A stretch of 64,000 nucleotides of DNA from a virus. Positions 1 to 64,000 of this stretch are shown one piece after another. The notes below the pieces were generated by a model. That model saw nothing but the letters and a program-made list of their open reading frames with translations, had not been told where the DNA came from and searched no databases. Location: positions 1-64,000 of the IMG/VR virus record IMGVR_UViG_3300044653_000068; one strand, given 5' to 3'. Positions within the stretch are counted from its first letter, which is position 1, and each line of letters opens with the position of its first letter. Both the position numbers and the translations under genes were made by a program.

Positions 1-28
1 GCAGATAACCGGGTTGCTCCGGCTCGTC
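1..28 (-). ncRNA. Y RNA-like unit, 5' part only (truncated by window edge)
   Basis: Minus strand GACGAGCCGGAGCAACCCGGTTATC matches the GAGCCGGA...GGTTATC 5' motif of the other units. Confidence 0.6.
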
Positions 29-85
29 TCACAGGGGACGGTTATTCAGTTGTGCCTCCCCGGGGATGTCCGGGAAGTGTTAGGG

Positions 86-236
86 CGCGGAGGGCATAAA
101 GGCGCTCCCGATTGGGGGGGGGGGGGACCGCTGCTCTGCCTGGCTGAGCTACCCGAATGTGGGTGGACACCCGGGACGGGATTTGAACCCGCGACCTGCG
201 GTTTAACAGGTAATCGGAAGACTCCGGCTCTCCGCG
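86..236 (-). ncRNA. YrlA-like Y RNA with circularly permuted tRNA domain
   Basis: Terminal stem CGCGGAGAGCCGGA/UUAUGCCCUCCGCG. Order inside is T-arm (GCGGG-UUCAAAU-CCCGU), loop-closed acceptor-like stem, then D-arm (UAGCUCAGCCAGGCAGAGC), closed by ACCGC/GCGGU. C13 loop. Confidence 0.8.
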
Positions 237-250
237 ACGCTATGGAGTTG

Positions 251-1300
251 TCAGGCGGCGGTGAAAGTGATCGAGGCCTTGGGGCTGCCGGGGTCGTTCC
301 ACCGCACGGTCACGGTGTAGACAGCGCCCTTGACGAGCGCCCCGTAGAACACCGCGTTCGTGGTGACGACCTTGGTGTCCATCAGCACGCCGTTCTTGAA
401 GATCGACGTTGACCAGGCAGCGCCGGCGACATCGCACGGCATCTTCCAGGACAGGTCCTCACGGGAGGGAGTGGTGGCGTCCGCGCTGGCGGTCAGGCCG
501 GCCGGGGCGGTAGTTGACGCCTGGTGGTTGCCCGTGATGCCAGTGCAGGCCGGCGGCGGGGTAACCGTGCTCACCAGGTTCGTGCCGTCCACGGAAGTGA
601 CGTAGCCGGTCTGCGTGGCGGAGGTGTCCCCGACTCCGATCCACGCCCAGACCAGCGGGTTGGTGTCGCCGTCCGGGTTGGTTGCGAAGTCCGCCTTGAC
701 CTGCGCCATGGTGATGGCGCACGTGCCGGCGGGGATCACGGTCGCGTTCTGCCCGGTCCACGTGCAGTCAACGCCGACAGCGGCCGCGTTCGTGTTGTTG
801 ACCGCGCCCATCGCGAGCTTGTTGGTGCCATCGTAGGCCGGGGTATCGCTCGCGCCGTGGTCCAGGAACACAGCCGACCCGCCCGGGAACCCGAGGAAGG
901 TGTCGGAGGCGCTGGTGTCAACGTAGAGGTTGTACCCCTCCAGGCCCGACCCGACGATGGCCGGCGCCACGAACTGCCCGTCCTTGTTGAACAGGTCGTG
1001 CAGGCGGCCCAGCGGGACGACGATGCCGGAGTCAGCGCCTGCGCCCGCGCTCAGGTCCACGCCGTTCGCGCCGAGCGTCTGGCTGGCGTCCGGATAGCCG
1101 AGGGGCGCGTTGCTGAACTCATTGCTAGCGGAGACGCTCGCGCTGCTGGCGGCGAACTGGTAGTCGCCGTTCTGCGCGAAGGTGGCCGCGCTGGCGGTCC
1201 CGCCCGCAAGGGCGGACGCACCGCCGGCCGTGAGAAGCAGCCCTGTGATGACGGCGACCGCGCGGATCGCCCCGGTGAAGCGCTTAGTGAAGTCAGTCAT
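251..1300 (-). CDS. Secreted protein of unknown function, possible FN3-like C-terminal domain
   Basis: 349 aa, N-terminal signal peptide with AxA site, high GC3. Confidence 0.75.
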   Translation of the reverse strand: MTDFTKRFTGAIRAVAVITGLLLTAGGASALAGGTASAATFAQNGDYQFAASSASVSASNEFSNAPLGYPDASQTLGANGVDLSAGAGADSGIVVPLGRLHDLFNKDGQFVAPAIVGSGLEGYNLYVDTSASDTFLGFPGGSAVFLDHGASDTPAYDGTNKLAMGAVNNTNAAAVGVDCTWTGQNATVIPAGTCAITMAQVKADFATNPDGDTNPLVWAWIGVGDTSATQTGYVTSVDGTNLVSTVTPPPACTGITGNHQASTTAPAGLTASADATTPSREDLSWKMPCDVAGAAWSTSIFKNGVLMDTKVVTTNAVFYGALVKGAVYTVTVRWNDPGSPKASITFTAA

Positions 1301-1343
1301 GCGGTAGAACCTAGCCTCTCGTTACGCGGATGTCCTGCGGTTA

Positions 1344-1446
1344 GGAGGGGGCATAAATCGGCGGCGCACTTCCCCCGCCTGCGCGGAGGTCATCCCAAGG
1401 AGATCCTTGGCTGGGGTGATAAGCGCCGGGCCGTCCGGCTCCCTTT
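1344..1446 (-). ncRNA. Y RNA-like unit without clear tRNA arms
   Basis: GGGAGCCGGA...GCUUAUC...UUAUGCCCCC terminal stem motif. Confidence 0.65.
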
Positions 1447-1453
1447 TACTAGA

Positions 1454-1527
1454 ACGCGGGCATAAGAATTGCGGTCGCCGGGGTTGCCTTTACAAGAGAT
1501 AACCCGGCTGTTGGGTCCGGCTCGCGC
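1454..1527 (-). ncRNA. Short Y RNA-like unit (YrlB-like, no tRNA domain)
   Basis: GCGCGAGCCGGA...GGUUAUC...UUAUGCCCGCGU. Confidence 0.65.
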
Positions 1528-1546
1528 GCTGTGCAGTTGTGGAGAA

Positions 1547-1673
1547 CGCGGGGGGCATAAGGCGCGACCTGGGCGCCTCCCTTGCGGAAGACTCTGCCAA
1601 TAGACCTGAGCGGGTTTAGCGCTCCGGCCTGGTATCGAACCAGGATAACCAGATCCACATCCGGCTCCCCGCG
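1547..1673 (-). ncRNA. YrlA-like Y RNA
   Basis: CGCGGGGAGCCGGA/UUAUGCCCCCCGCG stem; T-arm CUGG-UUCGAUA-CCAG precedes a loop-closed stem and a D-loop remnant (UGGCAGAG). Confidence 0.7.
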
Positions 1674-1696
1674 ATGTTCATGAAGTTGTCGGGCTG

Positions 1697-1823
1697 GGCG
1701 GGGGCATATGTGAGGCACCTGGGTTTTCGCGCGCTACCGTTACGCCAACGCCCTCACGGGCTCCCGGAGTTGAACCGGTCCTCGACCTCCGCAGGGTAAC
1801 CAGACGCCAGTCCGGCTCCCGCG
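1697..1823 (-). ncRNA. YrlA-like Y RNA
   Basis: GCGGGAGCCGGA/AUAUGCCCCCGC stem; T-arm CCGG-UUCAACU-CCGG followed by D-arm UGGCGUAACGGUAGCGC (permuted order). Confidence 0.72.
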
Positions 1824-1870
1824 CTCTGCTTCGTAACCTACCGCACGATGTCGGCTCCCTGTCAAATTCG

Positions 1871-2206
1871 TTACGCCCGGCCGACCTGACCCTGCCGGCC
1901 GGCCCTCAGCGTGTTCGCTGACTCGAACCGGGTGAACATGTACTTGTCGAAGTGAACGCCGAGGCCGCAGTCCGTATTCCCGGGAAGTTCGGTGCAGCTC
2001 ACGCGAATTCTCGCGCCGTCCACGGGGCGCATGATCACGGACACCGCACCGCACCGCCGCTCAGGGTAGACGTACAGGGTCGTGGCCGCCGCCTGGCACA
2101 TCACGCACAAGACGTGGTGCGCCCTGCCTGCGGGCATCCCCGGGTAGTCCCGCAGGCAGCCGCAGCTCAGCCGCCAGGTCCTCGTGGCGTGATGCGTTCT
2201 GGGCAC
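1871..2206 (-). CDS. Small Cys/His-rich hypothetical protein, possibly zinc-binding
   Basis: LSCGC, CxxC and further Cys/His; directly follows the radical SAM gene. Confidence 0.55.
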   Translation of the reverse strand: MPRTHHATRTWRLSCGCLRDYPGMPAGRAHHVLCVMCQAAATTLYVYPERRCGAVSVIMRPVDGARIRVSCTELPGNTDCGLGVHFDKYMFTRFESANTLRAGRQGQVGRA

Positions 2207-2239
2207 ACCCCGAGGATATCGTTACCCCAGCTCACACCC

Positions 2240-3997
2240 TTACCGCATGCCGTGCGGCCCGCAGACCAGGTTAGGGCCGCAGATGAAGTCCGGCTTGCAC
2301 GTGGTCTCCGGTTCAGGCTTAGGCTCAGGCTCGGGATCGGGGTCCGGCCCGGCCATGACGAGAGCGGGCTCGTCAGCAGCGCCCCAGTCAGGGCGGCAGG
2401 ACTGGTACGGCCCGCACACCAGGTTCGGCCCGCAGTCGCTGTAGGGGCCGCACGGCCTGCACGCCGTCGTCGGCGCGTCGTCGTCCAGCTCCAGGGTGTT
2501 CCCCGGCACGCAGTAGGACGGCCCGCACACGTGATCAGGCCTGCACGCGTCATCCGTGATCGCCATCTCGTCCGGACGGCACGACTCATTGGACGGCCGG
2601 CAGTCACTCGGGCCGCAGTCCGGTCCGCACGGCGAGCACGCGGTCACGGCCACGGCCGGCCTCGGCATACACGAATTGGGCGCGCACCAGACAGTGGGGC
2701 CGCAGGGATCGCCCGGCGAGCACGCGGTCACGGGCTTGACGGGGCGGCAGTCGTACGGGGAGCAGTCCTCGTGGGTGTCCGGGTAGCACGCGTCGGGCGG
2801 GCAGACGCTCATCACGTCCTTCGGCGCGCACGCGTAGGCCGGCCCGCACGCGAAGTCCGGACGGCACAGGTCCTCCGCGAGCGCCTTGTTCGGCGTGCAG
2901 TGCGGCGCGCAGACCCCGATGAAGTCCGGGCCGCAGATCGCGTCCTCGGCGGCGACCCGGCGCGGGCCCATGTCGTCGGGGTTGCAGGCCTCTTCCGGCG
3001 CGCAGTCCCCGGCGTTCGCCACGCTGGGCTTGCAGGGGATGTCCGGCCCGCAGGCGTCGGGGAAGCAGCCGGGCGACACCTCGCCGACGCTGGTCTCCCC
3101 GGCCACGGCGCTCCGGGACGGCTTGCAGGTGGAAGGCCCGCAGTACGGCGCGCAGATCGGCATGCAGTCAGCTGTCTTGGGAACGCAGGGACCGTCAGGC
3201 CCGCAATTGCCGTTAGGCACGCAGGAGTCGTACGCGTGACCCCGCCAGTTCGGGATGACCGACGCCTGGCTCCGGACCTCCTCGATGTGCTCCCCGAGGG
3301 GGGCCTCGTGCACGTTCCCGGCCTTCATCCACCGGGTGAGCGGGCACGGGGTGACGCTGCCATCAGGCAGGATGGCCGCGCGGCCGGCGCCGCAGTTGCC
3401 GCAGCCCTGCGTCGGGTCGCAGGTGGTGCCGCGCCCGAACTCGCGGAGGTGATCGCCGCCGATGTCGGTGACGCCCATCTCCCTCAGCAGGGCGATGCCC
3501 TCGGAGTACCGCTGGCCGGGGACCAGCCCGTCGATGACGCCGGCCCGCAGCGGGATGCCGTACATCACGGCCTTGGCGATGTTCGCCTTCGTCTGCCGCC
3601 AGGTGTCGCGCTGGGCGATGGCCTTGTGCTGCTCCCGGTCGTCGGTGTACCAGCTGGTGGCCAGGCGGACGCCCGGGGTGCGCAGCAGCTCCCACGTGGC
3701 GGCCGAGACCGCGACCAGGTTGCTGAACACCTCGGCTTCCATGCCGATGGCGAGGGCGTGCCGGACGAGGCGGGGCAGGTCCGGGTTGAGGGTGGGCTCA
3801 CCGCCGATGAAGCAGACGAACCGGGCGCCGAGCGCTCGCGCGTCGTCGAGGACCTTCTCCCAGTCCTCCGCCGTCATGTCGCCGTGATCGCCCTCGGGGC
3901 TGGAGCCCGCGTAACAGTGAACGCACTCAAGCTGGCACTTGCCGGTGAGTTCGACCCAGATGGACCGCACCGGCCTCTGGAGAATTGCAGTGGACAT
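2240..3997 (-). CDS. Radical SAM protein with Twitch/SPASM-like domain and fused poly-CxP tail
   Basis: CQLECVHC (CxxxCxxC), GGEP, CGNC...ILPDGSVTPC; C-terminal ~330 aa has 42 CxP motifs; SD GAAGGGA upstream. Confidence 0.93.
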   Translation of the reverse strand: MSTAILQRPVRSIWVELTGKCQLECVHCYAGSSPEGDHGDMTAEDWEKVLDDARALGARFVCFIGGEPTLNPDLPRLVRHALAIGMEAEVFSNLVAVSAATWELLRTPGVRLATSWYTDDREQHKAIAQRDTWRQTKANIAKAVMYGIPLRAGVIDGLVPGQRYSEGIALLREMGVTDIGGDHLREFGRGTTCDPTQGCGNCGAGRAAILPDGSVTPCPLTRWMKAGNVHEAPLGEHIEEVRSQASVIPNWRGHAYDSCVPNGNCGPDGPCVPKTADCMPICAPYCGPSTCKPSRSAVAGETSVGEVSPGCFPDACGPDIPCKPSVANAGDCAPEEACNPDDMGPRRVAAEDAICGPDFIGVCAPHCTPNKALAEDLCRPDFACGPAYACAPKDVMSVCPPDACYPDTHEDCSPYDCRPVKPVTACSPGDPCGPTVWCAPNSCMPRPAVAVTACSPCGPDCGPSDCRPSNESCRPDEMAITDDACRPDHVCGPSYCVPGNTLELDDDAPTTACRPCGPYSDCGPNLVCGPYQSCRPDWGAADEPALVMAGPDPDPEPEPKPEPETTCKPDFICGPNLVCGPHGMR

Positions 3998-4009
3998 CTG
4001 ACTTCCCTT

Positions 4010-4294
4010 CTACGCGGACCGGTTCTCGCGGTCCCGCAGCTCGCTCAGCTTGTCGGCCGGGATGCTGCTGAGGTGCCACCACTTATGACCTGACGGCTCC
4101 TCGCACTCGTAAACGTGCATCGCCTGGCCGGGGTGATTTACCCTACCCGACCGCTTGGCCTCCTCGCGCGATAGATAGCACTGCTTGCCGCACGTCCGGC
4201 AGACCTTGTGGGCCATGTACGGCGACCATCCGTCTGTGTCCCGGGTCTTGCGCCTGTGAGCGCGCCCCCGGCTCCGTCCCTTGCTACTGGGCAC
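4010..4294 (-). CDS. Small basic zinc-binding protein
   Basis: CxxCGK...YEC...WHLSS pattern typical of small actinophage proteins. Confidence 0.6.
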   Translation of the reverse strand: MPSSKGRSRGRAHRRKTRDTDGWSPYMAHKVCRTCGKQCYLSREEAKRSGRVNHPGQAMHVYECEEPSGHKWWHLSSIPADKLSELRDRENRSA

Positions 4295-4889
4295 GCGGCG
4301 GCCCGTCGAACGGCGAGGTCGTGGTGACGACGGTGTTCTCCGGGGGGCTCAGCCTGGCGGCGGCCTGGCGGCTCCTGATCGTCTCCGCCTCCAGGTCGAT
4401 CTTCACGCGGGTGCGCGCGGCGACGAGAGGGTGACGGGTAAAGCTCAGCTCGTTATCCTGCGCGCTCTCACCGCTCTCGCTCCAGTTAGTCGAGCCGCCG
4501 AACATGTCCAGGCTGTCGATGACCCCGGATTTGAGGTGGACGATCGCGTTCTTCTCGCTGCGCCCGATGACCACGGAGTTGCTCGGGTAGGCCATCGTCT
4601 TCAGCAGGGCGGCTTCGTGCTTGCCGGCGGCCTGGGTGGAGTCGAGCACCAGCAGAACGTACACCTTCTCGTCCTGGAGCTTGCGCAGGATCGCAGCGGC
4701 CAGAGCGTCGTCGTCGAACCCGAACATCGAGACCACCAGCGACTCGGTTGCGGAATTGATCAGCTCGACGAGCGCCCCGTGCAGGTTGTCCTGGGGGGCG
4801 TAGAGGGTGAGATGATCCTCGACCGGGTAGCCGGGGGGGAAGGGGCGGGCTGCGTACGTGGCAAGGGCCGAAAACTTAGCGAGCGACAT
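4284..4889 (-). CDS. Phospholipase D-family (single HKD) nuclease/phosphodiesterase
   Basis: HLKSGVID (HxKxxxxD) and GSTNWS...DNEL. Confidence 0.85.
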   Translation of the reverse strand: MSLAKFSALATYAARPFPPGYPVEDHLTLYAPQDNLHGALVELINSATESLVVSMFGFDDDALAAAILRKLQDEKVYVLLVLDSTQAAGKHEAALLKTMAYPSNSVVIGRSEKNAIVHLKSGVIDSLDMFGGSTNWSESGESAQDNELSFTRHPLVAARTRVKIDLEAETIRSRQAAARLSPPENTVVTTTSPFDGPPRAQ

Positions 4890-4982
4890 GATCTTGATCT
4901 TACCCAGCGGGGAATTGCCGTACCAGGAGCGTGGTTAGGATGAGGCATGCCGAACAGGTCCCTACGAAAGGAACACCGACTG

Positions 4983-5561
4983 ATGTCACGCAATAAGAAG
5001 CGCAAGGACAGGGCCCCGACGAGGATCTATCACGAACAGGCCCTCGCAGTGGTGCCCGAGCCCCCCATCACGCACGTGAACACCCAGGTGCTGCACGACA
5101 AGAACGCTTCGGTGGTGAACGTCCAGCTCGCCAAGCGCACGCATAACCACTTCGACCCGCCGGAGTACGAGTACAAGGCGTCGGGCTCGGCCAAGCGGGA
5201 GCGCGGGGATGTTCACGATGAGACCACGGGCGAGCTGCTGGCCCTGTCCCGCGCCTTCCTCGACCTGTCCCGGCAGCTGGAGGGCGAGGCCCGGAAGCGT
5301 GTGAGGACGGCTGCCGAGGCCGAGGACGCCAGGAAGCGCCGGACACTGAAGAAGGTGCTGAGGGCGGCCGAGCCGCAGAGGCACCGGACCCTGGAGGAGT
5401 GGCAGGAGATCCAGCGCGACCGACAGCAGGCGCAGAACCTGGACTACGGCCCGGTGGCCACGGAGTTCTTCGGAAGGCTCCCGGCGCACCCGGATCACGA
5501 CAGCGCTCGCGCCTACACGCCGCGTCACGCGGACGGCAAGCACCCGGACGGAACGCGGTAA
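4983..5561 (+). CDS. DUF1876/Rv2632c-like protein
   Basis: ASGSAKRERGDVHDETTGELLALSRAF motif; SD AAGGAA. Confidence 0.65.
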   Translation: MSRNKKRKDRAPTRIYHEQALAVVPEPPITHVNTQVLHDKNASVVNVQLAKRTHNHFDPPEYEYKASGSAKRERGDVHDETTGELLALSRAFLDLSRQLEGEARKRVRTAAEAEDARKRRTLKKVLRAAEPQRHRTLEEWQEIQRDRQQAQNLDYGPVATEFFGRLPAHPDHDSARAYTPRHADGKHPDGTR

Positions 5562-5641
5562 GGGTGTGATCGCACGTCACAGACGGTTCCTGTAGCCTGG
5601 TCTGGTGGGACTACCTCCTATCAGGGCAGGGGCCGTCTAAG

Positions 5642-6709
5642 GTGGACGTGCTGAACATCGCGCTCGCGATCAGCACGGCCCTCGGCTCCGCTGGTACCGT
5701 AGCGTATTACAGGGAAACGCACAGTGACGGCGTACGGGTTAAGCGCGCGGCGGAGACCAGGGCGATCGTGGATGCGGCGCTGGCTCCCGTCCTGGTCGAT
5801 CTTCAGGCTATTCGCGCCCAGTACGCCGCTGACAACTCGCAGACGCCGCTGGTCATAAAGACCGTGCTGTCCGAGGCGCTGGAGCCGATGCGAGATCAGA
5901 TCAGCACGCTTAACACCAAAATTGAGCCATTGTGGACGGCGTTGATCAACATGGGAATCAACCAGACCAACGTCCTGCACCAGCCTGACCCGCGCAGAAC
6001 CGAGATCGACGGGCTGCTGGAGGAACTTCAGGACGAGCTTGTGAACGGCCACCTGATGTCCCAGCCTGACTACACCCGGTTGCGCGAGTTCCTGAACAAG
6101 ATCAAGGTCTGGGAGCCGGGAACGGACATCGGCTTCCCCGTGCTGCCGGCCGAGCCCACCTCGGCGGCTATACTCCTGAGTGTGATGGGACTGTCCCGGC
6201 AGCGTCGCAGTCAGGAGCGGTTAGGCATGAGCGCGTCCACACCAGACCCCGGTGGACTACCCGAGCATGAGACTCGTGAGGTGAAAAGCGTGTCTGACGG
6301 AAATGGCGAGCGCGGCCCGCAGGGCGAGCGCGGCCCGAAGGGCGACAAGGGCGAGCCCGGTCCGTCCGTGCTTAACAAGCTCGCCGAGCAGCAGGTGTCC
6401 CGGCTCATCGCGGCGAAGACCATGCCGAGGTGGTGGGGCTACGCGCTGATCACGGGTCTCGTCGTGCTGACGGCGGTCGTGATCATCCTCGCCGCGTGGG
6501 TGCTGCCCGCGCTGAACAATAACACCATCAGCGACAGGTCGTACGTCAACAAAGTCGTACAGCACGAGTGCGCGGCCTTGAAGCAGGTCGCCGCCAGCCT
6601 CCCGTCATCACCGCCCTCCGACCCGGCGGCGAACCCGTCGCGCGTGACCAACTACCAGACCTACCTGGCGATCACGTCCTGGGCGCGCAGCGACGGATGC
6701 CCGGCGTGA
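5642..6709 (+). CDS. Membrane protein; probably two genes (5642-6223 and 6227-6709, the second with collagen-like GXY repeats and a TM helix)
   Basis: N-terminal TM segment; internal SD AGGAG before ATG 6227; GERGPQGERGPKGDKGEPG. Confidence 0.65.
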   Translation: MDVLNIALAISTALGSAGTVAYYRETHSDGVRVKRAAETRAIVDAALAPVLVDLQAIRAQYAADNSQTPLVIKTVLSEALEPMRDQISTLNTKIEPLWTALINMGINQTNVLHQPDPRRTEIDGLLEELQDELVNGHLMSQPDYTRLREFLNKIKVWEPGTDIGFPVLPAEPTSAAILLSVMGLSRQRRSQERLGMSASTPDPGGLPEHETREVKSVSDGNGERGPQGERGPKGDKGEPGPSVLNKLAEQQVSRLIAAKTMPRWWGYALITGLVVLTAVVIILAAWVLPALNNNTISDRSYVNKVVQHECAALKQVAASLPSSPPSDPAANPSRVTNYQTYLAITSWARSDGCPA

Positions 6710-8985
6710 GCTGAGCCTGCGGGTGGTCCGGCCTGATCAGCCGGCGTAAGCGGGGTCGGTCGTTGCCCCGGCCACCCCGGGAAATTAGTCCGGGTGCACC
6801 GTCTTATAAGACCTAATGCAAACTTGCCCGGATAGAGCGCGGCGACCACCGAGGCCATGTCCGTCATCACGTTCTGATAGGGCGTGACCTGCGCGGTCTG
6901 CGTGTCGTCGTCGTAGGCGTACTGGCCGATCATGAACGTCATGGGGGCCAGCCCCACCTCGCCGCCGTACGCCTCGTTCATGCCCTGCACGGTGACCATC
7001 GCGCCGCCCCAGTTGAGGCCCAGGTCCACCGGGAAACCGCCCGCGTTGAGCAGCTGGCCGGGCATCACCGAGAACGCGCTGGCGAAGTTGGCGCGGATGT
7101 ACTTGGACAGGATGTTCGAGCCGATCGCCTGCGCTGCGGCCTTGGTCATCGCCCCGGCGTTGGTGACGTCCAGGTAGTACTCCATGCGCCCGTGCGCCGC
7201 CACCGACCCCGGGGCGTCCGCGAACGTGGTGTTGTACGTGGCGGCGACGGCGGCCTTGGTGGAGGTGGCGGTCTTGTCCGGCGTCGCCTGGTAGTAGATG
7301 ATGACGGTGTTGACGTCCGCGACGATGGACCGGGCGACGGGCGAGGTGTTCACCAGGAACAGGTCCGGCGGGCGCCTTGCCCCGCTGATCGTCAGGTCAA
7401 CGCGCTTCCACTTGCCGCCCGACAGGATCTCGGTCTGCATCTTGGCCTGCGGGCCGGCCTGGAGCGGGTTGCCGGACACGTCGGTGGGCATCGCGTGGAC
7501 CTGCACCTCCCACGGGGACGGAGGCCAGCTTGACGCCCCGGCCGGCTGGGCAAGCTCCCAGATGAGGGAGCCGCCCGTGCACAGCAGGTTGAGGAAGTCG
7601 GTGACGGTCAGCGACCCCGGGTCCTGGACCGGGCCGGTGTAGATGCCGGCCGGGTTGCCGACGCCCCTGTTCACCCAGCGCAGGCCCCGGGAGATGGCCA
7701 GGTCGATCGGCGCGTCCGGCGTCCACCCGGCCCCCTTGAGCAGGTTCTGGTCCCACCACGCGCCGAAGTTCGTGCCGTAGGTGCCGACGCCGTTGCAGGT
7801 GAGGGTCCAGCCCGTCGCGGCCGGCTGCGGCTCCGTGAGCTGCCCCTCCCAGATGCACGAGCAGCCCCTGTGCGCGGTCACTACGCGGCCCGGGTTGAGG
7901 GCGTCCGTGCGGAACCACGGCTCGACCTCCAGCTGGCAGGTGAGCTGGTCGGGGCCGCCGGGGATCGAGTACGTGTAGTTGATCGCGGAGACGTGCCCGA
8001 TCTGGCCGAGGTAGCGCGGGTTGAACGGGCGCGGAATGGTGATGATGCCGTCCAGGCTCGGCGTCACCGTGTCCAGGGTCGATAGGTTCGGGTAGAAGTA
8101 GACGTACCAGGACTCCGTGCTCGCCTGCTGGACGCTGGCCACCGTGCACACGTTCGGGTTCAGCAGGGTCCACAACGGCGCGGAGCCGGCCGGCACGCCG
8201 TCCCGGTTCACGCTGCCGTTGGCGGTGCCCGCCGCCGTGAAGCACGCCAGGTTGGCCTCGATGCACGCGTTGGAGGCCTGGGCGTACGCGTTGGCGGCGG
8301 TCGCCGCCCCGGCGGCGGTGGCCTCGATGGCAGCCGCCGCCATCGTCCCTTCCGCTAGGCCGAACGCCATGGTAGCCGCGTTCCAGGCTCCCACGGCCGT
8401 GGTGGCGTAGGCGCTCTGGTTCGCGATGGCGGCCTTGGACGCCGCCGTGGCGGCGCTGGCCACCCCGCCGATCGCAGCCGCCTTGTACGGTCCCCAGGCC
8501 GCGCTCGGCCCGGCCAGGTAGTCGGCGTACGCCGTGGCCATGTCCGTGACGGCCGTGGCCATGGCCGCCGTGGCGGCGGTGACGTTGCCGGCGTAGGCGG
8601 ACGACGGGCGCCCGGCGCCGACCAGCGCCTGGATGGCGAACAGGTCCGGCGCCCCGCCCGAGGAGTTCGCGTTGGCGGCGCTCCACTTGACGGTGCCGTT
8701 GTCGAACGCCGGGGGGTTCACGAACGACCCCAGGGACGGCGCGCTCCCCGAGTGGTAGACCTGAAACTGCTCTCCCGGCTGGACGGGCGGCGTGTGGAAG
8801 CCCTCCTCGACCCCCCACTGGGCGGTGTTGAGGATGAAGTACCCGTACCGCTTGCCGTCCGTCGCCGTGCCGCCGGCGCCCATGTTGTCCGTGGTGGACC
8901 CCGCCGAGAGGATGGGGAACGCGCGCTGCGGCAGCGCCGGCTGCCACGTCACGATCTGGGTGGAGTGAAGCTTCTCAAGCGCCAT
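6661..8985 (-). CDS. Minor tail protein (Tal/gp37-like); natural end may be ~6817
   Basis: Position in tail module; SD AGGAGG before ATG 8985; YSIPGGPDQLTCQL...IWEGQLTEP motifs. Confidence 0.7.
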   Translation of the reverse strand: MALEKLHSTQIVTWQPALPQRAFPILSAGSTTDNMGAGGTATDGKRYGYFILNTAQWGVEEGFHTPPVQPGEQFQVYHSGSAPSLGSFVNPPAFDNGTVKWSAANANSSGGAPDLFAIQALVGAGRPSSAYAGNVTAATAAMATAVTDMATAYADYLAGPSAAWGPYKAAAIGGVASAATAASKAAIANQSAYATTAVGAWNAATMAFGLAEGTMAAAAIEATAAGAATAANAYAQASNACIEANLACFTAAGTANGSVNRDGVPAGSAPLWTLLNPNVCTVASVQQASTESWYVYFYPNLSTLDTVTPSLDGIITIPRPFNPRYLGQIGHVSAINYTYSIPGGPDQLTCQLEVEPWFRTDALNPGRVVTAHRGCSCIWEGQLTEPQPAATGWTLTCNGVGTYGTNFGAWWDQNLLKGAGWTPDAPIDLAISRGLRWVNRGVGNPAGIYTGPVQDPGSLTVTDFLNLLCTGGSLIWELAQPAGASSWPPSPWEVQVHAMPTDVSGNPLQAGPQAKMQTEILSGGKWKRVDLTISGARRPPDLFLVNTSPVARSIVADVNTVIIYYQATPDKTATSTKAAVAATYNTTFADAPGSVAAHGRMEYYLDVTNAGAMTKAAAQAIGSNILSKYIRANFASAFSVMPGQLLNAGGFPVDLGLNWGGAMVTVQGMNEAYGGEVGLAPMTFMIGQYAYDDDTQTAQVTPYQNVMTDMASVVAALYPGKFALGLIRRCTRTNFPGWPGQRPTPLTPADQAGPPAGSAHAGHPSLRAQDVIAR

Positions 8986-8998
8986 GCGGCACGCCTCC

Positions 8999-11581
8999 TT
9001 ACGTGGTGGAGTAAACGCTGCCGGACAGGTCAATGTACAGCGTGCTCGTACCCGCCGGGTACGGGTCCGCCCAGATAACGCCCGACGCGTTGACCTGCAC
9101 GCAGGCCCTGGTCCCGGCGGACGCGCCCTTGACGACGAGATCAGCCCCCGACCCGTACCCGGCGGGGCGGTACGGCGCCGGCAGCGGGTTCCCCGAGTTA
9201 AGCGACGTGGCCGTGGTGAATGCCGTCGCCGCCTGGGCGATCCCGTCGAGCTGCACGTTGCCGTCCGGCAGGAGGCGGTACCGGGGAACCGCGAACCCGG
9301 TGATGACCGCCCAGCCGGCGTCCATCGAAATGGGGTGCCAGATCTCCGGGGCGTAGGCGCCGGGCGTCGTCTCCGTGGGGTTGAACGCCGTGGCCGGGCC
9401 GGTGTAGCCCTCCGCGAACTTGTTGCCGGCCGCGTCGGTGGTCGCGTACGGCTGCACCTGGCTCACGGGGGTGACCGCCGAGTTCGGGACGGTGATCACG
9501 ATGCCGCCGCCGGCGCCGCTGGACCCCAGCTGGACGCTCGTGCCGACGCCCTGGGCCATGACCAGCGTCAGGTACGGGGCCTGGGAGTTGCCGAACGCGT
9601 CCGCCGCCCCGGGGCCGTAGATCGCGGAGTAGAAGTCCGACCCGGTGGGGGCGTTGTAGGCGTCGATGGTCGGGGTGTTGTTCGGCCCGATGAGGAAGGC
9701 GGTGACCGAGCCCTCCTGGAGCCCGGCGCCGATGCCGCTCTCGGTGATGTCGTACGTGACGGTGCCCGCCCCGGGCGGGATGAGGACCGCCGCCACGTTG
9801 TTGCCGGCGTAGGCCGCCGTGTACGTCGGGGGAATGGAGGCGTCGTTGGTGTAGTACACCTCCAGGACCGATTCCTTGGGGTTGGTGGGGTAGGCGTTGG
9901 TGACCGTGAGGAACACCTGGCTGACGGTCCACTTGCCCCCTTCCAGCGTCGCCGGCAGCCCCTCCGGCAGCAGCATCACCGAGAACTTGCTGCCCGTCGC
10001 CGTGTCGGAGGCGGCCCCGCCCGCGTAGAGCACGGTGTTGAGGGCGCTGTTCGGGTTGGACTGCTGGGCGGTGTTGTACTGGCCTCCCGCGCCGCTGGCC
10101 GCGTCGGCTCCGTAGTAGGTCATGGCGCTCGTGAACGGGACGGTGATCCCGGACAGCGGCGGCGGGGTGACGGTGGGGCTGGCGGGCTGGATGGCCGCCC
10201 CCGTGGCGGTGGCGAGGCCCGCGTTGGCGGTGACTACCGAGGCGCCCGGAATGAGGCCGGCCATGATGCCGAACCAGTAGCCCGCGCTCGTGCTGGTGCC
10301 GGTCTGGTTGCCGGTGGCCCCGGCCGCCGCCGACTCGTCGTCGGCCAGCATCATCGTCGCGTTGCCGGACTGCGGCCCGTTGGTGACCTGGCTGGTGTAC
10401 CCGGACGGCGGGGTGATCGCGTAGCCGGCGCCGCCGTCGCCGTTCTCCACCCCGGCGAACCACAGCGCCCACCCGGCGGCCGGCATGGTGATCCCGCTGT
10501 TGGTGAACGACGTGTACTCGCCGCCGGCGTTCCCGGGCGAGCCAACGGTAATCGTCGGCGCCGCCCCGGCCACCGTGGCGATGGTCGCGGTGACCGCCGC
10601 CCCGCCGAGGTTGGTGATCGTGAACGACGTGCCCTCGGTGCCATCGGCCAGGCGGTACAGCAGGCAGCCGATTCCCTCGTTGTCGAGCGGGCTGACGGTG
10701 AACCCGGTGCAGGCGGGGGTGCTCATGCCGACGCCCCACAGGGCGATCATGATCCAGTCGCCGGCCGCCGTCCCGGCCTGCTTGCTGAGCGTGAACGACG
10801 TGACCGCGCCGGGGGACTGCACGACGTTAGGCGTGGCGCGGTACGACAGGACGCCCGTGCCTCCGCCCCCGCCCCCGCCGCCCCCGCCGCCTCCGCCGCC
10901 GCCGCTGCCCGGCACCCAGCCGTACACGTAATCGACCATGATGGGGTTGTTGTAGGAGGAGGGGCCGCCGCCCTGGGTCCCGTTGTTCGGCAGGATGGAC
11001 CAGCCGCCGCCGGCGTCGTCAGTGGCCCACGGGGCGTGGACGAGAACGCCGTCCCAGTAGAACGAGAGCTGGGTCGCCCCCCGGACCATGGTGTAGGTAT
11101 GCCAGCTGTTACACCAGTTCCCCGGCGGGTTGTACGGGCCGGACTGCTGCTCGCCGCCGTTCTCGTAGTGGTAGTTGACGTCGATGCCCGACCCGTTGGT
11201 CTCAACGCAGTCGCCCTCGCCGTTGTCCGGCCAGTCCTGCCCGCTGCCGAAGTAGCCGCCCCAGTTGTACGGCTGGCTGGCGCTCTCGCCTGGCACCCAC
11301 ATCCGCGCCTCGACGCAGCCGCCCACCGGCATGTCCCACCCGTTGACTCCCGCGCCGTCGCTGGGGCTGGAGCTGATGTACGCGCCCTCGGTGTACGACG
11401 CCACGGTCAGGTACAGATAGCCGTTCGCGACGGTCGTGCAGGACTGCGTGCCCAGGCAGCCGGTGCCGTTGATGCCGTTGCCGTTGAGGTAGGCCCACCG
11501 GGTGAGGTCGAGGTAGCCGAGGTTGAAGTCGTCCTGGAACACCAGGTCCCAGGTGCCGGGGGGCCCGTTCGGGTTAGGCAC
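8999..11581 (-). CDS. Tail/receptor-binding protein with N-terminal GH16-like domain
   Basis: WDLVFQDDFN...WPDNGEGDCVE (ExDxxE)...WHTY...FYWDG...MVDYV; poly-Gly linker; C-terminal tail-fibre-like YRLLPDGNVQL...LPAPYRP. Confidence 0.8.
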   Translation of the reverse strand: MPNPNGPPGTWDLVFQDDFNLGYLDLTRWAYLNGNGINGTGCLGTQSCTTVANGYLYLTVASYTEGAYISSSPSDGAGVNGWDMPVGGCVEARMWVPGESASQPYNWGGYFGSGQDWPDNGEGDCVETNGSGIDVNYHYENGGEQQSGPYNPPGNWCNSWHTYTMVRGATQLSFYWDGVLVHAPWATDDAGGGWSILPNNGTQGGGPSSYNNPIMVDYVYGWVPGSGGGGGGGGGGGGGGGTGVLSYRATPNVVQSPGAVTSFTLSKQAGTAAGDWIMIALWGVGMSTPACTGFTVSPLDNEGIGCLLYRLADGTEGTSFTITNLGGAAVTATIATVAGAAPTITVGSPGNAGGEYTSFTNSGITMPAAGWALWFAGVENGDGGAGYAITPPSGYTSQVTNGPQSGNATMMLADDESAAAGATGNQTGTSTSAGYWFGIMAGLIPGASVVTANAGLATATGAAIQPASPTVTPPPLSGITVPFTSAMTYYGADAASGAGGQYNTAQQSNPNSALNTVLYAGGAASDTATGSKFSVMLLPEGLPATLEGGKWTVSQVFLTVTNAYPTNPKESVLEVYYTNDASIPPTYTAAYAGNNVAAVLIPPGAGTVTYDITESGIGAGLQEGSVTAFLIGPNNTPTIDAYNAPTGSDFYSAIYGPGAADAFGNSQAPYLTLVMAQGVGTSVQLGSSGAGGGIVITVPNSAVTPVSQVQPYATTDAAGNKFAEGYTGPATAFNPTETTPGAYAPEIWHPISMDAGWAVITGFAVPRYRLLPDGNVQLDGIAQAATAFTTATSLNSGNPLPAPYRPAGYGSGADLVVKGASAGTRACVQVNASGVIWADPYPAGTSTLYIDLSGSVYSTT

Positions 11582-13382
11582 TCGTCATCCTCCGCCGGTA
11601 CTTGTACTTGATCGCGTCGGGCAGGTCGGGGACCTCCGGCATGACGACCTCGCCGACGCCGCCCTCGCCGCTGCCGCTGCCCCCTCCGCCGCCGCCGTAG
11701 ACGCTGCCCCCGGGCGTTGCCGGGGAGGCGTTCCCCTCGCCGCCGACCGCCCCGGCGAACCCGCCCATGCCGGGCGTCGCGGTGGTGGCCAGGCTCGCGG
11801 GCCGCGCGGGAGGGGTCCCGCCGTGACCGCCCGTGGCGCCCGATCCCGACAGCCCGCCGCCGCCCGCCGCGCTCGGGCCCCCGGACGCCCCTCCGCCGGA
11901 ACCGCCCGTGGCCGGCGTCAGCCCGTACGCCTGGGAGACGAGCGTCGGCGTGGCGCAGTCCTGCGCGAACCACACATTGGACATGTAGCCGAAGAACCAG
12001 TTGGCCACGACGCCGGGGTCGGTCCCCAGGGTGGTGGCGTACGCGCCGCTCGGAACGCTGGTGTAGCCGGAGGAGGAGGCGGTGCCCTCCAGCGCGGCGT
12101 TCAGGTACAGGCTGAGGGTGCCGGCCGCGTACGTCATCACAACGTAGTACCAGGTGCCGGGGCTGGGCGCCCCCAAGCTGGTGGCCACTTTGGTCTGGCT
12201 GGTCCCGTTGCCCACCGCCGCCGTCAGGACCCAGTTCGGGGAGGCCGTGGTGCCCTGGTTGACCAGGAACAGCGCGTACCCCTTCATGGCGTTGCCGTCG
12301 TAGTTCTTGGTGTTGGCGGCGATGACGGCGTAGCTGCCCGCCGCCGTGTTGCCCCAGGTGCCGGACGGGTCGCACTGGAGCCAGCAGGAGACGGTCAGGT
12401 CGGTGCCGGAGAACGGAAAGGCCTGGCAGGTTATCTTGGCGCTCGCGGAGGTCAGCGACCCGAGGCTGAAGCGCCCGGCCTTGCCCGACGTGGTGGCGTT
12501 CGGCTGCGACGGCGGCGCGGCCGCGCCAGCGTAGGCCGGCACCTGGGCGGGGGCCGTGGCCGCGCTGTCCTTCCAGCCGCCCGAGTAGTTCGTGATGACG
12601 CCGAGGGCCGCGTTGCCGCTGTCGTCGTTGACCCGGGTGCCGCTCGCGTCGTTGAGGACGTACCAGGCCTCGATGTTCCCCTCGTTGAGGGTGAAGAACC
12701 CGGTGGGCACCTCAGAGAACGACACCGGGTTGTCGGCCCCGTTGTCAGAGTTGTTGGTGCCGCCCGCGCCGCCGGGGAAGTGGATCGAGTTGGAGCTGCC
12801 GTCGCCGCCGGCGCCGCCGATGCCGACCGACGTGGAGTCGCCGCCCAGCCCGCCGTTGGCCACGACCCCGGTGGCCAGGCCGAGCCCGGCGATGTCAAAG
12901 GTCGTCGTGCCGCCGGTCGTGCCCGACGAGTCGGCGCCGCCCCCCGTGTCGTTAACGCCGCCGGCCCCCGGCAGTCCCACCACGTAGGCGTAGGAGTTGC
13001 CCGGGACGATCGGGTACTGAGTCTCGCAGGCGTACTCCCCGCCCCCGCCGCCGCCCCCGCCGATCGCGGAGGACCCTCCGCCGCCCCCGCCGCCGGCCCC
13101 GAAGCACTCGATCTGGGCATAGTAGTCCGCGCCCGTGCCGGTGACGTCGGGCGCCACCCACACACCGTAGAAGTTCTGCACGGGGGTGGTGCCGGGCACG
13201 CCCAGGCCCCCTGTCGCCGTGGCGAGTTCGCCGCCCACCGTGCCGCCGGGCTGGTACACCGTCACCGGGGACAGCACGGTCGTCATCGTCGGCACGAGAG
13301 CGGTCAGGCGCGCGACCGTGGCCTGCGCCTTGGACAGCGCGGTGGACTTCGCCAGCTTCGGCGACGGAGGCTTGCTCGTCAT
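11574..13382 (-). CDS. Gly-rich tail protein with LamG/concanavalin A-like domain
   Basis: ECFGAGGGGGG repeats; AWYVLND...LTVSCW...WYYVVMTY...LYLN...GYMSNV. Confidence 0.8.
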   Translation of the reverse strand: MTSKPPSPKLAKSTALSKAQATVARLTALVPTMTTVLSPVTVYQPGGTVGGELATATGGLGVPGTTPVQNFYGVWVAPDVTGTGADYYAQIECFGAGGGGGGGSSAIGGGGGGGGEYACETQYPIVPGNSYAYVVGLPGAGGVNDTGGGADSSGTTGGTTTFDIAGLGLATGVVANGGLGGDSTSVGIGGAGGDGSSNSIHFPGGAGGTNNSDNGADNPVSFSEVPTGFFTLNEGNIEAWYVLNDASGTRVNDDSGNAALGVITNYSGGWKDSAATAPAQVPAYAGAAAPPSQPNATTSGKAGRFSLGSLTSASAKITCQAFPFSGTDLTVSCWLQCDPSGTWGNTAAGSYAVIAANTKNYDGNAMKGYALFLVNQGTTASPNWVLTAAVGNGTSQTKVATSLGAPSPGTWYYVVMTYAAGTLSLYLNAALEGTASSSGYTSVPSGAYATTLGTDPGVVANWFFGYMSNVWFAQDCATPTLVSQAYGLTPATGGSGGGASGGPSAAGGGGLSGSGATGGHGGTPPARPASLATTATPGMGGFAGAVGGEGNASPATPGGSVYGGGGGGSGSGEGGVGEVVMPEVPDLPDAIKYKYRRRMTSA

Positions 13383-13434
13383 CAGGTGCCCACCTGGATT
13401 CCCGTGTCAAGACCCAATAGACTACGGAGAGCGG

Positions 13435-16400
13435 TCAACATAACACCGCCCTATCTAGGAACCATCTCGGGGCATAGGTCAGTGCCAGGTCGGGCGCCCC
13501 GGCGGTGGAGTAGCACAGCAGCAGGTTGTCCCCGGCCTGGATGTACAGCGCGCCCCCGCTGATCATGGCGCTGTCCAGTACTGACACCTGGTGCTGGCGG
13601 TCCTGGAAGCTGGCGCCCACGAAGCCCAGGTCCCTGTCGGGGGTGGCCTCGTCGAGGAAGTAGTTGACGTACTGCCCGTAGCCCGGGTTCCCCTGGCCGA
13701 TATTGATGAGCGCGGTCTGCCCGGTCGTGTCCAGGAACAGCACGTCCATGAACCGGTCCGCGATGTCGGTGTCGTTGACCGAGAGCGTGAAGTACGACTG
13801 GTCGTTGTAGGCGGTGTAGTCCTTCAGCGGCAGCGTCACCTCGCCCAGGTTGACGAACCCGTTCACGATGTCGGTGGCCGGGGTGACGGCCCGGGACGCC
13901 TGGACCGAGTAGCGAGGGCCGCCCGGGTACTCGTACTGGTTGATCGTGACGGTGATCTGCCGGGCCGAGCCCGCCGTCGAGGAATTCCATGAGTTGGCGA
14001 CCAGGAGCACGGTGTAGGAGCTGCTGAACGTGGCCGGGACGAGGCCGCTGACGGACGGGACGGCGTACTCGGTGTTGTTCGGCGCGTCGGTAACCGGGAT
14101 CGGGCAGATCGGGTTGACGTTCGGGTCGGTGTTGGCGCCGAGGCTGTGCACGATGAGATTGTTCATCGCCGTCAGCGGCGGGGTCCAGGTGACCCGCACC
14201 ATTCCGCCGCCGCCCTGGCCGCCCTGGTTGGCCCCGGTGTTGCTGGCGTAAGCGCCTCCGCCGCCGCCTCCGGGCAGGGCCGCGCTGCCGCCGCCCGTGT
14301 TCAGCGTCCCCGCGCCCGTGCCGCCCTTGCCCGAGTTCGCGCCCGCCAGGCCAGGCGCCCCCTGCTGCCAGACGCCCGGGTAGCCCGGCGCCCCGGGACC
14401 GCCCGCCGCGCCGCCGCCGGAGCCCGCCAGGGGCATCGTGAAGCCGATCAGCATCTCGCACCAGGGGGCGGTGGTGCCGAGGGTGGACGACAGCGTGGTG
14501 GCCGCCTCGTCCGTGATCTGCGCGGCCCACAGCTGGTCGTGCAGGTACGACTGGGCCAGGGTGTCCATCAGGTTGAAGGGCGCGGCTGCGGCGCCGAACG
14601 TCTCCGAGGCCACGACCGCCCCGATCGCCCCGACGAGCGTGTCATTCGGGCTGGCCGGGGTGTAGGACCCGGACGCCGCCGTGCCGGACCCGGTGACGGC
14701 CGAGGCCCCGTGGGCGTCCACGCCAACCGCGTTGGGAATCCAGTAGGTGGCCACGGCGTACTCCGGCGCGGCCGAGGCGCCGCCCCAGTTGTAGGTGCCC
14801 GTGGCGCCCGCCGCCAGGGCGGCCGTGACCGGCGCGGTGGTCATCCACATGACGCCGCCGCTCGACGGGATGACCTGGGTCTTCTGGGTGGTGTAGTGGT
14901 TGCCGCCGGAGTCGGCCATCGCGGTCGGGCCCGCCGTCACGCCGGCGCCGGAGCCCGCCATGCCGACCACCAGGATCATGCCGTTGGCGGAGATCGCGGC
15001 CTCGGTGCCCCACGTGGTCTGCGCGCCGGGGGTGGTCCCCGAGCGCCAGTCCAGCTGGATCACGTCGGCCTGCTGGTTCATCAGCAGCAGCGGGATGCAC
15101 AGCACCGCCCAGTTGGCCGAGCCGGAGAGGGTGGCGCTGAAGGTGTCCCCGCTGCCCGCGTTGTCGGTGCCGCCGCCCTGGTTCTTGATGGTGTAGGCCG
15201 ACAGGTTGAGCGTGCCGGCGGTGACGGTGTAGGTGGACGCCGCCTGGTACCAGATCTTGCCCAGGTTGCCGGGCAGCGACGAGACGGTGGTGCCGCCGTC
15301 CTGGACGACTACCGCCAGCTCGACCTCCAGGGAGCTGGTGTCGGAGGCGCCGAACTGGCCGCTGGCCGTAGCTCCGGTGCCGTTGCCGCTGCCCAGGTTG
15401 CCGGACGTGACGCCCGAGGCCAGGTAAGGCGAGGCCGCCCACAGTACCCCGTATTCCTGGCTGGTGGCGGACGTGACGGCCAGCGTCGTGGAGGTGGTGA
15501 CGGGGAACTCGATGTTGGCGACGAAGCCGTACGCGGTGACCCCGGTGCCGGCGGAGCCGCCGCCCTGCGAGCCGCCCGTTGGCTGGTACACGTTGCCGGC
15601 CGAGTCGATGACGGCCAGGTCGGTGACCGGCCCGGCGGACTCTATGAGCGCCAGCGCCACGCCCTGGGACACCGACGCCCCCGCGCCGCCGCTGGTGCCC
15701 CCGGTCGAGTTGTACGACATCGAGTTCAGGTAGGTCAGGGAGGGCCCCGTGCCCGTCCCCGGGTTGCCGGTCATGTAGCTGCCGAGGGACCCCGAGGTGA
15801 GCAGGCCGCCGGCGCCGCCGTTGTCATGGACGGTGTTGGAGCTGCCCGTGCCGCCGGCCGCGCCCGTGGCGCTGTTAACCGCCGCAGACGAGCCGCCGTG
15901 CGCCGTGACCACGGTCCCGGTGGTAGCCGCCGAGCCGAAGACGGTGCTCCCGCCGGCCAGGGGGCTGCCCCCGTTGATCTGGTAGGTGAGCTGGACCATG
16001 CCGGCCCCGCCATCGGCGCCCAGGTAGTTCACGCTCTTGGTGCCGGGCAGGTTGACCGCCGCCTGGGCGGTCGTGGCCAGGGTGCCGCTGGTGTAGCCGC
16101 CGCCCCCGCCGCCGCCGGGCTGGGAGCCAACGGCCGGGAAGCCCGGTGTGCTGGCGCCCGCGCCGCCGTTGCCGCCGGAGGTGCCCCCGCCCCCTCCGGT
16201 GCCGCCGAGGCCGCCCGTCTGCCAGTTCACGCCCCCTGTGGTCAGGTGCGGCTGGGAGTCGCCGCCGGCGCCGCCCGCCGCGCCGCTGCCCGCCGCGCCG
16301 CCGCCGCCGCCGCCCGAGGGGCCGGGAGACGACCCGCCGCGCCCGCCGTTGCGGTGCGTGGTGCCGGGGGCCCCGACGTTCGCCCCGCCCGCGCCGCCGC

Positions 16401-19356
16401 TGGTGCCGCCCGTGATGGCGGTGTTGCCGCCCGTGCCGCCGACCAGCGACGTGACCAGGTACTTGGTGCCCGCGTTGCCGAACCAGGAGCCGCCGCCCGT
16501 GCGCGCCCCCACCTGCGCCGAGGTAGTGCCGACGTCCGCCTTGCCGGCAGTGCCGACGTACGCCCAGTAGGTGACGCCGGGGGTCACGGTGATGGTCTTG
16601 CTGCTGTACGCGCCGCCGCCGCCGCCTCCTCCGCCGGACGCGCCCGCGCCGCCGCCGCCCCAGCATTCCGCGAGCACGGAGGTGACGTTGGCCGGGCAGG
16701 TCCAGTGGGCGATCACGCCGGCCTGGGTGAACTGGATCACCGTGCTGCTGATCTGCGCGGCGAGGCCGGCCGAGCCGATGGTGTACGGGACCTGGGCGCC
16801 GGGCAGGACCGCCAGGGCGGGCTCCGCCGCGTACTCCCCGCCTCCGCCGCCTCCGCCGCACAGGGCCCGGCCGACATCCACCGACGCGCCGGCGCCGCCC
16901 CCGCCCCAGGCCTCGGCCTCCAGGGAGTAGACGCCCGGCGGGACGATGAACGTGCCGCTGGCGGTCAGCTCCTTGGCTATCGCCTGGCCGGCCGGGAGCT
17001 GGCACTGGACGCTGACCGGCGCGCGGGCGGTCCCGGGCAGGGCGAACAGGTTGTAGACGTTGCCGCGCGGGGAGATCTGGGTCTGGAGCGTCTGCGGGTT
17101 GGCGGTGAGGCGGTTCAGCCAGCAGTGCATGCGGACGTAGCCGGTGTGGCCGCTGCCGGACCAGTTGGTGACGCGGACCGAGTACGACGCGACGGCGTTG
17201 TAGCCGAAGGCCTTCCCCTGCGGGACGGGCGCGTTGATCTGCGTCCACTTGGCCATCGTCGCGTTGGCCCCGAACAGCACCTTCTTCTGCGCCTTGGAGA
17301 AGCTCAGCGTCCGGCCGGAGGTGTCGGTCAGGGTCCAGGCGAGGGTGACGTTGGAGGTGTACTTCGGGTCGGCCGGCCATTGCGTGTCGTACGCCTGGCC
17401 GAACCACACGGACAGCACGGGCAGGCCGGTGATGTTCACTGGCGAGGGAAGCGTCTGGCTGTAGGTCGCGGCCGGCCACGGCGTGTGCATCGGCCTCGGC
17501 GCGTTGTACTTCGCGCTCGTCCCGCCGCCGGGGGCGGAGGAGGCGTCGCGGCTCCAGTACTGGTTGACGGGCTGGAGCGCGATCAGGAGGAGCTGGGACG
17601 GGATCGGCAGGGTGGTGACGCCGTAGGACAGCGCCGTCTGGCCGACCGGCATCGCGTACCAGGAGACCGTGGCATTGAGGCCGTTGCCGCTCGGCGTCCC
17701 GATCGAGGTGAAGCCGCCCGGCAGCGAGCCGCTGCTGCCCAGCCCGGAAGTCACGCTCAGCAGCATGTCGTAGGGGTTCAGGCCGGTGAGGTTGAAGCCG
17801 TAGTTGGTGACGTAGTTGTCGATGTTGACCGGCAGGGCGGCGCGCGGCTGCCAGGACCCGGTGACCGAGTACGCAGCCGACGACGGGCTCGTCGAGGCGC
17901 TGGAGGTGACGGTGACGTGATCGGTGCCGGAGGTCAGCGCGGTCTTCACCAGGGCCGTGTAGACGTACTGCCACAGGGCCTCCGTGCCCACCTGGCCGGA
18001 CACGGCGAGACCGTACACGTTCCCCTGGGTGTCGGTGACGCCCGTGATGGTGCCGGCCGGGGCTTCCACCTCGACCACCACCGTGTTCGTCGCCGCGACG
18101 TTAGCGCCGATCGCGATGTTCCAGGAGCTGACCGAGGTGGGGTTCGAGGTGCCGAGCGTCGTCCAGGTCGGGGAGCCGATGACCGGCGGCGGGGCGAACA
18201 CCTCCGTGAAGCTGTCCACGGTGACGGGGGAGGCGGGCTGGACGCCGTTGACGATCGGGTTCCCGAACGCCAGCTGCTGCACGCCGTCGATGTCGCTGCG
18301 GCCGAACGGCAGCGCCTGGATCGTCAGGGTGATCATCGCGATGGGGTAGTTCGGGCGGCCGATCGTGGAGTTCGTCGCGCTGCCGCCCGCGCTGTAGTTG
18401 AAGCCGTACAGCGGCGTGCTGGGGAGGGCGCGGAAGCAGTCGAAGACCGTTGCCAGGCCCGTGTCGGCCGGGGTCCACTTGAGCGGGTAGACCTGCTGGT
18501 CGATAACCGACATCAGGTACTCGCGCGCCTTCAGCACCTGGCTCATCCCGCCGGCCTGGGTGCCGAAGATGATGATCGGCAGGGTCATGGTGCGGTTCGA
18601 GGACCGCGCGCCGAAGGGCCGCTCGCCGTCCAGGAGCATGGACGCCACGACGTCCTGCGTGGGCTGCGGCGCGTTCAGGTCGTAGCTGGCCTCATAACCG
18701 TAGGCGGCGTTATTCAGGCTGGGGGGCGCGAGGATGCGGAAGACCGGCCCCTGGCCGTTGGAGTCGGCCATCTCCGGAATTGTGCACGGGACGCCCTGAG
18801 CGCCGCCCATCAGCTCGATGATGCCGTCGAGCACCAGGGAGTCGCTGTCGCCCGCGAGGAGGTTCTGCGCGGTCCACGCCAGCACGGCGCTCGCGACGGC
18901 GGTCCACGGCCAGAAGGTCCAGGAGAAGGCGTAGTTGACATTGACCTGGTTGTTGTTCTGGTCGTCCACCTCTGCCTGGTAGACCGACAGCGCGCTGCCG
19001 GGCAGGCCCGCCTGGGTGACCTGGGCGATGCAGTAGGAGGTCCCGGCCGGCGCGAGGACCTCCCCCGTGCTGACCGCGTACAGCTGGCCGCCGGTCATGG
19101 CCCCCGAGCTGGCGGTGAAGGCCGACCCGATGATGACGTTGGAGGAGTTGTAGAACGCCAGGGAAACGCTCATGCCGCTGGCCCACGTCGAGGCGTACGA
19201 GCAGACAACCTGGAACTGGTAGGTCAGACCGGCCTGGGCGGGGACGTTCTCCGACTGCATGCCGGCCCCGCTGGTGACGCCGTTGTTGGCAACGGTGATG
19301 GCGTACGGGAAGTTACCGCTGCCTGCGTACGCGGCCAACGCGCCTCCCGTGCTCAC
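13435..19356 (-). CDS. Giant (1973 aa) distal-tail-like virion protein with Gly-rich repeats and carbohydrate-binding-like modules
   Basis: Directly after the tape measure gene; DGERPFGARSSNRTMTLPI...LKWTP Dit-like segment; EAWGGGGAG repeats. Confidence 0.8.
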   Translation of the reverse strand: MSTGGALAAYAGSGNFPYAITVANNGVTSGAGMQSENVPAQAGLTYQFQVVCSYASTWASGMSVSLAFYNSSNVIIGSAFTASSGAMTGGQLYAVSTGEVLAPAGTSYCIAQVTQAGLPGSALSVYQAEVDDQNNNQVNVNYAFSWTFWPWTAVASAVLAWTAQNLLAGDSDSLVLDGIIELMGGAQGVPCTIPEMADSNGQGPVFRILAPPSLNNAAYGYEASYDLNAPQPTQDVVASMLLDGERPFGARSSNRTMTLPIIIFGTQAGGMSQVLKAREYLMSVIDQQVYPLKWTPADTGLATVFDCFRALPSTPLYGFNYSAGGSATNSTIGRPNYPIAMITLTIQALPFGRSDIDGVQQLAFGNPIVNGVQPASPVTVDSFTEVFAPPPVIGSPTWTTLGTSNPTSVSSWNIAIGANVAATNTVVVEVEAPAGTITGVTDTQGNVYGLAVSGQVGTEALWQYVYTALVKTALTSGTDHVTVTSSASTSPSSAAYSVTGSWQPRAALPVNIDNYVTNYGFNLTGLNPYDMLLSVTSGLGSSGSLPGGFTSIGTPSGNGLNATVSWYAMPVGQTALSYGVTTLPIPSQLLLIALQPVNQYWSRDASSAPGGGTSAKYNAPRPMHTPWPAATYSQTLPSPVNITGLPVLSVWFGQAYDTQWPADPKYTSNVTLAWTLTDTSGRTLSFSKAQKKVLFGANATMAKWTQINAPVPQGKAFGYNAVASYSVRVTNWSGSGHTGYVRMHCWLNRLTANPQTLQTQISPRGNVYNLFALPGTARAPVSVQCQLPAGQAIAKELTASGTFIVPPGVYSLEAEAWGGGGAGASVDVGRALCGGGGGGGEYAAEPALAVLPGAQVPYTIGSAGLAAQISSTVIQFTQAGVIAHWTCPANVTSVLAECWGGGGAGASGGGGGGGGAYSSKTITVTPGVTYWAYVGTAGKADVGTTSAQVGARTGGGSWFGNAGTKYLVTSLVGGTGGNTAITGGTSGGAGGANVGAPGTTHRNGGRGGSSPGPSGGGGGGAAGSGAAGGAGGDSQPHLTTGGVNWQTGGLGGTGGGGGTSGGNGGAGASTPGFPAVGSQPGGGGGGGYTSGTLATTAQAAVNLPGTKSVNYLGADGGAGMVQLTYQINGGSPLAGGSTVFGSAATTGTVVTAHGGSSAAVNSATGAAGGTGSSNTVHDNGGAGGLLTSGSLGSYMTGNPGTGTGPSLTYLNSMSYNSTGGTSGGAGASVSQGVALALIESAGPVTDLAVIDSAGNVYQPTGGSQGGGSAGTGVTAYGFVANIEFPVTTSTTLAVTSATSQEYGVLWAASPYLASGVTSGNLGSGNGTGATASGQFGASDTSSLEVELAVVVQDGGTTVSSLPGNLGKIWYQAASTYTVTAGTLNLSAYTIKNQGGGTDNAGSGDTFSATLSGSANWAVLCIPLLLMNQQADVIQLDWRSGTTPGAQTTWGTEAAISANGMILVVGMAGSGAGVTAGPTAMADSGGNHYTTQKTQVIPSSGGVMWMTTAPVTAALAAGATGTYNWGGASAAPEYAVATYWIPNAVGVDAHGASAVTGSGTAASGSYTPASPNDTLVGAIGAVVASETFGAAAAPFNLMDTLAQSYLHDQLWAAQITDEAATTLSSTLGTTAPWCEMLIGFTMPLAGSGGGAAGGPGAPGYPGVWQQGAPGLAGANSGKGGTGAGTLNTGGGSAALPGGGGGGAYASNTGANQGGQGGGGMVRVTWTPPLTAMNNLIVHSLGANTDPNVNPICPIPVTDAPNNTEYAVPSVSGLVPATFSSSYTVLLVANSWNSSTAGSARQITVTINQYEYPGGPRYSVQASRAVTPATDIVNGFVNLGEVTLPLKDYTAYNDQSYFTLSVNDTDIADRFMDVLFLDTTGQTALINIGQGNPGYGQYVNYFLDEATPDRDLGFVGASFQDRQHQVSVLDSAMISGGALYIQAGDNLLLCYSTAGAPDLALTYAPRWFLDRAVLC

Positions 19357-19427
19357 CTGACTGAAACGTCAACTCACGGCCCACCCTACCGTGAAGGCAG
19401 CTCACACGGGAACAAGCCTCCATGGGC

Positions 19428-22400
19428 TTAGTTCTGCGCGCTGTAGAACCCTGCCTTCACGCCCGCCCCGGCCGACTGGCCGATAGCCCTGCCCATCGTC
19501 TGCGGCAGGCCGGACAGCAGCTGGATGATCTTGTTGTTCTGGCTAATCAGCGTCTGCTGGCCAACATTCGTCGCGGGCTGCATCATAGAATTACCGGAAG
19601 CAGCGGCCTGGCTGCCGTTCGACACATATTCGGGCTGGCCGTTCTCGGCGAAGCTGTAGCCCATCCCAGACCACAAGCCCACGCCGTTAACCGGCTCATT
19701 AATAGCGCCCCCGCCGCTATACCCACGATAGCTGCCCGCCCGGCCAATTCCCTGAATGTTGTAGGGGCTGCCGTATTCGCCGATGATGTATCGCACCGCC
19801 GCCTCGATATTGGAGAGCGGGTTGGTGATGCTGCCGGTGCCGCCGTACATTTCATATGTCGATGGCAGCATTTGCATTATGCCCACGGCGTGCTCGCCCA
19901 GGACCGAGATCGGGTCGATGGCCGCCGCGTTGCCGCCGGACTCCTTGCTGATGATCAGCTCGATGGCCGGCAGCCACGACTGGGGAGCGTGGTCGGCGTT
20001 GAGGGCCTCCATGATCAGCTGCGCGATGACCGGGGAGGTGATCGGCGCCGGCCCGGACAGGGTGCCCGAGGTGAGCATGCCGTTCTTCACCGTGTTGACG
20101 AACGACTGCGCGGCCGAGGTCGCGAACTGGGTGGAGGCCTGGCCCACGGTCGGCACGATGTTCTGGATCTGCGTGGCGTCGGCGTTCATCCCCACATAGC
20201 CGCCGGAGGCGAAGCCGGGGATGCCCATGCGCTTGGCCGCGCTGCCGAACATCGCCGCGTGACTCGTCGGGATGATCAGCTCGCCGGGGGCGACCATCGC
20301 CAGCCTGGAGTCCCGCCCGGCCGGACCGGAGCCCGCCGGCACGACGCCGCCCGCCGCCATCCCCTGGAACCGCAGCTCGCCCAGCATCGCGTTCTTGATG
20401 CCGTAGGCGGCGTTGCCGGTCTCGACGGCCGACACCTCGCCCGAGGCGCTGACGTTGGTCTTGACGTTCGCGATGTACGGCGACCCGGAGCCCAGCGTCT
20501 GGAGGGAGTGGTACAGCGCGTCCGCCTCGCCCTTGGACAGCTTGAGGTTCCCGATCGTCTGCTCCCAGCTCGACTGGGACTTGCCCATGGCGCCGTCGAT
20601 GGCGGCGATGGCGGCCGGGCCGTAGCCGAGCTGAGTCAGGTAGGCGTTCAGGTACTGAGTCGCCTGGGTGGTGCCGACGCCCGCCTTCTTCAGGGCGTTC
20701 ACGTAGTTGCCGGACAAGGTGATCGCGGTGTTGGTGACCTCGCCGCGCGCCGTCACGGAGGCGGTGTAGAGGCCGTTGATAGACCCGGAGAGGGTCTCCG
20801 TGGCCACCTTCGACGCCTCCATGCTCGTGACGTCGGTCTCCAGCTGGTTGGCCAGGTTCTTCTCGGCGGTCGTCATGTTGCTGGCGCTGATGGTGAGCGC
20901 GGCCTGAGAGTTGTTGAGGATGTTCGACGCGCCGCTGGTGCTGCCGATCCACTTAGCGAGGACCTGGAAGCTGCTGGTGGCGGGACCGCCCATGAGCTGC
21001 GCGAGGGAGGACAGCTCGGCGACGCCCTCCTTGCTGCCCGCGACGAACGGGAGCAGGGACGCGAGGATCGCCTTCCCGCCTTCCGTCAGCTCCTTCTCCG
21101 CCGAGGCGGTGTCGCCGGACGCGGTGGCCAGGGTCTGGAGGTTCCCGAACAGGGTGACGCCGGCCTGGAGCTGGGAGTCGAACGCCTGCCGGGCGGCGAG
21201 GGCGGACTGCGTGGTGCCGTCCAGCCCCGTTTTCAGCAAGGGGAACGTCTCGGACAGCTTGCCGAGGCTGACCTTCAGGGTGTCGCCACTCGCCGCACCC
21301 TGCTTCATCGCCCCGGACAGGGTGGCCTGGCCCTGCTCAAAGGTGGTGAAGGCGCTGTCGCCGCCGGTGATCATCGTGATCCAGGCGCTCTCGGCCTGCG
21401 TAAGAGTCTGGATGTTCTTGGTCACGGTGCCGGTCGCGATGTTCAGCGCCCCGAGCTGGGCCGTGGCCTCGCTGCCCGACTGCGACATGTATCCGTAGCC
21501 GGCGGCTAGCGCCTTAAGCTCGGTCAGCTGGGCCGCCCACTGCGCGTTGGTTTCCTTGGCGACCGTGCCCGCGCTGATGTTCATCAGGTTCAGGCCCGAC
21601 AGGGCGGCGCTCGTGCTGCCGAACACCCCTGCCAGCTGGCCCATGCGGATGCCGTAGTTGTCGGTCTCCTGGACGAGCTGCTGCTGGCCCCCGAGCAGCT
21701 CCTGCGTCTGCCGGTAGTTGTCGTTCAGGGCGTGCCCGCTGGTGTTGAGACCGCGCACCGTGCCGAGCGAGGCGCTGGCGTTGGCGTTCATCTGCTGGGT
21801 GAGCTTGTTGTACTGGTCAGCGGTCTTAGCCAGGCCGTTCGCCAGCACCTGGGTGATGTTCGCCGCGTTGGCGGCCGTCACCGTGTCCTGGATCTGGGCG
21901 TTGAACTTGGCGGCGGCGTCGGTGCTGTTGCGCAGCGCGAAGTACAGGACGGTGCCGATGATCGCGGCGGCGGCGCCGGCGGCCAGGCCCACGGCGCCGA
22001 ACGGGATGACGCTCAGAAGGTCGGAGAACGCGTCGGTGGCGGCGATGCCTATGCCCTCTTCCCTGGTGAGGGCGACGAGCGCGCTGGTGTACCTGATCGT
22101 GTTGACGACGCCGGCCGCGATCAGCCCGCCTATCGCCCCGATAGCGGTGCCGAAGGCGTTGAACTTGCCGGTGGCCGCCTCGGTCTCCTCGCCGGCCTCC
22201 GCAGTGTCCTCGCCGACCTTCACCGCCGCGCTCCCGGCGTCCGCCAGGGCGGTTCCGGTCAGCGCAGCGTACTTGGCGATGCCCCCCATGACCATGGCGC
22301 GGCCGAGCGCGAAGACCGCCGTCGCGGCCAGGCCCGCGTAGACGATGAAGCCGTGAATGGCGAGGCCCAGCTTGATGGCCGGGCCCGCGAACTGGACGAA

Positions 22401-23846
22401 ATCGGCGGTCATGGTCAGCGCGGCGTCGCCCAGGTCCAGCAGGATGTGAACGTAGCCGGGCATGTCGTGGACGAACAGGTCGTCGAGGATCTTGCCGAGT
22501 TCCTCGAACCCGTAGCCGATCTGGGCGAAGTCCTTGGCGCCGGTTCCGATGATGGAGTCCAGGGACTTCTCGAAGCCGCCGACCGCCGCCGCCGCCTGGG
22601 CGCCCCAGCGGTCGATGACGTCCCCGACCTTGGTCAGGGCGTCGCCGAGGCTCGCGGAGTTGTGGGTGACGATCGACATGTACTCGCCGAAGGCGACCAG
22701 GATGGACGGCTCGATGGCCCGCTCCACCTGGTCGAACCCGGAGCCCAGGTCCTTCAGGCCCACGGCGGTGCCGGACAGGCCGCTGTCCACGCCGTCGAGG
22801 ACGGTGTTGATGTTCTTCCACTGGCCGTAGATCTTCTCGCCGACCGGGAAGGCGTAGCCGGCGAACGCGCCCACGGCGATGATGGCCGGGCCCCACGCGG
22901 CGGCGAACTCGAAGATGGCGTCGGTGAACAAGTGCCAGAGGTGGATATTCGCCAGCCAGTCCGGGAGGATGCCCTCCAGCGCCCCGCCGAAGGTGCGGAT
23001 CTGGTTGTTCAGAATCCCCCAGCCGGTGCCGTTGGAGATGATCATCGAGTCCTGGGTCATGACCCTCGCGATGTTCGCGAAAGTGCCCAGGGCCGCCTCC
23101 GGCGCCTTGATACCGTCAAGGCCCGCCTGGATGGCGGCGACCGACGCCCCGATCTTGAGCAGGTCGGCCTCTATCGGGAGCGTGTCCGCCGACATGGGCA
23201 TGTTGTTCATGCTCTTGGCGAGGCGGAGAACCTGCCCCTGGAGCAGGACGATCTTCGCCAGGGCGGCGTTGTCGTCAATGTTCGCGCGCAGGTTGGACAG
23301 GGCCTCGTTGAGCAGCGCCGCCTCGGTCCGGAGGACCGCCATCTTGGTGTCGTAGACGGCGGTGCTCATGTTCGGGTCGAGGCCGGACATGTCCGCCGCG
23401 AGGGCCCTGGCCGAGGCGTCCAGCGTGTAAAACTTCGCAAGCGCCTTGTTAATGTCGAAGTCCGCGTCGCCCAAGTCCTCAAGCTTCGCCTGGAGCCCCT
23501 CGGCCCCGGCGATCAGGGCGTACAGCTTGGCGAGCGCCCGGGAGTCGTCCAGGGAGACGGGGATGTTGTCCAGGCGCCCCATGAGGGCGTTCACGGCGGC
23601 GGACAGGCCCGCGACGTCCGCTATCGCCCGGTCGGTGTTCAGCCCGAGCGTGCCCTCGGAGTTGAGGCCCTTCAGCGCGGCGGCGATGGCCGCGATCTTG
23701 GCGTCGATGTCCTTGGTGTTGCCCGTGAGGGTCACCTGAGGGCGCAGGGCGCTCAGCGCCGCCTTCACCTTGGCCTCTGTGTCCGGCCCGAACATAGAGG
23801 TCTCGGGGTTGATCGCGATATACGCGTCACCTATAAGGCGCGGCAC
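19428..23846 (-). CDS. Tail tape measure protein with C-terminal lytic transglycosylase (SLT) domain
   Basis: 1472 aa, Ala/Leu-rich and helical; IISKESGGN...GIMQM...NIEAAVRYI. Confidence 0.9.
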   Translation of the reverse strand: MPRLIGDAYIAINPETSMFGPDTEAKVKAALSALRPQVTLTGNTKDIDAKIAAIAAALKGLNSEGTLGLNTDRAIADVAGLSAAVNALMGRLDNIPVSLDDSRALAKLYALIAGAEGLQAKLEDLGDADFDINKALAKFYTLDASARALAADMSGLDPNMSTAVYDTKMAVLRTEAALLNEALSNLRANIDDNAALAKIVLLQGQVLRLAKSMNNMPMSADTLPIEADLLKIGASVAAIQAGLDGIKAPEAALGTFANIARVMTQDSMIISNGTGWGILNNQIRTFGGALEGILPDWLANIHLWHLFTDAIFEFAAAWGPAIIAVGAFAGYAFPVGEKIYGQWKNINTVLDGVDSGLSGTAVGLKDLGSGFDQVERAIEPSILVAFGEYMSIVTHNSASLGDALTKVGDVIDRWGAQAAAAVGGFEKSLDSIIGTGAKDFAQIGYGFEELGKILDDLFVHDMPGYVHILLDLGDAALTMTADFVQFAGPAIKLGLAIHGFIVYAGLAATAVFALGRAMVMGGIAKYAALTGTALADAGSAAVKVGEDTAEAGEETEAATGKFNAFGTAIGAIGGLIAAGVVNTIRYTSALVALTREEGIGIAATDAFSDLLSVIPFGAVGLAAGAAAAIIGTVLYFALRNSTDAAAKFNAQIQDTVTAANAANITQVLANGLAKTADQYNKLTQQMNANASASLGTVRGLNTSGHALNDNYRQTQELLGGQQQLVQETDNYGIRMGQLAGVFGSTSAALSGLNLMNISAGTVAKETNAQWAAQLTELKALAAGYGYMSQSGSEATAQLGALNIATGTVTKNIQTLTQAESAWITMITGGDSAFTTFEQGQATLSGAMKQGAASGDTLKVSLGKLSETFPLLKTGLDGTTQSALAARQAFDSQLQAGVTLFGNLQTLATASGDTASAEKELTEGGKAILASLLPFVAGSKEGVAELSSLAQLMGGPATSSFQVLAKWIGSTSGASNILNNSQAALTISASNMTTAEKNLANQLETDVTSMEASKVATETLSGSINGLYTASVTARGEVTNTAITLSGNYVNALKKAGVGTTQATQYLNAYLTQLGYGPAAIAAIDGAMGKSQSSWEQTIGNLKLSKGEADALYHSLQTLGSGSPYIANVKTNVSASGEVSAVETGNAAYGIKNAMLGELRFQGMAAGGVVPAGSGPAGRDSRLAMVAPGELIIPTSHAAMFGSAAKRMGIPGFASGGYVGMNADATQIQNIVPTVGQASTQFATSAAQSFVNTVKNGMLTSGTLSGPAPITSPVIAQLIMEALNADHAPQSWLPAIELIISKESGGNAAAIDPISVLGEHAVGIMQMLPSTYEMYGGTGSITNPLSNIEAAVRYIIGEYGSPYNIQGIGRAGSYRGYSGGGAINEPVNGVGLWSGMGYSFAENGQPEYVSNGSQAAASGNSMMQPATNVGQQTLISQNNKIIQLLSGLPQTMGRAIGQSAGAGVKAGFYSAQN

Positions 23847-23858
23847 TGTGAACTCCCC

Positions 23859-24227
23859 TCACTCTATGACGGCAGCGTACAGGGCCGTGGACATGAAGGG
23901 ATATACGCTGTGCATCTGGTCGGCGGGCTTCTCCAGGAACAGGGTCGGGCCGTACGCCGCGTTGACCCCGCCGAATATCGTGCCGCCCCGGGTGTAGCCC
24001 ATGTGCGGCGTGACGCTGCCTTTCAGGTACCCCAGCGAGCGGGGCATGTAGCTGCTGGAGTTCCTGCCCCAGGACCAGTTCTTCACCTGCTGGACCGGGG
24101 CGAGGGCCATGGCGATGGCGGCCATCTCGGCGGCCTTCTCGGCGAGGAACTTGCCAACCGGGCCGTCCATGCTGTTGAGCAGCCACTCCAGCTCTGCGTC
24201 GTTCCAGTCAACACGCACGTACGCCAC
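23859..24227 (-). CDS. HK97 gp10-like tail completion protein
   Basis: APV...G.LKGS...YGPTLFLE...YPFM pattern; position. Confidence 0.6.
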   Translation of the reverse strand: MAYVRVDWNDAELEWLLNSMDGPVGKFLAEKAAEMAAIAMALAPVQQVKNWSWGRNSSSYMPRSLGYLKGSVTPHMGYTRGGTIFGGVNAAYGPTLFLEKPADQMHSVYPFMSTALYAAVIE

Positions 24228-24239
24228 TGTTACACCGCC

Positions 24240-24767
24240 TCACAGAACATCGCGCGCCGCCTCTTCCCGCTCCCTGCCCGCCTGCTGCCGCCGCAGCGCG
24301 CCCATCCCCGGCAGCTCCCACGGGTTGCCCTTGAAGTCCGCCAGGCCCGCCTCCTCGCGGTCCTCGAACCGCCAGCGGTCCGCCTCGCTGACACCGGGGG
24401 GAAGCTGGCTGTCAGTATCCTCGTCGAACATCTCGGCAATCTGCTCGGGCGTATAGCCCCGGGCGGGGAGCAGCACGTTCTTGTGCATCCACATCGCCAG
24501 CTCCTCGTGGTCCGGCCGCAGCCCGATCTTCTCCTCGAAGCGCTCGATGCGCTCGCTCAGGGTCATGTCGAACTGGTGCCCGGCCATCCGCGCCGCGCGG
24601 TCCTCCTCGCGCATGTCCTTGATGACGTGGAAGTACGCGAGGTTGCAGCCCTCGCGGACCGTCATCTCGTGGAGCTGCCTGCCGTTGCCCTCCGCGAGCG
24701 ACTGCCCGTCCACGTAGCCCTGGTTGGCGATCAGCCAATTGAGGAGCCAGAGGGCCCCACGGTAGGG
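24240..24767 (-). CDS. Tail assembly chaperone, frameshift-extension (gpT-like) part
   Basis: -1 frame is open from the CCCTAC site: PYRGALWLLNWLIANQGYVDG... Confidence 0.65.
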   Translation of the reverse strand, partial: PYRGALWLLNWLIANQGYVDGQSLAEGNGRQLHEMTVREGCNLAYFHVIKDMREEDRAARMAGHQFDMTLSERIERFEEKIGLRPDHEELAMWMHKNVLLPARGYTPEQIAEMFDEDTDSQLPPGVSEADRWRFEDREEAGLADFKGNPWELPGMGALRRQQAGREREEAARDVL

Positions 24768-25138
24768 CGCCCCGCCAGGCCCTCCATGGCGGCGTTGATG
24801 AAGTCGGCCAGCTCATCGGGCTCGACGTGCTCCTCGCGGGCGAACTTGCGGAACTCCGCCCAGTCGTCGGGGTGCACGATGTCCTCAAGAACGTGGAACG
24901 CGGCGGGCAGCCCGTCGCCCCCCGTGGACGCCCCCCACTCCATCAGCGCCATGACACTGGGGATCTGGTTGAGCATGAACTTGCGGTCGCGAAGCGGCGC
25001 TGTGCCGTGCTCGGCCTCCAGCTTCGCGCGCTTGTCCTTGGCGACCCGGGCGTCCTGGTCGGCGGTGCCGAGCTGGACCTTGGCGGCGCGGGCGTCCCCC
25101 GTGGGCCTGCGCGTCGTACGAGGCGGCTGAGCTGGCAT
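24731..25138 (-). CDS. Tail assembly chaperone (gpG-like)
   Basis: Between major tail and tape measure genes; ends ...GRPT (CGC CCT ACC). Confidence 0.75.
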   Translation of the reverse strand: MPAQPPRTTRRPTGDARAAKVQLGTADQDARVAKDKRAKLEAEHGTAPLRDRKFMLNQIPSVMALMEWGASTGGDGLPAAFHVLEDIVHPDDWAEFRKFAREEHVEPDELADFINAAMEGLAGRPTVGPSGSSIG

Positions 25139-25205
25139 CGCGTGATACTCCGGTTTCTGTATAGGATGAGGCTGCTTGGTGTTCTCTCATCCGGTGAACC
25201 GGAGC

Positions 25206-25240
25206 GAAGGCCGCCTCTCTTGCCCGGGAGGCGGCCTTCG
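25206..25240 (-). terminator. GC-rich hairpin after major tail gene
   Basis: CGAAGGCCGCCTC...GAGGCGGCCTTCG inverted repeat. Confidence 0.6.
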
Positions 25241-25248
25241 TCGTCAGG

Positions 25249-25686
25249 TCATGTGCCCGCAATGCCCAAAGCGGGATACCGCTGAACCTGCGAGGCCGCG
25301 TTCCAGGTGCTCTTGAACGTGACGGCGGCCGCGACGCCGCCGGAGCTGGAGAAGTCCGGCAGGATCGTTCCGAAGTAGTACTGGCCGGGGCTCGCGCCCT
25401 CAAGGCCGAGCAGGCTCGGGTAGAGGTAGAAGTTGCGCGGCTGGCCGTCGATCGCGGCGGCGTACGTCTGCGCGGTCGCGGTGTCGTAGAAACCGGAGAA
25501 GTCGCCGGAGGCGTCGGGCAGGCCGGCCACCCAGACCAGGTTGGAGTCACCGAGCGCGGTCACATCGACCTTCGCCACGGTGAAGTTTATGGTCCAGTCC
25601 GCGACGAAGGCCAGGGGGGCGGCAGCTGCCGGGGCGACCGCGATACCCATGTAGACCATACCGTTGCGACCGTGGATACGGGACAC
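25249..25686 (-). CDS. Major tail (tube) protein
   Basis: MSRIHGRNG...VDVTALGD...AGLPDASGDFSGFYD, tube-protein pattern. Confidence 0.85.
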   Translation of the reverse strand: MSRIHGRNGMVYMGIAVAPAAAAPLAFVADWTINFTVAKVDVTALGDSNLVWVAGLPDASGDFSGFYDTATAQTYAAAIDGQPRNFYLYPSLLGLEGASPGQYYFGTILPDFSSSGGVAAAVTFKSTWNAASQVQRYPALGIAGT

Positions 25687-25771
25687 AGAGTCACCTCTTA
25701 GCTACTAGGTGTAGTAATCTCTGCATCCGGCTCCAGGCGCGCACGCGACCTGGCCTCGGTTGCTCACCTCA

Positions 25772-25800
25772 AGGGTAAGGGCAGCCGTGAAGTCGCACAA
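25772..25800 (-). promoter_or_regulatory. Promoter for major tail gene
   Basis: TTGTGC-17 nt (contains ACTTCACGG)-TACCCT; same motif at 48498 and 50087. Confidence 0.65.
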
Positions 25801-25810
25801 CAGTTGCCGG

Positions 25811-26074
25811 CTACTCCGGCGGACGCCACCCGTGGGAGACCAGGAAGTCGCGGAAGCCGCCGTTGATCTCCACGCCCGGCGCGGTCAGGTCGATGGCGGC
25901 CGGGAGCAGCTCGATCGACAGGACCGGCTTGCGCGTGGTGCGGCTGAACGAGATCGTCATCGCCGTGATGAACTGGTCGAGCGGGTACCCGTCGATCTCC
26001 ACCTTCGCGTTCCCCGGCTCCAGGTGCATCACCATGCTGCCCGGCTGCTGCGGTGCGCGGTCCGGCCGCTGCAT
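25811..26074 (-). CDS. Hypothetical protein
   Basis: 87 aa, coupled to upstream stop, high GC3. Confidence 0.55.
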   Translation of the reverse strand: MQRPDRAPQQPGSMVMHLEPGNAKVEIDGYPLDQFITAMTISFSRTTRKPVLSIELLPAAIDLTAPGVEINGGFRDFLVSHGWRPPE

Positions 26075-26220
26075 CTACTTACTCCTCGGGATCTTGTGCT
26101 GGCACGGGCAGTCGGGCGACTCGCACTGAAGGTGACCGCGCATAATGCCCTCCAGGTTCCCCTTGCGGGCGGCAATGACCAGGAGAGCGTCGCTGGCCGC
26201 CCTCCGGCAGGGCTTGCAGA

Positions 26221-27297
26221 TCACATGATCCCCTCCTTCTCCATCAGCTTCATGATCTCGGCCGCGCGGTTGTCGAATGTCCAGTCCGCAATCGCCGCCC
26301 GCGCCTTGTCGGCCATCTCCTCGCGGGCGCTGTCGTGCTTCAGCCACCAGCGCAGCGATTCCTCGGCCTCCTGCGGCGAGTGGAACTTAGGCAGGATGCC
26401 GTCGAACATCAAGTCTGACTCCGGGCGCGGGTCGCGGAGGAAGAACAGGCCGCAGGCGGCCATCTCGATCTCGCGCGGCCCCATCGCGTAACCCTCGCCC
26501 TTGTGCGCGTCCTCGCTCTCACGGCGGTAGAAGTTGATGCCGGCCTTCGTCATCCGGTAGACGCGGGCGGTCTCGGTGTTGTCCACGCACTCGTCCGGCT
26601 GGTGGCCGAGGTACTTGAGGAGGCCGAGGAACTCCGGCTCGATGGAGTCCCAGCCATTGCCGCCGAGCACGGTGTCGATGCCGTCGAAGTTCATCGCGCT
26701 GAAGAACTCAAGCCGGCTGCGGAACGCGGTGCCCACGAAGCTGAAGTCCACGCTGTAGTCCCGTCGCTCCGGCGGGAAGTGGATGCCCGGGTCGTAGGAG
26801 TGCGGGACGTAGGCGGCCGGGATGCCCATGCCCTTCCAGCTCTCGATGTTCGTCGGGTCGTTGAGCAGGTTGAGGTTCGCGAACTGGCCGCGCATCTTCT
26901 GCTCGTCGTCCTGGTAGGGGGACTCGGTGTGCAGCATCACGATCTTCATGTTGCGCGCCCGGATCGTGGCGAGGGCCTGGCCGGTCTGGTAGAACGCCGA
27001 GACGAAGAACACCACGTCCGGCCAGAACTCGAAGCAGGTCTCCATCAGCCCCTTGGTTGCCATCTGGGCCATCATCGCCGGGTCCGGCATGGCGAGGTGC
27101 ACGTCCGGCCGGCCGCAGTGCTCGCAGGGGGAGCTGTCCGCCGTCTCCAGCAGCGCCCGCGCGTAGAACGTCAGGCGCTCGTTCGTGTTGTAGACCATGA
27201 TCTGGTGGCCCTGCTTGCGCAGCGCCTTGACCCAGCCACGGAAAACATCCGAAACCGAAAAATCCGGCCCCGGCTGCACTACGAGAATACGAGCCAC
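26221..27297 (-). CDS. Glycosyltransferase (GT-B, CgeB/DUF3880-like)
   Basis: DFSFVGT...INF...GPREIEMAACG...WTFDNRA. Confidence 0.85.
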   Translation of the reverse strand: MARILVVQPGPDFSVSDVFRGWVKALRKQGHQIMVYNTNERLTFYARALLETADSSPCEHCGRPDVHLAMPDPAMMAQMATKGLMETCFEFWPDVVFFVSAFYQTGQALATIRARNMKIVMLHTESPYQDDEQKMRGQFANLNLLNDPTNIESWKGMGIPAAYVPHSYDPGIHFPPERRDYSVDFSFVGTAFRSRLEFFSAMNFDGIDTVLGGNGWDSIEPEFLGLLKYLGHQPDECVDNTETARVYRMTKAGINFYRRESEDAHKGEGYAMGPREIEMAACGLFFLRDPRPESDLMFDGILPKFHSPQEAEESLRWWLKHDSAREEMADKARAAIADWTFDNRAAEIMKLMEKEGIM

Positions 27298-27463
27298 CGC
27301 TACCTCTCAAGAAGGGGCAACTCCGCGCTGCCCGCGCGATCGATGAACGTGCCCGGAACGAACGAGAAATCCCAGGCACCGGGCTCTACGTCGCCGATGT
27401 GCTGCCACTCGCCCTCGGGGCTTAGCGTGTACACCTTGCCCGGCCCCATTTGAAAGGTCACCG

Positions 27464-27928
27464 CTACCTCGCTGACACGTCGAACTGGAAGGTCGCGCCG
27501 AAGTACTCCACGCCGGCCCACGATATCGGGCCGTAGTCGGTGATCATAGTGGCGATGCACCACTCGACCGTGCCGCCGAGCGAGATGTCCATGTCGATCG
27601 CCATGGCGACGGGCACGACGGAGGCCGTGCTCTGGTAGCCGCACCACTGGTCGAGCGTGTCCTGGACGTTGCTGATGGTGTCGCCCCGCGAGACCGGCAG
27701 GATGCCCCGGAGGGTGAACTCGGTGGGGGTGAGCGGCCGGCCAGAGCCGTCGAGAAGCCCTGCGCCCATGGTCACGTCGAACTTAGCCACCGGCCGGGTC
27801 GGCAGCACCAGGAACATCGGCAGGGCTTGCAGCGAGTCCAGGAGCTGCGCCGAGGCCGCCAGCGACGGGACCGCGTTCGCCGCTATCTGCGCCGCTATCG
27901 ACGCCCGGATCGCGGTCACGTCCGCCAC
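27464..27928 (-). CDS. Tail terminator-like protein
   Basis: MADVTAIR...SLGGTV...YFGATFQFDV; position. Confidence 0.65.
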   Translation of the reverse strand: MADVTAIRASIAAQIAANAVPSLAASAQLLDSLQALPMFLVLPTRPVAKFDVTMGAGLLDGSGRPLTPTEFTLRGILPVSRGDTISNVQDTLDQWCGYQSTASVVPVAMAIDMDISLGGTVEWCIATMITDYGPISWAGVEYFGATFQFDVSAR

Positions 27929-28235
27929 TGTGCACCTCGCTTATGTGTCGTTTCAGTTCATTATGCCTGCGATCCACGTGCGCGGTGGTGAGTCCCGTGG
28001 CGATCAGGGCGAACACGGAGCTGAAAAGCGGTATCACCAGCAGCATCATGGCAACGGCGAGAAGGTGCGGGGCCCAGCCGTGCGGGGTGATGTCCCCGTA
28101 TCCCACGGTCGTGCCCGTGGTGGTGGCGAAGTAGAGGCCGTCCGGGACGCTGACGTGCTGCGCGAACGAGAACGTCACCCCGAGCAGCGCGTCCAGGGCT
28201 ACGCAGAGGACGGCGACGAAGACTGCGCGGCGCAC
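27783..28235 (-). CDS. Two-TM potassium channel (KcsA-like)
   Basis: TM1 - pore helix - TTVGYGD filter - TM2. Confidence 0.85.
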   Translation of the reverse strand: MRRAVFVAVLCVALDALLGVTFSFAQHVSVPDGLYFATTTGTTVGYGDITPHGWAPHLLAVAMMLLVIPLFSSVFALIATGLTTAHVDRRHNELKRHISEVHSGGRDRDPGVDSGADSGERGPVAGGLGAAPGLAASPADVPGAADPAGG

Positions 28236-28582
28236 TTCGCGTGCTCCCTGAGAATGTGAGCGTGAGTGAGCTTCCTCGGGTGCGGGCTGTGCTTGCGGCA
28301 GACCTTAAACTGCCCGTCAGCCAGCGGGTACCGGCCGATGCGCCAGCAGCCGGTCACATGGCAGTTCATCGACCGCAGGTGCGAGCCCAGCGCCCCGAAG
28401 ATGGACACGATCGCCAGCGCGGGGATGAACCCCGACCAGAGCTGGTAGGTCCAGGGGGTGCTCGATGAGGACGGGTACGGGTGAACGCCCACGCCGTACA
28501 GCACGCCCCAGGGATGCCAGCCCACGGCGTAAACGGCCAGTCCCAGGACCGCCAGAAGCGCGGCGGCTCTCAGCTTTCCCAT
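28199..28582 (-). CDS. Membrane protein with C-terminal Cys/His motif
   Basis: Two hydrophobic segments; NCHVTGCWRIG...VCRKH. Confidence 0.65.
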   Translation of the reverse strand: MGKLRAAALLAVLGLAVYAVGWHPWGVLYGVGVHPYPSSSSTPWTYQLWSGFIPALAIVSIFGALGSHLRSMNCHVTGCWRIGRYPLADGQFKVCRKHSPHPRKLTHAHILREHAKCAAQSSSPSSA

Positions 28583-29607
28583 GTCAGCTCCCAGGCTTCC
28601 TCAACGGGGTACTTCAGCTTCATTATCGAGCCCCACGATACGATCCGCCCATCGGGCCGCGACAGGGCGGCGTGATCCCCGAACGCGGTCTCGTACCCGA
28701 CCACGAGGGGCAGGTGCGTGAACGCGAAAGGATCGACGGCCTGCGTGTAATGGGCCAGCCTCACGTTCCGGTCCCTCGGCCACGCGGCCATCCACGTGCG
28801 CCACAGCGCCTCCTCGATGGTGGGCTCCGGCCCGATCATCTCCGCCAGCTCATCGATGTCCCGGTCACTCGCCTTGACGCCCCGCGCGCACAGCAGGTGG
28901 TTGGCGATGGCGAACACGACGCAGCGCGCCTCAGTCTCGTTGCCCAGCCACTGCCCCGGCCTGCGCACCCCGATGAAGCTCCCTCGCCTGGCCGCCGTCC
29001 GGACCTTGGCCGCCGCCGCGAGCCCGGCCGTGTTCCCGGCCTTCGCTATGGCCGCCGACTGCGCCCTCGATATCTGGGTCTTCTTCCCGGTGTTCAGGGT
29101 GGACTTGGAGGCCTTCTTGGCGGTCTTGTTGATCGCGGCAAAGACGCCGCTCTCATGCGAGTTCGCCTGCGCCACGTCAACGGTCCGCATGACGGCCAGG
29201 TGCGCGTACGCCCTCTCGCCCGCCTGCACGTACTGGAGCCGCCCGGCGATGTTGGCGTGGGTGTACATCTGGTTCTCGATCCGGGCCTGGAGCGCGGCGT
29301 TCTGGTGCCCCAGCCGGGACTGCACCCAGCTCATCCGGGCGGCGTGCGCGGCGATGGCGGCGGCCTGGGCGGCTCCCCGCGACGCGGCGGCGGTCTTCAT
29401 GCTCGCGTACGCCGAGGCCAGGCGGTAGGCCCGGAACCGGTTGGAGGCGGCCTGGAAGGCGATCTTCGTCCGCGCGGCGGAGGCGGCGGCGTTGTACGCG
29501 GCGTTGTACGCCTTCCACTGCGCGGTGGACAGCACCAGCCCCTTCGGCGTCGCCTTCGCCTTGGTCGTGACCTTGAAGACGGTCGGGGCCGGCGCCTTGG
29601 CGGCCAT
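28570..29607 (-). CDS. Ala/Lys-rich protein with C-terminal papain-like segment
   Basis: WLGNETEARCVVFAIAN...DHA...IVSWG resembles 43588-44337. Confidence 0.55.
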   Translation of the reverse strand: MAAKAPAPTVFKVTTKAKATPKGLVLSTAQWKAYNAAYNAAASAARTKIAFQAASNRFRAYRLASAYASMKTAAASRGAAQAAAIAAHAARMSWVQSRLGHQNAALQARIENQMYTHANIAGRLQYVQAGERAYAHLAVMRTVDVAQANSHESGVFAAINKTAKKASKSTLNTGKKTQISRAQSAAIAKAGNTAGLAAAAKVRTAARRGSFIGVRRPGQWLGNETEARCVVFAIANHLLCARGVKASDRDIDELAEMIGPEPTIEEALWRTWMAAWPRDRNVRLAHYTQAVDPFAFTHLPLVVGYETAFGDHAALSRPDGRIVSWGSIMKLKYPVEEAWELTWES

Positions 29608-29820
29608 CGTCAGCGGTTGCCGCGCAGCGCCTTCAGCACCGCAGCGCCGCCGGAGGTGAGGCGCGGGGCGTGCGTCGGGAAGTGCGCGGTCTGCCCCGGC
29701 GGCACGTTGACCGTGGTCGGCTCCGGGCTCGCGACCGCGCCCTCCGTGCCCAGCACCGCCTGCGTCTCGACTTCCTCGGTCACCGGCACGGGCGCGATGT
29801 TCATCGGTCCCTCTGGCATG

Positions 29821-30858
29821 TCAGACTCCCCACTTGCGACGTGCGTTTATGTAAGGACGTAGCAATTCCACGACCCACGGGTTGCTCTGCACCCTCACCA
29901 TACCGCTGGCGGCGGTGCCGGCCATGCCCCACGGGGTGTCCTTGGACAAGTAGATGTCCTGGCAGAGCATCAGGGACGCCTGCGACACCTCGGGCGGCAC
30001 GTAGTCCCAGCCCCATGTGGTGGTGACCTGCATCCGGTTGAGGTGGCTGTACGGCCACACGAAGGGCAGCCACGCTCCGTTGGTGGCGATGGCCCCGGGG
30101 ATCATGAGCGCCTGGAGCTGCCGGTAGGGCCGCGCCACGCCGCCCGCCGCGTTCGGGTTGTAGTTGTCCTCGCTGTTGCTCGGGTCGCCCAGCTTGAGGG
30201 CGTAGAACGAGCCGGTGCCGACCGGCGGCGCGGGGTTGCCCCAGGCGGTCTCGAAAATGCCGTCGCCGTCGTAGTCCAGGTTCACGATCGTGCTGGCCGC
30301 CGTGCTGGGCACGATGTCGTCGATGCCCTCTTCCCAGATGGTCTGCGGCACGTAGGTCCGGGTTTCCTGGAGCCGGTAGAAGTGACGTCCGCAGTACCTG
30401 TTGATCCAGTTGGCCACGGTATGGATGGCGAGCTGCATCTCGTAGTCGTTGGAGTGGTAGGTCTTGCCGGCCGGGGACTCCCCGAGGCGCGACTTCAGCT
30501 CCTCCAGGCCCGTGTACCAGTACTGCATGCCGTAGCCGACGTCGGACAGGGGCATCAGCCGGAAGGTGCCCGGGGTGACCTGCTGGACGTTGCCGCCAGC
30601 GCCGACCCAGCAGTAGGTGTACAGCCCCGGGACGCTGATCCCGTCGAGCGTCAGGGTGTAGTTGCCCGTCGAGGACCGCAGGATGCTGTTGAGCCCGCCG
30701 CCGCCCGGGTACGTGAAATTGGTGATCGCCCCGGTCGGGTCGGTGACCACGCAGGTGATCGTGGTCGGGTCGGCGGCGACGCCGGACAGGTTGAGGAACG
30801 AAACCGAGGTGAGCGCCACGGCCTCGCTGGGGCTGTCGTAAAGGACCTGTGAACTCAT
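29821..30858 (-). CDS. Head-tail connector (gp6-like) with N-terminal extra domain
   Basis: YTGLEELKSRLG...INRYCGRHF...WGWDYVPPEVSQA...LLRPY. Confidence 0.8.
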   Translation of the reverse strand: MSSQVLYDSPSEAVALTSVSFLNLSGVAADPTTITCVVTDPTGAITNFTYPGGGGLNSILRSSTGNYTLTLDGISVPGLYTYCWVGAGGNVQQVTPGTFRLMPLSDVGYGMQYWYTGLEELKSRLGESPAGKTYHSNDYEMQLAIHTVANWINRYCGRHFYRLQETRTYVPQTIWEEGIDDIVPSTAASTIVNLDYDGDGIFETAWGNPAPPVGTGSFYALKLGDPSNSEDNYNPNAAGGVARPYRQLQALMIPGAIATNGAWLPFVWPYSHLNRMQVTTTWGWDYVPPEVSQASLMLCQDIYLSKDTPWGMAGTAASGMVRVQSNPWVVELLRPYINARRKWGV

Positions 30859-33302
30859 AGCGTGATCCAGGTGATCTGACCGTAGGCGCAGGTGTTCTGC
30901 AATCCAGAAAAAACAACGTCGATTCGATAAAAAAGATACGTCTCCGGGTACAAGTCGGCGCGCGGGACCAGCACCGAGCAGAGGCCGCCGGAGGGGTTGG
31001 TGATGGTGATCGCGGGGCTGCCGCCGGCCGAGGAGAGCAGGAGCGCCGAGCCGTCAGGGGTTCCGGCGGCCGTCTTCAGGTACATGTTTATCGTCGCGCT
31101 GGTCAGGGACAGCGGGCTGCCATTCTGGGTGATGGCGACGCTGATCGTCTCGTCGTTGTTCTCGGCGAGCGTCAGGGGCACGTTCTGCATCGTCCATCCA
31201 ACCAGGGAGCCGTCGATGGTTACTGAGTTCACAGTACCGCCGTAGGTGCTGGCCGTGGTAGTGAGCGAGCCGTTTATAGAGGTCACAGTCAGCGTCGCGT
31301 CTGCGTAATCGGGCACCGTGACGCCCGCGCCGTAGGTGCTGGCCGTGGTGGTGAAAGTGGCGTCATAGTCAGCCGGCGTGGCCGTGTCGCCGTAGTTCGC
31401 GTAGATGAAGGCGGCGCCCAGGTTCTCCGGCGACCGGACGGGCACGCCCACAGTCGGCGCGAGGGCGGCGCCGGAGCCCGTGGCAAGACCGGTGACTATG
31501 CCCGGTGACGGCACGAGCGCCGCGCCGGCTCCCGTGGCGAGCCCTATGGGGAACCCCGTGGTGAGGGAAGGCGCGAGCGCGGCCCCGGTACCGGTGGCGA
31601 GACCCGCGTTGGCCGCCTGGGAGATGCCGCCCGCCGCCCCGGTACCGGTGGCCAGGCCTGCGGTGAAGCCGGAAGTCGCCAGCGGCGCGAGCGCGGCCCC
31701 GGTACCGGTGGCGAGGCCGAGAACCCGGGGAGCCGTGGGCGCGAGGGCGGAGCCCGTCCCCGTGGTGAGCCCGGCAGTGAAGCCGACTCCCGGCGGAAGG
31801 GCGGCCCCGGTGCCCGTGGCGAGGCCGGCGTTGGCCGCCTGGGAGATGCCGCCCGCCGCACCCGTGCCCGTGGCGAGCCCGGCGTTGGCCGCCTGGGAGA
31901 TGCCGCCCGCCGCGCCCGTGCCCGTGGCCAGGCCGGCGGTGAGGCCGACTCCCGGCTGAGGCGCCGCGCCCGTGCCCGTGGCCAGCCCCGCGCTGAGGCC
32001 GGCGGACAACTGGATGTCGAAGCCGAACGCGAAGCTGTAGTTGTTGTTGGGGTACGCCATCGACGTGGTGGTGGCGGTGTTGGCGTACCCGTTGTTGCCC
32101 GTGGAGGTCGTGGCCGTGGCGATGCCGACCGTGCCGGGGTAGTACTCCACCGCCTGGTAGGCGAACCAGGCGCTGGTACTGCTGCTGAACATCGTCGCGA
32201 CGTACGTGGTGCCCGTGGAGAGCGAGACGGGCGACGAGAACGCGGCGTAGGCCCAGCCCGCGCCTGCGGTCGCGGCGGACCCCCCGGGCGCGGTCAGCCA
32301 GGACGGGCTTGAGTTGCTCGCGACGAGCGTGCCGGTGGTGACGCTGGTGTAGGTGTACAGCCCGATTTCACTCGGGAACAGGGTGTTGCCGAACGGGCTG
32401 TACTGCCACAGGCCGAGAAGCTGGGTGGCCGTGGATACGGTGAAGGAGAACCCGGTGGTGCCGGCGCTGCTGGCGGCGGCGTACGCCCCCCCGGTCCCGA
32501 CAGGGTTGCCGCCGTTGAAGAAATTCCCGCCGGCCATGACGGGCGGCTGGGGCGGGGGAGGCGATCCGAACTTTCTGAACGACAGCGGGGACTGGCGCCC
32601 GGGAGGGGATGCCGGGGGGATGACGGGCGCCGGGACGGCCACCCCGCCGCCCGCGAGCTGGAACGCGACGAGGAGGACCGCGTAGTTGTCGCCGGTGCCG
32701 GTGAAGGTGAGCCCGTCAGTCTCCGTGCCGCCGGTGCTGGACTTGTACTGGACGATGTTGTTGCCCTGGCTGCCGGAGTTGACCGAGTTCGGGTCGAGGG
32801 TCCAGCCGGAAGCCTGCGTGTAGGTGTTACCGTCGCCGCTGTCCGCGAGGAACGTGATCAGGTACTCGCCGGCGAGTGATGAGGCATACGTCGGCGACAA
32901 GACCGGCGAGGTGGTCCCGGCCGTGCTGCCGAACGTACCGTCGAGGCACGCTGCGGCGGTGCTGCCCGTCGCGAGCCCCGAAACCTCCTGGACGACGATT
33001 GAGGGGCTGTTGGCGCCGCTGTACGTCGCGGTGATCGTCGGCTTGGTGCCGGCGTCGCCGGACGGGGTGTCGAGGACGTAAACGTAGCCGAACTGGCTGC
33101 CGCCGTTGAATGAGACAGTCGTCGCCACCAGGGCGAACGAGTTCCCGGCGGTGTCTTTCACGCTGGAGACCGTCACGCCGCCGCTGGACAGCACGTAGGC
33201 GATCAGCTTGCTGCCGGCGGTCAGGTTCGCCGTGGTGAAAGTCGCGGCGACCGACGTGCTGCCGGTTGAGCTGTTGGCGCTCTGAAGCCAGTTCCACGCC
33301 AT
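30855..33302 (-). CDS. Virion protein with repeated GLATGTGAA units and BppU-like C-terminus
   Basis: 815 aa, S/T/G/A-rich; ~11 GLAT(G/T)GxA repeats. Confidence 0.7.
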   Translation of the reverse strand: MAWNWLQSANSSTGSTSVAATFTTANLTAGSKLIAYVLSSGGVTVSSVKDTAGNSFALVATTVSFNGGSQFGYVYVLDTPSGDAGTKPTITATYSGANSPSIVVQEVSGLATGSTAAACLDGTFGSTAGTTSPVLSPTYASSLAGEYLITFLADSGDGNTYTQASGWTLDPNSVNSGSQGNNIVQYKSSTGGTETDGLTFTGTGDNYAVLLVAFQLAGGGVAVPAPVIPPASPPGRQSPLSFRKFGSPPPPQPPVMAGGNFFNGGNPVGTGGAYAAASSAGTTGFSFTVSTATQLLGLWQYSPFGNTLFPSEIGLYTYTSVTTGTLVASNSSPSWLTAPGGSAATAGAGWAYAAFSSPVSLSTGTTYVATMFSSSTSAWFAYQAVEYYPGTVGIATATTSTGNNGYANTATTTSMAYPNNNYSFAFGFDIQLSAGLSAGLATGTGAAPQPGVGLTAGLATGTGAAGGISQAANAGLATGTGAAGGISQAANAGLATGTGAALPPGVGFTAGLTTGTGSALAPTAPRVLGLATGTGAALAPLATSGFTAGLATGTGAAGGISQAANAGLATGTGAALAPSLTTGFPIGLATGAGAALVPSPGIVTGLATGSGAALAPTVGVPVRSPENLGAAFIYANYGDTATPADYDATFTTTASTYGAGVTVPDYADATLTVTSINGSLTTTASTYGGTVNSVTIDGSLVGWTMQNVPLTLAENNDETISVAITQNGSPLSLTSATINMYLKTAAGTPDGSALLLSSAGGSPAITITNPSGGLCSVLVPRADLYPETYLFYRIDVVFSGLQNTCAYGQITWITL
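31440..32000 (-). repeat. Intragenic tandem repeats encoding GLATGTGAA
   Basis: Three near-identical AGGISQAANAGLATGTGA units plus degenerate copies. Confidence 0.8.
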
Positions 33303-33331
33303 GCGGCTACCGCCCTCCGGTCAGGCGGCTG

Positions 33332-33952
33332 CTAGTCGAGCGTTTCGACGAGCCACTCGGTGCAGGCGATCGTGCCGAACGCGGCCGACGAGGTGGCGGC
33401 CAGGCCGATTCCGGTCAGGGACGTGGTGTTGATGCCCAGGGCGGTCTCGCCTGAGATGTTCGGCATCGGCAGGATGATGGCGTTGCCGGTGCCCAGCGCC
33501 ACGGGGGCCCCGGGGACGGCCATGGGGATCTTGACCGAGCCCTGCGTCGAGACGCTGCCCGAGGTGCCGCTGCCGAGGGCCGTGCAGCGCATCAGCGCGT
33601 CCAGCTCCCACTGGAGCCCGGTGATCGAGCCGGTGCCCAGCGCCAGGGTGGTGGTGGTCGCGAACGTGGTCCAGGTGCCGGTGTTGCCCGCGTTGCACCG
33701 CAGCAGCCAGGACAGGTTGGAGGTGGTGCCGGCCGTGTTAACGTACCCGCGCGCCGTGACCCGGATCAGCATGCCCGAGTACCAGCCGAGGTACTGGCCG
33801 TCCGGGTTGACGGAGGCGACGTCGGTGTTGAGCCCGCCCGCCTGGCACGGCGAGATGGTGGCGGTGGAGGCCGAGGAGGTGAGCGCCGTTCCCGCGCCCG
33901 CCGCCCGCGCGCTGCCCGAGTTGATCAGGCTGACCCACTGCTGGTTGGCCAT
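33332..33952 (-). CDS. Putative virion structural protein
   Basis: 206 aa, T/G/S-rich, in head-neck module. Confidence 0.65.
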   Translation of the reverse strand: MANQQWVSLINSGSARAAGAGTALTSSASTATISPCQAGGLNTDVASVNPDGQYLGWYSGMLIRVTARGYVNTAGTTSNLSWLLRCNAGNTGTWTTFATTTTLALGTGSITGLQWELDALMRCTALGSGTSGSVSTQGSVKIPMAVPGAPVALGTGNAIILPMPNISGETALGINTTSLTGIGLAATSSAAFGTIACTEWLVETLD

Positions 33953-33953
33953 A

Positions 33954-34217
33954 TCAGCACCCCCAGACCAGCAGGTAGCCGCTGTCGGAGGACAGCCCGG
34001 ACGGCATGGTGACCACGGTGCCGGTGAACGTGGCGGCGATCTCCACGAACTCCGACACGCCCAGCACGACGCCGCTCTTGACGATCAGGAAGCCGCTGAT
34101 GGTGGAGACGTCGATGGTGTCGCCCGTGCTGACCTTGGACAGCGCGAACAGGGCAACCTTGTCGGCGGCGCCGGCCGAGTACACGAGCGTGCAGTTGGCC
34201 GACGTGAGCGTCGCCAT
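33954..34217 (-). CDS. Putative small virion protein
   Basis: SD GGAGG; beta-rich composition. Confidence 0.65.
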   Translation of the reverse strand: MATLTSANCTLVYSAGAADKVALFALSKVSTGDTIDVSTISGFLIVKSGVVLGVSEFVEIAATFTGTVVTMPSGLSSDSGYLLVWGC

Positions 34218-34227
34218 GCGTCCTCCC

Positions 34228-34758
34228 CTAGACCGAGATGTTGAAGATCGCCGTGATCGCGGCGGAGGCGGGCGTGGCCCACAGGATCGTGAACGTGGCG
34301 GCGGTGACGGTCTGCGTGCCGCCGAAGTAGTTGAAGCAGATGCCCTGCTTGGACACCGTGCCGCCGGAGATGGTCGAGTCGTACACCAGCAGGCCGTAGA
34401 AGCCCGACAGGGTGACCGAGGCCGTCGAGGTCTGGCCCGCCGTGGGAGCTGTCACCTGGAAGCACAGGGACGACGAGCCGGTGTCGATGGTCCACGTCTT
34501 GGTGGTGCCGACTGACACGCCGCCGGCCGCCCAGTTGGTGCCGGTGATCTCGTTGCCGGTTACCCACTGGCCTGTGTTGTACCCGGTGTTGGCGAGGGTG
34601 TCGGCCTTGTTCGGGGTGCCGGAGTTGCCGAACGCCGCGCAGTTGATCGTGTCGCCCGTGAGGCTGACGAAAGAAGTGGGCGCGGTTCCCGCGTTGACGG
34701 CCCTGGCGATCGGGTTAAGCATCGCCTGCTGGAAGATCGCGCTGTTAGACCAGCCCAT
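34228..34758 (-). CDS. Putative virion structural protein
   Basis: NEITGTNWAAGG...FNYFGG...FTILW pattern. Confidence 0.7.
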   Translation of the reverse strand: MGWSNSAIFQQAMLNPIARAVNAGTAPTSFVSLTGDTINCAAFGNSGTPNKADTLANTGYNTGQWVTGNEITGTNWAAGGVSVGTTKTWTIDTGSSSLCFQVTAPTAGQTSTASVTLSGFYGLLVYDSTISGGTVSKQGICFNYFGGTQTVTAATFTILWATPASAAITAIFNISV

Positions 34759-34842
34759 CGGGCTCTCCCTCGGTTGGCTCGGGCTCGACGGACCCGTGCG
34801 CGGCCGCCAGGTCCGCGAGAATGCGCACTTCAGGCTCGGTCA

Positions 34843-35169
34843 TCAGACTCGCAGCTCCCCGTGGGCCAGCCCCGCGTTGGCGGCCAGGTCGTTGCGGCCG
34901 TCCGCGTACTTCGTGATCACTGACATGTACGCCCTGCCGTCGTCTCCCATGGCCTGCTGGTCGCCGTTGAGGTAGTCCTCGCGCTCGACCGCCACCACCT
35001 CGCAGTCGGTGCCGGCCCGGACGAGGGGGGCGCTCAGCTGGTGCAGGCGCGGGCAGTTGTGGTAGCGGGTGGCGCCCGGCGGCATGGCGGGCAGCACCTC
35101 GGCGCAGTAGCACCCGTTAGGGCAGTACCACTCCTCGAAAGCCTGGCGCAGGATGGGCACATCGAACAT
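34843..35169 (-). CDS. Hypothetical phage protein with Cys/His motif
   Basis: WYCPNGC...YHNCP...EREDYLNG. Confidence 0.65.
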   Translation of the reverse strand: MFDVPILRQAFEEWYCPNGCYCAEVLPAMPPGATRYHNCPRLHQLSAPLVRAGTDCEVVAVEREDYLNGDQQAMGDDGRAYMSVITKYADGRNDLAANAGLAHGELRV

Positions 35170-35173
35170 GCCC

Positions 35174-35503
35174 TCAGTGTAACGGCTTCACAGAGCCTGA
35201 GATAGTGGGGTCGAGCCTGGCCACGTCAGCTATCGTGGCCGCCGCCAGCTTATGGACGCCTGCCCCCAGGGAGTCGCGAAGCCCGCACAGAAGGCCCGCC
35301 CACTCCCCCAGCTGCGCGGGGGTGATGAACCCGGTCACGGTAGCCGAGTCCGTGCGCATGGTCACGCCGACCACGACCGGCTCGCCCGGCTTGGCGACGG
35401 TGCCGCACTCCAGGGTCACGGGACCGCCGGCCAGCAGTCGGTTGTTCGGGTCCAGCCACCGAAGGGAGTCCGGGGCGGTCACAGCCGGGCCCTCTCGCGC
35501 CAC
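35174..35503 (-). CDS. Hypothetical protein
   Basis: ORF in operon; ends TTA CAC TGA. Confidence 0.55.
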   Translation of the reverse strand: MAREGPAVTAPDSLRWLDPNNRLLAGGPVTLECGTVAKPGEPVVVGVTMRTDSATVTGFITPAQLGEWAGLLCGLRDSLGAGVHKLAAATIADVARLDPTISGSVKPLH

Positions 35504-35711
35504 ATCCGCCCGGCGGCGCGCTCCGCCAGCCCCACGATCTGCTCCTTCTGGGGGCGGGTGACGGCGCTCAGGTAGACGGACAGCTCACGCTGGCCCGAGG
35601 CGTGGCACAGGTCCCCGACGAGGCGGCCGAAGACCGCGCACTCCTCTTCCGTCAGCTCGGCGGTCTCGGCGTCGTACGTGAACCCGTTCATGATCCTCAT
35701 GCTAGCGGCCC

Positions 35712-36326
35712 TCACATCCGGACCTTGCGGGGACCGCGCGCCGGGGCAAGGCCGGCCGGCCGCAGGATGATCTCCCTGCGGATGGCGACGTCCAGGTTGT
35801 ACAGGCCCAGCGGGGTGACGTACCCCGGCCAGGTGCCCTCGAACAGATGGCAGCCCTCGTCGGAGTACGCCACGTCGCAGAGCTGGGAGCAGATCAGGTG
35901 CTTCGTGCTGGCGATGTAGCCCCGCAGGCCGGGCGCGGGGATGTGCAGCCGATGGCAGAACATCGCGCCGTAGTCGAGGAAGCTGTAGCCAACGCCGCCG
36001 GTGGAGGTCTTGTGCCCGGTGCCGGGGCCGTACTTCTGAACAGCGGCGCCCCAGATGTCAGCCAGCTTCTCCTCGGTGAACTGGGCCGCGATGGCGGTGC
36101 ACCAGTAGATCGTGTCGCTGTCGTACTCGCTGACGTTCGCTATCCGCGCGCCGCCGGGCTCGGCCTCCAGGACCGTCTCGTTCGGGCCGAGGAGGAGCGA
36201 GTGCTCCCAGTCCTTGAACCCCTGGCCGTTGAGGAACTCCCCGACCTTGATCAGCTTCCCGACGTCACCGGAGATCTGGGTGAGGCCGATGGTGCCGATC
36301 GCGGGGAGCGTCGCGGGAGTCGTCAT
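35712..36326 (-). CDS. Permuted papain-like (NlpC/P60, YiiX-like) amidase
   Basis: His before Cys: WEH...LEAEPGG...YSFLDY...ICSQL...VTP. Confidence 0.75.
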   Translation of the reverse strand: MTTPATLPAIGTIGLTQISGDVGKLIKVGEFLNGQGFKDWEHSLLLGPNETVLEAEPGGARIANVSEYDSDTIYWCTAIAAQFTEEKLADIWGAAVQKYGPGTGHKTSTGGVGYSFLDYGAMFCHRLHIPAPGLRGYIASTKHLICSQLCDVAYSDEGCHLFEGTWPGYVTPLGLYNLDVAIRREIILRPAGLAPARGPRKVRM

Positions 36327-36335
36327 GGGGTCAGC

Positions 36336-36929
36336 CTACGACTTTCGCCAGGCTCCCCGGAAGATCCTCGCCGTGCCGTCAGGGGAGATGATGCAGTCGT
36401 CCACGACGGGCTGCCAGCCGAGAGCGCCGAGGTCGGTCTCCCAGGAGCCGCCCGCGAGGATCGCGCCGGGCTTCATGCTCGCGGTGATCAGGTCTTCCAG
36501 CTTCTTCTCGCGCTCGGCGTCGCGGAACGGCCGGTAGAGCCAGATGACGTCGGCGAGGGCGTAGATGCGCTCGATCGTGGGCAGCGTCAGCGCGTCGCCC
36601 CGGTAGACGTGCCCGTGGGCCCTGGCGGCGTTCGCCATCTTGGGGTCGATCTCGATGCCGTGCGGGATCAGGCCGAGCAGGTCCTTCGCGATCCTCAGCT
36701 TGGTGCCGGGACCGCAGCCCACGTCGAGGAACACGGGACCGCCGGCCTCGCCCATGACGTCCCACATGATGCCGAGGAAATCGGCCGGCTGCCACGGCAT
36801 CCACGGGTTGACAACCGGGTCGCGGCGGACGCCGAGCTTCAGGTGCTCGTACTCGGTCTCCGCGACCCAGTTGACGAGTCGCTGGACGCCTCCCGCGCGG
36901 GTCGTGCTGCCCGGTGTGTCGGGGATCAC
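36336..36929 (-). CDS. Class I SAM-dependent methyltransferase
   Basis: FLDVGCGPG, GIEID, GDAL, MKPGA. Confidence 0.85.
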   Translation of the reverse strand: MIPDTPGSTTRAGGVQRLVNWVAETEYEHLKLGVRRDPVVNPWMPWQPADFLGIMWDVMGEAGGPVFLDVGCGPGTKLRIAKDLLGLIPHGIEIDPKMANAARAHGHVYRGDALTLPTIERIYALADVIWLYRPFRDAEREKKLEDLITASMKPGAILAGGSWETDLGALGWQPVVDDCIISPDGTARIFRGAWRKS

Positions 36930-38047
36930 TGCTGTCCTTCCTCGGTGTTATGCGGTGTAACACGCGTCTCAGGTCGGATCGTAGCCGGCCATTCCCCCGC
37001 CACCGCCCGCTCGAAAGCGGCCCTGAACTTCTCGACCTCCTCGTCGGTCAGGACGCGCTTCTCAGGCCAGGCCCAGGTCTCCAGCATGACCGCCTCGCCG
37101 ACCGGGAGATCCCACTCATAGGGATCACGCCTACGACGTGCCAGCCGGGCTCTCAGCCACCGCAGTATCACGCCCCTATCCCTCCTGCCGACCCGTTGGC
37201 CACCTTCGCGTCCGCGCGCACCAGCCTGTCCTGCTTGAATGCCTCCAGCACGTGAAAGTCTTCCTTGAAGTCGTAGCCCGCCAGGATCATCGAGATCATC
37301 GAGGCCTGGCCGCCGCTGATCCGCCTCACCTTGCCGTCCGGGAGCTTCACGTCGTAGCAGCCGGTGCTGAACGGCCCCTCGAAGCTGTGCTCCAGGAGAA
37401 TGACGGCCACTACTGCGCTTCCGGGTCGTTCCCGCCGAACGGCTCGTCCGTGCCCCAGCGGCCGTAGGAGGTCGGACGCGGCTCATCGTCGTCGAAGGCC
37501 TCCTCGATATCGAGGGGGGCGAAGGGGTTCGGAGCCATCAGGGGCATGTAGTCCTCCGGCCGGTTGCCGCCCCGGGTCTCGGGCGGGGGAAGGCCCTCGT
37601 CAACGGGCTTAGGCTCGTGCCTGGTCATGTGAGTTCCTTTCACGCGACTGCTTCCCCGCAACCTATCACTAGAACACCCCTCCCTCGCCGAGGACGCCGT
37701 GCTGCGCTGCCAGGCGACGCTCGTACTCCTGCTTAACCGCCCAGGCAACATCCTGCTCCCCCTTGGTGGGCATCAGGGCGTAGCGCTCCTGCGTGATCAG
37801 ACGGTTCAGCGTCCGGTAGAGCATCGTCAGCTCCACATCGCCCAGTCCCCCGGCCCAGGAGTCGTCGAGGCTCACGAGACCAGGCCTTCCCTGCGCACCT
37901 CGGCCGCGACGAAGGCCGCGCAGGCGTCAGTGCCCCGCCAGCAGTCGAGGTCCCCGGTCTGGTTCCGCTCGCAGTACTCGCGCATGGCGCGGGCTATCAC
38001 CGCTGTCAAATCAGACCCCGCCACCAATAGGATCTTGTCGTCGAGGC

Positions 38048-39160
38048 TCACGCTCGGAAGCTCCTGACTGCGGCGATGACCTGCTCCTGCTCGGGCTGGG
38101 TCATGGACGGGAACAGCGGGAGGGTGACGAGGGTCTGCCAGACGCGCTCGGTGACCGGGGTCTCGTTCGGCCAGCCGGTGTCGGGAAACAGGCTCTTGTA
38201 GTGGTTGAGCGGCTTGTAGTGAACGCCGGCCGAGACCCCGTTCGCGATCATGTGCCTGATGAAGTCCGGCCTGCGGTCGGCGGGAACGCGGACGACGTAC
38301 ATATGGGTGGCGCTGTTCCCGTCCACCTTGGGGGTCTTGAGCCAGGGCAGGCCGGACAGGTCGCAGTTGTAGATGGCCGCCTGGGCGCGACGCATGCTGT
38401 TGCGCTCGTCGAGCTTCCGGAGCTGCACCCGGCCGAGGGCGGCGGCGATGTCGTTCATGTGGGCCTTGAAGCCGTCGCCGGGGATGTCGTAGTCCCAGCC
38501 GTAGCCCACCCGCGAGTCCTTGTCCCGGTCCCAGGTGGACTTGTCGATCCCGCACCAGCGAAGTCGGCGGACCTCGGCGGCCACGTCCTCGTCGTCGGTG
38601 GTGACCATGCCGCCGTCCCCCGTGGCCAGGTTCTTGACCGCGTGGAACGACCAGGCTCGCGCATCACCGCGCCGACCGGTGAACTTCGAGCCGGCCGCGT
38701 GCGCGCAGTCCTCGATGATCGTGAACGCGTCGTGGATCGGCTTCGGGATGGAGACGCCTGTGCCCGCGCCCCCGTACCAGACCGGGACGATCCCCCAGTT
38801 GCCGTCCGGGAACTCGCACATCTTCTCGTAGGCATCTGTGAAGTCGATGCACAGATCAGTCTCGATGATGTCCGCGAAGACCACCTGGTTGCCCGCGTGC
38901 TGCATGGCCTGCGCCGAGGAGATGAAGGTGAGCGCCGGAACGACGACGATACCGCCCGTGAGCCCGGTTGCGCGGGCGGCCAGCTCCAGGGCGGCGGTGG
39001 CGCTGCTGACGGCGACGGCGAACCTGGAGCCCGTGTAGGCGGCGAACTCGGCCTCGAACTTCTCCGTCTCCGGTCCCTGCCCCCACCAGCCGGAGCGCAG
39101 GACGCGGGTGACCGCCTCAATCTCCTCGTCGCCGCAAACAGGGCGAAACAGGGGAATCAT
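38048..39160 (-). CDS. DegT/DnrJ/EryC1/StrS-family sugar aminotransferase
   Basis: SGWWGQGP...FE.EFA...VSSATAAL...IIEDCAHA...SFHAVKNLATGDGG. Confidence 0.92.
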   Translation of the reverse strand: MIPLFRPVCGDEEIEAVTRVLRSGWWGQGPETEKFEAEFAAYTGSRFAVAVSSATAALELAARATGLTGGIVVVPALTFISSAQAMQHAGNQVVFADIIETDLCIDFTDAYEKMCEFPDGNWGIVPVWYGGAGTGVSIPKPIHDAFTIIEDCAHAAGSKFTGRRGDARAWSFHAVKNLATGDGGMVTTDDEDVAAEVRRLRWCGIDKSTWDRDKDSRVGYGWDYDIPGDGFKAHMNDIAAALGRVQLRKLDERNSMRRAQAAIYNCDLSGLPWLKTPKVDGNSATHMYVVRVPADRRPDFIRHMIANGVSAGVHYKPLNHYKSLFPDTGWPNETPVTERVWQTLVTLPLFPSMTQPEQEQVIAAVRSFRA

Positions 39161-39735
39161 GCGTCCTTCTTCCTGAGCATCGCCATGCCGTAGATGTAGC
39201 GGGCTTCCACCGCGTCCTCCGGCCGGCCGGCCGGGACGTGCGCGCCGCCCATGTCCGTGATGTCCGTCGCGGGCCTGATGCGCTCGATGAACGCTTGCGC
39301 CAGGGTCACCATCGACGTCCCGAAGTGCCCGTGGAACGGGTTGGACGGCAAGCCCACCGGCCAGTCCTCAAGCACGTACCAGCCGCCCGGCTTCACCAGG
39401 GGCCAGAGATTGCCGAACGTGATCTCCGACAGGCTGCCGACATGGGAGGCGTCGTCCACGATCAGGTCGTAGGGCCCGAACGGCATGACCAAATCCGGCA
39501 GCCCCGGGTCAGCCTGGTCGGCCTGGATGTGCACAACCCCGAGCGGCAGGCCCTCCGGCTTGCTCAGGTCCACGCCGACGATGACGCCCTCAGGCGCGAG
39601 ATCGCGCCACAGGAACAGCGACCCGCCGTGGGCGGTGCCGATCTCCAGGATGCGCGCGGCGCGGTTGCCCCCGAGCAGCTCCCTGTAAACGGGGGCGTAC
39701 CCGAGGGTGCCCTTGTCCGTCGTAGGCTCGCTCAT
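39157..39735 (-). CDS. SAM-dependent (sugar O-)methyltransferase
   Basis: ILEIGTAHGGSL..W...DLIVDDASH...VKPGGWYVLED. Confidence 0.85.
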   Translation of the reverse strand: MSEPTTDKGTLGYAPVYRELLGGNRAARILEIGTAHGGSLFLWRDLAPEGVIVGVDLSKPEGLPLGVVHIQADQADPGLPDLVMPFGPYDLIVDDASHVGSLSEITFGNLWPLVKPGGWYVLEDWPVGLPSNPFHGHFGTSMVTLAQAFIERIRPATDITDMGGAHVPAGRPEDAVEARYIYGMAMLRKKDA

Positions 39736-40247
39736 TTCGGCGGCACATCCAGCCAGTACCCGTCGTAGCTGCGGCTCATGATCAGGTAGTGGCCCTTCTC
39801 GCCGAGGATGTTCTCGTAGACGTCGGCGGTGTGCCCGCCCTCCGTGAAACCGTTGCCCTTGTGGAACGCGATGGTGCGCTCGTTGTCGGGCATGACCCGC
39901 AGCCAGTAGTAGTCGAGGCCGTAGGCGCTCATCAGCCGCCGCATCCCCTGCCGCATGAAACCGCCACGGGCGAGCGCCTTATCCCCGAGCATCATCCGCT
40001 CCAGCTCGCCGCCGCCGTGCCTGATCGTCATGCCCACGGTGCCGATGGGCTCGCCGTCCCGGAGCACGAGGTACAGGTTCTGCGAGGGGTCGGCCAGGTA
40101 CGTGCCGTGGTACCAGTCGTAGTGCCCGCTAAGAGTGAACGGCGGCTGCCTCGGGAACCAGCGGGCATTGTCCGGGTCATTGCGCCAGGCGACAAGGCGG
40201 GGAGCGTCGTCGGCGGTGATCTCCCGGAGAGTCACTTCATCGGTCAT
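39732..40247 (-). CDS. GNAT acetyltransferase (PseH/RimJ-like)
   Basis: LREIT..D...LVAWRND...H.DWY...PIG...DNERTIAFHKGNGF; SD GAGGAG. Confidence 0.8.
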   Translation of the reverse strand: MTDEVTLREITADDAPRLVAWRNDPDNARWFPRQPPFTLSGHYDWYHGTYLADPSQNLYLVLRDGEPIGTVGMTIRHGGGELERMMLGDKALARGGFMRQGMRRLMSAYGLDYYWLRVMPDNERTIAFHKGNGFTEGGHTADVYENILGEKGHYLIMSRSYDGYWLDVPPK

Positions 40248-40255
40248 GCTTCTCC

Positions 40256-41044
40256 TCAGTGAGCGTCGTGCCTGGACCAGGCTGACAGCGGGGTCCAGCG
40301 GTGGGTGACGAGATAACGGGGGATAGGCCAGAACGGGAACCTCCCGACGAGGCGCTCCAGGAATATGCCGTCCGAGTGGCGGGCGATGGAGCCCTCCGGG
40401 TTCTCCTCGAAGTACGGGTAGGCCAGAGCGTCCAGGCACGTCTTGTGGTACATGACCTGGCCGCCGTCAATGCGGCAGTCTACGCTGCCGGGGAACATCT
40501 TCGGGTCCAGGGCCGGGATGCCGATGTCCGGCCAGGGACCGCAGTCCCCGGGCCCCGTGGGCGAGCCGTGGCGAAGAGAGCAGTAGACGACCCGGTAACC
40601 GGGGTTGGCGTCCAGTTCGCCGGCCATTATCTCCAGGCAGTCCGGGTCGAGCAGATCGTCGTCTGACAGGTGGAGGAGGTACTTCCCGTTCGCCTCCGGG
40701 TAGTAGACGTTCGGCAGCCAGCACGCGATGTACGTCTCACGGCGCTTCTTCTCAATCTCCTCCCCCTCCAGGCGCTCGTACTGCACCGAGCAGCCATCGG
40801 GAACCAGGCCCATGGCCTCCCAGCTCGCCAGCTCGTTCATGACCATGGCGTTCGTCACGTCATCGTTAGAGTTCTCCAGAATCCACAGCTCCCAGTCGGC
40901 CATGGTCTGATCGCGCACGCAGCGCATGGCGTCCAGCACGTACGCGCCCTTGTTATAGGACAAGATGAACACCGAGACCTTCGGTCCCTTGTGCTCGGGC
41001 TCGGGCTCGGCGGGTCGCGTCAGGGTCTGGCTAGTGAGGACCAT
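40256..41044 (-). CDS. Glycosyltransferase family 2
   Basis: VSVFILSYN...DWELWILEN...GKYLLHLSDDD. Confidence 0.88.
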   Translation of the reverse strand: MVLTSQTLTRPAEPEPEHKGPKVSVFILSYNKGAYVLDAMRCVRDQTMADWELWILENSNDDVTNAMVMNELASWEAMGLVPDGCSVQYERLEGEEIEKKRRETYIACWLPNVYYPEANGKYLLHLSDDDLLDPDCLEIMAGELDANPGYRVVYCSLRHGSPTGPGDCGPWPDIGIPALDPKMFPGSVDCRIDGGQVMYHKTCLDALAYPYFEENPEGSIARHSDGIFLERLVGRFPFWPIPRYLVTHRWTPLSAWSRHDAH

Positions 41045-41296
41045 CTACGGTTCGCGCCACCCTAGTTCGAGAAGCCGCAGATGCTCGGCGTCCAGGTGCC
41101 GCTCTGGCTCCAGCTCGACCACGATCCTGCCATCGGCGGTGAAGAACCGCTGCTTGACCGGTACGCAGCACCAGTCTTCGGCAAGGTCCACCAGATCCCC
41201 CGGAATGGGCAGCACGGGGTACTCGCGCTCCGTGGTGAACTGGCGCGGCCCGCGCTGCACGTCGCCGTAGCACTGCTGCCGGATCTCTACCTTCAC
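41045..41296 (-). CDS. Hypothetical protein
   Basis: SD GAGG; in operon. Confidence 0.5.
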   Translation of the reverse strand: MKVEIRQQCYGDVQRGPRQFTTEREYPVLPIPGDLVDLAEDWCCVPVKQRFFTADGRIVVELEPERHLDAEHLRLLELGWREP

Positions 41297-41441
41297 AGGT
41301 CACTTCCTCTTCACGAGCTGGTCTACGTTGACGCCGTTGCGCTCCAGCCAGTTGAGCGTGGCATACGGTGAGTTGAGATCGTTCGGGTATGCCCTACCTT
41401 GCCCCGCCGTGCCAGACCTGGCCGAACCTGACCCAGTGCGC

Positions 41442-42523
41442 TCAGACTAGTCCGTCTTTATAGGCCCATCCCACGGGGAACAGCATCTTGTAGGCGTCGG
41501 CCCATTCCCGCCAGTGGCCCTCGATCGTGTTCCTCCGGGCCTTCTCCTTCGCGGCCGCGCCCATCTTCAGCCGCAGGGCCTCGTCGCCGGCCAGCTCGGA
41601 CAGGAAGCTGAGCCACTCGTGCTCCCGCTTCACCAGGAAGCCGTCCACGCCGTGGTCGATGAAGCGCCGGTAGGGCTCCACGTCGCTGGCGACGACGGGC
41701 GTCCCGCGCGCCATGTACTCCAGGGCCTTGATCCAGGACTTGGACCTGCTGAACTGGGTGTCGAGCAGCGGGCAGATGCCGATGTCGAAGTCGATGGCCC
41801 GGTAGAAGACGTCGGGGTAGTCGCTGACGTGAATCCACGGGATGTGGAACGAGCGGCCCGGCGGGCAGCCGAACTTGTCCCTGTAGTCAACGCCGGACAC
41901 GAACAGGTCCCACTGCGGGAAGCGCTTCATGAACCGGCGGACCGCGCCCGTCGCCATCGTGACGTCGCGGGCGTGCGAAGCGCCGCCCTGCCAGCCGATC
42001 CGGGGCCTGTCCCGCCGGTCGTCGTGCCCGAGGCCCAGGACGAACTCGGGGACGTAGTTGGGCAGCACCACGACGGGCACCCGGCCCCCGGTCAGCTCGC
42101 GCGTCCAGTCGCCGAGGTGCGGCGAGGACGTGGTGACCAGGTTCGCGGTGGTGCAGTAGCGCAGCACGGCCTCGCGGGTCTCGCCGCCCTCGGCGTAGCT
42201 CTTGTACGCCGCCGCGTTCTCCGGGGTGATATTCCAGATATCGTCATCGTTTTCGTAGACGGTTCGGCACGTCGGCGTGGCCCAGCGCCGCCAGACCCCC
42301 AGCCCCTCGAACGCGTTGGACCGCTGCGACACGATCACGTCGGCCTCGGCTGCGTCGGTCAGCAGGAGCTGCTCGTGCTGTTCCTGCATCAGCTTCGGGC
42401 CGCCGGACCGGAAGGTGACCTTCACATCACCGGAGTGCTCGTTGACCGCCGTGAGGGGGACGAGCATGCGATACCAAGTAAAGCGCACCCGGAGCCGCCA
42501 TCGTGGCTGGCGAAGACTCTCAC
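41442..42523 (-). CDS. Glycosyltransferase (GT-B/GT4-like) with an apparent frameshift near the 5' end
   Basis: IGWQGGASH...FDIGICPL...KS.IKALEY...PVVASD; N-terminus MRVFASHDGGSGCA is in a different frame from WYRM... Confidence 0.8.
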
Positions 42524-42581
42524 GGGTGCAAACTCACCAGCGCGGTCACTGCACCCTCCGGAAGTAAAGTACGATACCGAC

Positions 42582-43121
42582 GTGCTCAAGCTACCACTTA
42601 CCGAGGAAGTCTACACACGGATCGACGACGCGGACCTGCTGCTGGTATCCGGCTTCCCCTGGCGTCCGCTGATTACGAAGACTAACAGTCAAGTCACGTA
42701 CGTTCACGCCTGGAACAACAGGCAGAGTGTGTACATGCATCGACTGATCGTCGGCGCCGGCCCGCGAGAGCTAGTTGACCATTCGGACGGAGACGGGCTT
42801 AACAACCAACGCTGGAACCTGCGCACGGCGAACCCGAACCAGTCACAGGACAACCGGGGCAAGCAGCGTAACGGCCGCACCTCGCAGTACAAGGGCGTCT
42901 TCTGGGATAAGTCCCGAAACCGCTGGGCCGCCACCATCCATCACGAGCACCGCACCCGCGCACTCGGTCGTTACCAGGCGGAAGAGGACGCAGCCCGCGC
43001 CTACGACGAGGCAGCCATTGCGCTGTTCGGCAGTTTCGCCCGGCTGAACTTCCCGACCGAGAACGGCGTCGTCTGCCTGCGGCATCAGATGGCCGTGCCC
43101 GATGCGTTCTGCGCCTGCTAG
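42582..43121 (+). CDS. HNH-AP2 homing endonuclease (free-standing, opposite strand)
   Basis: YMHRLI...VDHSDGDGLNNQRWNLR...SQYKGV.W...AARAYDEAA..LFG.FARLNF. Confidence 0.9.
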   Translation: MLKLPLTEEVYTRIDDADLLLVSGFPWRPLITKTNSQVTYVHAWNNRQSVYMHRLIVGAGPRELVDHSDGDGLNNQRWNLRTANPNQSQDNRGKQRNGRTSQYKGVFWDKSRNRWAATIHHEHRTRALGRYQAEEDAARAYDEAAIALFGSFARLNFPTENGVVCLRHQMAVPDAFCAC

Positions 43122-43124
43122 GCG

Positions 43125-43583
43125 CTACCCCGGGGCGGGCAGGGCCAGCGACACGGCTAGGACGGCGCCGAAGATCAGCAGGAAGATGCCGAGCGTGCCG
43201 CCCAGCTCCGTCCAGAAGCCGTGCTTCGCGCACGCCTGGGCCCGCATCACCCCGACGACGATCCCGATCAGCAGGCAGACGACGCCCATCAGCGCCAGGG
43301 CGGGCGCGCCGCGCGCGAACAGGAACGGGACCGCCGGGGCGATGCCCCCGGCCGCCGTGGCGAGGCCCATGACGGCCGAGGGCCACAGGCCGTTGTCAGA
43401 GTCGCTCAGGTACTCGTTCCCGGCCATGGACAGCGCGGCGGAGATCGCGCCGGACAGGGCGGCCGGGAAGATGAGGCGCTCGTCCCCGAGGAGGTAGAGC
43501 ACCACGCCCACGATCGACATGCAGCCGTCGCCCAGTCCGAAGATGGCCGGCCGGAACAGGGGCGCGGTGCTTTTCCCCGTCAC
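43125..43583 (-). CDS. VIT1/CCC1-family transporter
   Basis: AIFGLGDG...SGAISAALSMAGNEYLS; 4-5 TM segments. Confidence 0.8.
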   Translation of the reverse strand: MTGKSTAPLFRPAIFGLGDGCMSIVGVVLYLLGDERLIFPAALSGAISAALSMAGNEYLSDSDNGLWPSAVMGLATAAGGIAPAVPFLFARGAPALALMGVVCLLIGIVVGVMRAQACAKHGFWTELGGTLGIFLLIFGAVLAVSLALPAPG

Positions 43584-43587
43584 ACGG

Positions 43588-44337
43588 CTACTTCGCGAGC
43601 AGGCTCAGGTCGCCCTGGAGGGCCGCCAGGTTGACGCCGTGGCCGTCGAGCCCGGACGCCGGGACCTCGCCCCAGATGCACGCCCAGGCCTCGGTGGACA
43701 TGAGGTGCCAGGCGCTGTACTGGATCGCCTGGATTCCGCCCCAGGTGACGATGTACAGGTTGTCGCTGTCGTAGCCGACGATCGGCACGCAGTGGCCGCC
43801 CTCGACGTTCCCGTTCTGGAAGGTCGCCGCCGTCCACGGCTCGCCGTCCTGGAACGCCTCCATCATCAGGTCGGTGACCCGGATGCCGGTGTAGGCGTAG
43901 CCGTAGGCGTCAACCGCGAACTGGAGGGTCGCCATGTCGCGGATCGAGACCGGCGCGTAGGCGGCCAGGGTGCGGCCGAACCAGCCGGTCTTCTTCACGT
44001 AGGCGAGGAAGTCCGCGAGCACGACGCCGTTGTCCTCGCCGCCCGTGTAGGCCAGGTAGTACTGGACGATCTCGTCGTCTGTGACAGCGGCCAGCGCGGT
44101 GTGCGACTCCAGGTCCACGGTCATCTCGCCGTGATTGACGCCCGCGACGCCGCAGTCGCCGTACTGGTCGTTGCCGTCCATGCCCCAGGCGGTGCCATCG
44201 GAGGCCTCCGGCGGGACGGGGGGCGTGACGCTCAGGGGAGCGGCGGGCAGCGCGCCGGCCACGTACCAGGTCAGGTCGCGGAGACCGTTCGGGACGTGGC
44301 CGGGAAGACAGCCCAGCTTGAGGTTCGAGTGCGTCAT
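43588..44337 (-). CDS. Papain-like (C1-type) cysteine peptidase
   Basis: GNDQYGDC...GGHCVPIVGYD...IVTWG. Confidence 0.75.
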   Translation of the reverse strand: MTHSNLKLGCLPGHVPNGLRDLTWYVAGALPAAPLSVTPPVPPEASDGTAWGMDGNDQYGDCGVAGVNHGEMTVDLESHTALAAVTDDEIVQYYLAYTGGEDNGVVLADFLAYVKKTGWFGRTLAAYAPVSIRDMATLQFAVDAYGYAYTGIRVTDLMMEAFQDGEPWTAATFQNGNVEGGHCVPIVGYDSDNLYIVTWGGIQAIQYSAWHLMSTEAWACIWGEVPASGLDGHGVNLAALQGDLSLLAK

Positions 44338-44678
44338 TGTCCGCCTCTTCACTTGTGATCCGATGTCACGGAACAGGCTAGCCCGCGATCAGGTCTGACG
44401 CCATTTTCCTGGGCCGTCCGGGAAACGCGCGTGCGCCTTGCCGTCATGGCCGACGTCCGTGCCGGAATTGCCGTCAATCGACGGCCAGCCCTGGTGGTCG
44501 GCCAGGGTGTGACGGCCGTCCGTGGCGTTGTAGTTCTCGTGCGGGGTCGGGTTGGCCTCGCGGCTGCCGACGTGCGGCTCGGTGACCGCGCCCTCGGCGT
44601 CCGCCGCGATCGGCTTGACGTTGTGCTCGACCGGCTTCTCGACCGGTCCCCACGTGTGTGCCATTGACTTGCTCCCTG

Positions 44679-44933
44679 TCAGGTGATCGCGGTGGCGTCG
44701 TACGCGTAGACGGGCTGCGTCGCGCTGCCGAACGTGAAGCCCGTGGTGCACTTCACCAGGACGTTCGCGAACAGGATCGGCGAGCCGATCGCGGGATAGG
44801 GGGCCTGCGCCGTGGCGAGCCCGTTGAGCATGTTGTTGCACGCGTCAAGGGACGGGGCGTAGACCGAGTTGCCGGTCGCGGCCTGGATCGCGGCGGCGGT
44901 CGTAGCAGCCGATGCTCCCGTTGTGTATGCCAT
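44679..44933 (-). CDS. Small protein, paralog of the repeat unit in 44945-45358
   Basis: TTG...AA...VLVKCTTG...VYAYD. Confidence 0.65.
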   Translation of the reverse strand: MAYTTGASAATTAAAIQAATGNSVYAPSLDACNNMLNGLATAQAPYPAIGSPILFANVLVKCTTGFTFGSATQPVYAYDATAIT

Positions 44934-44944
44934 TGTCCTGTTCC

Positions 44945-45358
44945 TTAGCTAGGGCTGGTCGAGTACTCGAAGACGGGACTGGTAGTGGCGTTCCACCCGC
45001 TCGTGCACTCCACGAGGACGCCCCACAGTGTGATGGCGGAGCCCTGCCTCCAGGCGAGCGAGTGCAGCACGGCGGAAGCCTGGTCCGCCAGCGCCCCGGC
45101 GGTCACCAGCGCGGCGGCGGTCTGCGCCAGGGTCTTGCCGGTCTGCGTGAAGCTGGGCGTGATGTCGTACTCCCACACCGCGTCGCCGGGGTTGTTCCAC
45201 CCGCTCGTGCACTGGACGAGGACGCCCCACAGGGTGACGGGGTTGTTGGGCTTGTGCCCGGCGGAGGCGAGCGAGGTGAGCGCCTGGTCCATCAGCGCCC
45301 CGGCGGTGACCAGGACTGCGGCCATCTGCGCGGTGGTGCGGCCGGTGGTGAAGCCCAT
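44945..45358 (-). CDS. Protein made of two tandem ~68-aa repeats
   Basis: LVTAGAL.DQA...TLWGVLV.CTSGWN...EY present twice. Confidence 0.75.
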   Translation of the reverse strand: MGFTTGRTTAQMAAVLVTAGALMDQALTSLASAGHKPNNPVTLWGVLVQCTSGWNNPGDAVWEYDITPSFTQTGKTLAQTAAALVTAGALADQASAVLHSLAWRQGSAITLWGVLVECTSGWNATTSPVFEYSTSPS

Positions 45359-45681
45359 TAGTGCATCCCCTTCCAGGTGCGCTGCGGCGAGCCCATACCG
45401 GGCCCGTACTCGGCGGACTCGGGCACGTCCACGTCGAGGTTCTTATCGGTGACGGCCTCGGGGCCGGGCAGGTCGGCGGGGCTCTGCTCGTTGCCGAAGT
45501 CCGTCATCGTGGCCATCACGACGTCGTGCACGGCCTCGGAGTCCGAGCCTCGGCCGGCGAAGTTCGGGTCCTTCTTGGTGATCATGTTGCCGCCGGCCAT
45601 CGACGCGTCGTACGCCGGGAAGTGCTGGTTCTCGGGCAGGTTACTCAGGTCGTGCGTCGTCGGCTTCACCGGGAACGTCAT
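45358..45681 (-). CDS. Acidic hypothetical protein
   Basis: SD GGAGG; TAATG coupling to next gene. Confidence 0.6.
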   Translation of the reverse strand: MTFPVKPTTHDLSNLPENQHFPAYDASMAGGNMITKKDPNFAGRGSDSEAVHDVVMATMTDFGNEQSPADLPGPEAVTDKNLDVDVPESAEYGPGMGSPQRTWKGMH

Positions 45682-45838
45682 CGCCGGGCACCTCCTGTCG
45701 CGGCTGGTCTGCGGACGGGGTGAGGACGGCCTCGGGCGGCATGCCCTCGCCGTGGTCGTTGCGGCCGGCGAACGGCCCGAAGGCCCCGATGTGCGCGGGG
45801 TTCACGGGCCAGGGGGCCGGGCCGACCGTCTTCACGGC

Positions 45839-46429
45839 TTACCGGCCCGCGTTCGGGTTCCCGGCCGGGCGCGGCTGGGTACCGGAGTCCATGGCGTCGG
45901 GGTGGCCCGCGCCCCGGACGGAGCCGGAGCCGATGCCCGTGCTGACCGGGCGGTTGCCTTCCAGCGCCGGGAGGGTGGCGCCGCCGGCGTAGCCCTGGTC
46001 GTTGGCCTGGGTCCAGTCGCCGATGCCGTCGATGTGAGCGGCGGTGGTGACATCGCGGTTGACGCCGCCCATGATGCCGAACGGGTCGGTGTACGTCACG
46101 GTGTCCGGTCCGGCGTTCTGGTTGGACGCGCCCGGCGAGCCGTGCAGGCCCGTGTCGGTGATCTCGTCGCCGGTGACGTACGAGAGGCCGTCGTCGAGCT
46201 GGCCGGGCTGCACCGTCACGTCGGACGAGTGCCTCCCCGGGGGCGTGGAGCCGTGCGCGCCCGTCGAGTAGGACTGGGCGAAGCCGAAGATGTCGGGAGG
46301 GGTCTGCCCGTTCTGCTCAGTGGGGTCGAGGCCCGCACCGCCGTGACCCTGGCGTGCCGGGGCCGGAGACTGGCGCTGGGGGGTAGCGCCCTGGCGGCCG
46401 GGGTTCGTCCCGTCGTTGACAGTAGCCAT
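45839..46429 (-). CDS. Gly/Thr/Asp-rich low-complexity protein
   Basis: SD AAGGA; upstream TACACT -10-like element. Confidence 0.6.
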   Translation of the reverse strand: MATVNDGTNPGRQGATPQRQSPAPARQGHGGAGLDPTEQNGQTPPDIFGFAQSYSTGAHGSTPPGRHSSDVTVQPGQLDDGLSYVTGDEITDTGLHGSPGASNQNAGPDTVTYTDPFGIMGGVNRDVTTAAHIDGIGDWTQANDQGYAGGATLPALEGNRPVSTGIGSGSVRGAGHPDAMDSGTQPRPAGNPNAGR

Positions 46430-46495
46430 AGCGATGAAGTCCTTTCACAGTTCCTTCACGCCCAGTGTAAGGCTCTATCGCAGCTTGGGGTAGGG

Positions 46496-46963
46496 CTAGT
46501 CCTCTTCCCCCAGTCTGGCCCCATATCTACTCATCAAATCGGCCTTGGACATCTCCTCGGCGCGCTCGATGGTGATCGCCGGGCAGCCCTTGATCCCGCT
46601 CATCTTCACGGCGTAGTCGGCCCACGCGGACTTGGGGGCGTTGCCGTACGGGCGCTTGGGCTCAACGGGAGCCTCCGGCACTCCCGCGACCTCGGGAACG
46701 GGCTGGCCGTCCGGCTCGTGACCGGGGTCGTTCCAGTCCTGCCCCGTGGCGGTCTTGTATGTCTCCGCCAACCGCTCCGCCTCCTGCGCCTCCAGCTCGG
46801 CGCGGGTCGGGCCGACCTCCTGCGGGGGACCGACGTACTCGCCGAGCTTATTGTGGACCGCGAAATCCGCCGTCGCGTCGTCGAGCGTGAGTTCCGAGCC
46901 CTTGTCCGCGACGATGCGCGGCCGGTCCATCTTGACGGCGGTGGTGAACTTTACCCGGCGCAT
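46496..46963 (-). CDS. Capsid-adjacent protein with C-terminal helix-extension-helix-like motif
   Basis: PYGNAPKSAWADYA...AEEMSKADL. Confidence 0.65.
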   Translation of the reverse strand: MRRVKFTTAVKMDRPRIVADKGSELTLDDATADFAVHNKLGEYVGPPQEVGPTRAELEAQEAERLAETYKTATGQDWNDPGHEPDGQPVPEVAGVPEAPVEPKRPYGNAPKSAWADYAVKMSGIKGCPAITIERAEEMSKADLMSRYGARLGEED

Positions 46964-46983
46964 GCGCTGCTCCTCTTAAACGG

Positions 46984-47020
46984 CGAAATCCCCCACCAGC
47001 GTAGCTGATGAGGGATTTCG
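46984..47020 (-). terminator. Hairpin after major capsid gene
   Basis: CGAAATCCC...GGGATTTCG inverted repeat. Confidence 0.6.
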
Positions 47021-47046
47021 CACGGTCCCCGTGGACCGAGGCGAGC

Positions 47047-48423
47047 CTAGCTTGCGCCGCCCTTGAACACGGCCAGAGGCTGCGGAGCGTAGGAGGGCGG
47101 GTTCATCAGGTTGCCGTCCGCGCGGATGATGGCGCGGAAGCTAACCAGGTCCGTTGAGAAGGCGAAGTCGTCCGAGCGCTCGAAGCGCACCCCGCCGACC
47201 ATCCGGATGAAGTACTGCGAGAAGTCGCCGAAGACGATCGAGGTTGCACCCACGCCGATCGCCGGCATGAACGGGTCCGCGACCAGGGGCTTGCCCAGGA
47301 GCAGGTCCGGAGCGCCGAGGACGGTGGAGGGCTCCCAGATCGGGCGTCCCACGGTGTCCGTCAGCTTCCGGAGGGTGCCCAGCGTCTTGTCCGCCGCCAG
47401 CCAGTAGCAGGACCGGCTCTGGCGGTAGGGAGCGATGACGCTGTACTCCATGTCCACCAGGTTCGCGTAGGTCGGGCCGCCCTCGACGACCCCCGTGGTG
47501 TCCGGGGCCGCGCTCGTGCCGGAGGCCGAGGCCGGGCCGGTGATCGCGACGGGGGCCGCCAGGATGTTGCCCGAGATGCCGGACCCGCCGTTGACCAGCT
47601 CGTTGCCCAGGAAGTTGCCCAGGGCGCGGCCCGCCGACATGGCGAGGTAGCCGAGCAGGTTGACGCCGGAGTCGTCGATCAGCTCGCGGGAAACCTGGAT
47701 CATGATGCCGAACTTGTTCGCGGTCAGGGTCTTCTGCGCGAAGATCGGGTCGGCCGAGGGGAGCGTTCCGCCCTGCGCGGCCGAGACGGCGACCTGGGCG
47801 GCCGAGGTGAGGCCGGTGTGCTGGTTGACGATCGGGATCTGGATCGGCTCGCCGCCCACGGTGTTGAGCACGGTGGGACCAGTCTGCATCACGCCCGAGA
47901 CCTCGATCAGGTACGACAGGAGCTGGTCGTAGAAGTCGATCGGGACGATGCCGCCCGAGGTGTTCGGCACGTTGCCCACGTAGCCGTCCGTCAGGACACG
48001 GACTTCAGTGGGGCTCATGGGCCGGCCGGTGGAGAGCTTCTGCATGATCCGGGAGTTGAGGGCGGGGACCTCCAGCTGCTTGCGCTGGCCCGTCTTGACG
48101 TCGAACTGGCCGCCGGTCACGAACGACCGGGCCTCGGCCGCGAAGCCCTCAAGGCCGCTGCCCTGGGTCATCGCCGGGTTCGCCGGGCGGGCGTTCATCG
48201 CGTCGAACGACGCCATGGTCTCGGCCATGCGCTTCTCGGTGGCGAGAACGTCCTTGAGCCGGCCGTCGTTGGCGTCGAGTTCGGCGTGCAGGTCGGCGAG
48301 CTTCCGCTGCTCGTCCTCGTTGAAGTTCCGGCGCTCGTCAGAGGCGTGCAGGGTGATCTGCTCGATCTCGTGCCAGGTGCGCTGCACCTGCTCGTGGAGC
48401 TGGGTAGCAACCGTGGATGCCAC
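47047..48423 (-). CDS. HK97-fold major capsid protein with N-terminal delta domain
   Basis: GGIVP...VSRELIDDS...LLGKP...FGDFS.Y...FSTDLVSFRAIIRADG. Confidence 0.95.
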   Translation of the reverse strand: MASTVATQLHEQVQRTWHEIEQITLHASDERRNFNEDEQRKLADLHAELDANDGRLKDVLATEKRMAETMASFDAMNARPANPAMTQGSGLEGFAAEARSFVTGGQFDVKTGQRKQLEVPALNSRIMQKLSTGRPMSPTEVRVLTDGYVGNVPNTSGGIVPIDFYDQLLSYLIEVSGVMQTGPTVLNTVGGEPIQIPIVNQHTGLTSAAQVAVSAAQGGTLPSADPIFAQKTLTANKFGIMIQVSRELIDDSGVNLLGYLAMSAGRALGNFLGNELVNGGSGISGNILAAPVAITGPASASGTSAAPDTTGVVEGGPTYANLVDMEYSVIAPYRQSRSCYWLAADKTLGTLRKLTDTVGRPIWEPSTVLGAPDLLLGKPLVADPFMPAIGVGATSIVFGDFSQYFIRMVGGVRFERSDDFAFSTDLVSFRAIIRADGNLMNPPSYAPQPLAVFKGGAS

Positions 48424-48497
48424 TGTTTTTCCTCTCGTGTGAAGAGAATCAACACTGGCTCCGGCGCGGTGCGCACGGCCTCAGACGTTCAACATCA

Positions 48498-48526
48498 AGA
48501 CTAAGGGCGGCTGTGAAGTCGTGCAA
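48498..48526 (-). promoter_or_regulatory. Promoter for major capsid gene
   Basis: TTGCAC-17 nt (contains ACTTCACAG)-TAGTCT. Confidence 0.7.
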
Positions 48527-48542
48527 CACGTCGTGAGAAGAA

Positions 48543-48644
48543 ATCCCCCGGCGGGACTCGAACCCGCACGCCATCTCAGCCCGTATCTCGGCTTGTCGTC
48601 CCGAAGGACTCCTCTAGGGTCTTGCCTTTTGCCTCGACGGGGGA
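48543..48644 (-). ncRNA. tRNA-like element with non-canonical core
   Basis: 7-bp acceptor-like stem UCCCCCG/CGGGGGA and perfect T-arm GCGGG-UUCGAGU-CCCGC; no clear anticodon arm. Confidence 0.5.
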
Positions 48645-48650
48645 AGTTCT

Positions 48651-50048
48651 CTACTCAGGGAGCGCGGTCAGCGTCTTCTTGCGCTCGAACATCTTGCGCA
48701 TGGCCTCGACCGGGGAAAGCCCTTCAGGCGCGGCCGGGGTCTCGGGCTCGCCGTCGCGCTTCTCCGGCTCGGGCTCGGCGTCCTCGCCAGCGCGGGAGGC
48801 GACGGTGACCGGGGTGTGCCTGCCCTCGTGGCCCGTGTGCTGATTGCACGGCAGCCCGTCGTGGCGGCCCCAGCAAAGGCCGGCGTGCCCGCCCTCGGCG
48901 GCATTGTCGCCGTCAGCGGGGTGGCCCATCGGCCGAACGCAGGGCTCGCCGTGATGGAACCGCATGCAAAGCTGGTCGGTGGTCCGGGGCTTGACCGCCG
49001 CGCGGATCTCGTCCTCGTCGCGGATCTGGCGCTCGTCCTCGGGGACCATGGAGTCGCCCATGACGGGCTCCGGCTCGGCGTAGCTGTCGTCGCGCAGGGA
49101 GTCGGCCGGGTCGTCGAGCACGCGGCTCTCCTCCTTGGGGGCGGCGTCCGGCTTTGGGATCACCGGTAGCGCGCGGTCGAGGCGGTGGAAGAACCGGCGG
49201 GCCTGGCCGGCCTCCAGGATGCTGCGGACCTCGGTCGGGTCGCCGCCGACGAAATGGGCCAGGGACGCGACGGCGCCGCTGATGTTGCGGGCCATAGCCA
49301 CCGTGTCGTGGTAGGCGGGGTCCATGACCGGCGCGGTGTCCACCAGCGCGGTGTTGCGGAGCTGCCGGAGCGGGGTGCCGTACTCGGACTCGCCCCAGGT
49401 GTCGTCCACGCCGGGCTCGGCGATGCGGAAGGCGAAGCTGGAGTAGCGGACGTCGCCGCGCTCGACCAGCTCCAGGACGTCCTCGCGGTGCCGGGGCGGG
49501 AGCACGTCGTAGGCGAGGCCCTGGTCGTCAACGCGGAGCTTCAGCGTCCCGGCCATCGTGGTGCCGAGCACCATGTCGTCCTTGTGGTTGTACCGGCAGA
49601 CCACGTTAATGTGGTCCTCGCCCTTCTCGATCGCGCGCAGCGCGTTGTCAAAGGCCCCGGGCATCACCTGCTCGTGGAAGCCGCCGAGGCGCCGCGAGGT
49701 CTTGCCGAACACCGCCGCGTAGCCGAGGATGTGCTGCGGCTCGCCCTCGGCGGCCGACCGGACCTCGGGGCGGTCCGCGATGAACCGCACTTCCGGGAAC
49801 AGCGCCTCCAGCGAGCGGCCCGTGTCCGAGTCCCCGCCTCCGACGCCGAACTTCTTGGCTGCCGCCATTACCTTGCCCTTCGCCTTGGACCACATCGGGG
49901 AGCGCGGGCCGAGCCGCAGGGCCGCGATAGCGTGCGCCTTATCGTGGATAGGGAAGTGCCGCTCCCCCTTCTCGTCGATGTAGGCGAACGCGGAGTCGGG
50001 CAGGGCCTTCCGTGCCGCGCTCGACAGGAGCGCCCGGTCCTCGGCCAT
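48651..50048 (-). CDS. HK97-type prohead protease with N-terminal DUF6582-like domain
   Basis: GYAAVF...FHEQVMPGAF...YNH...LG...GDV...SSFAF...PAY; N-terminal RKALPDSAFA...FPIHDKAH. Confidence 0.9.
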   Translation of the reverse strand: MAEDRALLSSAARKALPDSAFAYIDEKGERHFPIHDKAHAIAALRLGPRSPMWSKAKGKVMAAAKKFGVGGGDSDTGRSLEALFPEVRFIADRPEVRSAAEGEPQHILGYAAVFGKTSRRLGGFHEQVMPGAFDNALRAIEKGEDHINVVCRYNHKDDMVLGTTMAGTLKLRVDDQGLAYDVLPPRHREDVLELVERGDVRYSSFAFRIAEPGVDDTWGESEYGTPLRQLRNTALVDTAPVMDPAYHDTVAMARNISGAVASLAHFVGGDPTEVRSILEAGQARRFFHRLDRALPVIPKPDAAPKEESRVLDDPADSLRDDSYAEPEPVMGDSMVPEDERQIRDEDEIRAAVKPRTTDQLCMRFHHGEPCVRPMGHPADGDNAAEGGHAGLCWGRHDGLPCNQHTGHEGRHTPVTVASRAGEDAEPEPEKRDGEPETPAAPEGLSPVEAMRKMFERKKTLTALPE

Positions 50049-50086
50049 CGCGTTACGTCCTTTCACGGACAAGAGTGTTCACGTCC

Positions 50087-50115
50087 AGAGTAAGGACGTC
50101 TGTGAAGTGGTGCAA
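50087..50115 (-). promoter_or_regulatory. Promoter for prohead protease gene
   Basis: TTGCAC-17 nt (contains ACTTCACAG)-TACTCT. Confidence 0.7.
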
Positions 50116-50320
50116 CACACTCAGGTATCGGAGACGACGAACATTCCGGCGCCCTGGGCGTACAGGAACAGGTCGCCCTCGGCCCTTTCGACGCGAAAGC
50201 GGTCGCCGAGCTTGAGCAGGCCGGCCTGGGAGGCCGTGTGCACCGCGCGCTCGTAGGGCACGCCCTCGTTGATGAGGCGCGACTGGATGGTGTCACCCTG
50301 GATTACGCCGGGCCACTGCA

Positions 50321-52120
50321 TTACAGGTTCCCCCTCTTCTTTCCGTTGGTGCTCATGACCATCTCCCGCACGTCCGCGCGCCCGGGGATGAAAGGCGCGA
50401 ACATGTGACTCGCGGGCACGGGGCCGTCGTTGAGATCAGGGTCCTCACGGCGGATGCGGTCCTCGCACTCGCAGATGGACACCAGGATCTCCTGCGCGCC
50501 GACGCGCGCCTCGTAGGGCATGCTCGCGTCGCGCTGCACGGAGATCAGCGACGCCAGGAAGCTGGCCGGGTCCATGGCGAGGGGCAGCGGCGCGTTCGGT
50601 CGGCCGATCGGGGTGCCGGTGACGCCGTTGACGGTGATCGGGTAGGGCGACGGGGCCGCGTTCGCGCCGCCGGAAGCTCCCCCGCTGGAAGTCCCCGCGC
50701 TCGTCCCAGCGCCGCCCGAACTACCAGCACCGCCGCCAGGTACTCCAGCTCCCGGTGAAGGAGCCGCCCCCTGGACGGGGTACCCCTGCTTGACGAGCTG
50801 GGGGATGATGTACTTTTCCAGCTTGATGAGCCTGTCGGTAGCAACGTCCATCTCCAGGACAACGGCCTTCATGAACGACTTGGGGATAACGCCGGCCCGG
50901 GTGCCGAGGGCGTTCATGGTGGTGAGCGGCAGGTACTCGTTGCCGATGTCACCGGGGATAGGCGGCAGGTCTTCAAGATCGCGTAGCTCGTTGATAGAGC
51001 GCAGGCCCATGTTCCGCATGATCAGGTACATGTTGATGCGGGCTTCGAGGTCGGTCTTCAGCAGCGCGTCGGTGTAGAACTTGCACATCCGGTTGCGCGG
51101 CAGCAGGAGGCCGGAGAAGCGCTGCTCGGCGTTGACCAGCCACGGGCGGCACGCCTCGATGAGCTGGAGGGTGGACTGCTCCGTGGTGTTGTAGGTCAGG
51201 CTGTCCCCGCGCGTGCCGCCGATGCGGTCCGGGGGCACGTTCAGGATCACCGCGACGTGCGTGGCGTTCATCTGCATGGCCTCTAGGAACTGGGCCTCGG
51301 ACGGCGGGACCGTGACCGGCTTGTAGTCCCAGTCGCGGCCGTAGACCAGCGGCTCCCTGCGCCGGAGGCTCTTGACGAGTTCCGCCCGCATGGCGGCGGC
51401 CTGGTCCTTGTCCACCTCGATCTCGGCGTTCTGGAAGGTGCCGGGCGGGAAGCCGCCGGCCGCGTACCAGTCAGTGCCGAAGCGCTGCGCCTCGGTGCCG
51501 GCCAGGAAAGTCAGCGCGAACTGGCGCAACGGCGAGATGCCCTCGATCCGGCCGGGCATAGGCAGGCCCGCGATGTGGAACACCTCGGCGTCGGGCCCGT
51601 GCCACCGGACCTCCCGGCCGAACGCGAAGACCCGGGCGCGCAGCGGGTTCCAGGAGTGCTCGTCCTCCTGCTCGTGCACGTACACGTCGTTCGGGGGAAT
51701 CCACTCGATGCCGGTCGGGAAGCCGTAGTTGTCCCGGCCCGTGACCCAGCCCCAGGCGTTCCCCTGGAGCAGCAGCGCGACCATCATCGAGTTGACCCAC
51801 GAATAGGTGGTGCCGATGACGCTGGGCTGGTCGAAAATGGACGGCCCGACCCACATGCGCTTGCCGGGGTAGCCGTCCCGGCCGAGCTGGGACAGGTAGA
51901 CGCGCAGCGGCATGGAGGCGATGTTGTCCGCCAGCAGCTTGACGCCGCCGTAGAGCGCGGGGAGGGCGAGGGCCGCGTCCGCGCCCATGAACTGGCGCGA
52001 GGGGTGCGTCGGGCCGCCTGTGTCGAACCTCCACAGAGGCGAGTCCCACGGCCGCCAGGGCACGCCGCCGATGACGCGCTGCTCGACGGCAGCGGACATG
52101 ATGCGGTCGCGCAGTGACAT
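50321..52120 (-). CDS. HK97-family portal protein with long C-terminal extension
   Basis: LLADNIASMPL...LLQGNAW...GISPL...AQFLE...VPP..IG...NELR.LEDLPP. Confidence 0.93.
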   Translation of the reverse strand: MSLRDRIMSAAVEQRVIGGVPWRPWDSPLWRFDTGGPTHPSRQFMGADAALALPALYGGVKLLADNIASMPLRVYLSQLGRDGYPGKRMWVGPSIFDQPSVIGTTYSWVNSMMVALLLQGNAWGWVTGRDNYGFPTGIEWIPPNDVYVHEQEDEHSWNPLRARVFAFGREVRWHGPDAEVFHIAGLPMPGRIEGISPLRQFALTFLAGTEAQRFGTDWYAAGGFPPGTFQNAEIEVDKDQAAAMRAELVKSLRRREPLVYGRDWDYKPVTVPPSEAQFLEAMQMNATHVAVILNVPPDRIGGTRGDSLTYNTTEQSTLQLIEACRPWLVNAEQRFSGLLLPRNRMCKFYTDALLKTDLEARINMYLIMRNMGLRSINELRDLEDLPPIPGDIGNEYLPLTTMNALGTRAGVIPKSFMKAVVLEMDVATDRLIKLEKYIIPQLVKQGYPVQGAAPSPGAGVPGGGAGSSGGAGTSAGTSSGGASGGANAAPSPYPITVNGVTGTPIGRPNAPLPLAMDPASFLASLISVQRDASMPYEARVGAQEILVSICECEDRIRREDPDLNDGPVPASHMFAPFIPGRADVREMVMSTNGKKRGNL

Positions 52121-52184
52121 CGCCGCTCCCTTAGCCGTGAAGACGCTTCACGCTAAGAGTAGGGCAGGAACGTTGGAGGCGCTA

Positions 52185-52559
52185 TCAGCCCGGTTCGCTG
52201 TAAGCCTGCACGTTGGGGCCGAAGGGCACGCCGAACGGCGTCGTGTGATCGGCGATCCGGTCGTCGTTGATAGAGCGCAGGCCCAAGGCGCGAGCGTCAG
52301 GGGCGGGACCGGGCGCGGCGACGGGCTTGAGCGTCATCGTCCCCATGCGGTAGCCGTGGCGGATCGCGAGGCCGTAGGCGGCGAGGCCCCTGGCGGCGAA
52401 CACCGCGCAGAACACCAGGAGCCACCAGGAGCGGCCGACGACCCACCCGATCCCGACGAGAATGCCAAGGATCACGGTGTCGATGACGTGCAGCGGGTGC
52501 GTGCGGTCCGCGACCTCGGCCGCCTCAAACCGCAGGTTCGCCAGAGTTTGATCGCTCAT
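52185..52559 (-). CDS. Membrane protein
   Basis: Two hydrophobic segments; located just before the portal gene. Confidence 0.6.
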   Translation of the reverse strand: MSDQTLANLRFEAAEVADRTHPLHVIDTVILGILVGIGWVVGRSWWLLVFCAVFAARGLAAYGLAIRHGYRMGTMTLKPVAAPGPAPDARALGLRSINDDRIADHTTPFGVPFGPNVQAYSEPG

Positions 52560-52631
52560 GCCAGCTATCGTAACCCACGTCCTGCGGGCTCTCGGGTGAA
52601 CTGGCGTCACGAGCGCAGGGCGGCCACCGGG

Positions 52632-53339
52632 CTAGGCCGCACCAGATCCAGCGGCAGGCGTCGCACCGATAAGGCCCTGCACACCGTAGTAGCTGAGCTG
52701 GTCGTGGCTTACGTCCAGCTTGCGGTCGATGAACGTCCCGTTCTTGAGCACCGGGTCGAGATCCGCCCAGTTGAGCCCCCTGGCGTACAGCATCTCGTGC
52801 AGCTCGGGGAGCTTCTTGCCTTCCAGCTGCTTGTGCGAGTAGTGCCACTGAGCGCACATTTGCACGGAGTTACGGTACCAGTCCTTCTGACGCCACACGA
52901 AGACGTTGGGCGCGTCGGCCTCGGGCACGCTGAACGCGCGGGCGTCGAACATGGCCGGGGGCATCGCGGCGGGGAGCTTCCAGGCGGCCTCGCGGGCGAA
53001 GTAGGCGGTGAACGCGCTGGCCGAGACCGAGATCAGCTTGCTCAGCTCGTTGCCGAACCACGGCTGCGTCTCCGGGCTGTCAGCGTCGTCGAGCATGAAC
53101 GTGGCCTCGTCGCTCTGCGCGTAGGCGAGCTTGAAGCCCTGCATCTCCCTGGCCGTGTCGATGGCGGCGTTGGTCATGGCATTGATGAACGCGATGTCGA
53201 ACGGCTTGTCCAGGCCCCGGGTCCAGGTGTGGAACGCCTTGCCGTCAACCCGGATGAACACCGGGCAGTTCGGGGTCAGGGTGTGGGCGGAGACGGCCTC
53301 GTACCGCTTGATCCGGTCCCCGAGTGAGTCGCCCATCAT
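52632..53339 (-). CDS. tRNA(His) guanylyltransferase Thg1-like protein (3'-5' polymerase)
   Basis: IRVDGKAFHTWT...AYAQSDE...FDARAF...WRQKD..RNSV. Confidence 0.92.
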   Translation of the reverse strand: MMGDSLGDRIKRYEAVSAHTLTPNCPVFIRVDGKAFHTWTRGLDKPFDIAFINAMTNAAIDTAREMQGFKLAYAQSDEATFMLDDADSPETQPWFGNELSKLISVSASAFTAYFAREAAWKLPAAMPPAMFDARAFSVPEADAPNVFVWRQKDWYRNSVQMCAQWHYSHKQLEGKKLPELHEMLYARGLNWADLDPVLKNGTFIDRKLDVSHDQLSYYGVQGLIGATPAAGSGAA

Positions 53340-53936
53340 GTTCCCCTCGCCTGGTACGCGGCTGCCAGGCGCTCGTAGTCCTCCTGCTTAACCTCGCCGT
53401 CCGGCAGCGGCCCGTGCTCTGCCACCGCCCACTGCACGAACTCCGGGAACCTAACGGCTACATCACGCCAGGTCATCAGCTGCTCCCGTAAATGGGCCGG
53501 ACGCTGGTGTCCCTGACCGCGATGGCGGCGATCTCAGCGCTCTTAACGTGCTCCCCGAGCTGGACAAGCGCGCGTCCAGCGCCTGATTCGCGCGCTCCTC
53601 GGCAACCGTGGCGGCCTCGGCGGCGCTGAGCGGGCCGTCGATGACGAACCGGAGCGTGACCTCGGCCTCGTAGTGATTGATTTTCGGCATGCGGGCCCCT
53701 CAGTGGAAACTGGCGAATCTGATGTCCCGCTCCGCGCGCAGCAGGTCGATGGCGGCCTCCCGGCGGCTCATCCCCCACCCGCACAGAGGACGGCCGTAGA
53801 GCAGCGAGGGCAGCCCGGTGAAACGGGCCCGGATGATGTCGTGCTCCAGGCCTATCTCCTCGAACTCCACCTCGGAGTCGCCGTACTTGAGCTTGTCCAT
53901 GCCCGCTGCAACACCGGGTCAGGCGGGCGTATTCCC

Positions 53937-55619
53937 CTACGCGATGGTGTTCGTAAGATCATAAGATCTGCGCACCTTGTTCAGGACGTACGCCGCGTTC
54001 GTGGCCGAGGTGATCGGCGTGATGTCCGCCTCGGCGTCGCGCCTGCACCAGGCCTTGCCGCCGTCCCCGGCCACACGGGTGGTGGCGCGAGCCACGGCCT
54101 TCCAGAGCGTGGGGGACAGCTCCTCCCCGAAGTGCCACAGCCTCTGGTCCTTGACCTGCTGCATGAGGAACGCGAACGCGGCCGCCTCCTCGCCGGGGCC
54201 CACCGGGTACACGCGGTCGCCCCACTGGCGGATGGCGTCGTCGAGCAGCGCCGCGCCCGGCCCCGACTTGGGGATCGCGATCGACTTGGGGTTCCACTTC
54301 CTGCACTTGACGATCAGCCACGGGATCACCCAGGCGACGCCCTGGCGCGAGCCGTCGCGGGGCATCTCGACGACGATCTTCTTCTGCTTGTGCTCCCAGG
54401 CGCACATCACCGTGGCGGACTTGCCGTCCTCGTCCACGTCGATCCCCACGACCATGGGGGGCGTCGGCATGCCGGGGTCCTCGTTGGTCAGCATCTTCCA
54501 GGCGGGCTTGCTGATTACCTCCCAGGGCTCGTCCTCAAGCGGCCAGTTGCCGATGGCGAGGCGCTCGATGTCGAACTTCCTGGGCGGCATCGTGTCCAGC
54601 TCGGACCGGGTGAACCCGGGGCTGATGCGGTAGCCCATGCCGGGGTTGGCCCTCGCCCAGGAGCGCGGGTCGTCGCGGTCGTCGTGCAGGTCGCACACGA
54701 TGTAGTAGTTGTCCTCGCGCCCGTGCGCCTCGTCCCTCGGGCAGCTCTCGTCGTGCGGGTTCACGGACCATTCCGCGCCGAACACGCCGGGGGCCTTCTT
54801 CTTCATGTTCTGGCGCATCTTGGCGAGCTGGGCGGACACCGTGCCGTCCTCCAGTCCGGCCGAGGCGGCGTAGATGATCTGCGGGTTGGGCCGGGCGGAC
54901 ATGGTGGGCATCGACGCCCCTACCTGCTCGTCGGACAGGATCATGGCCTCGTCGTAGACCAGGCAGTCGCAGGAGAACCCGCGCGAGGTGGCCGCGCCCG
55001 AGCGCGCGTGGAACTCCAGCTTGGAGGCCCGCCGCCGGAGCATCTGCCGGCCGCCCGCGCCGAAGATCAGCGTCGGGCGCGGCTTGAGGATGATCGCCTC
55101 CTTGCCGTTGCCGGTCCGGATGTTGGAGACGCGCCGGGCCAGGGCCGGGTACTCCAGCAGGACCATCTGGAGCCGCTCAAGGTGGTTGAGGCTCGTCTTG
55201 AGCTGATGGCTTGTGTGGATGATCAGCTCCTCCTGGAGCACGAACAGGCCGAACAGCTCGCGAACCTCCAGGCAGGTGCCCTTCCCGTTCTGGCGGGACA
55301 CGATCAGCACCGTGTTGAGGGCGGACCACATGCCGTCCGGCTGGCGGCCCATCATGTGCCGCAGAACCCAACGCTCCCAGGGGTCCAGCTCGTAGCCGAA
55401 GCCCTCGGCCCACTCCAGGGCCTCCTGCGCGACGTGATCGCCGCAGCCGTGGGAGTGCCTCTCCTCCTCGGCCTCCAGCGCGCACATCAGGCAGCCCGGC
55501 TGCTGCGCCTCGTGACGCGGCGGGATGGAGTAGAGGCGCGGCATCTGGTCGCCCATGAGCGGCCCCTCCATGAAGGTGCCGTCAGGGAGCTGGACGCGCT
55601 CGGTAAGTCGGTTGGCCAC
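53937..55619 (-). CDS. terL: Terminase large subunit
   Basis: Walker A SRQNGKG, Walker B LVYDEA, WARANPGMG, GIDV, DITP. Confidence 0.93.
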   Translation of the reverse strand: MANRLTERVQLPDGTFMEGPLMGDQMPRLYSIPPRHEAQQPGCLMCALEAEEERHSHGCGDHVAQEALEWAEGFGYELDPWERWVLRHMMGRQPDGMWSALNTVLIVSRQNGKGTCLEVRELFGLFVLQEELIIHTSHQLKTSLNHLERLQMVLLEYPALARRVSNIRTGNGKEAIILKPRPTLIFGAGGRQMLRRRASKLEFHARSGAATSRGFSCDCLVYDEAMILSDEQVGASMPTMSARPNPQIIYAASAGLEDGTVSAQLAKMRQNMKKKAPGVFGAEWSVNPHDESCPRDEAHGREDNYYIVCDLHDDRDDPRSWARANPGMGYRISPGFTRSELDTMPPRKFDIERLAIGNWPLEDEPWEVISKPAWKMLTNEDPGMPTPPMVVGIDVDEDGKSATVMCAWEHKQKKIVVEMPRDGSRQGVAWVIPWLIVKCRKWNPKSIAIPKSGPGAALLDDAIRQWGDRVYPVGPGEEAAAFAFLMQQVKDQRLWHFGEELSPTLWKAVARATTRVAGDGGKAWCRRDAEADITPITSATNAAYVLNKVRRSYDLTNTIA

Positions 55620-55650
55620 ACCCCGACTCTATAACCGGAGTGTGAACTCG

Positions 55651-57948
55651 CTACAGAAGTGGGGAGCGGACGGTCTCCAGATCACGGCGGCGCTGCGGGA
55701 AGTGAGGCGGGCAGTAGTCGCGCTGGTGCGCCCAGGGACGGCGCAAATCGGCCCAGTCGCAGTCGCAGGGGACGACGTGCCAGCCGGCGGCGCGGGCGTC
55801 CTCCTGGGCGAGGTGGAACGACCAGTGCTCCAGTGTCGTCCGGCAGAACGGCTTATCGCAGCGCAGCGCCCCGTTCCGGTAAGTCACCCGGCGTACCTCG
55901 TGTGGATAGTCCACTCCCCCACGGCCGGACTGTAGATCACGCTGAGCCGCCCGCCGCTGATCATGTCGGCGGTCACCGGAACCTGCTGTCCGCGCTCGGC
56001 TATGTACCTGGCGAGCGACAGGATCGGCCCGGCCGCATCCGCGTCCTTCAGGTACCCGCGCAGGAACTCAATCTCCTCAGTCATTGACATCGAAATTCGG
56101 GTCGCCCGAGCGCATCTGCGAGTTCTTGCACGTCCCCCTGTGCGCAGTGCCCGGCAGCGTCGAGCAGCAGGTGCGCTGTGAAGTGATGTCACGCCCCGCC
56201 TGGATGTTCGCCGGCCCGTCACCGCCCTCCTGGATCTGATGCCGCCGGACCTCCGCGCGACTGCGCACCAGGACGAGGACGAGCATGAAAACCGCCAGCA
56301 CCGCGATCACGACGCAGGCACCCGCGAGTATTTCGTTCATTATCTTCTCCTATTCCGCCGTGCAGAGCAGGGTTACCCAGCCGCGCCCATCACGGCCGGT
56401 CTCCCGGGCGCGAGCGTAGCCGTTCCACTTGAGCCAGATGTCCAGCAGGCCGGGCTCGTCCACCAGCAGGTCGGCCAGGGTCGCCCGGTACCGGCCCGGG
56501 GGCCTCACCGCAGGCCGCTGCGCGGCAGGTCCCGTGCTGCCTCCGCTGACCCGGAAGCGAGCCTGGGTGGCCGCGTACTTCGAGCGGCCCGGCAGCAGCG
56601 CCGCCAAATCGGCGGGCGGCAGGCCCGGGTTACCCCGGACGATCTCCAGCTCCGCCTCAGTCCAGGCGGGGGCGCGAACCATGCGGGCACCTCCCCGGAT
56701 GGCAGTTGATGAGGTGGAACGGGTCGCGCGACGGCGGGATCAGCCCGAACAGGTGCGCGGTCAGCGTAGCCCAGACGGACACCACGACCGGGCCCATCAC
56801 CCGGTGGCGGCTCGCGCTCTTGAACGCGTCGCTCATCGTCTCATTGCCCGTGGCGTCAGCCGCCAGCACCAGAACCGCGAGGGCGATCCAGCCCCAGCCG
56901 GGATGGTCATGCTTGGGAACGTTCACCTCCCGCCTCCTGCCCCGCCTTGAATCCCCGAGTGAAGAGAACATCGCCTATGCGCATGTCCACTTCCCGCTGG
57001 CCGTCATCAAGCTCCTCCCACGGCAGAAGCCACGAGGGCCTGGCATCCGGTTGCTCCCGCGCCCACTCAACCCAGATCTGCCGCACCAGGCGGCCGACCA
57101 GTTCACGGGGCTCCGCCACGATCCTGTCGCTCACTTCCCGCGCCGCCATCTCTTCGGGGGGTTGACTCCCTTGAGAGCGTAGCGCTCGATCCAGGCGCGA
57201 TCCCGCTTCTCGGCCCACATCGCAATTCGCTCCAGGGGCCTCCGCCAGCCCGTCGCGTTGTCGGGGATCTCCCAGCGCAGGGAGCAGTCCTTCCGGACGC
57301 CCATGCAGAAGCTGCCCAGCCGCGACCAGGGGCTCTCGTAGAAGACGGTGATCAGGAGCCGCCTGTCGCGCGGGGACCTACGCGCCGGGGTTGTCGTCAT
57401 CGCCGGCCTCCAGCGGGCAGAACGGGCAGGGAACGCAGTCGCACGACACGTCATGCCGGAGGCTGGGGTCACTGGGATCGCCCGCGCCGCACGTGCACAA
57501 CGGCTCGCGCTTCTCCAGCCACTCGCGGCCGAGCCAGCCAACGCCGGCGCAGGGGCACTCCAGCTCGGGCTGCTCCACCTTGAACTGGCCGTGGCCGTCG
57601 AAGTCGTAGAGCGGGGCGGTGGGGTCATTCATGCGAGGTCTCCTGTAGGTGGGTGATGATCAGCGCATACCCGTCATACCCGCCGGGGCGGCCGCCTTTG
57701 CCCACCGTAACCTCAACCGTGTCGTCCAGCTCGTCCGCATTCCAAGAGCTGACCCGCGTGTCCCCGGGCTGGCCGTTGGGGCACCGGATGCCGTTCATAT
57801 TGACCCGGCGTCCGAGCGACGCGTAGGTGAACACCGCCCCGGCTGACTGCCCTCCCTGACCCCCCTGGAGCACGATGTCAACGCGAGTCGCCCCGGCGGG
57901 CTTAACCCACGTGCCATCCTCGGCGAAGTACTGGATGTCTGGCTTCAT
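55651..57948 (-). other. Cluster of ~8 small hypothetical genes, several Cys-rich
   Basis: Closely coupled short minus-strand ORFs (55651-55914, 56077-56340, 56350-56682, 57378-57632, 57625-57948 and others). Confidence 0.5.
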
Positions 57949-57975
57949 GTCCGGTTAAACGCTCGTTCCGGCGGG

Positions 57976-58407
57976 CTATATTCCGCCCTGCTCACGGCGT
58001 CGGCGCTCCTGCATCCGGGCGCGCTTGTCCTCGGTGTCGTCGGGCTCGCCCTCAGGCGGGTACAGCTCGATGAGCTGGAGGAAGTTCAGCCGGATCTCCT
58101 TGGTGTACTGGGTGATCTCGCGGGGCGAGACCTCGCCGCAGTCGAGCTGCCGGGCCATCATGCACGACTGCCTCGCCAGCGCGGTGTCGGCGGCCTCGTC
58201 CGGGAACTTCCCGAGATCCTTGATGAAGCTCTCCTCGATGCCGCCGTCCTTGACATCGCCCATCGTGGCCTCGGCCACCGGGCCGCAGACGGCGCAGTAG
58301 TACACGCCCTTGGACTTGATGAACACGTCGTCGCCCGGCGCGATGGGGATCTTGCAGCCGCAGCAGCGAACGGGGCCGGAAGCCGTGGCCCAGACCGGGT
58401 AGCTCAT
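57976..58407 (-). CDS. Probable terminase small subunit with N-terminal zinc finger
   Basis: CCGC...CAVC, then MARQLD...EIRL..L...DD....RAR..ERR, as in actinophage TerS. Confidence 0.55.
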   Translation of the reverse strand: MSYPVWATASGPVRCCGCKIPIAPGDDVFIKSKGVYYCAVCGPVAEATMGDVKDGGIEESFIKDLGKFPDEAADTALARQSCMMARQLDCGEVSPREITQYTKEIRLNFLQLIELYPPEGEPDDTEDKRARMQERRRREQGGI

Positions 58408-58410
58408 GAC

Positions 58411-58824
58411 CTAACGGTACTCGGGGTACTCCCAGGGACGCCAGGGAGAAGGGGGCCGTTGGCGAGGAGGGGCCTCCGTGCCCGCGATCAGGTCTCCGGC
58501 TTCGGTGTACTGCCCCGTGTTCGGGCATCCGCCGCCGTGACCGCCACCTCGGATCGCACCGCAGCAAGGGCAGCCCTGCCCGTCAGTCGCGGGCCAGGTG
58601 CCGTCGCCGTTCCGGCCGTTACCGCCGCGCTGAACAGGCTTGTACCCAAACCGCCTGAACGCCTCGTCCTCCAGGTAACTTGCCTGCATCCGCAGCACCG
58701 GGTCCGCAGATCGCGAGACGCGCTGCACGTGCTCCCAAGCCGCCTTGAACTGCTCCGAATCCGGTCTGAGTCTCAGCCACTCGCCGACCTGCCGGAGCTT
58801 CTCCTGCTCGTCATTGAATCCCAT
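58411..58824 (-). CDS. Hypothetical protein with CPCC...H...C motif
   Basis: ORF directly after tRNA-Ala. Confidence 0.55.
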   Translation of the reverse strand: MGFNDEQEKLRQVGEWLRLRPDSEQFKAAWEHVQRVSRSADPVLRMQASYLEDEAFRRFGYKPVQRGGNGRNGDGTWPATDGQGCPCCGAIRGGGHGGGCPNTGQYTEAGDLIAGTEAPPRQRPPSPWRPWEYPEYR

Positions 58825-58839
58825 GCGCGCACCCTACGG

Positions 58840-58910
58840 TGGAGCTGGAGGGAATCGAACCCTCTGCAGCCTGCCTGCCAGGCGGGCCCGCTACCTCAGC
58901 GATCAGCCCC
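58840..58910 (-). tRNA. tRNA-Ala(GGC), short D-loop
   Basis: Acceptor GGGGCUG/CAGCUCC with G3:U70; loop CUGGCAG; T-arm GAGGG-UUCGAUU-CCCUC. Confidence 0.8.
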
Positions 58911-59104
58911 GTGCCAGGTTTCCCGGTGCACTCACCGTGGCAAGCGGATCATAGGGCGTTCCGGGGAGGGATTAAGGGGACTCCCGCACCGGCCTGCCGT
59001 CGCCGGCCTGGTATCCCCTACCTGAACCTCGGCGCCCACTCTACCGCGCCCGGAGGTTTACCTTCCTGTGACAAACGATCCGGTCATAGCGTAGATTGCC
59101 CCCC

Positions 59105-59956
59105 ATGACACGATTCCGAATGACCATCGCCGTTGTCATCGCCCTCGCGTTCGCGCTCCTCGGCCTCGTGCCGGGTGCAGCCTCGGCCTCTCCCGCCGCC
59201 CCGCACGCGCCCGCCGGATGGGGCGTGGTGTACGCGCACGACTTCGCGACTCAGGGCGCCGGGAACTGGAAGGCGGACCCCTGGTACTCGTCTGCGCCCG
59301 TACTCGAAAGCAGCCAGAACGGCCTGGGCGTGGACATCACGGCGCCCGGCCAGAAGACCTGGGTGGTCTACTCCCCGGCGAACCCGTACTTCATCGGCCC
59401 CGACGCGTTCGTCCAGGGGCTCGTGTACATCCCGGAGGCCGCGAACGGCCAGGTGGCGAACTGGCCCGCCTTCTGGACTTCCGGCGATCCCTGGCCGGAG
59501 AACGGCGAGATCGACATGCTGGAGGGCCTCGGCGGAAGCGCGTGCGTGCACACCCACTACGAGACCGCGCAGGGCGAGGCCGGCCCGTCCGGCGGCTGCG
59601 CCAGCCCCCCGCTCGGCACCGGCTGGGTGACCGTCTCCATGCTCCGCGAGAACGGCGAGGTCAAGGTCTGGTACGACAGCGCTTACATCGGCGAGGCGCC
59701 GCTGCCCACCTCCGCGCTGGAGGAGCTGATCTTCTCGGACGAGTCAGACGGGGGCGGCCCGTACGCGGCGGGAACGGCGTGGCTGCGCGATGTCACGGTC
59801 TCGGCGCCCGGCGGCACGCCAGTCGTAACGGCGGCGAAGACCCAGGTGAAAGCCGCCGTCTCGGCTCATGAGCTTCATCTCGCGCACCTCGCGCACTTGG
59901 CCCACCTGGAACATCTCGCCCACCTGCGGTACCTGGCAGAGCACGCGGCCGGGTAA
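59105..59956 (+). CDS. Secreted GH16-like glycoside hydrolase with C-terminal (HLA)n His repeat
   Basis: Signal peptide; NWPAFW...WPENGEIDMLE (ExDxxE); HELHLAHLAHLAHLEHLAHL. Confidence 0.82.
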   Translation: MTRFRMTIAVVIALAFALLGLVPGAASASPAAPHAPAGWGVVYAHDFATQGAGNWKADPWYSSAPVLESSQNGLGVDITAPGQKTWVVYSPANPYFIGPDAFVQGLVYIPEAANGQVANWPAFWTSGDPWPENGEIDMLEGLGGSACVHTHYETAQGEAGPSGGCASPPLGTGWVTVSMLRENGEVKVWYDSAYIGEAPLPTSALEELIFSDESDGGGPYAAGTAWLRDVTVSAPGGTPVVTAAKTQVKAAVSAHELHLAHLAHLAHLEHLAHLRYLAEHAAG

Positions 59957-59978
59957 CTGGAACGCTGCCGGGGCCCGG

Positions 59979-60052
59979 TGGCGGGAGCCGGATTTGAACC
60001 GGCGACCTGAGCGTTATGAGCGCCCCGCGCTGCCGAACTGCGCCATCCCGCT
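59979..60052 (-). tRNA. tRNA with CAT anticodon (Met/fMet/Ile2 unresolved)
   Basis: D-arm GCGCAGUUCGGCAGCGC; loop CUCAUAA; T-arm GCCGG-UUCAAAU-CCGGC; A1:C72 mismatch. Confidence 0.88.
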
Positions 60053-60092
60053 ATGTCCCTCAACCGTGCGGATTTCGCCGAGGGTGACCCCA

Positions 60093-60518
60093 CTATAACC
60101 CCCGCGCCAGGCGCTCGCGAGCGGCTTCGCGCGCTTCCTCGGCCGCCTCGGTGCGCCGGACCGCCTCCTCCACGTCGATCGGGCCAGCCGTGGTGTGAAT
60201 CCGGAGCCACTGGCGGTGGTCGAGCGTGCGGAGCGCCTGCGGCGCAGGACGCCCGTGCTCCTTGTGGTAGTCCGCCAGCGCTGACTGGAACAGATCCCAC
60301 TCGCGGTACATCCCGGGGGACAGCGCCGTCTTCGCTTTCCGCTTCTCTATCACCGCCCTCCGCTCCTCGGCCTGCTGCGCCTTGCGCGCCCGCCAGCTCG
60401 CGCCGGAGTGGTGGAGAGGGCAGTAAGGCTCGTCGTCGATCAGCCCCCAGCCCTCGCGCAGCGCGGCGTCAGAGTCGAAGCGGAACTCCAGGCAGCCGGG
60501 GTCAGCGCACTGGGGCAT
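60093..60518 (-). CDS. Hypothetical protein with N-terminal zinc-binding motif
   Basis: CADPGC...GW....YCPLH; ends TTA TAG. Confidence 0.6.
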   Translation of the reverse strand: MPQCADPGCLEFRFDSDAALREGWGLIDDEPYCPLHHSGASWRARKAQQAEERRAVIEKRKAKTALSPGMYREWDLFQSALADYHKEHGRPAPQALRTLDHRQWLRIHTTAGPIDVEEAVRRTEAAEEAREAARERLARGL

Positions 60519-61001
60519 AACTCGTACCGCCCCTCGCGTATGTCCTGCCGAGCCCGGTTACGCTCGCGACGCCGATAGTCCCGCTTGATCTCGCCGACCA
60601 CGCCGGGGCGCATCAGGTAGCAGTACCAGCGCCGGGCGAAGAACGCATCCTGCTCAGCACCGCTCAGCTTCAGCCGCCGCTTGCCCGTGCTCACTTCATC
60701 ACCGGGGTGCCCTCGGGCGGCGCGTCCCAGCTCTCCCACACCACAAGCCGGTCCTCGTGCACGAACGACGGCGTGACGACAGGCGCTTCCTGCCCGGAAA
60801 GGCGCATGATGGCGTTCTCGGCCGCGCTGAGCGCCACCGCGTCGCCATCGGCCAGGGCGCGCTTGAACGCGGCCTTGGCCTCGTCCAGATCCGTCATCTC
60901 CGCCTCGCTCACAATCTGATCCTAGCAACTGCCCGAAACCGGCCCGAAGCCCGGCTAAGTCCCGAAAATCGCGGAAAAACCGCGCGAAAGCGCCTGAAAC
61001 T

Positions 61002-61814
61002 TCACGAATGCGCTGCGTGCTCTGTGACACCTGAAGCGGCCCACCAGGGCTCCGGCGGCGTCAACCCGCGCCTCGTGTAATAGTGCTGCTGCATCCGATG
61101 TCGGTTCGCGTGGGTCGCGCAGTCAGAGCAGAACTTAGCTCCACCGTGCGTCAGCACCGCATCACAACCTTCACAAGCGCAGATTTTGACCGGCCGGGGC
61201 GGTTTCGGGGCCTTCACCGGCCGCTTTTTACTCGGAAGCACCGAAATCTGCTCCGGCGCGAGCAAAAGCTCCGGATGCGCGTTCATGAACGCGATTTCCT
61301 CCGAAGTCATGCGATTTCCGCGCTGAACGTTGCAAATCTGATGCGCGGCGCGCTTGTTGGCCGAAACGTCGATTCCGCCGAGACTGAGCGGGATAATGTG
61401 ATCCACATTCGGCGCCAGCTCGTTGGTTTTGGGCGCTTCGGGGTCGATCGGCATGCCGGCGGCCTTGCACCACGAGCCGAGCTGGCACATTCCGCCCGCA
61501 CGCTCGTAAATCTCCCTGTCAGGCACACCGTCCCAGGTCTTGATCTTGTTCAGCTTCCGAGCCCGCGAACTGGCCTTCCTCGCCGCAGCCTTGTCATACG
61601 CAGGCAGTGAATCCAGGTAGCACTGCTTCGAGCAGAACTTTGGCTCGCGCCCACTATGCCGGTCCCCCCCGTCAAACTGCTTCCCGCACTGAAGGCAGAG
61701 ATACTGGCGAAGATGACGACGACAGCGCCCGCACGTCGGACTTTCTCTGCTCCCCCCTTTAGGATTCCAGTTTGCGGGTTTTCCGCAGATAGAACAGGGT
61801 CTGTATCTCGGCAT
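61002..61814 (-). CDS. HNH endonuclease with multiple zinc fingers
   Basis: IYERAGGMCQL...NVDHIIPLSLGG...N...AHQICN..RG. Confidence 0.88.
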   Translation of the reverse strand: MPRYRPCSICGKPANWNPKGGSRESPTCGRCRRHLRQYLCLQCGKQFDGGDRHSGREPKFCSKQCYLDSLPAYDKAAARKASSRARKLNKIKTWDGVPDREIYERAGGMCQLGSWCKAAGMPIDPEAPKTNELAPNVDHIIPLSLGGIDVSANKRAAHQICNVQRGNRMTSEEIAFMNAHPELLLAPEQISVLPSKKRPVKAPKPPRPVKICACEGCDAVLTHGGAKFCSDCATHANRHRMQQHYYTRRGLTPPEPWWAASGVTEHAAHS

Positions 61815-62103
61815 GCGCGCAGCCTACCTGCTTCTCTCCCGCCTAACAACTGGAGAAACCTCCTCCGCTACCGCAAAGTTCAGTAACCGAACTTAATTTT
61901 GTATTTTGCCTGGTCAGCAGCGTGGACTCACTTCGCGAAATCGAAAAAACAGGCGAGTGACCGGCTTAGGTCGCGGGGTTTTTCGAGCTGGTTGGGGATT
62001 TCGGTCAGCAGATCGTCCCCGGTCAAATTTCGCTAAAAAACTCATTCGAATTATAGGCGCATATAATTTTTCGAATTCTTTAATGGTAGCTGACACTGGG
62101 GGT

Positions 62104-62192
62104 AATGATTATGCTAAGTGCAATGATTGCAATGAGTATAATGATTGCAATGGTGGATGGGTGCAATGCGTATAATGATTGCAATCATTGCA
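62104..62192. repeat. AATGATTGCAAT repeats including palindrome AATGATTGCAATCATT
   Basis: Copies at ~62122, 62140 and 62174. Confidence 0.8.
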
Positions 62193-62233
62193 CTAGACAC
62201 ACTCATACAACTAGTTGTGTGCAGCCAGCGCAC

Positions 62234-62345
62234 ACTGACATGTGTCAGTGACAGTGGTCAGTGACACGTGTCAGTGACAGTGGTCAGTGAATACAGATTC
62301 AATGACTCGCGTCAGTGACAGTGGTCAGTGACACTCGTCAGTGTG
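62234..62345. repeat. GTCAGTGACAGTGGTCAGTGA direct repeats
   Basis: Three 21-bp copies at ~62244, 62270 and 62311 plus partial copies. Confidence 0.85.
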
Positions 62346-64000
62346 GCAGTAGTCAGGCAGTAGCACACAGTTAGTTGCACGTGCACACAGCTGGTAATAC
62401 CACACTGCATTGGTAGGTTGCCTGATTACACCGTTGCACTGCTGGTCACAGCAACGCTTCGAATTAGCTTTGTAGCAACGGCAGAATACGATTGGTCTAG
62501 CAAGCACGCTAACGAATTAGGCCTCTGACCAGCACGAACACCGAAACGGACATTTGGGCGAAAATCCCCGCCAGGATTCCCGCGATAGACAACCGCTTGG
62601 AAGGCCTTGCACCCGTCAGATTGGCTGTTTGACGCCTTAGACGCGTTTCCGCTGGTCAGACACCGAATTCGCTGGTCGAAATGAACCGTTTAATTCCGCT
62701 TTGTCACCGAATGCCCGAATCTCCGAGCCGGCGCTATATGACTAGTCATGCTGTGACCGGTCACATAGCCGTTCTGCGACCCGAATAGCCGCTAGCTGAC
62801 AAACGTGTCCTGGCAGGCCGGTAAAGCCTGCCTAGCGGGCTGTGAAGTGGCTTCACGCGGCATTCCGAGTCTTGCCTCTCACGCGCGTACGCGTACGCGT
62901 ACGCGCATCGCGCGCCGCGCCCGGCCGGACTGTGAAGTCAGTAAACGGACATTCGGTGCACCAATAGGACAAACTACCCCAGTTTCATGAAATTTTATCA
63001 TGACATTTCACGATATGTCCCGTTTTGTCCTCTCGAATAAGATTCGCACATGCCCGGAATGCCCGAAATGCCCGAATCCGGAAAATGCCTGTGACCTGCA
63101 CCGTTACCTAGCCGTTATTCTAATTAAGCCTCTGACCTTGAGTCTGACAGGATGCACCTAGTTGTTCGTCCGCCCGGTCCCCCGGGAAGCTTCCGGGGAT
63201 ATCACAGCCCGCTTAGGCGGGTGGGGGCATGCGGTCCGCGCTTTGGCGGATGAACGGGCAACCGACAACCTAGCTCGCGATAGATGCGGTCGGCTGAACG
63301 GGTTTGCGCCTAGGCGCAATGCTTCCCCTAGTAGGCCGGCGCGTGAGCGGCAATAACCCCTAGGGACGCCCTTAGGGCACTACCGCGCGAGATAACTACA
63401 TGCACACGCACACGGGAAACGATGGCCGTATGGCCAAAGAGTCGCGCGTGAGTCACCGATACCGGATTGGCCTGCCTAGGTTGGCTGCAAGTCTCGTCAC
63501 GGTTCAAATCGGCTTTGTGCGCAGTGCCTTTACCAAGGTGCAAACTCTGTGTTCTGAAGATGGTTTTTCAGATCACGGGAACGTGAGTCAATTGGTATCG
63601 GCCGACCAAACCAGTGATCACGGTTGCTGACACGGTGCGCATGGCACGCGTTAGGGATACGGCTTTAGCCAAAGGTTCCCAGTATGAGGTTTCGTGCATG
63701 GGGTTCCTGTCAGCCATCGATGGAAACATGGCAGGGGTACGCGGTTACCGACATCCGCCTATGGCTTATCTGAGCTGGATTCACGCCACGGTCACGGGAC
63801 ACGATGCGCATTGATGCGCGGGAAACGTCCTAGCGACAGTCAGCTTTGCAACTGACATGGTGCAGAAATTCCGGGATAGCTAGCAATCGATCGGCCGCCC
63901 AATAAGCGGTCAAGCTTTACCTGTTTTACCGCTAGGAAACCCGAACCCGGAGAAATCACTAGCTAATAGCACTCCGGCAACGACCTAGCGCGTTTAACCT

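Follow-up and report, generated by a model that had tools for sequence, protein, structure and literature searches.

A gene encoding a radical SAM (rSAM) enzyme with a C-terminal Cys-x-Pro (CxP) tail (P0001) is located at 2240..3997 on the minus strand of the window, which is the whole stretch of 64,000 nucleotides analysed here and corresponds to bases 1-64000 of a virus record in IMG/VR (115,256 bp; ~98% complete by CheckV estimate). The reading frame comprises 585 open codons, giving a product of 585 aa, with the stop codon at 2240-2242. Two further genes are encoded on the same strand upstream of it. The first gene of the operon (4284..4889, minus strand) codes for a PLD-like (HKD) protein of 201 aa (Pfam PLDc_2, E 1e-11), which is weakly DrmC-like (PADLOC DrmC, E 1e-5), and shares 11 nt with the gene that follows. 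The latter (4010..4294, minus strand) encodes a small Cys-containing protein of 94 aa and is separated by a 12-nt gap from the rSAM start. This protein is zinc-ribbon-like by eye and matches PHROG 9124 (E 3e-4), while no Pfam family was found for it. Both genes are retained, with synteny preserved, in a related phage fragment (L143), with 81% and 82% identity for the 201-aa and 94-aa products, respectively. No match at the gathering score was obtained against Rfam for window positions 1-6000, and megablast returned no known phage relatives. Among known phages, homologs of the rSAM gene are carried only by two Mycobacterium abscessus prophages, which are identical to one another.

The third-position GC content (GC3) ranges between 0.82 and 0.98 from one end of the reading frame to the other, including the tail region, and the frame is therefore taken to be coding. 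Furthermore, three metagenomic homologs with enzyme portions 91-93% identical to that of P0001 (P0002-P0004) share its fused layout, and the fusion can thus be attributed neither to a frameshift nor to an assembly artefact.

In the N-terminal ~255 aa a radical SAM enzyme of the peptide-maturase type is preserved intact, with one SAM-binding cluster site and one auxiliary site. The radical SAM core (aa 16-154; 3536..3952, minus strand) matches Pfam PF04055 (E 6e-18; 65.9 bits, gathering cut-off 29.5), which places the protein in the radical SAM superfamily, and is modelled by AlphaFold with a pLDDT >90. It incorporates the CxxxCxxC motif at aa 21-28 (C21, C25 and C28; window 3914-3937) and a GGEP motif at aa 65-68, with the CxxxCxxC and GGE columns invariant in an alignment of 40 homologs. 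The core is thus complete, as the original prediction had it. The Twitch/SPASM-like segment proposed alongside it could be upheld in part, with a twitch-like first half present and a complete SPASM domain absent. The SPASM domain (PF13186) is characterised by seven to eight Cys in the arrangement Cx9-15Gx4C, gap, Cx2Cx5Cx3C, gap, C. PF13186 did not match P0001, in which only the first element could be distinguished (C202-x10-G213-x4-C218), and among the short homologs most Pfam SPASM alignments run from position 1 of the 67-position profile to somewhere between 43 and 53. The twitch-like segment (aa 193-218; 3344..3421, minus strand) carries C199-x2-C202-x10-G213-x4-C218, the first half of the SPASM motif. 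C199, C202 and C218 are located on a confidently modelled hairpin and are invariant in the 40 homologs, with no fourth invariant Cys in the family. They may constitute a twitch-type auxiliary site of three Cys, to which the tail could contribute a fourth ligand. C193, also within the enzyme part, is likewise followed by Pro at +2. The remaining residues of the enzyme and the junction to the tail (aa 219-258; 3224..3343, minus strand) include helices at 238-245 and 253-258 and a G-N-V...L motif typical of the region C-terminal to the SPASM/twitch hairpin, with the pLDDT dropping past ~aa 253. The best fold match of the enzyme is the thioether synthase SkfB (E 2e-14), followed by SuiB, PqqE, CteB and anSME, while searches against Pfam, NCBIfam, PHROGs and PADLOC yielded generic rSAM matches only. 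No N-terminal RRE was found in P0001, and as the rSAM motif begins at residue 21, there is no room for one.

The tail (aa 259-585, 327 aa; 2243..3223, minus strand) contains exactly 42 Cys, amounting to 12.8% of its residues, and Pro occurs at +2 in 42/42 cases. When split at Cys gaps of >=9 residues, the 42 CxP units fall into eleven clusters of 7, 3, 2, 3, 3, 4, 4, 5, 3, 5 and 3 units, separated by Cys-free linkers rich in Ala, acidic residues and Pro. Clusters 1-6 are found at 3119-3223, 3026-3067, 2978-3004, 2891-2935, 2822-2866 and 2741-2803, and clusters 7-11 at 2663-2722, 2573-2638, 2504-2545, 2390-2461 and 2255-2299, all on the minus strand. This recount agrees with the manual count of Cys, clusters and linkers made earlier. 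The last module, together with the C-terminus (aa 567-585; 2243..2299, minus strand), comprises three CxP and a terminal HGMR. This module and aa 399-419 (window 2741-2803) are the best conserved parts of the tail with respect to P0002-P0004, with 17/19 and 20/21 identical residues, respectively. No confident fold was predicted by AlphaFold for the P0001 tail (pLDDT 30-45), nor for that of a canonical member with seven CxP units modelled from a 69-row alignment (pLDDT 37-56). Across 100,000 shuffles of the tail the C.P motif occurred on average 7.6 times and at most 18 times (binomial p ~6e-32 for the observed 42). A wrong frame or a compositional artefact can be ruled out on the basis of these shuffles, the high GC3 and the low-GC family members described below. 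A recent low-complexity expansion of the tail was similarly ruled out, as the DNA repeats, with a period of 18, are just 60-78% alike.

The same enzyme is encoded at a minimum of 526 loci (>=526) in bacterial species genomes, mostly of Actinomycetota. Atlas clusters of the enzyme family include 865, 117 and 68 members, and a metagenome scan for rSAM-CxP relatives yielded 80 loci. P0002-P0005 and P0024 represent long-tailed relatives. The number of CxP units per family member ranges from 0 to 56, with seven to eight being the most common. Among 201 distinct tails, Pro is found at +2 for 96.7% of 2056 Cys. The members in the low-GC genera Laceyella and Thermoactinomyces retain the CxP tail, and the motif is thus not caused by GC bias. 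Comparison with relatives at 91-93% enzyme identity revealed that the tail positions other than Cys and Pro are 44-72% identical, with 159-196 gap columns, while 97-100% of the tail Cys and Pro+2 are retained. These alignments indicate that the tails change quickly, both by substitution and through the gain and loss of modules, while the Cys and Pro stay. As judged from sequence, the CxP tail is a family-wide trait, of which the phage copy represents an extreme form. Conservation among homologs and variation in copy number had been put forward as a check on the original prediction, and both were observed. The free CxP peptides that had also been envisaged next to the enzyme were absent from 180 loci, where the only comparable cases were frameshifted or stop-interrupted rSAM genes. 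The sole split form is due to an in-frame TGA in a M. abscessus prophage. When the tail alone was used as query against 5.8 billion proteins, with only shorter proteins considered, a single match was obtained, namely a contig-end fragment (P0121) which ends with the C-terminus of P0001. Full-text literature searches retrieved no paper describing rSAM enzymes with CxP tails.

The downstream partner genes of the family in bacteria encode either a kinase-like protein, in some cases together with an ABC-type ATPase, or a RiPP-type aspartyl methyltransferase (PAMT). In one case (P0084) the rSAM enzyme, CxP tail and ATPase are combined in a single protein. The order rSAM-CxP gene followed by PAMT gene was observed in 16 loci, all bacterial or prophage, and the PAMT partner is recognised by TIGR04188 (E 7e-82), a model of RiPP methyltransferases, as well as by that of the FxLD-system methyltransferases. 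An Asp or Asn followed by Gly directly precedes a CxP Cys in 14/16 PAMT-linked tails and in 5/78 of the others (p 7e-11, shared ancestry not fully corrected). The CxP tail is thus probably the PAMT substrate, although this association says nothing on cross-linking by the rSAM enzyme. Tail type, enzyme clade and partner co-vary, with 15 partner changes on the tree relative to a shuffled mean of 43, a comparison in which shared ancestry is likewise not fully corrected. The tree further indicates that long tails arose several times, and the repetition of these independent expansions points to a biological significance of the unit number. At least one expanded-tail copy is located on a virus record. 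The phage copy is placed in the kinase-partner clade, which is sister to the PAMT-linked clade. Genes for the kinase-like, ATPase and PAMT partners are all absent from the phage genome, with the best tblastn match for a PAMT across the whole 115-kb genome having an E-value of 0.38.

We consider it quite plausible that the CxP tail is an in-cis substrate of its own enzyme. A substrate-like tail, rather than a structural remnant of the SPASM domain, is argued for by the absence of an RRE, the lack of a confident fold and the fixation of Cys and Pro amid fast change, as well as by SkfB being the best fold match and the co-variation of tail motifs with peptide-tailoring partners. Together with the variation in copy number, these features strengthen the earlier suggestion that the enzyme modifies its own tail, while the thioether that formed part of this suggestion remains proposed. 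The gene product would represent a self-contained enzyme and substrate, in which tethering of the tail could render a leader peptide and RRE dispensable. With three Cys at the C199/C202/C218 site, one iron would probably stay free, an arrangement shared with the sactipeptide synthase CteB. Each CxP unit would be received by the active site of the enzyme domain to which it is attached, or of a neighbouring one, and its Cys modified there by radical chemistry. The likeliest product would be a thioether of short range, formed with Pro+2 or else with the variable residue at +1 or +3, and the Pro would provide a turn or aid recognition. Oxidation of the Cys beta-carbon, as in the anaerobic sulfatase maturases, would be less likely. 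In the bacterial relatives, the kinase-like protein with or without the ABC-type ATPase, or the PAMT, would then act on the same tail. On this reading, the phage copy descends from the kinase-partner clade, with the partner lost and the tail grown ~five-fold. The more specific notion, that each CxP is closed to a three-residue thioether ring by its own rSAM enzyme, a post-translational modification not seen before, is speculative and on balance unlikely. In that case the family, spread over hundreds of actinobacterial species, would make up a new class, that of proteins modified at many sites and tethered to their enzyme. The arrays of 40-56 units would be a phage expansion serving infection in some way, and the 249 orphan rSAM-PAMT clusters described below would gain their missing substrate.

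Several observations speak against the tail as substrate. The Pfam, PADLOC and PHROG comparisons of the neighbouring genes identified no protease or exporter adjoining the phage rSAM gene by which the modules might be released as the library of cores suggested earlier. The gene also has none of the partner genes, and the family has no free CxP peptide. In addition, the CxP region starts exactly at the place of the Cys-rich second half of SPASM, and some of its Cys may be ligands. The canonical second element, CxxCx5Cx3C, is found only in a distant relative serving as outgroup (L149), at the point where the CxP tail begins, and for P0045 and P0058 part of the tail is included in the Pfam SPASM alignment. 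This coincidence favours a tail which holds metal or Fe-S clusters, either as an expanded second half of SPASM acting as electron wire or reservoir, or by binding Zn or Cu in the manner of a metallothionein, with the true substrate located elsewhere. The common tail of seven CxP units and the three enzyme Cys together provide ten Cys, sufficient for two auxiliary clusters, and the Cys content of the P0001 tail is in keeping with metal binding. Metal-dependent folds may receive low AlphaFold scores, and the absence of a predicted fold could be read accordingly. The PAMT association can be accommodated as well, since a closed hairpin is all that a PAMT substrate requires, and zinc can close it; the published substrate, that of the type II pamtides, is a proven example of a zinc-closed Cys hairpin rather than a covalent ring. 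However, a range of 0 to 56 CxP units, and modules of two to seven in the phage, fit poorly with fixed four-Cys sites, and as the count spans 0-3 to 56, most tail Cys are not obligatory cluster ligands. The 201 tails do not show the dense CC, CxC and CxxC pattern of metallothioneins. Cys-to-Cys spacings of 1 or 2 (CC/CxC) account for 9 of ~1850 intervals and a spacing of 3 for 58, the most common being 4, 6 and 5. Rapid turnover is seen at the positions between the Cys, whole modules have been gained or lost among enzymes which are 92% identical, and the tail is not confidently packed on the enzyme in either AlphaFold model. A demand for Pro at +2 is furthermore not known to us from any cluster or metallothionein motif. 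Metal or Fe-S binding is accordingly weakened and appears rather doubtful, but is still a serious rival to the tail as substrate.

It is improbable, in our estimation, that the locus belongs to a conflict system, in which the tail would be a regulatory element or decoy, a pseudo-substrate or docking platform for the ATPase and kinase, and the phage copy a sponge which titrates the host system. The ATPase partner matches the mad3, AriA, GajA and PtuA ATPase models (up to E 9e-20), and this resemblance to defence-system ATPases also speaks against a natural-product pathway. Family loci occur in variable regions among WhiJ-type XRE/DUF5753/DUF397 regulators; 18 are found on viral or prophage contigs in IMG/VR, with one locus adjoining a prophage integrase. 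The DrmC-like PLD protein encoded upstream in the phage, the lack of any partner of the phage copy, the quick evolution of the tails and the several origins of long tails would be in line with such a conflict. The PADLOC models, however, cover only the generic rSAM core, with the pVip match limited to aa 14-105 (E 3e-10) rather than full-length, which does not identify the protein as a pVip. A decoy would also not need an intact enzyme, yet all catalytic motifs are kept, and the PAMT partners belong to peptide-modification pathways.

Least probable is a tail that is a substrate in which the Cys are converted to C-alpha-formylglycine, which would yield reactive aldehydes in a chain instead of thioether rings. 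In its favour, the sulfatase motif C/S-x-P-x-R likewise has Cys and Pro+2, anSME is an rSAM-SPASM enzyme, the structure of anSMEcpe with its Cys peptide bound (4k39) is matched by fold at E 6e-10, and dehydrogenases such as BtrN are known among the twitch enzymes. However, the position +4 after the tail Cys is Arg in 4% and Cys in 30% of cases across the family, so that the sulfatase motif was rejected. No anSME family is among the 25 NCBIfam matches listed, the full SPASM with two complete clusters used by anSME is missing, and the fold scores are better for SkfB and SuiB. Relative to anSME and AtsB, the Cys region is moreover fused to the enzyme and repeated.

For the tail as in-cis substrate, the closest precedent in terms of architecture is provided by the borosins (OphMA-type), where the modifying enzyme carries the core as its own C-terminal extension and leader recognition is unneeded. 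P0001 similarly has a candidate substrate fused C-terminally to the enzyme, but is a radical SAM protein carrying eleven Cys clusters, whereas borosin enzymes are SAM-dependent backbone N-methyltransferases, usually with one core. Triceptides also repeat a three-residue motif within one precursor, with small cyclophane rings closed by one rSAM/SPASM enzyme. Going by their description, they are set apart by an aromatic ring as donor and a separate precursor, as opposed to a thiol and a fused tail; the class is named in PMC10787088. In terms of chemistry, SkfB, CteB, PapB/freyrasin and CrpC are comparable, being rSAM enzymes with a twitch or SPASM domain that link a Cys sulfur to a nearby carbon, often at a repeated short motif. 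Freyrasin has six CxxxD motifs, and to our knowledge a strict C-x-P motif is used by none of these systems. For the sactipeptide and ranthipeptide maturases, as well as CrpC, the substrate is a peptide or protein separate from the enzyme and engaged via an RRE or N-terminal domains, while P0001 lacks an RRE and has its Cys region fused; with the rSAM motif at residue 21 and no free CxP ORF in 180 loci, neither an RRE nor a separate precursor was found. The rSAM-SPASM enzyme CrpC introduces ranthionine links into the Cys-repeat protein CrpA, which has ten 17-residue Cys repeats (PMC13692751).

Two-gene clusters of rSAM and PAMT, 249 in number, have been described for which no substrate was found (Lee et al., Adv Sci 2023, PMC10787088), and the CxP tail is unmentioned in that paper. 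These orphan clusters belong to the same enzyme family, with PAMT following rSAM-CxP in the 16 loci reported here, while the phage gene has no PAMT and belongs to the sister clade, whose bacterial members have the kinase-like partner. If the tail is the substrate, it would offer an answer, open to direct testing, to the published question of what the rSAM-PAMT pair targets. Proteins of the P0001 type would then, to the best of our knowledge, be the first radical SAM enzymes known to bring their own substrate, with the simple rule that Pro follows two residues after every Cys. The 42-unit phage protein represents a convenient test object, as mass spectrometry could provide 42 readouts from one protein.

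The radical SAM (rSAM) gene occupies positions 2240-3997 on the minus strand of the window and comprises 585 open codons, with a GC3 of 0.82-0.98 over the full length of the ORF. The encoded protein (P0001) carries the CxxxCxxC motif at residues 21-28 and GGEP at residues 65-68, and matches the Pfam Radical_SAM model over residues 16-154 (E 6e-18). The original prediction of 42 tail cysteines, each followed by a proline at the +2 position (CxP), was borne out by exact count: 42/42 Cys between residue 259 and the C-terminus have Pro at +2, whereas shuffled versions of the tail average 7.6 C.P motifs and never exceed 18. Using a gap of at least nine residues between Cys as the boundary, eleven clusters (7, 3, 2, 3, 3, 4, 4, 5, 3, 5 and 3 Cys) could be distinguished, in agreement with the approximately eleven predicted, and these are separated by Ala/acidic linkers as described there. 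Independent metagenomic homologs, with enzyme domains 91-93 % identical to that of P0001, show the same enzyme-tail fusion, which is therefore real. The source virus record is 115,256 bp in size (estimated 98 % complete; the window represents its first 64 kb), and no relative of this phage was found in the public phage collection.

The AlphaFold model of P0001 has pLDDT values above 90 for residues 4-253. Foldseek comparison of the enzyme placed peptide maturases at the top, with SkfB (E 2e-14) followed by SuiB, BlsE, PqqE, DesII, CteB and anSME, and viperin and MoaA as lower matches. Downstream of the rSAM core, C199-x2-C202-x10-G213-x4-C218 forms the first half of the SPASM motif, with C199, C202 and C218 invariant across the family. 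Pfam SPASM does not match P0001, and its alignments to short homologs are mostly confined to positions 1 to 43-53 of the 67-position profile. As only this first half is present and Pfam SPASM coverage is partial, the post-core domain appears to be twitch-like, and the earlier designation 'Twitch/SPASM-like' is a fair one. A distant outgroup (L149; 29 % identical) has a canonical CxxCx5Cx3C at the exact point where the CxP tail starts in the family. The rSAM motif begins at residue 21, and P0001 thus has no N-terminal RRE, the leader-binding domain of peptide maturases.

A search of 5.8 billion proteins, with a length window applied, identified at least 168 homologs, while a species-level scan (one genome per species) distinguished at least 526 family loci, nearly all in Actinomycetota, with a few in Thermoactinomycetaceae and other MAGs. 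Eighteen family loci occur in IMG/VR, and unnamed ESM Atlas family clusters have 865, 117 and 68 members. The conserved, copy-variable tails that the original prediction looked for in homologs were found, with 0 to 56 CxP units per tail (mode 7-8) among 201 distinct tails. In these, Pro follows at +2 for 1989/2056 tail Cys (96.7 %), the +1 position is free, +3 is Asp in 18 % and +4 is occupied by Cys in 30 % but by Arg in just 4 %, with a Cys-to-Cys spacing of 4 most common, followed by 6, 5 and 7. The rule is kept in low-GC members (GC3 about 0.35). Tails of the c13 type (L006, L010 and L092) have five CxP units and then a conserved non-CxP end (...SPxRxVRYxNPxxxxTDC), and the gene downstream always encodes a protein of 116-150 aa that belongs to no known family. 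In the natural fusion P0018, an N-terminal HATPase_c (anti-sigma-type kinase) domain precedes the rSAM domain and CxP tail. A family member adjoining the integrase of an M. abscessus prophage (Mycobacterium phage prophi68-1 gene 78, 'oxidoreductase'; L001:2071-2955) has an in-frame TGA after the enzyme domain, where the deposited annotation ends, and then 31 codons with five intact CxP units; this TGA may reflect a nonsense mutation of recent origin, read-through or recoding.

Compared with the homologs P0002-P0004, P0001 is 91-93 % identical in the enzyme but only 44-72 % in the non-Cys/Pro tail residues, with 159-196 gap columns in the tails and 97-100 % of Cys and Pro+2 kept. The modules at residues 399-419 and 567-585, the latter being the last, are nearly unchanged. 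The tail DNA repeats have a period of 18 and 60-78 % identity, and are old. Strongly expanded tails number about a dozen, including that of P0001, whose clade in the enzyme-domain tree (SH-aLRT 99) also contains bacterial members with 5-9 CxP. Long tails are scattered over several separate clades (P0001-3, P0005, L101, P0024, P0116, P0098 and P0105), and the expansions are repeated and independent.

Elsewhere in the family, conserved downstream partners track the enzyme clade, with 15 partner changes needed on the tree against a shuffled mean of 43, on heuristic gene calls within the loci. An ABC-type ATPase (mad3/AriA/GajA-like) and an APH-like kinase (HGDLHxxN and DWE motifs) are encoded together in 41 loci, with only one of the two in eleven further loci, and P0084 combines rSAM, CxP tail and an AAA/ABC-type ATPase in one polypeptide. 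The 270-aa c8 family, the partner type of the P0001 clade, is found in 15 loci and has no match in Pfam, NCBIfam or PADLOC; alignment A5 covers the loci L011, L052, L070, L073, L081, L099, L114 and L115. Its F-V-K, HxDxxxxN (HxDxNPxN) and VDW motifs are kinase-like and it aligns weakly with the APH set (hhalign E 7e-4); c8 is probably an unrecognised kinase-fold family.

The partner in 16 loci is a PIMT-like methyltransferase (PAMT), which matches TIGR04188 ('ATP-grasp peptide maturase system methyltransferase') at full length (E 7e-82), as well as the FxLD-system model. Methyltransferases of these types methylate Asp within a constrained peptide loop. Asp/Asn-Gly lies close to a CxP Cys, within a few residues on its N-terminal side, in 14/16 PAMT-linked tails versus 5/78 others (Fisher p 7e-11, uncorrected for shared ancestry). 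A set of 249 two-gene rSAM+PAMT clusters has been described 'without any neighbouring genes encoding putative precursors' (PMC10787088), for which the CxP tail is the obvious candidate substrate. Zinc, rather than a covalent ring, can close a PAMT substrate (PMC10787088), and the PAMT link therefore supports a modified-peptide tail and leaves loop closure unspecified.

The tail may be a tethered substrate of its own enzyme, with a thioether the most likely predicted product, a reading held tentatively at slightly below even confidence. In its favour count the strict three-residue CxP rule, which resembles an enzyme recognition rule, the copy number free from 0 upward, the missing RRE, the low-confidence tails in the AlphaFold models of P0001 and of a canonical 7-CxP member, the rapid change of the residues lying between the fixed Cys and Pro and the co-variation of tails with peptide-tailoring partners, with freyrasin and CrpA/CrpC as precedents. 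In CteB, a three-Cys auxiliary site leaves an iron free for the substrate thiolate, and that of P0001 could do likewise, which also speaks for this reading. Against a tethered substrate count the location of the CxP tail at the SPASM-ligand position and the acceptance of zinc-closed hairpins by PAMTs; that the tail instead binds metal or Fe-S is considered unlikely. The likeness of the ATPase partner to a defence-system component and the absence of a protease or exporter next to the phage gene also count against it, and a role as conflict-system regulator or decoy is judged improbable. Conversion of the tail Cys to formylglycine, a variant of the substrate reading, is highly improbable.

No publication on an rSAM enzyme with a CxP tail came up in full-text literature searches, and curated families gave no match more specific than 'radical SAM'. 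Thioether formation by rSAM enzymes at repeated Cys motifs, the orphan rSAM-PAMT pair and, in borosins, enzyme-precursor fusion are already known. New here are the phage-borne copy with 42 CxP units and no partner gene, the CxP statistics across the family, the kinase/ATPase and c8 partner classes and the repeated, independent tail expansions.

None of the ATPase, APH-like kinase, PAMT or c8 partners is encoded in the phage genome, where three minus-strand genes form a unit that ends with the rSAM gene. The rSAM gene is preceded by genes for a PLD-like (HKD, weakly DrmC-like) protein (4284-4889) and, overlapping this, a 94-aa Cys-containing small protein (4010-4294), with a Rv2632c-like gene (4947-5561, plus strand) divergent from the unit. 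The related phage fragment L143 shares the order of the three-gene unit at about 81 % identity, and also has the divergent gene. At positions 1-6000, Rfam gave no hit at its gathering threshold and ARAGORN no tRNA. Further along, the membrane-anchored product of 5642-6709 (plus strand) contains a short G-x-y stretch resembling collagen, and the tail-region protein encoded at 8999-11581 (minus strand; 860 aa) contains about 17 glycines in a row. The GC content falls to 0.54 at 62001-64000, compared with about 0.68 elsewhere, just past tRNA-Ala (58838-58910) and tRNA-Met (59977-60052).
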